This document shows positions 1-34,936 of a stretch of DNA of 34,936 nucleotides, in pieces. The translations under genes were made by a program, and so were the position numbers. The stretch is from a virus (Duplodnaviria > Caudoviricetes), in the IMG/VR virus record IMGVR_UViG_3300025396_000040, positions 1-34,936 of that record. The stretch is one strand, 5' to 3'. The first letter of the stretch is position 1; every line of letters starts with the position of its first letter. Under the pieces are notes generated by a model. The model ran no database searches and was not told the origin of the DNA. It was given only the letters and a program-made list of their open reading frames with translations.

Positions 1-99
1 TCCTCGACCTTTTCCGTCTTTCCCCGCTGGCTGTGCGGGTGATGCATGTGCTTCGGATACTCGTTGTGTTCCATCAATAGTCCTCGCCCGGTCTCTGAA
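1..99 (+). repeat. Terminal direct repeat, copy 1 (circular assembly overlap)
   Basis: Bases 1-99 are identical to 34838-34936. Confidence 0.97.
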
Positions 100-768
100 A
101 GTGGAAACACCGTCGGTCAGTGTGCCGGTCCACGTCTTGGACCCACGGTGCTTAAAGGCAATGTCAGGATCAACCCACATCTCATAGCCACCAGCGGTCA
201 GGGCATTGGAGAACGCATAGTCCTCACCCCACCACCATTCGTCCGCGCCAGGGCCTGAGTTGAACACGGCGTGATACTTCACCCGGTCCCCATTGATCTC
301 CACGTCACGGAACACCGGAGCCTTGTAATACAGATCCTCCAGCACATGGCGCTTGATACGCAGGAAGCCTGTAGGGACGTGCGTTGCCATAATGAGCCCG
401 TCACGCTCAACCAACTTGCGGGTGTCTGCATGAGCCGCCAAGGACACCGGCCAGTCGGGCTTGTCCTGCTTCTTGGGGTAGACGCCGCAGATTACATCTT
501 CCGGGCGGTTCAGAAACTCAATGACCTTGTGTGCCGGCCAGCCGAGGTCGTCATCAAGAAAGAAGAGATCCGTAGCCTCTGGCGTGTCCAGAAACTCCGC
601 CACCATCTTGCTGCGGGCCTTTGCGATGAATGGGTCACCGCATCGCTGAGCCCAGCCCCTGGTGAACCCGGCCTTCTCGCAGGCTGCGTCTGTAGCCAGG
701 GCTGAACGCAAAAAATCCACCGTGACTTTGTGATCTAACGAGGGAGTCGCGAAAATCACGTAGGTCAC
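1..768 (-). CDS. GT-A fold glycosyltransferase-like protein, 270 aa; continues across the junction into 34837..34793
   Basis: Hand translation from GTG at 768: MTYVIFATPSLDH..IAKARSKMVAEFL..TDLFFLDDDLGW (DxD)..ICGVYPKK..PTGFLRIKRHVLE..GEDYAF..WVDPDIAFKHRG; open to position 1, stop TAA at 34793-34795. Absent from the ORF track because it runs off the edge. Confidence 0.85.
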   Translation of the reverse strand, partial: MTYVIFATPSLDHKVTVDFLRSALATDAACEKAGFTRGWAQRCGDPFIAKARSKMVAEFLDTPEATDLFFLDDDLGWPAHKVIEFLNRPEDVICGVYPKKQDKPDWPVSLAAHADTRKLVERDGLIMATHVPTGFLRIKRHVLEDLYYKAPVFRDVEINGDRVKYHAVFNSGPGADEWWWGEDYAFSNALTAGGYEMWVDPDIAFKHRGSKTWTGTLTDGVSTFRDRARTIDGTQRVSEAHASPAQPAGKDGKGRG

Positions 769-809
769 GGTGGATATCCAGTCGGGGAGGAACACACCCC
801 GAGACAGTA

Positions 810-1874
810 TTACGGCGCAGCCACCAAGCCAAGCGAAACCAGAGCCGCGTGGTCAGCGGTGGGTCCACCGTTCATGCTGGTGTAGGCGGTGGAGGAACCA
901 GCCGCAGGCACCGCACCGGGGAACACGCCGATGGTGTAGGTTTCCGACGGAGGCACAATCGCCGCCGAAGTGTTGTTGACGTAGGTGATCGCCACCGTGT
1001 TGGCAGCCGACACGCGATAACCACCAATGCCGAGACCCGTGGTGAAGGTCGGCTTGTTGACGTAGATTTGCATGTTGGCGTTGATGCCAGGCACGGTGAA
1101 GGTCTGTTCCGCCGTGGTGTTCGCAGCCACCGAGGTCGGGGTCAGCGTGGCGGTCACGGTCTTCAGCACCGGAGCAACCTGGATCTCCGGCGAAGCATAC
1201 ACGAGGTAGCTTTCGGCGGCGGTCGGGGTGATCGTGGCAGCCGTCAGGTTCTGGAACGTGATGCCCAGCGTGTTGGCAGCCACGGCGCGAGCGCCAAGGA
1301 TAGCCAGACCAGCCTGAGAAGCCGCCTTGTTGACGATGACCGGCGAACCAGCCGCCAGACCCGAGACCGTGAACTGCTGTTCAATGGCCGTGTTCGGTCC
1401 CACCGCGGTCGGGGTGAGCGTAGCCGTCAGCAGCATGGTGGCCGGGATGGCGGTGACAAGGTAGGTTTCACCAGCAGTCGGGGTGATGGCAGCCGCCGTG
1501 TCGTTGGCGAAGTTCACCGCCAGGGTGTTGGTGGCCGACACGCGAGCCGACGGGGACAGAGCCAGACCCGCCTGCGTGGTCGGCTTGGTCACCACGACCA
1601 GCTGGCCGGTGGCAAGACCCGTGACCGTCAGGGTCTGTTCAGCAGCCGTGTTGGCGGCAACAGACACCGGGGTCAGCGTCACAGCGTAGGTGGTCACCAC
1701 ACCCACATAGCCCTTCAGGGAGCCCTGCGAGGCCGGCTGCACGATGCCGGGGTTGGCACCGTAGAAACCGATCAGGTCGGTGGACGAGGCACCAAGGACA
1801 GTGCCCTGGCTGTTCTGGTCCGAAAGTTGCTTCGGACCCTTCGTGGCAGTGGAGGCGGCGGAGACGACGGGCAT
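810..1874 (-). CDS. Putative capsid decoration/minor head protein with three tandem ~85-aa beta-rich domains
   Basis: Lies just downstream of the coat gene; Thr/Ala-rich; triple repeat TLTPxxVxxNTxxEQxxTVxG..V.K....GL.....V.A.NT.....N.T.A.I.P. Confidence 0.7.
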   Translation of the reverse strand: MPVVSAASTATKGPKQLSDQNSQGTVLGASSTDLIGFYGANPGIVQPASQGSLKGYVGVVTTYAVTLTPVSVAANTAAEQTLTVTGLATGQLVVVTKPTTQAGLALSPSARVSATNTLAVNFANDTAAAITPTAGETYLVTAIPATMLLTATLTPTAVGPNTAIEQQFTVSGLAAGSPVIVNKAASQAGLAILGARAVAANTLGITFQNLTAATITPTAAESYLVYASPEIQVAPVLKTVTATLTPTSVAANTTAEQTFTVPGINANMQIYVNKPTFTTGLGIGGYRVSAANTVAITYVNNTSAAIVPPSETYTIGVFPGAVPAAGSSTAYTSMNGGPTADHAALVSLGLVAAP

Positions 1875-1886
1875 GGTTCTGGTTCC

Positions 1887-2114
1887 TTACGAGGGCTTTA
1901 CGAGCAGCATCTGCGGGTTGGACCAGCGTGTTTCCATGCCGGTCTTGATGGATTGAGCAATGGCGTCCTTGAACGGACCAAGCACTTCCTTGGTTGCCAT
2001 CGGGCCGACTGGGAGGACACGGCCATCCTCAGTCCGCTCGACGACAACCTGGTAGAGATCCACCTTGAAGGGTGACTTCCACCCTTTAGGCATCTTTTTC
2101 CGTTCAAACATCAA
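1887..2114 (-). CDS. Hypothetical protein in head module
   Basis: 75-aa ORF filling the gap in operon orientation. Confidence 0.65.
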   Translation of the reverse strand: MMFERKKMPKGWKSPFKVDLYQVVVERTEDGRVLPVGPMATKEVLGPFKDAIAQSIKTGMETRWSNPQMLLVKPS

Positions 2115-2576
2115 TTAAACTCCACGCTTGATGTATGCCAGAACGGGGTCGGAACCGACGCGCTCAACCAGTTTTTCAAATTGGCCCACTGCGATGTTAC
2201 AGCTGTGACAGAGAAGTCCGCGAGCAACGCCCGTTTTGTGGTCGTGATCGACGTTCCATTTTGTCCAGCGGGCAGATCGTCCTTTGTCTGTTGATTTGCA
2301 AAGGGCGCAACAGTCCCCTTGTTTAACCAACATGCGTTCGTAATCGGATTGCGTGATGCCGTATTTACGTAAGAGACGTGACCGCCGAACCGCATCGCTG
2401 CGTTCTTTTCGGAACTCCGGCGATGAGGCTCTGCGATCTCGCCAATACGCATTCCGGCATTCTTTGCAACAAGGCATAAACCCACCACGGTAGCGAGAAC
2501 TCGCGACCATCTGGCTGGTGGGTTTTTCCTCAGAGCAAACATTGCAGACCCTTGTTTCAAGAACGAGCTTGGACAT
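2115..2576 (-). CDS. Endonuclease VII-like (HNH superfamily) free-standing endonuclease
   Basis: N-terminal CxxC..CKEC zinc finger; KYGIT..Y..ML..Q..CCALC..VDHDHKTG..RGLLCHSCN..VG; more AT-rich than flanks. Confidence 0.85.
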   Translation of the reverse strand: MSKLVLETRVCNVCSEEKPTSQMVASSRYRGGFMPCCKECRNAYWRDRRASSPEFRKERSDAVRRSRLLRKYGITQSDYERMLVKQGDCCALCKSTDKGRSARWTKWNVDHDHKTGVARGLLCHSCNIAVGQFEKLVERVGSDPVLAYIKRGV

Positions 2577-2594
2577 TCAATCTCCATCCGGTCA

Positions 2595-3788
2595 TCAGCC
2601 GGTGAGACGAACCCCCAGCTCCGGATAGAACGTAGTGGTTCCGTATAGGATGTCAATACGCGCAGGAAACACATCATTATTGATGTCGTAAGCCCGGATG
2701 ATCCGCATCGAGATGCCCTTGTAGGTTTCGCGAGCCTTGAAGTCGACGCCTTCCGGCAGCTCCAGCGGCACGGTGACGAGACCGAAGCAGTCCTTCACGA
2801 AGCCGACGTTCTGCGGATAGGTCACGTTGGCCGAACCGGAGATGACCGTCACACCGGCGAGGTTCGCAGGCGAGACAGACACGGTCTGGTAGGCGCCCGT
2901 GGTGCTGATGGCCGGGTAGATCGGCAGCGTGGCGTTGCCGCTCGCATCCGACGAGACCGGGCCGGTGACCAGGAAGTTTTGCAGAGCACCAGTGGACTTG
3001 CGGCTCTTCGGGTTGATCGCATACACGCCCGCAATGGTGATGACTTCACCGCCGAGGAAAAGGTTGGTACGCGAAGCCGTCCAGCCGTTGGTGACGAGGT
3101 TCGAACCCGACTGGCTGGCACCGTTGACCACGCCCGTACCGGCGTAGTTACCGTTGGTGAGGTTGGCGACGTTCTGGTCTTCGTAGATCTCGAAATTGGC
3201 GATGTTCGCCAAGTACCCCTTCAGGGCCGGTTCAGCGACCGATTTCACGTACACGCCGATCAGCGCATTCGCCAGCGCCCAGTAGGCGGCGGGGTTCAGC
3301 ACGAGCACGCGACCGTCTTGCGGCACAGCGCCTTCGTCCATCCGCTGACCGACAGCGGCCAGAGCGGCAAAGCTGTTCGGAGCCGTACCAGCACCCTGCG
3401 GGCCGACCCAGTTCTGAAGGGAGGTGGTGTTCTGGAGAACGTCGTAGTCCAGCTGGTTGGCAAGTTCGGCAGCCGCCGGCTTGATGTACCGCTCGGAGAA
3501 CTCTTCCACCGTGAGCGTCAGATCCTGAGACGAGAACTGGAAGTCCACGTGCTTCTGGTTGGAGATGGTGATGCTGGTGGACGGTTCGCTGATGTCTTGG
3601 ATGGACAGGCCCGGACCCGAGGACACAAGGAAGCGGTTGGGCTTGCGGATCGTGACCGAGGAACCGATCTTGACGAACTGGTTCTCGAACTGGCGGTTCA
3701 CCTTGCCGGCGGCCACCAGGTTGTTTTCGAGGATAACCAGCGTCTCCTTGGTGATGACGCTAGGATTAAGAAGAGCGTTGTTAGACAT
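2595..3788 (-). CDS. Major capsid protein, P22 coat (gp5) family
   Basis: 397 aa; MSNNALLNPSVITKETL..LENNLV..KIGSSVTIRKPNRF..RIDILYG; follows the scaffold gene. Confidence 0.9.
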   Translation of the reverse strand: MSNNALLNPSVITKETLVILENNLVAAGKVNRQFENQFVKIGSSVTIRKPNRFLVSSGPGLSIQDISEPSTSITISNQKHVDFQFSSQDLTLTVEEFSERYIKPAAAELANQLDYDVLQNTTSLQNWVGPQGAGTAPNSFAALAAVGQRMDEGAVPQDGRVLVLNPAAYWALANALIGVYVKSVAEPALKGYLANIANFEIYEDQNVANLTNGNYAGTGVVNGASQSGSNLVTNGWTASRTNLFLGGEVITIAGVYAINPKSRKSTGALQNFLVTGPVSSDASGNATLPIYPAISTTGAYQTVSVSPANLAGVTVISGSANVTYPQNVGFVKDCFGLVTVPLELPEGVDFKARETYKGISMRIIRAYDINNDVFPARIDILYGTTTFYPELGVRLTG

Positions 3789-3826
3789 CCGAGGCTTCCT
3801 TATGACGCCCCGGATGTCCGAGGCTT
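3784..3826 (-). promoter_or_regulatory. Hairpin over the coat start codon, with an alternative pairing
   Basis: Minus-strand RNA GACAUCCGGGGC/GCCUCGGAUGUC forms a 12-bp stem containing the AUG, with SD AAGGA in the loop; 10-bp direct repeat at 3788-3797 and 3817-3826. Confidence 0.55.
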
Positions 3827-4712
3827 AACGGCGACGAGAGGCAGCGATTTCGGAGGCACGCCTTGCAGCGTATTCCTCCATGGTTTCCTGGTCGGGAGAT
3901 TTGGGACCGGCGTTGGAACGCGAACCAACAGGCTTGATTGGATCAGGCTTGCGGCTCGGCGTCGGTGCTTCAGACTGAGCACTCAACCGGGCTTCGATCT
4001 TCCCAATTTCACGAACAGCCTGGATCGGGTCCAGTTTGGCGATCCTTGCCGCAGTCTCGGGGTTCTGCCCGAGATAGTACGCGACAGCGGGACCGTCTTC
4101 GGACTCAAGCATGGCCTGCGCCATCGGCAGACTAATCTGGAGATCGTCGCGTTCGGCAACCGCCTCGAAGTCGGGGTGGTCAGCCATGAACGTTGCGCGG
4201 CGATCAGACCATTGAGCCTGTGTGCGCTCCATCTGAGCCTTCTGGCTTTCCTGAGAAACCCGTTGCCGCTCCTCTGCCCTCGCAAGCTGTTCAGCTCGGC
4301 GTGAGGACCAGTTGATCAGAGCCTCGTCATACGAATCAGGATCGTCGAACTGATGCCGCGCAGGGCGGGGATCGTCCGTCTCGACCTTCTTCGCCTCGGC
4401 CTTGGTGCTGATAGCTTCCAAAGCACGAGAGAGGTCCTGCTGGAGTTGCGTGGCCTTCTCTTCAGCCGCCCGCCTCTTGTTGCGCTCAATAGTAATCTCA
4501 CGCTTCAACCAAGCCGGTGTGCCATCGGATTTGTCGTCCTTTGGACTTTCGCCTGCGGATTTCTCAGCAGTATCTGCCTTATCCTCTTTTTCCGGCTTGT
4601 CGTCAACTTGACCAGTCGGGTTAGCCTTGAACTGGGGGAAGTCCGAGGTCGCTGACGTCGGAGGCCCCGCCTTGGGGGTTGCTTCCATCGTCGTTGCGAG
4701 TTGATCCGGCAT
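3825..4712 (-). CDS. Scaffolding protein
   Basis: Between portal and coat; acidic coiled coil; SEDGPAVAYYLGQNPE..QAVREIGKIEARL motif; 92-nt overlap with the portal 3' end. Confidence 0.8.
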   Translation of the reverse strand: MPDQLATTMEATPKAGPPTSATSDFPQFKANPTGQVDDKPEKEDKADTAEKSAGESPKDDKSDGTPAWLKREITIERNKRRAAEEKATQLQQDLSRALEAISTKAEAKKVETDDPRPARHQFDDPDSYDEALINWSSRRAEQLARAEERQRVSQESQKAQMERTQAQWSDRRATFMADHPDFEAVAERDDLQISLPMAQAMLESEDGPAVAYYLGQNPETAARIAKLDPIQAVREIGKIEARLSAQSEAPTPSRKPDPIKPVGSRSNAGPKSPDQETMEEYAARRASEIAASRRR

Positions 4713-6936
4713 TCATCATTCCTTCTGTTTGCCCGCCTGATTGCGGTTTCGGCAACGCAGACATGAGCTGCGCCACACCTTGTGCCAGGTCCTCGATCTT
4801 GGATCCGACCTGTTTGTTCATGCTGTCTTCGGCCTTCTGGATGATGGCCATCAACTTAACCTCAAAGTCCGCATTGATCTTGGCCATCATGATGTCGCGG
4901 TCCTTCTGCTTGTCGTTAAGCTGGAACGCGGCTTGCTGGAGCTGGGCTTGTGCCGCCTTAAGCTCCTGTTGCATGTTGTTGATGATGGCTTGCACCTGCG
5001 GGGGAATGTCCTTCATGTCCTGGCCCATCAGGTTCGCAGGGACAGCCTTGGCCAGACGGGTTGCCATCTCTTCAGCACCCGGCCAGTCTTGGTTCTTGGC
5101 AATGAGATCCGCGACGAGCTGGGCGGTCTGCGGCATGGCACGGACGAAGTCCATCATGCTCTCGCTCGCCTCAATGCGCTTGGAGGCGTAGGACGGGCCG
5201 ATGTCCACCGTCACACCGAACTTGCCGATGGTCGGGTTGAACACCTTCATCTTCTTGCCGTTCGGGCCGGGTTGTTCCTGGTAAGGAAGATTGGCGGAGG
5301 GGTCGATGACCACCTTCTCTTCCTTGTCGTCCTCGCGCAGGATGGTGATCTGGCGCTTGGTGTCGTAGATCTTCGGGATCAGGTCGATGAGCTGCCGGCC
5401 ACAGTGCTTTAGCGAACGTGCCAGGTTGTCCATGTAGTGGAACGAGCCAAGGTCGCCAGAACGGCGAAGCTCTCTAATGGCGCGGCCAGACTCATCCATC
5501 ATCCTTTCATTCGGAGAGGCGTCAAACCTGATTCCGGTCGTTGCCATCATGTCCTGAGCCGCCCCTTGTGCAGCTTGGACAACACCCGCAGGAACGCCCG
5601 CAAATTGCTGACGTTGCGGCGGTGGGGCGAGGGTTCCACCCAGCGACACACCGCGGTACGGAAGGTAGGGGTAGTTCCTCACATTGGCCGAGCGCCACTG
5701 TTCCTCGTAGCCTTCGATCTGGCCTTCCTCGACAATCCACGGAGCCTTCGGAGCCAGAGCAATCAGCTCGGTCTCGCTTGTCTTCCAGTAATTGTACATC
5801 CGCTGGGGGTCTTTGGCGTTTCGAATGACGCCGCTGTAGAATACCTTGCCCTCGATATCGATCTCTTCGCCGATGACGGGGATGATGGGTATCCACAGGC
5901 CGAGCCATTCAGACTCCTCTAGCACTTCGGTGGCGGTAATCTTGTACCATTTGATCTTGCGCTTCTCGGACTTGCGTTCGTCCACGATCTCCAGCGCACC
6001 GGACTTGATCATGTCCTTGGTCCGTTGGGCGAGATCATCCTTCCAGCCTACGTAGCCGTTGGAGAGCTTGACTAGGTCCTCCATGTCGATCTTGGTTTCA
6101 AAATACTCCGCAATCCGAATGCCGTCCTTTGAGGACCATTCCTTGTACTTGTCGCCGATCCCGCCTTGGTCGTAGGCTTCAGTGTCCGCATCGGGATACT
6201 GAGCCTTGAACTCATCCATTGGGATCATCTCAGTCACGAACGCATACTTGCAGTCCGCGCCATCAGGCTCCTGGTGGTCGGGGTCAAGGTACACGGTGAA
6301 CGGGTTGCGGATCCGCTCAATCTTGATCACCTGGTCAAAACTGTCCGGTGCTTCCCAGTCGGTGCGTATGCGGAAATAGCCAAACCCATTGGACACAGCC
6401 GACTCGAATGCGGTGTCATAGGCAATGTCTGCCGTGCTCTCGCGTTCAATGGCGCGGATCAGGCCACGATAGACCTTCGCTGCGTCGGGGTCGGAGCGAT
6501 CACCCACCGGGGACACGTTGATGGCTGGGCGGTTCTGGCGCTGGTCGTTGGTGATCTGATGCACGAACGTCTGCATCTTGTTGATGGTCAGACACGGGCG
6601 CTTGTCGGTGTTACGCTGTGCAGCCACGTCAGCCGGCCACTGTTCGCCCCGTTTGAACTTCAGATCTTCAAGCGCAGCCTTGCGGTTGTCGGACTCGGAG
6701 TCGATGCAACGGGTCATGCGCTTGCGGGCGCGTTCCAGCACCTCGTCGTGCGTCTCTTCCTCCTTGCGCTTCTCAGTCCCCAGAGGCTTCCAGTCGTCGC
6801 CCCATTCGTCGTCGTCGTATGCCTTCTTGTCGCCCTTGCCCATCATGGGGCCGCGCTTGTTCATACCCGCTTGGACGGACGGCATCTTGATCTTGCCGTC
6901 GTTGGGAGCTTTGCGGGGATTGTTCAATTCGGCCAC
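4621..6936 (-). CDS. Portal protein, P22-like
   Basis: 771 aa; GEQWP..RPCLTINK..NDQRQNRP..KDPQRMYNYW..DIGPSYASKR; C-terminal helical barrel. Confidence 0.93.
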   Translation of the reverse strand: MAELNNPRKAPNDGKIKMPSVQAGMNKRGPMMGKGDKKAYDDDEWGDDWKPLGTEKRKEEETHDEVLERARKRMTRCIDSESDNRKAALEDLKFKRGEQWPADVAAQRNTDKRPCLTINKMQTFVHQITNDQRQNRPAINVSPVGDRSDPDAAKVYRGLIRAIERESTADIAYDTAFESAVSNGFGYFRIRTDWEAPDSFDQVIKIERIRNPFTVYLDPDHQEPDGADCKYAFVTEMIPMDEFKAQYPDADTEAYDQGGIGDKYKEWSSKDGIRIAEYFETKIDMEDLVKLSNGYVGWKDDLAQRTKDMIKSGALEIVDERKSEKRKIKWYKITATEVLEESEWLGLWIPIIPVIGEEIDIEGKVFYSGVIRNAKDPQRMYNYWKTSETELIALAPKAPWIVEEGQIEGYEEQWRSANVRNYPYLPYRGVSLGGTLAPPPQRQQFAGVPAGVVQAAQGAAQDMMATTGIRFDASPNERMMDESGRAIRELRRSGDLGSFHYMDNLARSLKHCGRQLIDLIPKIYDTKRQITILREDDKEEKVVIDPSANLPYQEQPGPNGKKMKVFNPTIGKFGVTVDIGPSYASKRIEASESMMDFVRAMPQTAQLVADLIAKNQDWPGAEEMATRLAKAVPANLMGQDMKDIPPQVQAIINNMQQELKAAQAQLQQAAFQLNDKQKDRDIMMAKINADFEVKLMAIIQKAEDSMNKQVGSKIEDLAQGVAQLMSALPKPQSGGQTEGMMNAGSTRNDDGSNPQGGASDVSDLGLPPVQG

Positions 6937-7139
6937 GGGACTACCTCACCAGGGTCGAGGCCCAAGCGCATCGCCTCTTCAATCAATTCTAGCGCTTCCG
7001 CCCGCTTTTGGCGATAGGCCCTGCCCTCAGGGAATGGGATCACCATGAAGTACTCTTGGCCGGCGTGATCGAACATGGACAGCCTGACCGCATGACAGCC
7101 AAGCACAACGGACCAGAAGCGAAATTCCTTATGCACCAA
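6924..7139 (-). CDS. Hypothetical protein
   Basis: 71-aa ORF overlapping the terL end and portal start. Confidence 0.6.
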   Translation of the reverse strand: MVHKEFRFWSVVLGCHAVRLSMFDHAGQEYFMVIPFPEGRAYRQKRAEALELIEEAMRLGLDPGEVVPWPN

Positions 7140-8469
7140 GCCACCCTTGCGAGCCGGTCAAGGTTGTAACCCGCAAGGCCGGCGGGGTCTTTGGCCTGGC
7201 AATCTTGTGAGCCACGCCCAGCGTCCTCAACGCATCAGCGCCGTGAGAAGACCAATCATGGACAGGGCTAGATTTATACTCGCCAAGTCGAGAATTATAA
7301 TCCCGGCGATAATGGCTAAGCGCATCCAGTCCAGCCTTGCACCGCGTCTCGTCAAACCAGAGCTTGGGGAAGAGCATTCGGGTTGCGTGGATCCCGTCCT
7401 CAAGCCCCAGCGACGGCGCGGTTTCAAACTTGATGCCGAGGTCTCGAGCCGCTTCGATCCGAGAACGGCCAGTGCCAAGCTCTCGCACAGCAATGTCCGC
7501 CGGCGCCGTGTGTCGTCCATACAGATACCCTCTCTTGTCCAGGACTGCTGCATAGTGCGGGAAGCCCTCGCCCGTGCATTCGTAGTAATCCACCACCCGG
7601 ATCTCGCGGCCTACATCCTGCGTGAACCAAATGCACATGGCATCGCGCATGCCGAGGTCCCACCAGGTATCTACCCGCACCGTCGGCTCGACAGGGACGC
7701 GTGTGATCCGGCCTTCATTGCGAGCCGCCTGGAGCTGGTCGGTGTAGATCGCACCACCAACAATAGGCTCATCCCACCTACCATCCAGCAGGGCGCGGCG
7801 GGTCTGGTCGGGAAGCATCATCAGGCGTTCGCGATAGCCTGAGTTCGTCAAGTGGGGATTGTCATGCAGGCGTGAGGGGATAAACCGTCGGCTCCATGTT
7901 CTGTCCCCGTATGTCGTGCGGGTGTAGGTCGCATCACCCTCCGGCCCGATGCCGAACCTATCGGAGATCCACTTCGCTCCTGGCCCATCGGGGTTGCACG
8001 TAGCTCTGACGTACACCGGCACGTCAAGCCGATCAGGAGCACGTAGGCGGGAGATCATGTACTCGTAGGCATGAGGCGAGGACCATTGCGCCAGCTCTTC
8101 CCAGCCAATCCACTGGAACTGCCGGGACTGGTAGCGCTGCACGTCGCTGTCTCGGTCAAGGTAGCCAAACTCAATGCGAGCGCCCGACGGGAAGCGCCAT
8201 TCGCTGCCCTGCGAGTTGAACTGCGCAGTCGGGCAGATCACCGGATAGATCGCCCTGGTGCGGTCCACGACTTCCTTTAGCTCTGGGTAGGTCCGGCGAA
8301 GGATCAGGGCGCGATACTCAGGCTTGGTGTAGGCATCCCAGCCAAGCGCATCCATGATGAGCGCATCGGTCTTGCCGCCCCCAGCTGCGCCGCCATACAG
8401 GACCTCATCCTCTGGCGCTGCGAGGAACTCATGCTGCCGTGGTGTCGGTGTCCAGACGGTCGGGATCAT
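7129..8469 (-). CDS. terL: Terminase large subunit
   Basis: Walker A GGAAGGGKT, LRRTYPEL, Walker B WIGWEE, ATCNPDG coupling motif, nuclease WDLGMRD and HDWSSHGADA. Confidence 0.95.
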   Translation of the reverse strand: MIPTVWTPTPRQHEFLAAPEDEVLYGGAAGGGKTDALIMDALGWDAYTKPEYRALILRRTYPELKEVVDRTRAIYPVICPTAQFNSQGSEWRFPSGARIEFGYLDRDSDVQRYQSRQFQWIGWEELAQWSSPHAYEYMISRLRAPDRLDVPVYVRATCNPDGPGAKWISDRFGIGPEGDATYTRTTYGDRTWSRRFIPSRLHDNPHLTNSGYRERLMMLPDQTRRALLDGRWDEPIVGGAIYTDQLQAARNEGRITRVPVEPTVRVDTWWDLGMRDAMCIWFTQDVGREIRVVDYYECTGEGFPHYAAVLDKRGYLYGRHTAPADIAVRELGTGRSRIEAARDLGIKFETAPSLGLEDGIHATRMLFPKLWFDETRCKAGLDALSHYRRDYNSRLGEYKSSPVHDWSSHGADALRTLGVAHKIARPKTPPALRVTTLTGSQGWLGA

Positions 8470-8702
8470 GGCCGGCGCGGGATTCCATCAGGTGGCAGCA
8501 TACCCATTAGCATCATTTCAACGGCAACGGAAACCGGGCCGCTGATGCGGGTGGTGCCTCGCTCATAGTCGCGGATACTCTCGCCAGGATCTCGCCCACC
8601 CAGACGCAAGGCGCGACCCATCTCCGCCATGGAGACAGGCCGGCCAAGGTTCCAAAGGTCGCCTAAACGGCCCCTGGCGGAGTTAAGTTCGTCACCGTTC
8701 AT
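8466..8702 (-). CDS. XRE-like helix-turn-helix protein
   Basis: ELNSAR..SMAEMGRALRL..SIRDYERGTTRISGPVSVAVE; stop overlaps the terL start (ATGA). Confidence 0.75.
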   Translation of the reverse strand: MNGDELNSARGRLGDLWNLGRPVSMAEMGRALRLGGRDPGESIRDYERGTTRISGPVSVAVEMMLMGMLPPDGIPRRP

Positions 8703-8874
8703 TAGCTTTGGCCCGAAACATTTCTAAAATAAAATCAGCGTCGGTCCGCTGTTTTTCTAAAGACCGCACAAGCTCTGTGCCCAAAAATTTTACCGCTTCA
8801 ATCAATTCTTCTCGCGTCATTTCGTCAAGCCGCTGGTTTTGATAGAAATAAATCATTGGAATTGTAGGCATCAT
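8692..8874 (-). CDS. Hypothetical protein (cassette gene 2), ~60 aa
   Basis: ATG at 8874 overlaps the stop of the upstream small ORF (ATGA); AT-rich. Confidence 0.55.
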   Translation of the reverse strand: MMPTIPMIYFYQNQRLDEMTREELIEAVKFLGTELVRSLEKQRTDADFILEMFRAKANER

Positions 8875-9029
8875 TGTCCATTTTCCATTTGACAAGACAA
8901 CGCCGCTTTGGCGTCTTCAAGATTGCAGCGAATCCACCGGGCGTTAATAGCGTGCCAATATTGGGCAAATTCACGACCGCGCTTGTCGGTTTTGATTTGA
9001 ATCAGGCTGATATTAAGAATGTTAATCAT
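8871..9029 (-). CDS. Small hypothetical protein, 52 aa (not in ORF track)
   Basis: MINILNISLIQIKTDKRGREFAQYWHAINARWIRCNLEDAKAALSCQMENGQ; AGGA SD; first ORF after the 9074-9102 promoter. Confidence 0.6.
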   Translation of the reverse strand: MINILNISLIQIKTDKRGREFAQYWHAINARWIRCNLEDAKAALSCQMENGQ

Positions 9030-9073
9030 TTGCTCTGTCCTATCTGGTGGGGCGCTGCCCCGTTGATGTGACC

Positions 9074-9102
9074 TTTATACGGGTCGTATCCGTATCAGTC
9101 AA
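9074..9102 (-). promoter_or_regulatory. Sigma70-type promoter with overlapping palindromic operator
   Basis: TTGACT-N17-TATAAA; ATACGG-N7-CCGTAT at 9077-9095 covers the spacer and part of the -10. Confidence 0.75.
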
Positions 9103-9143
9103 CACCTATCCGCACTGGTGGCGGGCAAAATACGGATTTAACC

Positions 9144-9269
9144 CTACTTACCCTTGCGGGCTTGGCTCAGTGCAATAGCAATGGCCTGCTTTAACGGCTT
9201 GCCAGCCTTGCGCTCGCTCTTGATGTTCGAGCTGATAGCCTTGCGGGACTTGCCCTTTTTGAGCGGCAT
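9144..9269 (-). CDS. Small basic protein, 41 aa (not in ORF track)
   Basis: [41 protein letters not shown]; TAATG coupling with the upstream ORF. Confidence 0.75.
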
Positions 9270-9430
9270 TAGATCAGGTTCTGCACAGTGGCTTCTGGTT
9301 GCCACATCTCCGCCAGGAGCATCATCGCCTCGTCCTGGTTCTCGCCTCGCGCCATGCGGACTGCCAGTGCGGCATTGAGAACCGACAGGTCAGGATCATA
9401 CAGCCCTTCGGTGTTGAACTCATCAAACAT
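9269..9430 (-). CDS. Hypothetical acidic protein, ~53 aa
   Basis: Likely start MFDEFNTEG at 9430, overlapping the terS end. Confidence 0.5.
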
Positions 9431-9734
9431 CTCGGGGCGAATCCTTTCGAGGAAGTTCCACCACACCCATCGGCATCAGCGTCGGATCCTGACCCACTGC
9501 GACAGACTGCTGAGCCTTGCCGTACCCTCTGTCTAGTAGCTCTTTAATAGCGGCGACCCTGGTGCCTTCGTTCTCTGCTTCGGTAGCCAACCGGGCAAGT
9601 TCCCGGAAGGCTTCCTCTGCGTGCTTGGCGGCTAAAGCCTTAATGTCAACGGTTGCCTTGTTAAGCGAACCCTTAGGCCGTCCCATGCCTGCGCGTGTCA
9701 GGTTTGCCGGGTTGCCTTTGCCACTAACGCCCAT
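9423..9734 (-). CDS. Putative terminase small subunit
   Basis: GNPANL..GRPKGSLNK N-terminus and RVAAIKELLDRGYGKAQQSV motif; upstream of terL. Confidence 0.75.
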   Translation of the reverse strand: MGVSGKGNPANLTRAGMGRPKGSLNKATVDIKALAAKHAEEAFRELARLATEAENEGTRVAAIKELLDRGYGKAQQSVAVGQDPTLMPMGVVELPRKDSPRDV

Positions 9735-9756
9735 CTAAACACCGTCTAAATTAGAA

Positions 9757-10035
9757 TTACTTCGACTTCATCTTCATGCCGCCGTGCGGCTTCGTCGGGT
9801 GCTTCGGACCCATGGAACCGGAGACGCCCAGAGCGCCAGGAACGTGGCGGCTGTCCAGCATGCGGGGGTGGTGCGGGCTCGTAGTTTGGATCTGGTGCAT
9901 GGACTTGGTCGGACGGGAGCCGCTGCCGACGTGGTTTTTGTGGGGCGAGGACATCTGGGTCTTGATGGAGAGACCCTTGCCGTGCTTCGCGCTATGGCGG
10001 TTCGTCGAGCCGGGCGCGTCGTGAAGAATGGCCAT
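9757..10035 (-). CDS. His/Lys/Met-rich basic, probably disordered protein
   Basis: 92 aa; AGGAG SD; very few acidic residues. Confidence 0.7.
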   Translation of the reverse strand: MAILHDAPGSTNRHSAKHGKGLSIKTQMSSPHKNHVGSGSRPTKSMHQIQTTSPHHPRMLDSRHVPGALGVSGSMGPKHPTKPHGGMKMKSK

Positions 10036-10074
10036 CTTGTAAACTCCTGCCCCGTCGGGCGCTAATCTTTGGTT

Positions 10075-10104
10075 GATAATAAACCGTTAAGGACGTTTCC
10101 GCAA
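10075..10104 (-). promoter_or_regulatory. Candidate late promoter with overlapping CtrA-like box
   Basis: TTGCGG-N17-TATTAT; TTAA-CGGTTTA-TTATC at 10090-10075 is one mismatch from TTAA-N7-TTAAC. Confidence 0.5.
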
Positions 10105-11916
10105 TTAGCTCATAGCTTCCTGAGCGATCAGCGAAGCGCCCACCGTGCCGGCGAAACCAGACGGCGTGGTGATGGCCACGGTCAGGATGTCCGGTTGGTT
10201 GCCCTGCACATTGTTGTACAGCGGGAAGAACTGGCTCAGGTCGTAAGTCTGGAGACCACCAGACGGCAGCGGCGCGTTGTACACCACCTCTCCCCCAGTC
10301 AGTGCCGTGGCGCTAACATCCCGCTCACCGAAGCTGTTCAGAGATCCGAGGCTGTACATCGTCGCAAAGCTGGCACCCGTCAGCGTCACCGGCGAGGAGT
10401 AGGTTGAGCTGATCAGTTCCAGCGTACAGTTAGCCGACGAATAGATTTGCAAGGTCTGCGGGAGGATCTGGCCACGGTCGATCATGCCCAGGATGTAATT
10501 TCCTGAGGTGGCCGGCAGAACGGGAAGCGGGCCGCCCTGCACGTTGTCCACCACGGTGAGCGTGTTCTGCGTGTTGGCGATAATGCGGCCAACAGTGCCG
10601 AAACCGGTTTGATAGGTGATGGTCCCAGTAACCGTGCCCGACGCCGTCGTGTTGAACGTGAACGTGTTTGCGGTGACGCCAGTGATCTGCACTTGGCCGT
10701 TAATGGTGCCGGTTGCAGTTGCCCCTGCGATGATGACCCATCGGCCCACCGTGAGATAGTTGGGGCTGGCCGCCGTGGTGGCAGTGGCAACGCCGCTCGT
10801 GATCGTGATGCCGGTGATGGATGCCGTAGCGCCTCGACAGTAGATGTATTTTCCAACCCAAACGTTCGGGGTCAACGGTGTGCTGTTAAGCACAATGGTC
10901 GAAGCGGTCGCGGTCGAGCTGGCCGCCGTGATTGCCGCGCCGTTGGCCGGGAGCGTACCGTTAGCGCCGGAGTAGTTGCTGTCCACACCATATTCCATCG
11001 TGCCCATGGGACGATAGCGCAGCGACAGCAGCGGGTAACGAGTTGCAGCAGATCCAGGCGAGCGGGTCGGCGTACCAGCGGCCATGCCGTAGCCATACGT
11101 AAACCCGCGCTGTTGGTCCCGCTGTCCTTCCACGACCACCGACACACCCCAGTGGTTCATGGTTTGCGCAGCGGCAACGGTGCCGGTGTTGCGAAGCTCG
11201 TAACGAACCGGAAGGTTGCCAGTACGCGCCCACGGGATGTTTTGACCGCCGTTGCCTTGGCCGATCTGGTGGAGAGTGTAGGGTTCACCGTTGAGGATCA
11301 CACCCCAGCGCATGAGGCCGGCGCCGTACCAAGCGAACTCCATCCACATCATCTGGATCTGTTGCCAGTTCAGCGACTGAGCCACACCGTAGGGGTCTTG
11401 CCATTGGTTGAGCGGGATTATTGTGTCGTAAGGAACGCCCCTGATGTCCGAGCGGTACATCACGCACATGCCAGTCGGGTTGGTGGCGGTGGGCGTTTGA
11501 ATCTGAAACGCCATGCCGTTGGCGTCGTCTAGGAACCCGACGCGCTCAATGTGGTTTGTCGCAGGTCCACCGAACACAAATCCGGTTGCCATGTACATGG
11601 TTTTACCGGGCTGATAGCGGTGATAGGGACGGGTTTGACGGATCGCCAGGTCACCGGCGGCAGTCGTCACGGAGAGCTGGACACCACCGATGCTAGAGGT
11701 CGGCGTGATGGTGGCATTGCCGGCCGTGTAGTTCTCCCAGCGCATCGGCTGGCCGGAATATTCGAAGTCAGCTTCATACACGTTCTGATGCGACGTGATC
11801 TTGAGTCGCCCGGTGTTGTCTCGGATCCGCTGCGGGAACTGGGTGACGAGGCTGTTCTTCTCCCCAACCGTGGTCATGACGTTGGTCAGGTTGTTGAATT
11901 GGTCAATCGTCGCCAT
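10105..11916 (-). CDS. Putative virion structural protein, beta-rich, 603 aa
   Basis: IRQTRPYHRYQPGK..RVGFLDDANG..WMEFAWYGAG.MRWG..TGNLPVRYEL motifs recalled from aquatic-virus structural proteins; Thr/Gly-rich insert. Confidence 0.6.
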   Translation of the reverse strand: MATIDQFNNLTNVMTTVGEKNSLVTQFPQRIRDNTGRLKITSHQNVYEADFEYSGQPMRWENYTAGNATITPTSSIGGVQLSVTTAAGDLAIRQTRPYHRYQPGKTMYMATGFVFGGPATNHIERVGFLDDANGMAFQIQTPTATNPTGMCVMYRSDIRGVPYDTIIPLNQWQDPYGVAQSLNWQQIQMMWMEFAWYGAGLMRWGVILNGEPYTLHQIGQGNGGQNIPWARTGNLPVRYELRNTGTVAAAQTMNHWGVSVVVEGQRDQQRGFTYGYGMAAGTPTRSPGSAATRYPLLSLRYRPMGTMEYGVDSNYSGANGTLPANGAAITAASSTATASTIVLNSTPLTPNVWVGKYIYCRGATASITGITITSGVATATTAASPNYLTVGRWVIIAGATATGTINGQVQITGVTANTFTFNTTASGTVTGTITYQTGFGTVGRIIANTQNTLTVVDNVQGGPLPVLPATSGNYILGMIDRGQILPQTLQIYSSANCTLELISSTYSSPVTLTGASFATMYSLGSLNSFGERDVSATALTGGEVVYNAPLPSGGLQTYDLSQFFPLYNNVQGNQPDILTVAITTPSGFAGTVGASLIAQEAMS

Positions 11917-11918
11917 CG

Positions 11919-12233
11919 TCAGACCCTTAAATCGATTTTGCGCAGTTTATCACGACGCATCCGCTCTTCATAGGCGGCGACCCCGTGGATGATTGTGGTG
12001 TGATTGCGCCCCGCAAATAGCTTGCCGAGCAAGGGATAAGATAGACCGGAAACCTTCCTGGCTTTCCACATTGCCTCGTGCCGGATAGCTGAAATGTCGG
12101 CATGGCGGTCGTAAGACATCATCCGCGACGTACTGACCGTGTGAGCTTCCGCCACCTCCCGAATGGCTTTCTTGGCCAGCTGGTGGCGTTCTTGGATCGT
12201 CGGTTCCACGTTACCCCGCCAAATCGAGAGCAT
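11919..12233 (-). CDS. DnaA C-terminal (domain IV)-like HTH protein
   Basis: IREVAEAH..R...ISAIRHEAMWKAR..GLSYPLLGKLFAGRNHTTIIHG matches the DnaA domain IV signature; GGAGG SD before ATG 12233. Confidence 0.8.
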   Translation of the reverse strand: MLSIWRGNVEPTIQERHQLAKKAIREVAEAHTVSTSRMMSYDRHADISAIRHEAMWKARKVSGLSYPLLGKLFAGRNHTTIIHGVAAYEERMRRDKLRKIDLRV

Positions 12234-12378
12234 CGTCTGCCTCCGCTGCCCTGTTGGTTTCACCCAGTCCCCGCGGCCTGACTTTGGACCGGTAGATGCC
12301 AGCCTCCGGCAAGCCCATGTATCTGCGCCAGACTGCCCTGGCGAAGCGATACCAATTCTGTTTCTCAGCGTCGGTCAT
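12211..12378 (-). CDS. Small hypothetical protein, 55 aa (not in ORF track)
   Basis: MTDAEKQNWYRFARAVWRRYMGLPEAGIYRSKV..; ATGA overlap with the upstream gene. Confidence 0.55.
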   Translation of the reverse strand: MTDAEKQNWYRFARAVWRRYMGLPEAGIYRSKVRPRGLGETNRAAEADDALDLAG

Positions 12379-12818
12379 GATCTCAATCCCATAAGTTCCC
12401 GTGCCTTTAGCCTGCGGAGGCGGGCCTTTTCCATCAAATCTTTCCCAGCCGGCGGCATCTGGGTGATGTCCCGAGTGCCGGTCTCCTTCACCAGCATCTG
12501 GATGGCTGCCGTCTCATGCTCATCCGCCAGCATCTTCTGGATCCGCGCTTTGTCGAATAGGCTCATGCTTTCGTAAGCCACCACGGCAGCCTTCTTGGTT
12601 GGCTCGGCGAGCTGAATGCCTAACTCCCGAACGGTTCCCATCGCCTGGTCACGGATGCGCTCGTAGGCAATCATGGTGCGCGGTGTGAGCGTCATGTTGT
12701 CATACCGCCAAGTTGCACCTGACAGGTAACTGTACGCAAATTCCTCGCCATGCAGCTCCACGAACTTGGCTCGAACGTGCGCGGGTCCGTCAAATTGGGA
12801 CCTCTCCCCATCCTCCAT
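12375..12818 (-). CDS. Hypothetical protein following the replication initiator
   Basis: Probable start MEDGERSQF at 12818; position of a helicase-loader-type gene but no recognisable motif. Confidence 0.55.
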   Translation of the reverse strand: MEDGERSQFDGPAHVRAKFVELHGEEFAYSYLSGATWRYDNMTLTPRTMIAYERIRDQAMGTVRELGIQLAEPTKKAAVVAYESMSLFDKARIQKMLADEHETAAIQMLVKETGTRDITQMPPAGKDLMEKARLRRLKARELMGLRS

Positions 12819-13530
12819 CAGAGGCAATGCTTTCCGCTTCCGCCTGTTGGCGTTTCCATTGTTGGTGTCGGCGTTCCATTGCTGCGTAGTCAATTTGTGG
12901 CCCTTTCGGTTTGGTCGGCTTGGCGGATCGGAGCCAGTTCCTGGCAACGGCGTTCCAGTCGGATCTGGCGGTCTTAAATTCGTAGTCCTCAAGCTTGGTC
13001 AGTTCCTGTTCAATCTGGTCAGCCGTAAGACCGGCTTTCTCGCCGGTATCGAAAACGGAATCGTCAAATTCAAAATTAGGAGGGCAGCGCCGAGACTTGC
13101 GAGGCCCTCTCTCTTCTTTCTTCTTTATGAGTTCTGGTTCTGGTTCTGGTTGGCAGAGCGGGAAGCTGCCGGTAGCTAAAGCTGCTTCTTTGTTTTTCAA
13201 TGCCTTAGCATGCCCGCCATTTGACGCTGCCACCCTTCGCTGTCTGACAGCTTCGGTATGTCTCGTCAGTTCACGGGTCAGACGGCGTTGCGTCATTTCA
13301 CCGTTTTCGATGTCAAAAAACGCTAGCAGGGTCTCGCTCATGCGGTCCCATTGCGCCCTAGTGAGCTTGCATAGTTTGGCCAGCTTAGCGGGATTGGCTG
13401 GCAGGCTTCCACCAGATCGCCACATGCAAAACAGCAGCATCAGGTAGGCCCCGTGCTCCGTCGTGGTCAGGTGGGTTGTGTCGGCTAGATAGTCCCCGAC
13501 GTAGAGCGGCATGAATGGCGGGGATGACAT
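12790..13530 (-). CDS. DUF1376/YdaU-family phage replication protein
   Basis: PFMPLYVGDYLADTTHLTTTEHGAYLMLL..W; PEPEPE linker; DWNAVARNWLR C-terminal motif. Confidence 0.88.
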   Translation of the reverse strand: MSSPPFMPLYVGDYLADTTHLTTTEHGAYLMLLFCMWRSGGSLPANPAKLAKLCKLTRAQWDRMSETLLAFFDIENGEMTQRRLTRELTRHTEAVRQRRVAASNGGHAKALKNKEAALATGSFPLCQPEPEPELIKKKEERGPRKSRRCPPNFEFDDSVFDTGEKAGLTADQIEQELTKLEDYEFKTARSDWNAVARNWLRSAKPTKPKGPQIDYAAMERRHQQWKRQQAEAESIASDGGWGEVPI

Positions 13531-13552
13531 CGGACACCTTTACGGTTGTCCG
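13531..13552 (-). promoter_or_regulatory. Hairpin sequestering the RBS of the replication gene
   Basis: Minus-strand CGGACA-A-CC-GUAAA-GG-UGUCCG immediately before the AUG at 13530. Confidence 0.5.
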
Positions 13553-13574
13553 GCAGACGCTCTTCGCCTATCAT
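13546..13574 (+). promoter_or_regulatory. Counter-oriented sigma70-type promoter
   Basis: TTGTCC-N17-TATCAT. Confidence 0.55.
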
Positions 13575-13579
13575 CTGAA

Positions 13580-13648
13580 GGCTTTTAGCAATCGCCGGTG
13601 CATGGCGGTTTGTTTCAGAAGGGGTCGAGCGGCAAACTCGGCCCCTTC
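13580..13648 (+). ncRNA. Candidate counter-transcribed RNA or structured leader
   Basis: Non-coding stretch between the promoter above and a 12-bp stem GAAGGGGTCGAG/CTCGGCCCCTTC (13618-13648); no clear U-tract; 5' end estimated. Confidence 0.35.
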
Positions 13649-13685
13649 GCCCTAACATCCTCCAATTCTCTCAGAGAGGCAAGCC

Positions 13686-13808
13686 ATGAAGAAGCCGATG
13701 AAGTCCAAGGGCTCCAAGCAAACGCCGCTCATGAAAGCTTCTGAGATGAAGGCTATGAAGGGTGCCAAGCCGTCCAAGAAGGACATGAAGAAGGCGAAGA
13801 GCTGCTAG
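13686..13808 (+). CDS. Lys/Met-rich basic peptide, 40 aa (not in ORF track)
   Basis: MKKPMKSKGSKQTPLMKASEMKAMKGAKPSKKDMKKAKSC; GAGG SD; all but one Lys codon is AAG. Confidence 0.7.
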   Translation: MKKPMKSKGSKQTPLMKASEMKAMKGAKPSKKDMKKAKSC

Positions 13809-13981
13809 GCTCCTACCACGTTCCGCCAGTGCCATCGCACTCGGGCGCATAGCACCTGCACCTCAAGCGTCACGTAACCCGACATGGCCCACGCCTTGGC
13901 GGTCTGTTTTAGCTTGATTTCGTGGCGGCTGTAGATGGCACGGCGAACAGCTTCGTCTATTAGTTTTTCTCTCAGGACCAC
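13805..13981 (-). CDS. Hypothetical protein
   Basis: Probable GTG start at 13981, overlapping the end of the GcrA-like gene. Confidence 0.5.
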   Translation of the reverse strand: MVLREKLIDEAVRRAIYSRHEIKLKQTAKAWAMSGYVTLEVQVLCARVRWHWRNVVGA

Positions 13982-14166
13982 CGCCTGATCCTGCGGTGCT
14001 CCAGGTCCTTCATCCCGCCCTGCCACGTCGTTTGCACAAATGCTCGGGTCATGTGATACGGGCAATATATTTTCCCCCCGGTAGGTTCAGCGCAGAATAA
14101 ATGCTCGTCGGTCTGTAACACCGGCCAGTGACATTCGAATTTGCCAAGCTGACCGAGAGTTTTCAT
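13972..14166 (-). CDS. GcrA C-terminal-domain-like protein
   Basis: L..L...ECHWPV..FCAEP....YCPYH...AF equals the GcrA Cys/His domain; no N-terminal HTH. Confidence 0.75.
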   Translation of the reverse strand: MKTLGQLGKFECHWPVLQTDEHLFCAEPTGGKIYCPYHMTRAFVQTTWQGGMKDLEHRRIRRWS

Positions 14167-14498
14167 TTTTCTGCCGCCAAGCTGAGAAGGTGGAGGAACG
14201 TGTCTTCCTCGAGGTAAAACCGCCAGTCACCGTGATCGGCCCTAATCGCCAAAATTTCTACACCCGCCAGCCAGCCTTCCAGCGTCATCGGAGGGAGCTT
14301 CCGGCGTTTCACTTCGACGCGGAAAGTCTGATCCCCAAACACCATGCGAAGGTCGCCCTGGAGGCCGGCGGATCCGATGCGAGTCCCGAATGCACCAGAG
14401 GCCGGCTGCTTACGCACCGTCACGCCAGGGACACGTTCCAATAGCTTCAGCAGCTCCGTTTCACCGCGTGAGCCCTTGGATTTTGCCTTAATGGCCAC
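14163..14498 (-). CDS. Holliday junction resolvase-like PD-(D/E)xK nuclease
   Basis: KSKGSRGETEL..R.PASGA..GDL..VEVKRR; GGAG SD before GTG 14498. Confidence 0.78.
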   Translation of the reverse strand: MAIKAKSKGSRGETELLKLLERVPGVTVRKQPASGAFGTRIGSAGLQGDLRMVFGDQTFRVEVKRRKLPPMTLEGWLAGVEILAIRADHGDWRFYLEEDTFLHLLSLAAEK

Positions 14499-14658
14499 TG
14501 GGTCTCCAATGCTCGAGCGGTATTTTGGCTGCGTCGGCGATCTGAAAGGCAAGCTGTAAGCTAGGCGTACGCTTCTTGTTGGCCAGCTGGTGAGCGTAGG
14601 AATGACCTAAGCCCATTCCGCGCAACCGATCGTAAATTTGTTTTGGCGTTTCGTTCAT
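14488..14658 (-). CDS. Cro-like HTH regulator, 56 aa
   Basis: GLGHSYAHQLANKKRTPSLQLAFQIADAAKIPLEHW; first gene of the leftward arm. Confidence 0.75.
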   Translation of the reverse strand: MNETPKQIYDRLRGMGLGHSYAHQLANKKRTPSLQLAFQIADAAKIPLEHWRPSGH

Positions 14659-14753
14659 GCTGCTATGTCGCATGATGTGTTGCGAATTGCAACTTTCCTG
14701 TTGCAACGTGTGTCACAGTGTGCGACAACACATCAACAGCAAGGGAGACACAC
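14659..14753. promoter_or_regulatory. Divergent control region with mirror-image promoters/operators
   Basis: TTGCAA-N15-GCGACA on both strands (14701-14727 plus, 14692-14666 minus); TGATGTGTTG/CAACACATCA inverted repeat. Confidence 0.7.
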
Positions 14754-15101
14754 ATGAGCGTCTACACACATATCACTTGCGGCGAACTGTCCGTCGGCAT
14801 TAGCGCCACACACAATCGCCACGAAGGCTACTACGACCATGAGGTCGTCGATATCGGCATCCTTGAAGGCAAGACCGACCCGGTGACCAACAAATATGTG
14901 CACATCACGCACAGCCTGATGAAAGGCGTGGACGTGCGGTCGAAAGACATTCAGCAACTCTTCGCGAACATCCTCGAGCACTGCGATTTGGAAGCTTGGG
15001 CTGGGGAAGCTGACGCTGAAGCTAGCGATGCCTACGACTACGAAATGGACCGCCGCCGCGAGAGCGCACTGCTGGCCGGTCAAGCTGGGCGGGGGCTGTG
15101 A
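14754..15101 (+). CDS. Early hypothetical protein
   Basis: GGGAG SD and ATG at 14754; first gene of the rightward arm. Confidence 0.7.
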   Translation: MSVYTHITCGELSVGISATHNRHEGYYDHEVVDIGILEGKTDPVTNKYVHITHSLMKGVDVRSKDIQQLFANILEHCDLEAWAGEADAEASDAYDYEMDRRRESALLAGQAGRGL

Positions 15102-15307
15102 TGATCTGGCACAGTGGTGGTGACGTGATGTGGAACGGCGCTCGCTTGCAGGCTTGGCAGGCTGAGTTTTTGGATGACTTGTGGGCCGATGAATGCCGCG
15201 CTGCGTTCCAGGCTAACGACCAGCGCCACGCTCTCCGTATCCTCACCCTCCGCGATGAACTCAACGCAGCGCTCACCGCTGCAATCAATTGGAAGAAGTG
15301 CTCATGA
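15098..15307 (+). CDS. Hypothetical protein
   Basis: GTGA and ATGA overlaps with its neighbours. Confidence 0.6.
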   Translation: MMIWHSGGDVMWNGARLQAWQAEFLDDLWADECRAAFQANDQRHALRILTLRDELNAALTAAINWKKCS

Positions 15308-15900
15308 CCCCCGAATTTGCAAAGGCGCTTGTCGCCGCACAGAAGGCCACTTATCCGGTCTACAAGCAGGCCACGAACCCTGCGTTCCGTTCCAAGTACG
15401 CCGATCTGGCGGCGGTTGTTGAGGCCACCATCCCAGCACTTAATGACGCGGGGATCTCCGTCCTCCAGATGCCCGATTTTGACGGTGAACAGCTGATCCT
15501 CACCACGGTGCTAATGCACGTGTCGGGCGATAGCCTCACTCACGTCATGCGTATGCCGGTGAGCAAGCGGGATCCTCAAGGCATTGGATCGGCCACCACC
15601 TACGCCAGGCGCTATAGCCTGCTGGCTATGACCGGTGCCGCACCGGAAGATGACGACGGCAACGCGGCATCTGGCCCAGCTCCGGCAGCCAAGAAGTCCA
15701 GCGCACAGGCCAAGAAGGACGGCGACTGGGATCGCATCATGGCGGCGATCAACGGCTGCGACACCGAACAGGATCTCGACACGTGGTGGGCGAAGATGGA
15801 GCGGTTCTGGGGTCAGATGCCCGCCAGTTGGCCCGACGCTGCTGCCAATGAGGTGGAGAAGCGCCGAAACGAGATTCTGGACCGAGCTGCTGAACTATGA
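15304..15900 (+). CDS. erf: ERF-family ssDNA annealing protein
   Basis: K.ATNPAFRSKYADL..L...GI...Q..DPQGIGSATTYARRYSL.AM.G..PEDDDGN. Confidence 0.92.
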   Translation: MTPEFAKALVAAQKATYPVYKQATNPAFRSKYADLAAVVEATIPALNDAGISVLQMPDFDGEQLILTTVLMHVSGDSLTHVMRMPVSKRDPQGIGSATTYARRYSLLAMTGAAPEDDDGNAASGPAPAAKKSSAQAKKDGDWDRIMAAINGCDTEQDLDTWWAKMERFWGQMPASWPDAAANEVEKRRNEILDRAAEL

Positions 15901-16253
15901 ATAGCGGAGGCGATCAGGCAATGGCCGAGTTCCGAGTGGATGATAAGACAGTCCGGCACTGTCTTGCGATCCTCCAATCCTCAGATGCAGCCAAAGCCCG
16001 CGCGGCTTATGAATGGAGCGAAAAGCGGCTTAAGGTCATTCTTGCCCGAGAGGCCGCTGCTTCAAACGCCACGACAGAAGCAGCCAAGGAGCGTTTTGCC
16101 ATCAGCTCGGAAGCCTATTCCGTAGCGTTGGAACAATACCGACTGACTGCTGAAGACTATTTCATCGCCAAGGATCGGAGGGACGCAGCCAGCGCCACCT
16201 TCGAAGCTTGGAGAACCCTTCAATCTAACGAACGAGCTTTTGCGAGGAACTGA
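15897..16253 (+). CDS. Coiled-coil protein in the recombination module
   Basis: All-helical, ends FEAWRTLQSNER; lies between erf and the SSB-like gene. Confidence 0.65.
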   Translation: MNSGGDQAMAEFRVDDKTVRHCLAILQSSDAAKARAAYEWSEKRLKVILAREAAASNATTEAAKERFAISSEAYSVALEQYRLTAEDYFIAKDRRDAASATFEAWRTLQSNERAFARN

Positions 16254-16477
16254 TGAGCACCTATCAACAACGCCCCGGCGACATCTCCGTGTTCAAGGAG
16301 AAGACCAAAACCAATCCGAAGGCCCCCGACTGGCGGGGAACGTACACCGACCAGGACGGCATCAAGTGGGAAGTCAGTTTTTGGGAGAAGAGCGGCACCA
16401 TGCTGGCCGGGTCGATCAAGCCTGCATTCGTCAAGAGGGTTCCCACCAACAAACTGGACGATGAGATTCCGTTTTAG
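16253..16477 (+). CDS. Small SSB-like protein
   Basis: K..NPKAPDWRG..VSFW.K..LAGSI beta core with acidic DDEIPF tail. Confidence 0.65.
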   Translation: MSTYQQRPGDISVFKEKTKTNPKAPDWRGTYTDQDGIKWEVSFWEKSGTMLAGSIKPAFVKRVPTNKLDDEIPF

Positions 16478-16489
16478 GGATCGGTTAAC
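16474..16489 (+). promoter_or_regulatory. CtrA-like box
   Basis: TTAG-GGATCGG-TTAAC, one mismatch to TTAA-N7-TTAAC; extra TTAAC half-site at 16504-16508. Confidence 0.45.
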
Positions 16490-16527
16490 TTTCCCGCGAT
16501 AAATTAACACAACAGAGGAGACACGTT

Positions 16528-16662
16528 ATGTGGAATTACGTACCCAAGCAGAAGAACTACGGCATCTTTGGCACCATGACCGGTCCGCAAGTGGCCCGCA
16601 TCCTGATTGAGGGTGTGGTGCTGGGTCTGGTGATCGTCACTGCACTGGTGCTTTGGCTGTGA
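16528..16662 (+). CDS. Small single-pass membrane protein, 44 aa (not in ORF track)
   Basis: GAGGAG SD; MWNYVPKQKNYGIFGTMTGPQVARILIEGVVLGLVIVTALVLWL. Confidence 0.7.
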   Translation: MWNYVPKQKNYGIFGTMTGPQVARILIEGVVLGLVIVTALVLWL

Positions 16663-16736
16663 CGTTCCTCATCACCGTCGCGCTCTCCTTTGTTGTGGCC
16701 TACCTGGTCATCAGCCTTGTGAAAGGTGAAGAATGA
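16659..16736 (+). CDS. Hydrophobic micropeptide, 25 aa (not in ORF track)
   Basis: MTFLITVALSFVVAYLVISLVKGEE; GTGA and ATGA overlaps at its two ends. Confidence 0.5.
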   Translation: MTFLITVALSFVVAYLVISLVKGEE

Positions 16737-17242
16737 ACACCCCAGACGGTGGAGTCACTGACGAACCCATGCCCCTGGAATGGATGCAGGCTTATGCCGA
16801 TGCGTATCCTGACAGAGTGCCCGCCTATGTTGCGGAGAATGGCGCCCCCAATCTCCGCAAAGTGCAGGATGATGCACAACCCGGCGTGTCACCTATGGTG
16901 CACACCGCCCCTAGCCAGAGCGCAGACCTGATAGCTGAGGCTGAGGAACGACTGCGGATCGCAATCGACGCACAGAAGCGGATGGACGGCGGCGAGTATG
17001 ACAACGGCATCATGGCCGTGATCCGCTGCGAAGACGTGCAGTTCTATCGCGCCGTAGCCACCGCCCTCCGCGCAGCAGAGGCTGAGAACGCGAGGCTGTC
17101 CGAAGAAAACCGCACACTTCGGACAAATTACCGCTCGGGAACATCCGGGGATTTAAACGCATCTGACATGCGAAATATTCCCGATCAGGAAGACGATGTT
17201 TCAGAGGCCCAAGAATGGGAGGACTTTGATCGTGACTGTTGA
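16733..17242 (+). CDS. Hypothetical protein
   Basis: 169-aa ORF in the coupled early gene chain. Confidence 0.65.
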   Translation: MNTPDGGVTDEPMPLEWMQAYADAYPDRVPAYVAENGAPNLRKVQDDAQPGVSPMVHTAPSQSADLIAEAEERLRIAIDAQKRMDGGEYDNGIMAVIRCEDVQFYRAVATALRAAEAENARLSEENRTLRTNYRSGTSGDLNASDMRNIPDQEDDVSEAQEWEDFDRDC

Positions 17243-17618
17243 TCTCAATGCCTGCAAGCCGTGCCCGTTCTGCGGAAGTCACGAGTTATCCACCAACGGA
17301 CATGGAGCTTACACCATAGTGGTCTGTTGCGAGTGTTTGGCTGAAGGCCCGCACGGACATCCCAGCAAAGCCATTTCGCGCTGGAACACCCGCACCTGTG
17401 CCGAAATCGACATGGTGACGTTGAGCCGCTCCGACCTTGAAAATTCTTACAACAAATTACGGGAGGCGCTGATGGAAATCGCCGCCGGTTCGCCGTTTGT
17501 GGGCTGGATGGATGACAACCCGCTTAGCGATATTGAAAGCAAGACTTTTGCTGGCATGGAGGACGGCTACTTTATCGCCTCCGAAGCCGCCCGCCGCGCC
17601 CTTGGAGGTACAGAATGA
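17232..17618 (+). CDS. Lar-like (restriction alleviation) zinc-ribbon protein with C-terminal extension
   Basis: KPCPFCGS..VVCCECLAEGP..AISRWNTR. Confidence 0.75.
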   Translation: MTVDLNACKPCPFCGSHELSTNGHGAYTIVVCCECLAEGPHGHPSKAISRWNTRTCAEIDMVTLSRSDLENSYNKLREALMEIAAGSPFVGWMDDNPLSDIESKTFAGMEDGYFIASEAARRALGGTE

Positions 17619-18025
17619 AACTAAATTGGACACGCGAGGAATGGGCTAGAACAAACGATTACCTGATGACAGGCCACGATGCCCGCCTCGCCCTTGAAGA
17701 CCTCGCCACCCTATTTGCCGAGAACATCCGCCTGACTGCCCAGCTTGCCGAGGTCGAACGTAATCTGAAATACGAACAGCACCGCGCCGGTCGGATCGGA
17801 ACCCACGGGCCGGGATGCCACACATGGGGACCAGCGCATTACGAGTGTGCCTTGGTTCAGCTTGCTGAACGGGAGGCCGAGTGTTTCAAGCTCGCCGCTG
17901 GCGTCTGCGAATATCGGTCGGGCGATGACCACGGCAATCCGCTATGCCTCATGGTTCGCAAGAACATCCCGCCGAACATGTATCCCGTCGTCTCCCGCTT
18001 CCACGCTGCGGAGGGTGAGAAATGA
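17615..18025 (+). CDS. Hypothetical protein
   Basis: GGAGG SD and ATGA overlap; THGPGCHTWGPAHYECAL motif. Confidence 0.7.
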   Translation: MKLNWTREEWARTNDYLMTGHDARLALEDLATLFAENIRLTAQLAEVERNLKYEQHRAGRIGTHGPGCHTWGPAHYECALVQLAEREAECFKLAAGVCEYRSGDDHGNPLCLMVRKNIPPNMYPVVSRFHAAEGEK

Positions 18026-18288
18026 CTGACAAATGGTGGAAGGAATTGCTGAAAGCGCCAGACAGCCAGTTAGACGCCTCCACATTTCCGCTTATTGAGA
18101 AATGGAGCGATCCTCCAACATCACTTCAAATACTTGAGGTGTTGGATCGGTGTATTTACTGTTCGCTGGCGTCAGGTTTTGTGGTGAAATACCTGCAAAT
18201 TCAATACGACATTGCATGTGAGCGCGAAAACATCAGGCATGAATACAATATTCCGATTGCTGTTTGGCGGCGAGAGTTGGGAGGATAA
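18022..18288 (+). CDS. Hypothetical protein
   Basis: ATGA overlap; AT-richer than flanks. Confidence 0.65.
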   Translation: MTDKWWKELLKAPDSQLDASTFPLIEKWSDPPTSLQILEVLDRCIYCSLASGFVVKYLQIQYDIACERENIRHEYNIPIAVWRRELGG

Positions 18289-18293
18289 GAGCC

Positions 18294-18530
18294 ATGACGC
18301 TTAGAGACAAGCTGGTCGCCACGCTGGCGCAGCAATACGACCAGTACGGGTTCAACCGTCAGGACGCCGCCGACGCCATCCTCGCCGCGATCCGTGAGCA
18401 CATGACGAGTGAGGACGTCATTCAGGACATTGGCTCTTCGTTGGAGCTTGTCGGGTTTGTGCACTTCCCCGACGCTGGCGCAGACCACCTTCGCGCCGCC
18501 ATTCTCGCCGCCCTTGGAGGTGAGCCGTGA
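18294..18530 (+). CDS. Hypothetical protein
   Basis: GGAGG SD before ATG 18294. Confidence 0.6.
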   Translation: MTLRDKLVATLAQQYDQYGFNRQDAADAILAAIREHMTSEDVIQDIGSSLELVGFVHFPDAGADHLRAAILAALGGEP

Positions 18531-18603
18531 GCAATGCTGCACAGGTAAGTCATAATACGGCAGAATGCCCTACATGTAAGACCCGACAAGCCGGAGGTGA
18601 AGC

Positions 18604-18807
18604 ATGAGCGATTTAATCAACCACCCACCTCACTACACCGCACACCCGTCAGGCGTGGAATGCATCCAGATCACCGAGCACATGGGGTTCAACCTGGGCA
18701 ATGCACTAAAGTACATATGGCGCTGCGATCTGAAGGCCGATGCGGTCGAGGATCTTAAGAAGGCTGTGTGGTACCTAGAGCGTGAAATAGCCAAGCGGAC
18801 GGCATGA
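18604..18807 (+). CDS. DUF3310-family protein (T7 gp1.7-like)
   Basis: DLINHPPHY..GVECI..FNLGNALKYIWR..K..EDLKKAVWYLEREI. Confidence 0.9.
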   Translation: MSDLINHPPHYTAHPSGVECIQITEHMGFNLGNALKYIWRCDLKADAVEDLKKAVWYLEREIAKRTA

Positions 18808-19172
18808 AAAAAGCCCGGTCAAACTCGGTTAGAGTTGCAGCATTGCGTAAAGGCTCGCGTCAATGTCTGCGCTGCGACGGCAAAACAGGAATACAAGTGC
18901 ACCACATTGTGGCTTTGGCGGACGGTGGGAAAGACGTTGTTGAAAACACCGTTTTGCTTTGCGTTACATGTCACCGCGATTGGCATCAGCGATTTGAAGG
19001 CCGATACAATTTTGACAAATTTGCGGTAACGCCGCCTGATTGGTTCATCAATCATTTCCTCATTGAGGAAGAACTCGAAAACGCGACAATCAACGATATT
19101 TACAATGCGTGGTTGCGCTATCGGTTCGAGAAACGCGGACTTTTAATCAACAATCGTTTGGATTTGCCATGA
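18804..19172 (+). CDS. HNH endonuclease
   Basis: CLRC..VHHIVALADGG..NTVLLCVTCHRDWH. Confidence 0.85.
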   Translation: MKKARSNSVRVAALRKGSRQCLRCDGKTGIQVHHIVALADGGKDVVENTVLLCVTCHRDWHQRFEGRYNFDKFAVTPPDWFINHFLIEEELENATINDIYNAWLRYRFEKRGLLINNRLDLP

Positions 19173-19348
19173 TCCAGCCGAGCCTGTTCCCCGAACAAAG
19201 TTCGCGTTCTAAAGGCGCATGCTCGCGAGATCCGAACGCAGGCCCCGGCACTTGCTGGTACTGGTGGGAAAGATGCCCAAAGGCTGCTAAGCGCGGCTGC
19301 TATTTTCTCTCGCAAGCCGAATCATCGAAACAAACGCAACGTCGGTGA
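19169..19348 (+). CDS. Small Cys/Trp-rich hypothetical protein
   Basis: ATGA overlap; last gene of the rightward arm; overlaps the convergent gene. Confidence 0.4.
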   Translation: MIQPSLFPEQSSRSKGACSRDPNAGPGTCWYWWERCPKAAKRGCYFLSQAESSKQTQRR

Positions 19349-20369
19349 TCGTTCCATCCACCACCGTCATGTCCACCACACCCCACCACCAGCCCGTGCT
19401 TGAGTGCTGGGCGTAGGATTCAATCTCGCCCCAAGGCATCCCGCAGCCCACCTCGACCATGCTGATGGAATCGGTCGGCCCGATCTTGGGAGCATCATGC
19501 ACCTGGCGGCGGTGGGTGTGGCCTGACACAATCGGACACGTTGTGTGATTGGCTGCCCGCTGGGGGCCTGTAGCGCCTTTGTAAGCCCGTCCAGCGCCAT
19601 TGACGGGGTGATGCACAAACCCCACGCCATTGACGTAGAACAGCTCTCCGTAGGGCCGCACACGCCACCCAAACTGCGTGAAAAGTTCATCCCGCTGAAC
19701 CGTAAAACTCTCCGCTGTCTCAGGGTTGGCGTTGCACCATCTCTCCAGGCGGTATTCGTGGTTGCCTAGGAGGATGTCCTGTTTGGGTCGATATCCCGAA
19801 GCTATCCCCGCTCGCCAAGCTTGCAGGCTCTGCTTGAGGTTCTCCATGTCCTGGCGGATGCTGGGCTTGTGCCGGCCAGCCATGGTGTCGTTGCGATCAT
19901 GTGCCGAGACACTGTCCCAGCTCGACCAATCCCCCACCTGGATAATCCGCTCAAACCGTTCCTTTGAGGCATACCGGGCAATCCAGGTAAGCACTTCGAG
20001 CCTGTGAGGTTGTCCGGGGTTTTGGTGGAGATCGCCAATAACAAGAAGCCGGGATCCATGTCCCGGCGTTGATATTACTGGCTGTGCAGCTGGGGTGATG
20101 ACTTGTCGCGGGACCGGCTGCTGGTATCGCTGCGGACGGTAGAGCGTCCAATCCGGTTCCAATCCCATCGCAGCGCAACGGGTTATCCGCGCTTCAAAAG
20201 ATGATGTGGTTTTGACGAACCCATCTGCGACCGCCTTTTGAGCAGCCGCAGCTATGGCACCCATGCCCGACCCCGTCATGCCACGGGGTCGGTATCCAGC
20301 CCGCAACTCGACCTCCACCCGCTCAATGGTCAGGCGAGCGGCCTCAAGGTCAAGCGGGGGAGCGCCCAT
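19287..20369 (-). CDS. Calcineurin-like metallophosphoesterase
   Basis: IGDLH, GDWSSWD, GNHE, HH and GHTH motifs. Confidence 0.88.
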   Translation of the reverse strand: MGAPPLDLEAARLTIERVEVELRAGYRPRGMTGSGMGAIAAAAQKAVADGFVKTTSSFEARITRCAAMGLEPDWTLYRPQRYQQPVPRQVITPAAQPVISTPGHGSRLLVIGDLHQNPGQPHRLEVLTWIARYASKERFERIIQVGDWSSWDSVSAHDRNDTMAGRHKPSIRQDMENLKQSLQAWRAGIASGYRPKQDILLGNHEYRLERWCNANPETAESFTVQRDELFTQFGWRVRPYGELFYVNGVGFVHHPVNGAGRAYKGATGPQRAANHTTCPIVSGHTHRRQVHDAPKIGPTDSISMVEVGCGMPWGEIESYAQHSSTGWWWGVVDMTVVDGTITDVAFVSMIRLARENSSRA

Positions 20370-20617
20370 CAGGGATTGTGCGGCGCCGAGAGCTTGGCAA
20401 GCTCGGTCTTGAGGAGATCAATCACGTTGACCGCGAACAGCCCGCCGGCAGATGCCGCGATGTAGGCTTCCAGCTTGCTCAGCAGCCACGTTTCCACCGA
20501 GATCACACCGGGGATCACCTGGAACCATTGCACGGCCTTGTACACGTCAGCCGCAGCCTTCACGGCGAAGTCTTCAGCGGTGATCTGGTTCTTGAGCAGT
20601 TGCGAGGTGAGCGACAT
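20369..20617 (-). CDS. Hypothetical protein in the lysis region
   Basis: TGATG coupling on both sides; amphipathic. Confidence 0.65.
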   Translation of the reverse strand: MSLTSQLLKNQITAEDFAVKAAADVYKAVQWFQVIPGVISVETWLLSKLEAYIAASAGGLFAVNVIDLLKTELAKLSAPHNP

Positions 20618-20796
20618 CAGTGACCCTTTAGCATGGCTTGCTTGTGTTTGTACGACAGGTAGATCCCGATCAGCGCCATGACACCACCCACCACGGCCTG
20701 CGCCTGGTCATTGGTTGCATATCCATGGGCAACGAGTACGCCAGCAAAGCCGGTGAGGGCGTGGCGAATAACGGCGTCAATCATCTCTTGAAGCAT
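20617..20796 (-). CDS. Putative holin, two TM segments, 59 aa (not in ORF track)
   Basis: MLQEMIDAVIRHALTGFAGVLVAHGYATNDQAQAVVGGVMALIGIYLSYKHKQAMLKGH; GAGG SD; basic C-terminus; next to the endolysin. Confidence 0.7.
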   Translation of the reverse strand: MLQEMIDAVIRHALTGFAGVLVAHGYATNDQAQAVVGGVMALIGIYLSYKHKQAMLKGH

Positions 20797-20837
20797 GATG
20801 CACCTCTCAAGCGGGATATATCACGCAACCCCTTGAT

Positions 20838-21284
20838 TTACAACCACACCCGCTCGTTCAGCAGCATCTGCCGAGCTTGGCGCTTCCACCGGGCAGGCGT
20901 CTGACATGCTGCGCGAGAGTCCAGCATATGCGCCGCCGCTCCAGACCAGTCCCCGCTCTTGAGGCAAGCTAGCGTCTGGGTGAAAGTGAGCAGCCCACCA
21001 ATGCCGAGCTGGTAGGCCATCTGGACGACCACATCCTGGCGAACATCGGACAAGTCACGCCACCAAGGGATCTTCGCATCCAGCTCGCCGCAGATCATCT
21101 CGACCCGGTGGTCTAACTCAGCATCCACTTGGGCGTCGGTCATAATCGTGTTGGGTCCGATTTCAGGCCCCGTAAAACCTACACCCACCGTCCACGGCGC
21201 CGCATGCGTCAGCGGGTCGGGATAAGCGTGAAGGAACCGGCCTTCCTCGTTCTCGATGTCATCCGCAAGAAACGGCGTCGTCAC
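20838..21284 (-). CDS. Endolysin, T4-lysozyme-like (GH24)
   Basis: EEG..AYPD..WTVGVG catalytic region; RQDVVVQMAYQLG..AAAHMLDS..QTPAR. Confidence 0.88.
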   Translation of the reverse strand: MTTPFLADDIENEEGRFLHAYPDPLTHAAPWTVGVGFTGPEIGPNTIMTDAQVDAELDHRVEMICGELDAKIPWWRDLSDVRQDVVVQMAYQLGIGGLLTFTQTLACLKSGDWSGAAAHMLDSRAACQTPARWKRQARQMLLNERVWL

Positions 21285-21517
21285 TTGTCCTGCTTCCCGT
21301 CAAGTTTGTCCTCTATCCTACGCAGCGTGGCGCGGACTTCGGAGATCAGGTCCTTGAGGTCATCCCGTCTAGCGTATGTGTTTGGGAGTTCCTGCACCAG
21401 ATCGGTGAGGTTCTGTTCCAGAGACCGCATGTCCCGATAGAGCGTGGCGAGAAACCAACCGATCCCGGTAAAGACCAAAGCGACTGCGCCGTCAAATGCT
21501 GCCTGCCAGTCGGTCAT
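21281..21517 (-). CDS. Single-TM coiled-coil protein (holin/antiholin-like)
   Basis: N-terminal hydrophobic helix, then LPNTYARRDD..RIEDKLDGK; directly upstream of the endolysin. Confidence 0.65.
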   Translation of the reverse strand: MTDWQAAFDGAVALVFTGIGWFLATLYRDMRSLEQNLTDLVQELPNTYARRDDLKDLISEVRATLRRIEDKLDGKQDK

Positions 21518-21519
21518 GG

Positions 21520-22851
21520 TCAATGCCCCAGTGCGCGGATGTATATGGTGGTGGACGATCCAGAGCCGTTTGTACCACCGTTGCTCGAATGCCATAACCA
21601 CGCCACGACTGACGCACTGGTTGAAGCCGAGTTTACAGTGATGACGTAGTTCAAGCTGGGGCTGAACACCGATGCGGCGGTGAACATGATTTGAACGTTG
21701 TCACACGCCGTCGGAAACGCGACCGGCCACGTGTAGCTGCCAGCAGTGTTGATGGTTCCCGAGATGGCCGCCCACTTTTCAATGTAGCCACCAGGAAGAG
21801 AGATCGATCCGTTTGCGCCGGTTGTGACGTTTCCCGCGATGGAAGACGGCGTCAGCACCACACTGCCTGAAGACGCCTTGGCTTGGGCATTTGTGGCGAG
21901 ACCAGCGCCCGCAAAGCTGTCCACTGTCAGGCCATTGGTGACCGTGGGCGCATTGAGATAGCCGGTGGATCCCGTGTTGGACATCACCCAGCTGGTGCCG
22001 TTGTAGACACAGACGCACGTGGTGCCGGCCAGAATCTGGTTAGCGATCAGCGCATTGCCTGCCTGATTTACAATGCTCTTTGCACCAAGGCCCGACACGT
22101 TGAGCGTGGACGCCGTGGTGTTGGCGTTGGCAGCGATGAAAGTGATGATCTGCCCGGTGGTGAGAGCGGACAGCACATTGGTCGGATTGACCACGTAGGC
22201 ATTCGCGGAGCCGGTGTCAGCACCATACAGCAGCTGCTGCGGGTTGACCGAGAGATAAAGCGCGAAGCCACCAGCGCCGGAGTTAAGTGCGCTGTTGTAG
22301 ACCGCGATGACGACCTCACCGGACTGAATCTGGCCCGTCGTTGCCTGGACACCGTTGATGTAGGCATTCAGATACCCAAGCGATCCCACTTGGATCGTCA
22401 CTGGCCCGGTGGAGGTCGCGGGAGCCGCAAAAACGTATGTGTTGTAGTTTGCGTAGGCGACGGGCGTGGGCGTGTTGTTGGTGGGCGTCAGCGCAATGGC
22501 GTTCGTCCCGGACGCCGTGTAGCTGGTCCCGGTGAGCTGGCCGGCGGTGATGTTGTCGATAGTCCAAATGGCATTCGTCGGCGGGTCGGTATCCGTCGAG
22601 GGGGACAGCACGAACTTGTAAGCCGTGGAGTTGGTCAGCCACAGGCCCACCGAATTGCCGAGCGTGTTCTGCGGCTCACCTCGGGCATTCAGCACAATGG
22701 GGTTTGTCTGCGGAGTGGATCCCGTGGAATCGGTGTAGGTCGCGAGCTTGGTCGTGGTCCCCGCTGCATAGGTATACAGCAGCCCCCCAGATGCCGGGAC
22801 GCCCTGGATCAGGAACTCGGGGATAATGCTGGGGAGCAGGGAGACGGACAT
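21520..22851 (-). CDS. Tail fibre with head-binding-like N-terminal domain
   Basis: PASGGLLYTYAAGTTT..TYTD..NPIVLNARGE N-terminus; two internal repeats (G..NA..PT..F.A...T...T..V..LG); C-terminal LPGGYIEKW..WPVAFPTAC fibre-tip motif. Confidence 0.8.
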   Translation of the reverse strand: MSVSLLPSIIPEFLIQGVPASGGLLYTYAAGTTTKLATYTDSTGSTPQTNPIVLNARGEPQNTLGNSVGLWLTNSTAYKFVLSPSTDTDPPTNAIWTIDNITAGQLTGTSYTASGTNAIALTPTNNTPTPVAYANYNTYVFAAPATSTGPVTIQVGSLGYLNAYINGVQATTGQIQSGEVVIAVYNSALNSGAGGFALYLSVNPQQLLYGADTGSANAYVVNPTNVLSALTTGQIITFIAANANTTASTLNVSGLGAKSIVNQAGNALIANQILAGTTCVCVYNGTSWVMSNTGSTGYLNAPTVTNGLTVDSFAGAGLATNAQAKASSGSVVLTPSSIAGNVTTGANGSISLPGGYIEKWAAISGTINTAGSYTWPVAFPTACDNVQIMFTAASVFSPSLNYVITVNSASTSASVVAWLWHSSNGGTNGSGSSTTIYIRALGH

Positions 22852-22854
22852 TTG

Positions 22855-22974
22855 CTATCTTTCCGACCAAATTTGAACAAGACGTTCAACTGACACACCG
22901 GTAATTGTCGCCGCCTCATCAAATGACCGACCCGACCTCAAGATTGCCAAAGCTGTGCTTTCTTGTTGAGTCAT
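22855..22974 (-). CDS. Micro HTH-like protein, 39 aa (not in ORF track)
   Basis: MTQQESTALAILRSGRSFDEAATITGVSVERLVQIWSER; fills the gap between two tail genes almost exactly. Confidence 0.55.
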   Translation of the reverse strand: MTQQESTALAILRSGRSFDEAATITGVSVERLVQIWSER

Positions 22975-22978
22975 TTTA

Positions 22979-24739
22979 TCACCCCGTGACCGCATAAGCA
23001 GTGCCGTTCCCGCTCAATGGACCCGCAAACGTGCCGGCGGATTTTCCGATTCGAGTAATTTCGCTGTTCACTGACGTGATGGCGTAGCTGGCCGTGGTGT
23101 TTGACGTGGCGTATATTGACGAAACAATTATAGAACCCGGCGATCCGGCATTTTCTACATATCCATACGTGGCATTGCCGGTTGTGATGATTTGACCAAT
23201 TCCGCTTCCGAAAGTATTGCCCGAAGAACTGCCGATGTTGACGCCAGCAGACGTAGTTGAGCCTTTGGCCAAAATGTTGCCAATCACGCAATTAGTGAGA
23301 TGGTCCAAATACACCGCGCTGCCGGTCCAGGCTTGGGAACGGAATGTGGTAAAATGCGACAATTGCTCGCTTACCAAAGAGATGCCTACAGTCCCTGCTG
23401 CTTGAGATGCAGTGTTTCCTACAGCGACCAAAGAGCCGCGATTGTAAGAGCCTCCAGTGGACAAAATACCGCCACCATACGAATTGTATGCTTTGATGTC
23501 GTAAAACCCTTCGGTGATATTTGTTAAAACAGCACCGGCACCAGTGATCGTGTCCGACAACCAATCCTCAATAATCGGAGAAATTTGGTTTGTCAGGTAC
23601 AAACCGTGCGCGATGTTCGTGCCTACAATTCCAGACGTGCCGTTGTATCCGGTGCCAACTACGCCGCTATCCCCGCGAATTTGAATGCCACCACCCGCAG
23701 TCGCGCCGCCGATGCTAAAACCTGGCCAATTGGGTTGATAGTAATTGTATGAACTTTGCCCAAGGGGGTCGTTGACCGTTCTGTCTTCAACGCAATGATA
23801 AAATTCAAAAAATCCTTGGACGTTGTAAAATTTGAATGCAGTCCCTCTGGGGTAATAACTGGTGCAATAATAGAATCGACATTGGAAAACATATCCAACA
23901 GAATTATCCACGTCTTGAGCAGCCAAAAACGATGCGTTTATTGTATTCAACCCAGAAACATTTATGCGCCATTGGCGGCCATAACTTGCGCCGAAAAGAA
24001 TTGCACCCTTTCCGGCAGACGCACCGGAAAAATTAAAAATTGCGTCGTTGAAATTCATCGACACATCAGTGACGATGGTCGCGGAAGAACTACCAATTGT
24101 AAAAGCGGTCGCCGTGCAATTTACGACAATGCCCGGCGTTTCAAATTCAAACGACATTCCGGTTGTAATTGGTATCGACCCAGAAAGTGTGTAGGGCGAG
24201 CCACTGGCTGGAACAATAACCCGATGTCCTTTGGACAAAGCTTTGATCATCGCTGTGTCAAAGGTATCGGTTCCAGGAATAAAATAATCCAGCAAGTTGA
24301 CCCAATCGGCCGCTTTTGTGAAAGCCGAGCGCGTGTAAGATCCAGTGCCGGATGGCGCGTAAGAAAGGCCGCTAAACGCGGAACTAGCAGTTGTTGCGCC
24401 GGTGCCACCAGAGGCAATTGGCAATGTGCCGCTTGTCAAAGCTGAAGCGGAAGTGGCGTATATAGCGCCGCCCGATGTAAACGAGGTCAGGTTTGTTCCG
24501 CCATTTGCGGTTGGCAACGTGCCAGTCACCCCGGTGGTCAAAGGCAACCCAGTCAGATTTGTGGCAACACCCGACGCAATTGTTCCAAGCGCTGGCGCGA
24601 CAAGGACGGGATTGTTTGACAGAACCAGGTTCCCGGTTCCTGTCAGCGTCGTCGTTCCGGTTCCGCCTCCAGACGTATTAAGCACACCGCCTGATGTAAT
24701 ATTTTCGGCAAACAGAGAAAGGTTACGGGGAATGGACAT
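22979..24739 (-). CDS. Tail fibre/tailspike with probable beta-helix receptor-binding or depolymerase domain
   Basis: LPxAxGGT shaft repeats, then WVNLLDY..DTAMIKAL beta-helix cap and a Gly/Asn/Ser/Thr-rich body; AT-rich. Confidence 0.75.
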   Translation of the reverse strand: MSIPRNLSLFAENITSGGVLNTSGGGTGTTTLTGTGNLVLSNNPVLVAPALGTIASGVATNLTGLPLTTGVTGTLPTANGGTNLTSFTSGGAIYATSASALTSGTLPIASGGTGATTASSAFSGLSYAPSGTGSYTRSAFTKAADWVNLLDYFIPGTDTFDTAMIKALSKGHRVIVPASGSPYTLSGSIPITTGMSFEFETPGIVVNCTATAFTIGSSSATIVTDVSMNFNDAIFNFSGASAGKGAILFGASYGRQWRINVSGLNTINASFLAAQDVDNSVGYVFQCRFYYCTSYYPRGTAFKFYNVQGFFEFYHCVEDRTVNDPLGQSSYNYYQPNWPGFSIGGATAGGGIQIRGDSGVVGTGYNGTSGIVGTNIAHGLYLTNQISPIIEDWLSDTITGAGAVLTNITEGFYDIKAYNSYGGGILSTGGSYNRGSLVAVGNTASQAAGTVGISLVSEQLSHFTTFRSQAWTGSAVYLDHLTNCVIGNILAKGSTTSAGVNIGSSSGNTFGSGIGQIITTGNATYGYVENAGSPGSIIVSSIYATSNTTASYAITSVNSEITRIGKSAGTFAGPLSGNGTAYAVTG

Positions 24740-25389
24740 TAAAACACCCTCACCGTGACAATATTCTGGAACGTGCCGCTTCTGTACAATTGGCCAATCT
24801 GCACACCACCGGCAGCGGCGGCGGCGTCGTTTGCATAATAGGCCAGATTGACACTTGCGACATTGTTCAAGGAAGTCGTGGCTGCATTGTAAATGCTAAT
24901 GGTGGACAGGCTGAACACGTCCACCGTGTCTCCCGCACCAGCAGCGACGGCCAGCGTGATGGTTGTGCCATTGGTCGCGGTGTAATCGCTCGGAGCCAGC
25001 AGGACGCCGTTGAGGTACACCAGCACATAGCCAGGCGTGTAATTGGCCGTGATGGTGCTTTGGCCCGTGGTGGTGTTGCGGACGTAGTTCTGGCTGATGG
25101 TGTTAAGACCAGAGGATCGATACCAATAGGCGGCGGGATACGTTGTGGGAACAACCGTGGTGATGCCGCCGTCATCCGTTGCGTTGCCCAATGCGTAATA
25201 GAAGAAGCCCTGCCCACCGTCGTTGATGGTGGAAAACCCGCGCACGTAGACCATCTGTCCAGGCTGAGCCACAAACGCCCGCAGCTGGATTACGCTATCG
25301 CAGGACTGAATGAACGTGTTGAGCTGATCGCCGGTGATGGCGGTTGCAGGCGTCCCTGTGTTGTACGTTGTCAGCTTGGGCGCGGTCAT
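24739..25389 (-). CDS. Tail accessory/adaptor protein
   Basis: VYVRGF...DGGQGFFYY tailspike N-terminal motif; VYLNGVLL..DYTATNGTTITL domain; YANDAAAAAGGV..GQLYR C-terminus. Confidence 0.7.
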   Translation of the reverse strand: MTAPKLTTYNTGTPATAITGDQLNTFIQSCDSVIQLRAFVAQPGQMVYVRGFSTINDGGQGFFYYALGNATDDGGITTVVPTTYPAAYWYRSSGLNTISQNYVRNTTTGQSTITANYTPGYVLVYLNGVLLAPSDYTATNGTTITLAVAAGAGDTVDVFSLSTISIYNAATTSLNNVASVNLAYYANDAAAAAGGVQIGQLYRSGTFQNIVTVRVF

Positions 25390-26708
25390 GGCTGCATATC
25401 CATCGCATAGCCGAACTTGTGCAGCTCAGGCAGCTTCTTGATGACACCGTCTCCGACATCGTTGCGGACGATCATGTTGGAGAACTTGATCTTGTCCACG
25501 GCGCCATAGACCTTGTCTTTCGCCTTGGAAACCGTCTTCCCAAGTCCGGTCACCACCATAACATATTCGCCGCTGGTTTGATAAATCGGCTTGTCCACGA
25601 CCTTGCCATCCTGCATGGCCGGTCCCTTGCCAATCATCATATCCACCGGGTGTACCTGGTCCCACATCTCGTCCGCACCAGCAATCGGATTCCCCTCAAC
25701 CTCCTTGGGTTCAGCGTCACCGTAAGGATAACGAGGCTGCGCCAGCACCACACCCATGGAAACATCGCGAGAGACCTTTAGGCTGTCCTCACCTCTCAAA
25801 AGGTCGAACATCCACTGGGCAGGGTCGCAGGGGTGTGACGCACACTGGATGAAGAACGCAGGCCAGCCCAGCCGGCACGTGAACTCAAACGGCCAAGCCT
25901 TGCCCTTGCTATCAATTCCGCACCCGATGGCGAAGTCGCCCCGATGGCCAGCCTTCAAAAGCTCGGCCTCCATAGGCATCAGCATCTCATCCGCCATCTT
26001 GTCCTGTTCAACATACTGGCAGACGGTGCCTTGCTCTCCGGTGTTGGGGCCGAAGTTGCCGGGCATGAGCTTCTTGTGCTCAAAGCAGATCTGCCACTTG
26101 TTGGGCAAGAACCCTTCCGGTCCAAACCACCCACTCACACCCACCTCGGCAATCATGTCGATCTTCTCTTGAAGCATGACCTGGCCCTTGGGGTTCAGCC
26201 CTTGTGCCTGCTTCCTCTGAAGCCAGCCCACCAGATCGGCGGGATCCGTGGAGACGTAGGACAGCGACTTGTCCTCATTGTCGCCCATGGTCTTGAACAC
26301 GTAGGACTTGTCCGACTTGCGGGCGAAGGTCTCGGCCTCTTTAAGGTTGTTGAACACTTGGTAGTCAGGGACATCGATCCCGACCCGCTTCATGGCGTCA
26401 AGTCCCGCTTTACGGTCGATCTCTAGCTTGGAGGACCGAACCGTTGGTGAGAATATTGTAAACCCCATGTCACGGTAACGATCCAGCTCGGGCATGAACT
26501 TGGCGTTGGCCGTGGTAACGATCAGGCCATTCTTCGCCCACGACATGGACGGCTTCCAATCGTCCACAATGGTTATGCCGGGGAAACCTTCACCGTTGCG
26601 CGTGGGTTTCTTGCTGTAGCGATACCACCGGACCTCATGCCCATAGGCTTCGCAGCGAACCGCAAAGTCGAGGCCGATGTTGTCTGCATCGATAAGCAAA
26701 ACTTTCAT
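25386..26708 (-). CDS. PurD (phosphoribosylamine-glycine ligase)-like ATP-grasp protein, divergent
   Basis: IFSPT..S.LEIDR, YVFK, LQEKI, EHKKL..G.GPNTGEQG and EFTCRLGWP align with PurD IFGPT..A.LEGSK, IVIK, IEEFL, DHKR..D.GPNTGGMG and EFNCRFGDP. Confidence 0.85.
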   Translation of the reverse strand: MKVLLIDADNIGLDFAVRCEAYGHEVRWYRYSKKPTRNGEGFPGITIVDDWKPSMSWAKNGLIVTTANAKFMPELDRYRDMGFTIFSPTVRSSKLEIDRKAGLDAMKRVGIDVPDYQVFNNLKEAETFARKSDKSYVFKTMGDNEDKSLSYVSTDPADLVGWLQRKQAQGLNPKGQVMLQEKIDMIAEVGVSGWFGPEGFLPNKWQICFEHKKLMPGNFGPNTGEQGTVCQYVEQDKMADEMLMPMEAELLKAGHRGDFAIGCGIDSKGKAWPFEFTCRLGWPAFFIQCASHPCDPAQWMFDLLRGEDSLKVSRDVSMGVVLAQPRYPYGDAEPKEVEGNPIAGADEMWDQVHPVDMMIGKGPAMQDGKVVDKPIYQTSGEYVMVVTGLGKTVSKAKDKVYGAVDKIKFSNMIVRNDVGDGVIKKLPELHKFGYAMDMQP

Positions 26709-27070
26709 TTGCAGATCCCGTAGCCATCAAGCCCTAACTCATGAGCTAATAGCATTTCCATGAGCATGGAGAAACGATGCTCGCGACGGTACGGTGCGCG
26801 GGGATCATCACCCGGCTCGGCGTCGTCTGAATGCAGCTTGGCCTCCAGTTCAGCCTGGAACCGCCAGTCATGGGCATCCACCGCTTCTTGGGATACTCCC
26901 CGCCGCTTGCAGAGGTACGCCTCCACAAGCTCATGCAGGGCGATCAGCAAGGCTTCCGGCTCATCCCCCGTGGCGCGGATGTGCAGGCAATCGTCCGCAA
27001 ACCACCAGTCACCCAGCGTGTCGTAGCGTTGCTCTTCGCCAGGGATGAAACGGATGTCTATACGGTTCAT
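26705..27070 (-). CDS. Small HExxE-motif putative metalloprotein
   Basis: QRYDTLGDWW..ALHELVEAYLC..VDAHD..EPGDDPRAPYRREH..ME; ATGA overlaps with both neighbours. Confidence 0.7.
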   Translation of the reverse strand: MNRIDIRFIPGEEQRYDTLGDWWFADDCLHIRATGDEPEALLIALHELVEAYLCKRRGVSQEAVDAHDWRFQAELEAKLHSDDAEPGDDPRAPYRREHRFSMLMEMLLAHELGLDGYGICK

Positions 27071-28623
27071 TGTTGAACACTCGGGGGCAGAACTTGGCCG
27101 GCAGCCTGGGTGGTCAGTGGCAGCGCGTTAACTCCGGTCCTTTGGGGAACCTTGACCCCACGGCGCAGCATTTGAGATGCGAGCGCATTGGTCGATGGCG
27201 CGACAACAAAATTATTGAGCAGTCCACCAACACCCTTGGCGGTTGAACGTTCAGACGTGCCAGAATCCGGGATGAGATCCCGCATGACCATATGATTGCG
27301 TTCAGCGAACGGTTGCATCAAAGCATCGCCCGCAGCGTACAATTTATGACGCACACCACCGGCTTGGCGTTTCACTTCTGCCAGCAAATCGCCAGAACTA
27401 AACACGCCGAAGCTGTCTTTCCGCCGAGTTGCGGCTTCTTCAACTCGGGTCAACATCGCGTAGGATTTATTAGTTGCCCGCAATGCATCCCGCACACCGG
27501 GGTCCGAATGCCGTTCAGCAGCGGTTCGCAACGCCATTTGCACATTGGACAATTCATCGCCCAACAATTGCTGCGCGGTGTCACCAGAACGCTTGTATAT
27601 TCTGGAAAGATGACCGACTTGCGATTCAATGTCTTTAAATGTCTGGCCGTCAATCCGATCGCCAGGCTTGAGACGCTTCAGGACGCGGCCATTGATGATC
27701 GCTTCCAATTGCTTTTCTTGCGCGGGCGGAAGTTCAGCGCCACCCGCTCTGATCACGCTCAGATCGTGGACAAACTCATCATCGGCCTTAACCTTGATCT
27801 TCGGAATGATCTTTTCGTATTGATCGCTTAGAATTTGCTGAAGGTTTTCAATTCCTTCCCGCCCGACTTTGCCGGTGTACTTGATCCCGAGGGGCTCCAA
27901 CACTTGATTATAAGCGGCGACGTTCATGCTGCGAACAGAACGATCTTCCTCCTGGCGGATGGCCTGGCTGACAAACGGATTGCTCTTCGCACGTTGTTCG
28001 GCCCGCGCCAAAGCGCCGCCCGCGCGGCGACCCGGCGTGAGATAAATTCCTTGAGACTCCATGTCAGCGACATGCTGCGGATTGATCTCAAACGTTTCTG
28101 CTTCCCAAGGTTCACGTACCGGCGGCTTCACGACACCCTTCAGAGCGTTCTTTCCAGCCGACACAGCACCGCCAAGGCCAGCCTCCAGGATGCGACCTCC
28201 CATGACACCAGCAGCGCCCTCGGGAACATCCAGAGCCGCACGTTTGGCTTGTTCAGCAAGCGTAGTTCTTGGGGCAGCACCAGATTGCTGAGTGGCCCAA
28301 TCGTATAACTGACCGCCGAGGCCAGCGCCCAGACCGACACCCGCAGCCTCCGTTGCTATACCGCCAAGACCAAGCGTCGGGATTGCCGCCACGCCAGCTT
28401 CCGGCAATGCCAATGCGCCACCGATGATTCCGCCCGCACCCGTCGCGAGTGCTCGACCCGTGTCGCGCCACTTGTCGGCGGCAGTTTGAGCGCGTTGAAG
28501 GGGTGGCGGTTTAGTTGCAACTGGCGCGGCGTGTTGCTCCATTGCAATCGCAATATCCGAATCCGGCGTCCCGTCGGGAAACGTAATGAATGCGCCGTCT
28601 GGTGCTCTGACACGCATAGGCAT
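27067..28623 (-). CDS. Putative DNA ejection/internal virion protein (gp16 position)
   Basis: Third large helical ORF of the ejection cluster; APDG..ITFPDGTPD N-terminus; Gly/Ala hydrophobic stretch. Confidence 0.65.
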   Translation of the reverse strand: MPMRVRAPDGAFITFPDGTPDSDIAIAMEQHAAPVATKPPPLQRAQTAADKWRDTGRALATGAGGIIGGALALPEAGVAAIPTLGLGGIATEAAGVGLGAGLGGQLYDWATQQSGAAPRTTLAEQAKRAALDVPEGAAGVMGGRILEAGLGGAVSAGKNALKGVVKPPVREPWEAETFEINPQHVADMESQGIYLTPGRRAGGALARAEQRAKSNPFVSQAIRQEEDRSVRSMNVAAYNQVLEPLGIKYTGKVGREGIENLQQILSDQYEKIIPKIKVKADDEFVHDLSVIRAGGAELPPAQEKQLEAIINGRVLKRLKPGDRIDGQTFKDIESQVGHLSRIYKRSGDTAQQLLGDELSNVQMALRTAAERHSDPGVRDALRATNKSYAMLTRVEEAATRRKDSFGVFSSGDLLAEVKRQAGGVRHKLYAAGDALMQPFAERNHMVMRDLIPDSGTSERSTAKGVGGLLNNFVVAPSTNALASQMLRRGVKVPQRTGVNALPLTTQAAGQVLPPSVQQ

Positions 28624-30005
28624 TAGCGTTGCACCTTCTCAGTTTTTTTGGTTGCCGGATTCCAAACGTATTCGGTCACGCCAGCTGGCGCGGCAGGCGC
28701 AGTGCCATCCGGCGACATCTCTTCAGCAGCGGATTCCTTGGCGGACGCCTTAATCGCGGAAATCTCCGACAAGAGTTGCTCGCCCTTCGCCCTGGCGTCG
28801 GCAGGGCTGGTGATGCCGAGCAGATCTCTCGCGTGCTTGCGTGTCTCAGCGTCACCCGCACCAGTCGGTGCAAGAGACCGGGCGTAGGCACCCGCGACAG
28901 CATTTGACGCCAGCAGGGCTTTGCTGACGGCAGGGTCACTGACTTGCGTCTTGCCCGCCAGAAGGGCGTCACGAAACATCTTCACTTGCGGCAAGCTGAG
29001 AGCCGACACCCGATCCACATATTGCGGAATCAGGCCTTTGGTCTCGTTGCTGTAGTAGTCCATCTGGCTTTTCAGCGTGGCGGTCCGTGCCATGCCCTTG
29101 CCTGATGCTTGATCGGCCAAGATCTCAGCGGATGTAGGCTCGCGTCCGTTCTTGGCTTTGAACTCTCGCCTGAACGCACCAGCCGCCATTTGGGCGTATG
29201 TCGGTGCGCGTCCGGTCTGCTTTTCAACAGATTCCGGTGCTTTGATGGGCGTGCCATCCAGCGTGGACGCCTTACCCGTCCTGGCGTTGTATCGGATCGT
29301 GGCGCCGGTGGTCGGGTCGTTCATAACCGTCCAACCGGATTCCGCCTCCTTCTGACGTTCAAACTGGAGGCGAGCGCCCTCAATGCCGACCCGTTTCGTC
29401 TCAATGCCTTCCTTGAAGGTTTCTTCCCGTCGCTTTTCCTGACGGTCGAGATAATCCTTGGACGCCACGGAGAACGTGCCAGGATCGAACTGGCGAGGCA
29501 TCTTGTGGCCCTTGGGCGCAATCTCACTGAGGTCGGCAAAGTCCTGATCCCAGACCTTCTGCGCGGCTGCTTGCTTCTCACCAACAGAACCTTTTGTGCT
29601 GGTGTAGGCTTCCATGGCTCGGCCGGCAGCGTCGTGCTGGGCTTCCTCAAACTTCATCATCCGCTCGGATTCTTTGGCATCCGTTTCGGCTTGAAGCTTA
29701 GTGGTCTCGGCCGTCAATTTGTCTTGCTCTTGGTTGCCCTTGACCAGCGCAGAATACGCATTGAAGTCCAAGCCACGAATTTTGGCGAGCGTGTTTGCAT
29801 CGACCTTTTGACCCGGCTCATAACTTGATTGAGCCAAGACGTCCTGAATGGCATTGGCCTTCTGCGAAGCAGCTTGCGCCGCCTGCATTTCCATCTGCTG
29901 GGCTTTTAGCTGTTGCAGCATGTTCGCTTGTTTCATCGCATTCGACGGATCGAATTGCTGAAACTGCGTGTTCAACATGCCGTAGATTGAGGTGTCGAGC
30001 GCCAT
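28623..30005 (-). CDS. Putative DNA ejection protein (gp20 position)
   Basis: MALDTSI start, Gln/Ala-rich coiled coils, synteny. Confidence 0.65.
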   Translation of the reverse strand: MALDTSIYGMLNTQFQQFDPSNAMKQANMLQQLKAQQMEMQAAQAASQKANAIQDVLAQSSYEPGQKVDANTLAKIRGLDFNAYSALVKGNQEQDKLTAETTKLQAETDAKESERMMKFEEAQHDAAGRAMEAYTSTKGSVGEKQAAAQKVWDQDFADLSEIAPKGHKMPRQFDPGTFSVASKDYLDRQEKRREETFKEGIETKRVGIEGARLQFERQKEAESGWTVMNDPTTGATIRYNARTGKASTLDGTPIKAPESVEKQTGRAPTYAQMAAGAFRREFKAKNGREPTSAEILADQASGKGMARTATLKSQMDYYSNETKGLIPQYVDRVSALSLPQVKMFRDALLAGKTQVSDPAVSKALLASNAVAGAYARSLAPTGAGDAETRKHARDLLGITSPADARAKGEQLLSEISAIKASAKESAAEEMSPDGTAPAAPAGVTEYVWNPATKKTEKVQR

Positions 30006-30007
30006 GA

Positions 30008-30808
30008 TCAGCCCCCAGTAAACGTGAAGTCAAGCGGGCTTGAGGCAAGGGGTGCGCCCGTCATGGCATAAGTCGGAGAGACAAGCGGTCCAGCACCGCC
30101 AAACACGCCGCCGGAATTTCCATAAAGTTGCTGCATGGTCAGCGCATTGGCGATGCTGTTGACCCCACCACCAATAGCGCCGGTAATAGCGTTTGCACCC
30201 GCGATGCCCGCCGCGCCTTGTGCGCTTGCCGACCCAGTCATCAAGTTGCCCGCCGCGTTAGCGTAATTTTGACCGGCTTGTCCCACGCCCGCCGCCGCGT
30301 TTTGGCCAAGGTTGGCTACATCGGCTAGCTGGTTGTATCTCTGATTTTGTTGCCCCATGTAGTTCTGGAGCTGCTGTTGATAGTCCATCTGCGCCAGCCC
30401 TTGGCCCTGCTGTTGCAATGCGAGAAGCTGGTTGCCGCCGAGCCCACCAATGCGTGACGCCGCATTCTGTGCCGATTGCAGGCCCTGTTGCAGTTCAAAT
30501 TGATAAGCGGGTGAGGCTTGAAATGCTTGCTGGCTGAACGGCGCGTTGAGTGAACCTTGACCAATTGCTCCGGTTGATCCTGGCGCGAGGCCAAGCCCTT
30601 GTTGCAACGCCGTCAACGCATTGCCACCAGCCGCCATATACGGCGCTTGATTGGCTTGCAGTTGCTGGAATTGTTGCGCTTGTAGGGCCTGCGCGTTTGC
30701 GGAGGCTTGCGCCTGTGCGTCGGCGGCGTCAGACGCTGCGCCTGACGCAATAGCCGCGCCTCCCACAGATGCAGCGCCCATGATGAGCGCAGGAATAAAG
30801 AAAGGCAT
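30008..30808 (-). CDS. Putative DNA ejection/pilot protein (gp7-like)
   Basis: Hydrophobic Gly/Ala N-terminus, AADAQAQA..QAPYMAAG..SPAYQF..QQG..LGQNAAAGVG. Confidence 0.75.
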   Translation of the reverse strand: MPFFIPALIMGAASVGGAAIASGAASDAADAQAQASANAQALQAQQFQQLQANQAPYMAAGGNALTALQQGLGLAPGSTGAIGQGSLNAPFSQQAFQASPAYQFELQQGLQSAQNAASRIGGLGGNQLLALQQQGQGLAQMDYQQQLQNYMGQQNQRYNQLADVANLGQNAAAGVGQAGQNYANAAGNLMTGSASAQGAAGIAGANAITGAIGGGVNSIANALTMQQLYGNSGGVFGGAGPLVSPTYAMTGAPLASSPLDFTFTGG

Positions 30809-30811
30809 GGT

Positions 30812-31363
30812 CTATTCCTTCAATTCGTCAGGCACCCACCATTCATTAACACCGTGCGCCATCTCGACGTTATAACCCAAATCGCTCTGGATGTTCAGAT
30901 GCATAAGTTGATGCAGCATCGGCTGGGACGTTCCCGGTGTCAGCCAATCAATAGCGTCCGAGATCGTCCAGTAGCTCAATTCATTGTAAGGTATCACTCG
31001 CACCAACGGGTGGTTTTCATATAGCCGCAGCATCTCTTGCAGGGCTTCCAGCCGTTTGCGCATTATTGGATTGTGAATGCCGTACCGATGGAAGCTTTCT
31101 TCCACCTGATCCACCGATCGGCGGATAATCAATGTCCTCGGGCGGAGTTCGTCCAGGATCGAAGGCAGCAGCATTCCCAGACCGGAATCCGAGATGCCCA
31201 CATACCGGAACTTGCTCTCGGTCCACAGCCGCACCAGCTCGGGCCAATCACTTAGCCATGCGGTGGGTTCATGATGGCACACACTCTCCGGTGTGGAGGT
31301 TGCAACAGAGAACCAAGCCGTCCGAGATCTGGGCAAGCCGGTGATGAAAAACGGTGTGCTCAT
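30812..31363 (-). CDS. Sulfotransferase-like P-loop protein, 183 aa
   Basis: FFITGLPRSRTAWFS (5'-PSB-like), CHHEP and IIRRSVDQVEES (3'-PB-like); start reassigned to ATG 31363 (ATGA overlap). Confidence 0.65.
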   Translation of the reverse strand: MSTPFFITGLPRSRTAWFSVATSTPESVCHHEPTAWLSDWPELVRLWTESKFRYVGISDSGLGMLLPSILDELRPRTLIIRRSVDQVEESFHRYGIHNPIMRKRLEALQEMLRLYENHPLVRVIPYNELSYWTISDAIDWLTPGTSQPMLHQLMHLNIQSDLGYNVEMAHGVNEWWVPDELKE

Positions 31364-31575
31364 GGACCCGTTAGCGCCGCGATGATGGCGTTGACCGCAG
31401 TGACAATCTGCGTCGTGGTTGGGCTGGCTGGCAACGGGGTGATAGCAGAACAGGACTTCTGCAAGTTGCTCACCGCATTGGCCAGCGTGACGTTGTATTG
31501 ATAGTAGGCCGGCACCGGCTGACCATTGGGCTGCACCCATGGGCTAGGTGCGACTGGGGATACCTTGACAACCAT
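31360..31575 (-). CDS. Small tail protein (gp26 needle position)
   Basis: 71 aa, coupled to the gp10-like gene; P.P.YYQY and IVTAVNAIIAAL motifs. Confidence 0.55.
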   Translation of the reverse strand: MVVKVSPVAPSPWVQPNGQPVPAYYQYNVTLANAVSNLQKSCSAITPLPASPTTTQIVTAVNAIIAALTGP

Positions 31576-32990
31576 CAGCCAATCTCTGCTGCCAGCAATG
31601 CCACCTTGTAGGGATCACTCGACGATAGCTCAAACACCCGATCCTGACTCAAGCCGCGCCGTTCAATCCCCAGCCGGTTGAACTTGATGCGCTGTGCAGT
31701 AGCACCGATCAGACCGACAGGCTGGAAGAACTCCGACGTGTAGCTGGACGAGTCAAACGTCTGGCGCAGCATCATCTGCGGATTGTCCACCGTTGAAATG
31801 CCACCGGTCTCAGCCTGTATCTCAAGCCAGGAGATCCGAAACGCATTGGATGTCGTCTGAGGCAGCGCCCGCCAGCTCCTCAACCATTTCCGCCGCTGAC
31901 CGGCGTCAGTGTAGGTGTTGAGGTTGTACGCATAGAGCTTGCCAGCGTTGTAATCCCCCACCACAACCTTGCCTGCAAAGAATTGACAGGTTGCCGTCTG
32001 GTGACGGGAGAAGTTGCCGTTGCTGAACGCAAGCCGCTTGTGCCAGGCGGGATATCCCAGCTGCCGGGTTGCAGTGAGATCCAGCACCCAGGTCTCATTA
32101 CCAGAGGGGAAAGTGATCTGGTAGAAGTAATGGCCTTCCTGTTGGTAGGCGTAGGCGATGGCATCCGTCAGCGTGGGATACTGAGCGGTGGCGTATTCCA
32201 TGCCGTGTGTCGAGACCCGTTCCGGCTGATACCCGTTTGCGAGATAGACCACGCCTTGGCCCTGGTCGTTCTGCGAAAGCCACAGGAGGTTGTCACCGAC
32301 ATTGCAGATCGAACCCTGTGCGATGCACCCGATCTCAAGCGACACACCGTCAAGACGCTGGAAGGCAAACGGGGATAACCCAGCATTCACCCACACAAAC
32401 GTCCCGCGTTCCTTGAACACGTAGATCTGTCGGTGCAGTTCACCGATGCCGACGATGTTGGACAGCTTGCCGTTCTCCACGCCGTAGTTCAGCGCCGGCC
32501 AGCTGGTCAGGTCGTTGATGGACGATTGCCAGATGTTGGACGTTCCGTTCTGACTGACAACACCGAAGCCGTCCTGGTACACCGCAAGGCCGGGATTGCT
32601 GAATGGCAACGTGATGGAGTTAAGCGCACCGTTGACGATGCTATATCCCCCGATGCCATCAAACAGCGCCACTTGGGTTGCGTTGGCGATCATGGAGACC
32701 TGACCGGAACCCGTGGCGATATTCCCCAGCAGGGACACGTTGAAGTTTGAAGTGACGATATAAACGCCCGTCCCCGACACCACGTACAGGTTGCCGTTGA
32801 AGGTCAGCATGCCGCGAATGGGGCCGTTGCCCACCGTTGCGAGAAGGTCCAGACCCGGCGTGCCATAAAACGCACCGACCTGTGCGCCTTGCTTGGTCTC
32901 TACGATCTCAGGATAAAGGTTGATGCACTGCTCAAGCGACAGGTCCCGCGAGCGGGAGACGTAAGCCGTGCCGAGGAAGGGCGTCTTCAT
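31575..32990 (-). CDS. Tail hub/DNA stabilisation protein, P22 gp10-like
   Basis: CINLYPE..GTPGL..GPIRG..IGCIA..RVSTHGME..AYQQEGHYFYQITFP..TWVLD..WH. Confidence 0.88.
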   Translation of the reverse strand: MKTPFLGTAYVSRSRDLSLEQCINLYPEIVETKQGAQVGAFYGTPGLDLLATVGNGPIRGMLTFNGNLYVVSGTGVYIVTSNFNVSLLGNIATGSGQVSMIANATQVALFDGIGGYSIVNGALNSITLPFSNPGLAVYQDGFGVVSQNGTSNIWQSSINDLTSWPALNYGVENGKLSNIVGIGELHRQIYVFKERGTFVWVNAGLSPFAFQRLDGVSLEIGCIAQGSICNVGDNLLWLSQNDQGQGVVYLANGYQPERVSTHGMEYATAQYPTLTDAIAYAYQQEGHYFYQITFPSGNETWVLDLTATRQLGYPAWHKRLAFSNGNFSRHQTATCQFFAGKVVVGDYNAGKLYAYNLNTYTDAGQRRKWLRSWRALPQTTSNAFRISWLEIQAETGGISTVDNPQMMLRQTFDSSSYTSEFFQPVGLIGATAQRIKFNRLGIERRGLSQDRVFELSSSDPYKVALLAAEIG

Positions 32991-33253
32991 TCACCCTCCA
33001 TCCAATGATTGAGATATCTTGCTTGAAGGCCCGTCAAAGCCGCCAGCATGACATGCGTCCCCGCATTGTCCCCATGACACCAGCCTAGCGTAGTGTCCCG
33101 GTTAGGAGCCGCGTAGGCGTAAGCGATGGCCACGATTTCGCCACGCTTGGCTTCTTCCAGAATGCGTTCGAGATCCGCCACGATGTCAGCATCTGCTGTA
33201 CCGGGAGGAACTCTGCCAAACGGCGAGATGACTTCACCCATCAGGTTCCCCAC
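32987..33253 (-). CDS. Hypothetical protein
   Basis: LERILEEAKRGEIVAIAYA; overlaps both neighbours. Confidence 0.65.
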   Translation of the reverse strand: MGNLMGEVISPFGRVPPGTADADIVADLERILEEAKRGEIVAIAYAYAAPNRDTTLGWCHGDNAGTHVMLAALTGLQARYLNHWMEGE

Positions 33254-33762
33254 CTTTCATGCGGGCGGCGGTTCTGCGACTGGGTGGCGCAATCGGCCCA
33301 GCGGCAATTTTCAGGCTCATATATACCGTCATTGTTGATGCGGTCCAAGGTGTAACCGGGATGGGGGATCGGCCCCATGTCCTGTAGGAACATTTGGTAG
33401 TCAGCCCAGCGATCACATACGCGAATGCCACGCTCGTAATAGCTTCTCTTCATGGCAGCATTCCGTGCCGAGCATCTGCGGTGCATTGACATCCAGGCGC
33501 GATATTCTGGCGTCCAGTTTTGGGTTTGCCCTGATCTGGCAGTCGGGATTGCCGGAGTCAGTTTGCGAGCAATCGATATGGGCTTTTGACAGCCGCAGGA
33601 TTTGCTTTTCCCTGTTCGCAGAGTTTGCGCGTTAACGGTGCGCTCTACACCGCAATCGCATTTGCAGCGCCACACGCTTTGCCCAAGTTTGTTGGCACCG
33701 CCAAATTCCACGACGGTCCAAGCGCCAATCCGCTTGCCGGTAAGATCGATACGAGCAGACAT
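33241..33762 (-). CDS. HNH homing-endonuclease-like protein
   Basis: DLTGKRIGAWTV..WRCKCDCG..SCGC..YRAW.SM..RC..RGIRVCDRW..TLDRINND..YEPENCRWA..Q..NRR; GGAGG SD before ATG 33762. Confidence 0.88.
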   Translation of the reverse strand: MSARIDLTGKRIGAWTVVEFGGANKLGQSVWRCKCDCGVERTVNAQTLRTGKSKSCGCQKPISIARKLTPAIPTARSGQTQNWTPEYRAWMSMHRRCSARNAAMKRSYYERGIRVCDRWADYQMFLQDMGPIPHPGYTLDRINNDGIYEPENCRWADCATQSQNRRPHERWGT

Positions 33763-33765
33763 GTA

Positions 33766-33790
33766 AACCTCCCTTTGATTGTGGGAGGCT
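33766..33790 (-). promoter_or_regulatory. Hairpin occluding the HNH gene SD
   Basis: Minus-strand AGCCUCCC-ACAAUCAAA-GGGAGGUU; candidate promoter TTGAGC-N17-TAGCCT overlaps the 5' arm. Confidence 0.6.
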
Positions 33791-33826
33791 AACACTTATA
33801 CCGAAACCGCTCAACCCCTTATGGGA

Positions 33827-34561
33827 TCAGGTCCCGCCCGCACGGTCGCGATATATGTTGTAAACTGGAGATGCGCGGCTAACGATCTCGGGATCAAACA
33901 CGGCCTTGATCGGCGTCATGTTCGTCCGCTTGATGTTGCCGAGCGCTTTGGCTGCGGAGCGCACCAGCAGGGGATTGGCTTCCGCGTCGGTGAAGTAGGG
34001 TTGAAGCTCAAGGGCGAGGTTCGTCGTTATTGCCAGCTTGTAGCCCAGCGGCAGCGACATGTTCGTCGAGAGCGTGGGAAACTCTTGGAGCTGGAGGTAG
34101 CTGTCAAAGAACAGCGTGTACGCCTGCTGCGGCACCGGGAAGAGCTTGATGATCCCCAGCGGATATTGCGGGTCATAGAACATGGTGTCGGGGATGTCCG
34201 ACGTGTTGGTCTTCAGCCCAATCAGGTTCCACTGATCCTGCGTGATGACCGCGATATCATAGTCGTTGTTGTTGGTGTCGCGGATCCGCGCTCGACCTGG
34301 TCCTTCGGGAATGCGGAGGGGGCGAACCGATACGCCCGTCCCCCCCGTTCCACACGTATACGCAGCGGTGCCTGGAACAAGAGTGAAGGACTGTTCCAGG
34401 TTGGCATACGTGACAAGGTTCTCATTCGACCATGAGTCCATCAGGTCGTTGAGGACGTTCAGACCAAGCTGCGCGTCGGAACTGTTGAGAGTTTCCGTCG
34501 CGGCATACACCCCAAGCTTCTGAAGTGCGTCTAGGATCAGCTGGCCTGCGTTTACGGTCAT
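33827..34561 (-). CDS. Head-tail adaptor (P22 gp4 position)
   Basis: LILDALQKLGV.A..ETL...DAQ.GL..LNDLMDSWSNE..LPLGYKLAITTNLALEL.PYF. Confidence 0.78.
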   Translation of the reverse strand: MTVNAGQLILDALQKLGVYAATETLNSSDAQLGLNVLNDLMDSWSNENLVTYANLEQSFTLVPGTAAYTCGTGGTGVSVRPLRIPEGPGRARIRDTNNNDYDIAVITQDQWNLIGLKTNTSDIPDTMFYDPQYPLGIIKLFPVPQQAYTLFFDSYLQLQEFPTLSTNMSLPLGYKLAITTNLALELQPYFTDAEANPLLVRSAAKALGNIKRTNMTPIKAVFDPEIVSRASPVYNIYRDRAGGT

Positions 34562-34914
34562 GACGGTTCTTTCTGCCTACCGCGCTTCGGAGCCAGCTCA
34601 CGCTCTTCCTCGGCACTGTGAACGAGCTTGTCACCGACCCACTTGGGATATTCCTCGGGGATGTAGTCCGGTGCAGGAGGGATCGCCGCTGCTTGGGCGA
34701 AGGCTTCCGGCGAAGACGATCCGATGGTGTAATATCCCTGAGCGCGGTGTTGCTCCTCCTGGTCCACATTATACACCAAGACCGGCGGATATTTATCGGG
34801 CGTGCCTTGCCAGTTTGCCTTTTTGTCGGAAAGGTATTCCTCGACCTTTTCCGTCTTTCCCCGCTGGCTGTGCGGGTGATGCATGTGCTTCGGATACTCG
34901 TTGTGTTCCATCAA
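34558..34914 (-). CDS. Hypothetical head-module protein
   Basis: Three (E/K)YP(K/P) repeats, two followed by V...EEE; basic PKRGRQK tail; overlaps the glycosyltransferase 3' end by 122 nt. Confidence 0.7.
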   Translation of the reverse strand: MMEHNEYPKHMHHPHSQRGKTEKVEEYLSDKKANWQGTPDKYPPVLVYNVDQEEQHRAQGYYTIGSSSPEAFAQAAAIPPAPDYIPEEYPKWVGDKLVHSAEEERELAPKRGRQKEPS

Positions 34915-34936
34915 TAGTCCTCGCCCGGTCTCTGAA
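34838..34936 (+). repeat. Terminal direct repeat, copy 2
   Basis: Identical to 1-99. Confidence 0.97.

Follow-up and report, generated by a model that had tools for sequence, protein, structure and literature searches.

PurD-fold ligases encoded among phage virion genes

Within the late operon of a tailed phage (Caudoviricetes), we identified an ATP-grasp ligase with a PurD fold that belongs to a large, mostly viral family, which also includes haloarchaeal PurD-like proteins. Judged from alignments, the PurD residues that bind phosphoribosylamine (PRA) are gone from this ligase, as are most of those that bind glycine, while the core handling ATP, Mg, and the acyl-phosphate is kept. Its gene is linked to a second gene, whose 121-aa product carries an HExxE motif and is predicted from its model to be a zincin-like metallo-hydrolase; this linkage is real but one-way. 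The window, i.e., the whole 34,936-nucleotide stretch that was analyzed (IMG/VR record IMGVR_UViG_3300025396_000040, with direct terminal repeats), includes the following features:

30812..31363, minus strand, sulfotransferase-like protein gene (183 aa from the second Met), with a homologue that gives a weak PF13469 match (E 0.027)
30008..30808, minus strand, P22 gp7-like DNA ejection protein gene (266 aa), PF25688
28623..30005, minus strand, second ejection-type gene (460 aa), assigned by gene order
27067..28623, minus strand, last ejection-type gene (518 aa), assigned by gene order, candidate substrate
26705..27070, minus strand, HExxE protein gene (121 aa), conserved family, predicted zincin-like metallo-hydrolase
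25386..26708, minus strand, PurD-fold ATP-grasp ligase gene (440 aa), very probably not a GAR synthetase, from motifs and trees
24739..25389, minus strand, first tail-fibre-like gene (216 aa), overlapping the ligase stop by ATGA, candidate substrate

The original prediction had placed the HExxE and ligase genes between ejection and tail genes, chained by ATGA overlaps, and both the coordinates and the three overlaps were reproduced, at 27067-70 (518-aa ejection-type gene/HExxE), 26705-08 (HExxE/ligase), and 25386-89 (ligase/fibre-like gene). ATGA overlaps are frequent in phage late operons, so that by themselves they are no proof of functional coupling. Upstream of the pair lie the gp7-like gene and the two further ejection-type genes, which have no family match and were named from position and gene order, and downstream of the ligase lie tail-fibre-like genes. 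Both reading frames are real genes under purifying selection: across five near relatives, we counted 54-112 synonymous versus 3-15 non-synonymous codon differences for the ligase and 10-34 versus 2-9 for the HExxE gene, and the corresponding values for a sixth, more distant relative were 188/78 and 43/49.

The ligase keeps the catalytic core of PurD and loses its substrate site

The AlphaFold model of the ligase (pLDDT 93.8) predicts an ATP-grasp fold with the four PurD-type domains (N, B, A, and C), for which the nearest folds are PurD, PurT, and PurK and the best Foldseek matches are all PurD (TMq 0.68-0.76). With PurD itself (GAR synthetase, EC 6.3.4.13; TIGR00877; PDB 5VEV, 2YW2, 1GSO, and 2QK4), the ligase shares the fold (TMq up to 0.76) at ~22% identity, along with the ATP-grasp Lys/Glu/Arg core, the GPNTG loop, and the GARS_C domain. 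Unlike PurD, it lacks the GxGGREH, GLAAGKG, and GDPE motifs and the C-domain Arg, reads ExT for ExN, falls in a separate clade, and is set among virion genes with no purine genes nearby. The motif assignments made beforehand were all confirmed in the sequence, with HKK..GPNTG at 211-224, EFTCRLGWP at 275-283, and GDNEDKS at 142-148 in place of the GLAAGK B-loop, which PMC2978367 describes as conserved in PurD. Consistent with the missing GxGGREH loop, Pfam returned no GARS_N match. The TIGR00877 score was 73.4 bits (72.3 bits in the genome search, the single match in the whole record) against a cut-off of 288 bits that 14 of 14 control genomes exceeded, and a RimK-type model matched at E 0.026 only.

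At the level of individual residues, the ATP/Mg/acyl-phosphate set is retained (R99, K139, E188, E210, K212, E275, and R279), and R99, K139, E188, K212, E275, and R279 are invariant across 50 close homologues. More broadly, PurD K145 and R290 are present in 91/91 aligned rows, and K216 and E286 in 55/55 viral group-1 rows. PurD N288, the second Mg ligand, is replaced by Thr in 54 of the 55 viral rows, and the D293 position is aromatic in 49 of them. According to PMC8449271 and PMC2978367, the PRA or glycine ligands of PurD are an N-domain Arg and Glu, the Asp and Glu of GDPE, a C-domain Arg, and the Asp of DHK; at these columns, the window ligase carries I11, G12, W282, A284, Y382, and E210. 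The glycine-site motif R[LF]GDPE thus reads RLGWPA, with the Arg retained and the Asp and Glu gone, and DHK reads EHK.

JGI labels these proteins as phosphoribosylamine-glycine ligase, a name that would imply a genuine purD serving the phage as an auxiliary metabolic gene. PurD is indeed the best match in both sequence and fold, and R279 and K212 are still in place, as is an acidic residue at 210. We nevertheless give this reading almost no credence, given the low TIGR00877 score, the missing GARS_N, the replaced PRA and glycine ligands, a position outside the PurD clade, and the lack, as predicted beforehand, of any other purine gene in Pfam scans of 30 + 36 ORFs. Moreover, in PMC3261824, the same losses led to the rejection of haloarchaeal relatives as GAR synthetases. 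The labels that name the ligase a purine gene are therefore likely wrong, and virome surveys that rely on them may count these ligases as purine auxiliary genes.

A mostly viral family with cellular members

The ligase had been predicted to be distinct from cellular PurD, and the trees agree for the eight bacterial PurDs included (no archaeal PurD was found among the rows listed, 60 of 66): these form one clade that excludes the phage proteins (FastTree 1.0, SH-aLRT 100), with no nesting of the ligase among them. Phage ligases and cellular paralogues group together in one clade (65/65 rows with support 1.0; 16/16 rows with SH-aLRT 96) and have the motifs EHKK..G..G..TGE.GT and EFT.R.G[YW]P in common. 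Cellular members, which are nested within viral diversity in these trees, include Halarchaeum WP_123078225.1 (29.5% identity), Roseomonas, Chondrinema, and metagenomic relatives. Viral carriers range from P22-like podophages to hot-spring Aquificae viruses, and family-level matches among 50,697 phage records were to metagenomic ones only, with no cultured carrier.

Two "extra" haloarchaeal PurD-like proteins, rrnAC0307 and Hlac_1553, were already rejected as GAR synthetases in 2011 (Brown et al., PMC3261824); as described there, they show the losses of the phage ligase (GARS_N, P-loop, and GDPE Asp), and the passage on them makes no mention of viruses. The pair had been put forward as an undescribed system, and our literature search found no published description of it, with the qualification that the ligase family has these cellular members. 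Cellular copies stand alone: none of 84 cellular loci had an HExxE gene beside the ligase, unlike the phage pair, and no operon partner was shared across taxa, with a co-oriented GNAT gene next to one member and an aminotransferase gene on the opposite strand next to another. None of 301 genomes sampled from a single phylum yielded the Roseomonas-type paralogue, in a search that had no positive control.

A conserved HExxE protein of predicted zincin-like fold

The HExxE family comprises 1,812 clusters at 50% identity, with no sequence-family match for the window protein in Pfam, PHROGs, NCBIfam, or PDB. The motif is HELVE at residues 46-50, and conserved residues are H46, E47, E50, D68, E85, H98, and E105. 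Across 373 aligned sequences, E50 is found in 100% (rounded), i.e., the motif is HExxE and not HExxH, and H98 and E105 are 99% conserved; GDW, D68, and EPGD..PY are further invariant motifs. The model shows three strands, the HExxE helix, and a C-terminal helix (95-111) carrying H98 and E105, a topology that fits the zincin core as described in PMC5512222.

Fold searches gave weak matches, with a best Z of 4.8 (rmsd 3.5, 87 aligned) and 0 of 48,161 chains at Z ≥ 5. The best rows were CapP, PprI, and YbeY-type proteins, and among viral models there were also IrrE- and SprT-like rows; Foldseek gave no match at E ≤ 0.001, and the Atlas score of 0.79 is a lead only. The predicted three-strand sheet, motif helix, and C-terminal ligand helix would place the protein near zincin-like metallopeptidases (IrrE/PprI, CapP, SprT, YbeY, and polyvalent-protein MPTases), from which it differs by HExxE for HExxH, by the additional GDW, D68, and EPGD..PY motifs, and by the missing sequence-family match. 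Low in the fold list were the iron hydroxylase YfcM (Z 3.6) and an HExxH oxygenase (Z 3.4); an oxidative role may be considered from these rows and nothing else, and families that do not appear in the lists may still be related. Of 17 longer HExxE proteins, 14 carry a fused HNH or endonuclease VII domain, and a single 1,517-aa sequence (P0259) has the HExxE domain inside it. The only apparent natural ligase-HExxE fusion (P0256), made up of a ligase C-terminus and a truncated HExxE domain, looks chimeric and was not counted.

Linkage is one-way and the setting is almost always virion genes

For 35 of 46 HExxE clusters, a ligase gene lies within 1 kb on the same strand (27 upstream and 8 downstream), and these involve three ligase subfamilies (19, 12, and 4 clusters), one of which is only 15% identical to the window ligase. 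Conversely, an HExxE partner is adjacent in 20 of 89 ligase clusters, leaving 69 without one, and HExxE is missing from the whole record in 13/18 near-complete ligase records. A family ligase was present somewhere in 10 of 11 near-complete HExxE records, although these had been chosen for having no window-type ligase nearby and are thus enriched for the unlinked case; one complete HExxE record (G005) had no ligase match with three profiles. In several genomes the two genes are at least 6 kb apart or on opposite strands, and no HExxE gene was found beside the Aquificae-virus ligases. Both genes are missing from 33/38 gp10-seeded loci of the same gene order, which represent a sister phage lineage; the module is thus accessory, and particles get built without it. 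The proposal that the two genes are coupled is therefore borne out from the side of the HExxE gene, across unrelated phages, and not from that of the ligase.

Phage ligases are almost always placed among virion genes, and in most annotatable loci their neighbors are ejection, fibre, terminase, portal, protease, capsid, adaptor, or baseplate genes. A position between the ejection genes and the tail genes, as described in the original prediction, is typical of the P22-like branch and not of the others, where the ligase is found by terminase, portal, capsid, or baseplate genes: many ligases lie between terminase and portal or between portal and protease, and some follow very large internal-type proteins. 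In ligase-bearing phages, the sulfotransferase-like gene is one of several interchangeable modifier enzymes between gp10 and gp7; a sulfotransferase-like, Asp/Asn-hydroxylase, or GNAT gene was found near gp7 in 28/38 ligase-bearing P22-like clusters versus ≤2/49 loci of ligase-free relatives, a comparison that is lineage-confounded and whose references were drawn from the ligase-bearing set.

Possible roles of the ligase and its partner

Our preferred reading, which we hold tentatively, is that the ligase acts in late infection to form an amide, with a virion or ejection protein as its probable target, and that the HExxE protein is a predicted zinc-type hydrolase, an optional one that trims or removes. 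ATP and Mg would phosphorylate a carboxylate, with K139, K212, E275, and R279 involved, and the resulting acyl-phosphate would be attacked by an amine that comes in by way of the remodelled N-domain site. As the Asp/Glu pair holding the ammonium of glycine is gone, the acid is probably one other than free glycine. In the HExxE protein, the metal ligands would be H46, E50, and either H98 or E105, with E47 as the base; compared with the HExxH+E zincin site, this would be an exchange of ligands, and the enzyme would trim the substrate or remove a tag. By this scheme, the ligase would work like ATP-grasp peptide ligases that have peptidase partners, such as RimK, LysX, graspetide ligases, and R2K/CDC123 (for phage R2K ligases, see PMC7824862), with putative ATP-grasp amide formation, a proposed protein target, and a neighboring peptidase-like gene; the ligase comes from another, PurD-like ATP-grasp branch, its partner is the HExxE protein, and we found no precursor peptide or carrier.

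The points in favor are the PurD fold, the kept core, the lost PRA and glycine residues, the virion-gene position, the one-way linkage, the absence of HExxE from the cellular loci, the zincin-like topology, and the company of modifier enzymes near gp7; the separate clade and the accessory distribution were likewise observed. A virion protein is the probable target from gene context only. The earlier proposal of a repurposed amide ligase acting late with a metal-dependent partner is thus supported by trees and linkage, within the bounds set by one-way coupling, a P22-like slot, and the existence of cellular members. Against our reading stand these stand-alone cellular members, which have no virion to act on, the weak zincin matches, an inspection by eye that revealed no conserved tag at the termini of gp7 or of the ejection proteins, the 69/89 unpartnered ligases, and the 33/38 same-order loci without both genes. 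The same is true of two viral loci in which the ligase lies outside the virion block near phoH (L258 and L271), of a locus where it adjoins CYTH and Nudix genes (L235), of the two HAD-fused ligases described below, and of G005. In a more far-reaching version, which seems unlikely as a whole, many uncultured tailed phages would have a writer-and-eraser system in which PurD-derived ligases attach a group by an amide bond to proteins that are part of the virion or are ejected. A new class of HExxE metallo-hydrolase would take this group off again or free the acceptor, either inside the particle or once injected, and cells would have borrowed the ligase from the viral pool.

A small-molecule product is nearly as likely as a virion-protein target, though still less likely than not. 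In this pathway, the ligase would couple a small acid to a small amine in late infection (examples would be polyamines, amino-sugars, or nucleotide derivatives), and the HExxE protein, as an amidohydrolase, would provide or recycle one of the components. PurD, PurT, and PurK all use small molecules, the HAD-like phosphatase domain fused to two viral ligases (L267 and L272) points to a phosphorylated small molecule, and the solitary cellular members, two of them beside GNAT or aminotransferase genes, fit as well. However, no decarboxylase or other metabolic partner, and no C39 peptidase or GNAT gene, was found among 68 immediate neighbors scanned (picked among the matches listed, 150 of 186), the phosphate-binding residues for PRA are lost, and virion-gene placement persists across unrelated architectures, which is unusual for metabolic genes. 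Quite unlikely, in our view, is that the ligase and/or the HExxE protein are packaged in the head and ejected with the DNA, so that as the following infection begins they target a protein or metabolite of the host. This would match the fixed place behind the last ejection-type gene in P22-like phages and behind very large internal-type proteins elsewhere, the internal HExxE domain of P0259, and the observation that zincin-like domains are the commonest in injected polyvalent proteins, according to PMC5512222. Yet P0259 is one sequence, with no Pfam, PHROG, or locus match marking an ejection protein, and many ligases lie at terminase-portal or portal-protease junctions. In P22, moreover, variable accessory genes occupy the slot between gene 16 and gene 9, so that position there may mean little. 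Finally, the two could be late accessory genes without a functional link, sharing insertion hot spots in the virion operon, with a ligase that works alone; the low share of partnered ligases and the genomes with distant or opposite-strand copies would be expected, and the frequent nuclease fusions suggest that the HExxE gene may travel with mobile nucleases. We consider this improbable, since the genes are repeatedly neighbors, with three divergent ligase subfamilies, in either order and across different architectures, and since HExxE occurs without a ligase in 1 of 11 near-complete genomes even though these were chosen to favor that outcome.

Should the target be virion proteins, amide conjugation would join the known modifications of phage particles. 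The ligase family points to a putative chemistry that purifying selection preserves in late operons across many unrelated phages, and it offers a way to approach the PurD-like proteins of haloarchaea and bacteria, whose hosts are in culture and open to direct study. A small Lys-rich protein was considered as a general amine substrate and rejected, as it matched 5/35 ligase-bearing and 8/15 ligase-free records. Lys-rich ORFs flank the ligase in some loci, and the window has a homologue at 9144-9269.

Phage ligases with a PurD fold and altered substrate sites

The 440-aa product of window 25386-26708 (−) belongs to a real, widespread and uncharacterised family of viral ligases, with a predicted metallo-hydrolase as an optional partner. 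The original prediction of a divergent PurD-like ATP-grasp ligase holds, in that the protein is PurD-shaped but not a PurD: it scored 73 bits against TIGR00877 (cut-off 288), and its substrate ligands are replaced. A Pfam scan matched GARS_C and, weakly, GARS_A, with no match to GARS_N, and the best structural matches of its model (pLDDT 93.8) were PurDs. Residues of E. coli PurD were located in an alignment that comprised 8 PurDs, 10 cellular paralogues and two viral sets, 55 group-1 sequences (the window type) and 18 group-2 sequences (a second, distant subfamily). All 91 rows retain the phosphate-binding Lys and acyl-phosphate Arg, along with a Mg-binding acid, either Glu or Asp. At the aligned positions of the phosphoribosylamine and glycine ligands, as given in PMC8449271 and PMC2978367, Arg-Glu is replaced in the window ligase by I11 and G12, the GDPE acids by W282 and A284, the C-domain Arg by Y382, and the DHK Asp by E210; both substrates have therefore probably changed relative to PurD. 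In trees with a PurT and PurK outgroup and without archaeal PurD, the 8 PurDs formed one clade, apart from another made up of the group-1 viral and cellular proteins, as the original prediction would have it; the branching order of PurD, group 1 and group 2 was not resolved.

At E ≤ 0.001 the window ligase matched 1,408 clusters, among which true PurD may occur; identity is at least 60% in the best 120, and the closest Atlas clusters are mostly viral. A pattern scan found its subfamily in 5/185,579 species genomes, all on MAG contigs, 4-55 kb long, whose neighbouring genes are of virion type, and 4/5 of these MAGs carry a true purD elsewhere. Cellular relatives, which nest among viral sequences in the trees, occur in Halarchaeum, Roseomonas, Sphingomonas, Chondrinema and many metagenome contigs. 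Brown et al. (2011, PMC3261824) had earlier concluded that two haloarchaeal proteins sharing these losses are not GARS.

Group 2 is invisible to Pfam and shows full-length homology to the window ligase (HHalign 99.3%, 15% identity). Its members include genes of two Aquificae viruses, listed here with two fusion proteins:

L203:8995-10185, group-2 ligase of an Aquificae hot-spring virus, three genes after portal
L204:9013-10224, group-2 ligase of an Aquificae hot-spring virus, three genes after portal
L267:5799-7400, family ligase with a HAD-like DxD domain fused at its C-terminus
L272:7977-9575, family ligase with a HAD-like DxD domain fused at its C-terminus

One of the two Aquificae-virus genes is annotated as phosphoribosylaminoimidazole carboxylase, and a term search of the main text of PMC7689252 found no mention of these ligases. 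The HAD-like domain matched PHROG 1238 (E 6e-8) and PHROG 415, a polynucleotide kinase (E 7e-5). Ligases of 750-825 aa carry a large insertion (proteins P0021, P0046, P0054 and P0115; loci L029, L180, L218 and L280); since two have a LAGLIDADG Pfam match, these insertions are likely inteins. An intact family-ligase ORF also lies behind the last ejection-type gene of GenBank record MW202796.1 (about 42140-43470; locus L190), where it is unannotated.

A full-text literature search, judged on titles and abstract openings and exclusive of subscription papers, returned no description of a viral PurD-like ligase. The work of Iyer et al. on amidoligases (2009) may cover the cellular PurD-like clade. 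Supplementary AMG tables may list family ligases as purD, and supplementary files on polyvalent proteins may contain the HExxE domain described below; a term search of PMC11041744 found nothing relevant.

A partner gene that depends on the ligase

The neighbouring gene (window 26705-27070, −) encodes a 121-aa protein with the HExxE motif HELVE at residues 46-50 and no match in Pfam, PHROGs, NCBIfam or PDB sequences. Its homologues form 234 clusters at 90% and 1,812 at 50%, and G20, H46, E47, E50, D68, G87, P93, Y94, H98 and E105 are at least 99% conserved across 373 sequences. The model (pLDDT 96.6) consists of three strands, the helix with the motif, a further helix formed by an insert, and a C-terminal helix that carries H98 and E105; this agrees with the description of the zincin core in PMC5512222. 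Fold matches were weak (CapP and PprI, Z 4.8; a YbeY-type protein, 4.7), with none at Z 5 and none in Foldseek at E ≤ 0.001. The protein is likely a metallo-hydrolase with swapped ligands, short of a proven zincin. Seventeen longer forms comprise 13 HNH fusions and one endonuclease VII fusion (nuclease fusions: P0243-P0257), two apparently chimeric sequences, and P0259 (1,517 aa, no family match), in which the domain is internal at about residues 600-700. The gene seems to be a target of mobile nucleases, and P0259 is possibly an injected polyvalent-type protein.

The predicted linkage of the two genes stood in one direction only. Among HExxE-seeded loci flanked by at least 1.6 kb in both directions (64/80 fetched), clustered at 70% identity, a same-strand ligase lay within 1 kb in 35/46 HExxE clusters, 27 upstream and 8 downstream; partners were group-2 ligases in 19, the window's subfamily in 12 and a cellular-like subfamily in 4. 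Most ligases, however, had no such partner: 20/89 clusters from 148 ligase-seeded loci (at least 1 kb each side) carried the HExxE gene, as did 0/84 cellular ligase loci and neither Aquificae-virus locus. For ligase loci without an adjacent HExxE gene (50/56 searched), 13/18 near-complete records held none anywhere. Conversely, 10/11 near-complete HExxE records without a nearby window-type ligase held a family ligase (six adjacent group-2 ligases, four ligases elsewhere); in the remaining record, G005, none was found. On these counts, which are uncorrected for phylogeny, the HExxE gene depends on the ligase, whereas the ligase does not depend on it. An optional processing or reversing step would be expected to show such one-way dependence, and by its predicted parts the pair is a new variant of ATP-grasp ligase and peptidase systems.

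Genomic context

The window is the entire 34,936-base record of a P22-like podophage and has direct terminal repeats. The coordinates, three ATGA overlaps and motifs originally reported are all present in its sequence, and Pfam scans of 66 ORFs likewise found no further purine gene. Terminase, scaffold, gp10-type head closure and adaptor genes had PHROG matches; other assigned genes were:

Portal, Pfam match PF16510
Coat, Pfam match PF11651
gp7, Pfam match PF25688
2115-2576, endonuclease VII gene, following coat
18804-19172, HNH gene, end of the early block
19287-20369 (−), calcineurin-like metallophosphoesterase, late operon end, behind the lysis genes
33241-33795, HNH gene, between adaptor and gp10

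The late genes on the − strand run gp10, sulfotransferase-like, gp7, 460-aa and 518-aa ejection-type genes (named by position), 121-aa, 440-aa and tail-fibre-like. The ligase and HExxE genes are under purifying selection in comparison with near relatives, with host-genome-like GC and GC3. Weak matches to GcrA-like (13972-14166), DnaA-C HTH (11919-12263) and DUF1376 (12790-13530) genes point tentatively to a host among the Alphaproteobacteria. A Lys-rich 41-aa ORF (9144-9269, −), shorter than the 50-aa limit of the ORF list, lies upstream of the terminase region; it has homologues in 13/50 records searched, with no relation to ligase presence.

In P22-like loci the last ejection-type gene precedes the ligase and the fibre gene follows it; the HExxE gene lies on either side of the ligase or is absent. 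Other phages carry the ligase between terminase and portal, between portal and either protease or capsid, behind internal-type proteins of very large size, or amid baseplate genes. Exceptions place it among small genes near phoH, outside a virion block (L258, L271), or beside CYTH and Nudix genes (L235). The module is accessory, since gp10-seeded loci that extend at least 7.5 kb further downstream (38/80 fetched) mostly lack both genes: the ligase occurred in 5/38, each with the HExxE gene and each already found by the preceding locus scans, and both were absent from 33. Searching the whole records of 23 ligase-free relatives revealed no ligase (0/8 near-complete), with a profile that had no positive control there and matched in another record search.

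Candidate targets

From ATP-grasp chemistry (PMC8449271), the ligase would form an acyl-phosphate that is then attacked by an amine. Because of the virion-gene context and the company of modifier genes, we tentatively favour a virion protein as the candidate target. Sulfotransferase-like, Asp/Asn hydroxylase and GNAT genes occur in 28/38 ligase-bearing clusters vs at most 2/49 loci of ligase-free relatives, a comparison confounded by lineage and by reference set; for bacterial operons, a hydroxylase and a sulfotransferase have been proposed to act together on tail-collar or collagen-like proteins (PMC2938197). A small-molecule target, to which the HAD-like fusions and the solitary cellular members point, is somewhat less likely. 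Gene position and the one large HExxE fusion would suit an injected effector, a reading we consider unlikely. It is quite improbable that the two genes have no functional link, and a true PurD, given the replaced ligands, is very improbable.

Between gp10 and gp7 (window 30812-31363, −, and related loci), the slot holds interchangeable sulfotransferase-like, Asp/Asn beta-hydroxylase (PF05118), GNAT-like and cupin-like genes, and some loci related to the window's carry a GT9 glycosyltransferase upstream of the adaptor gene.
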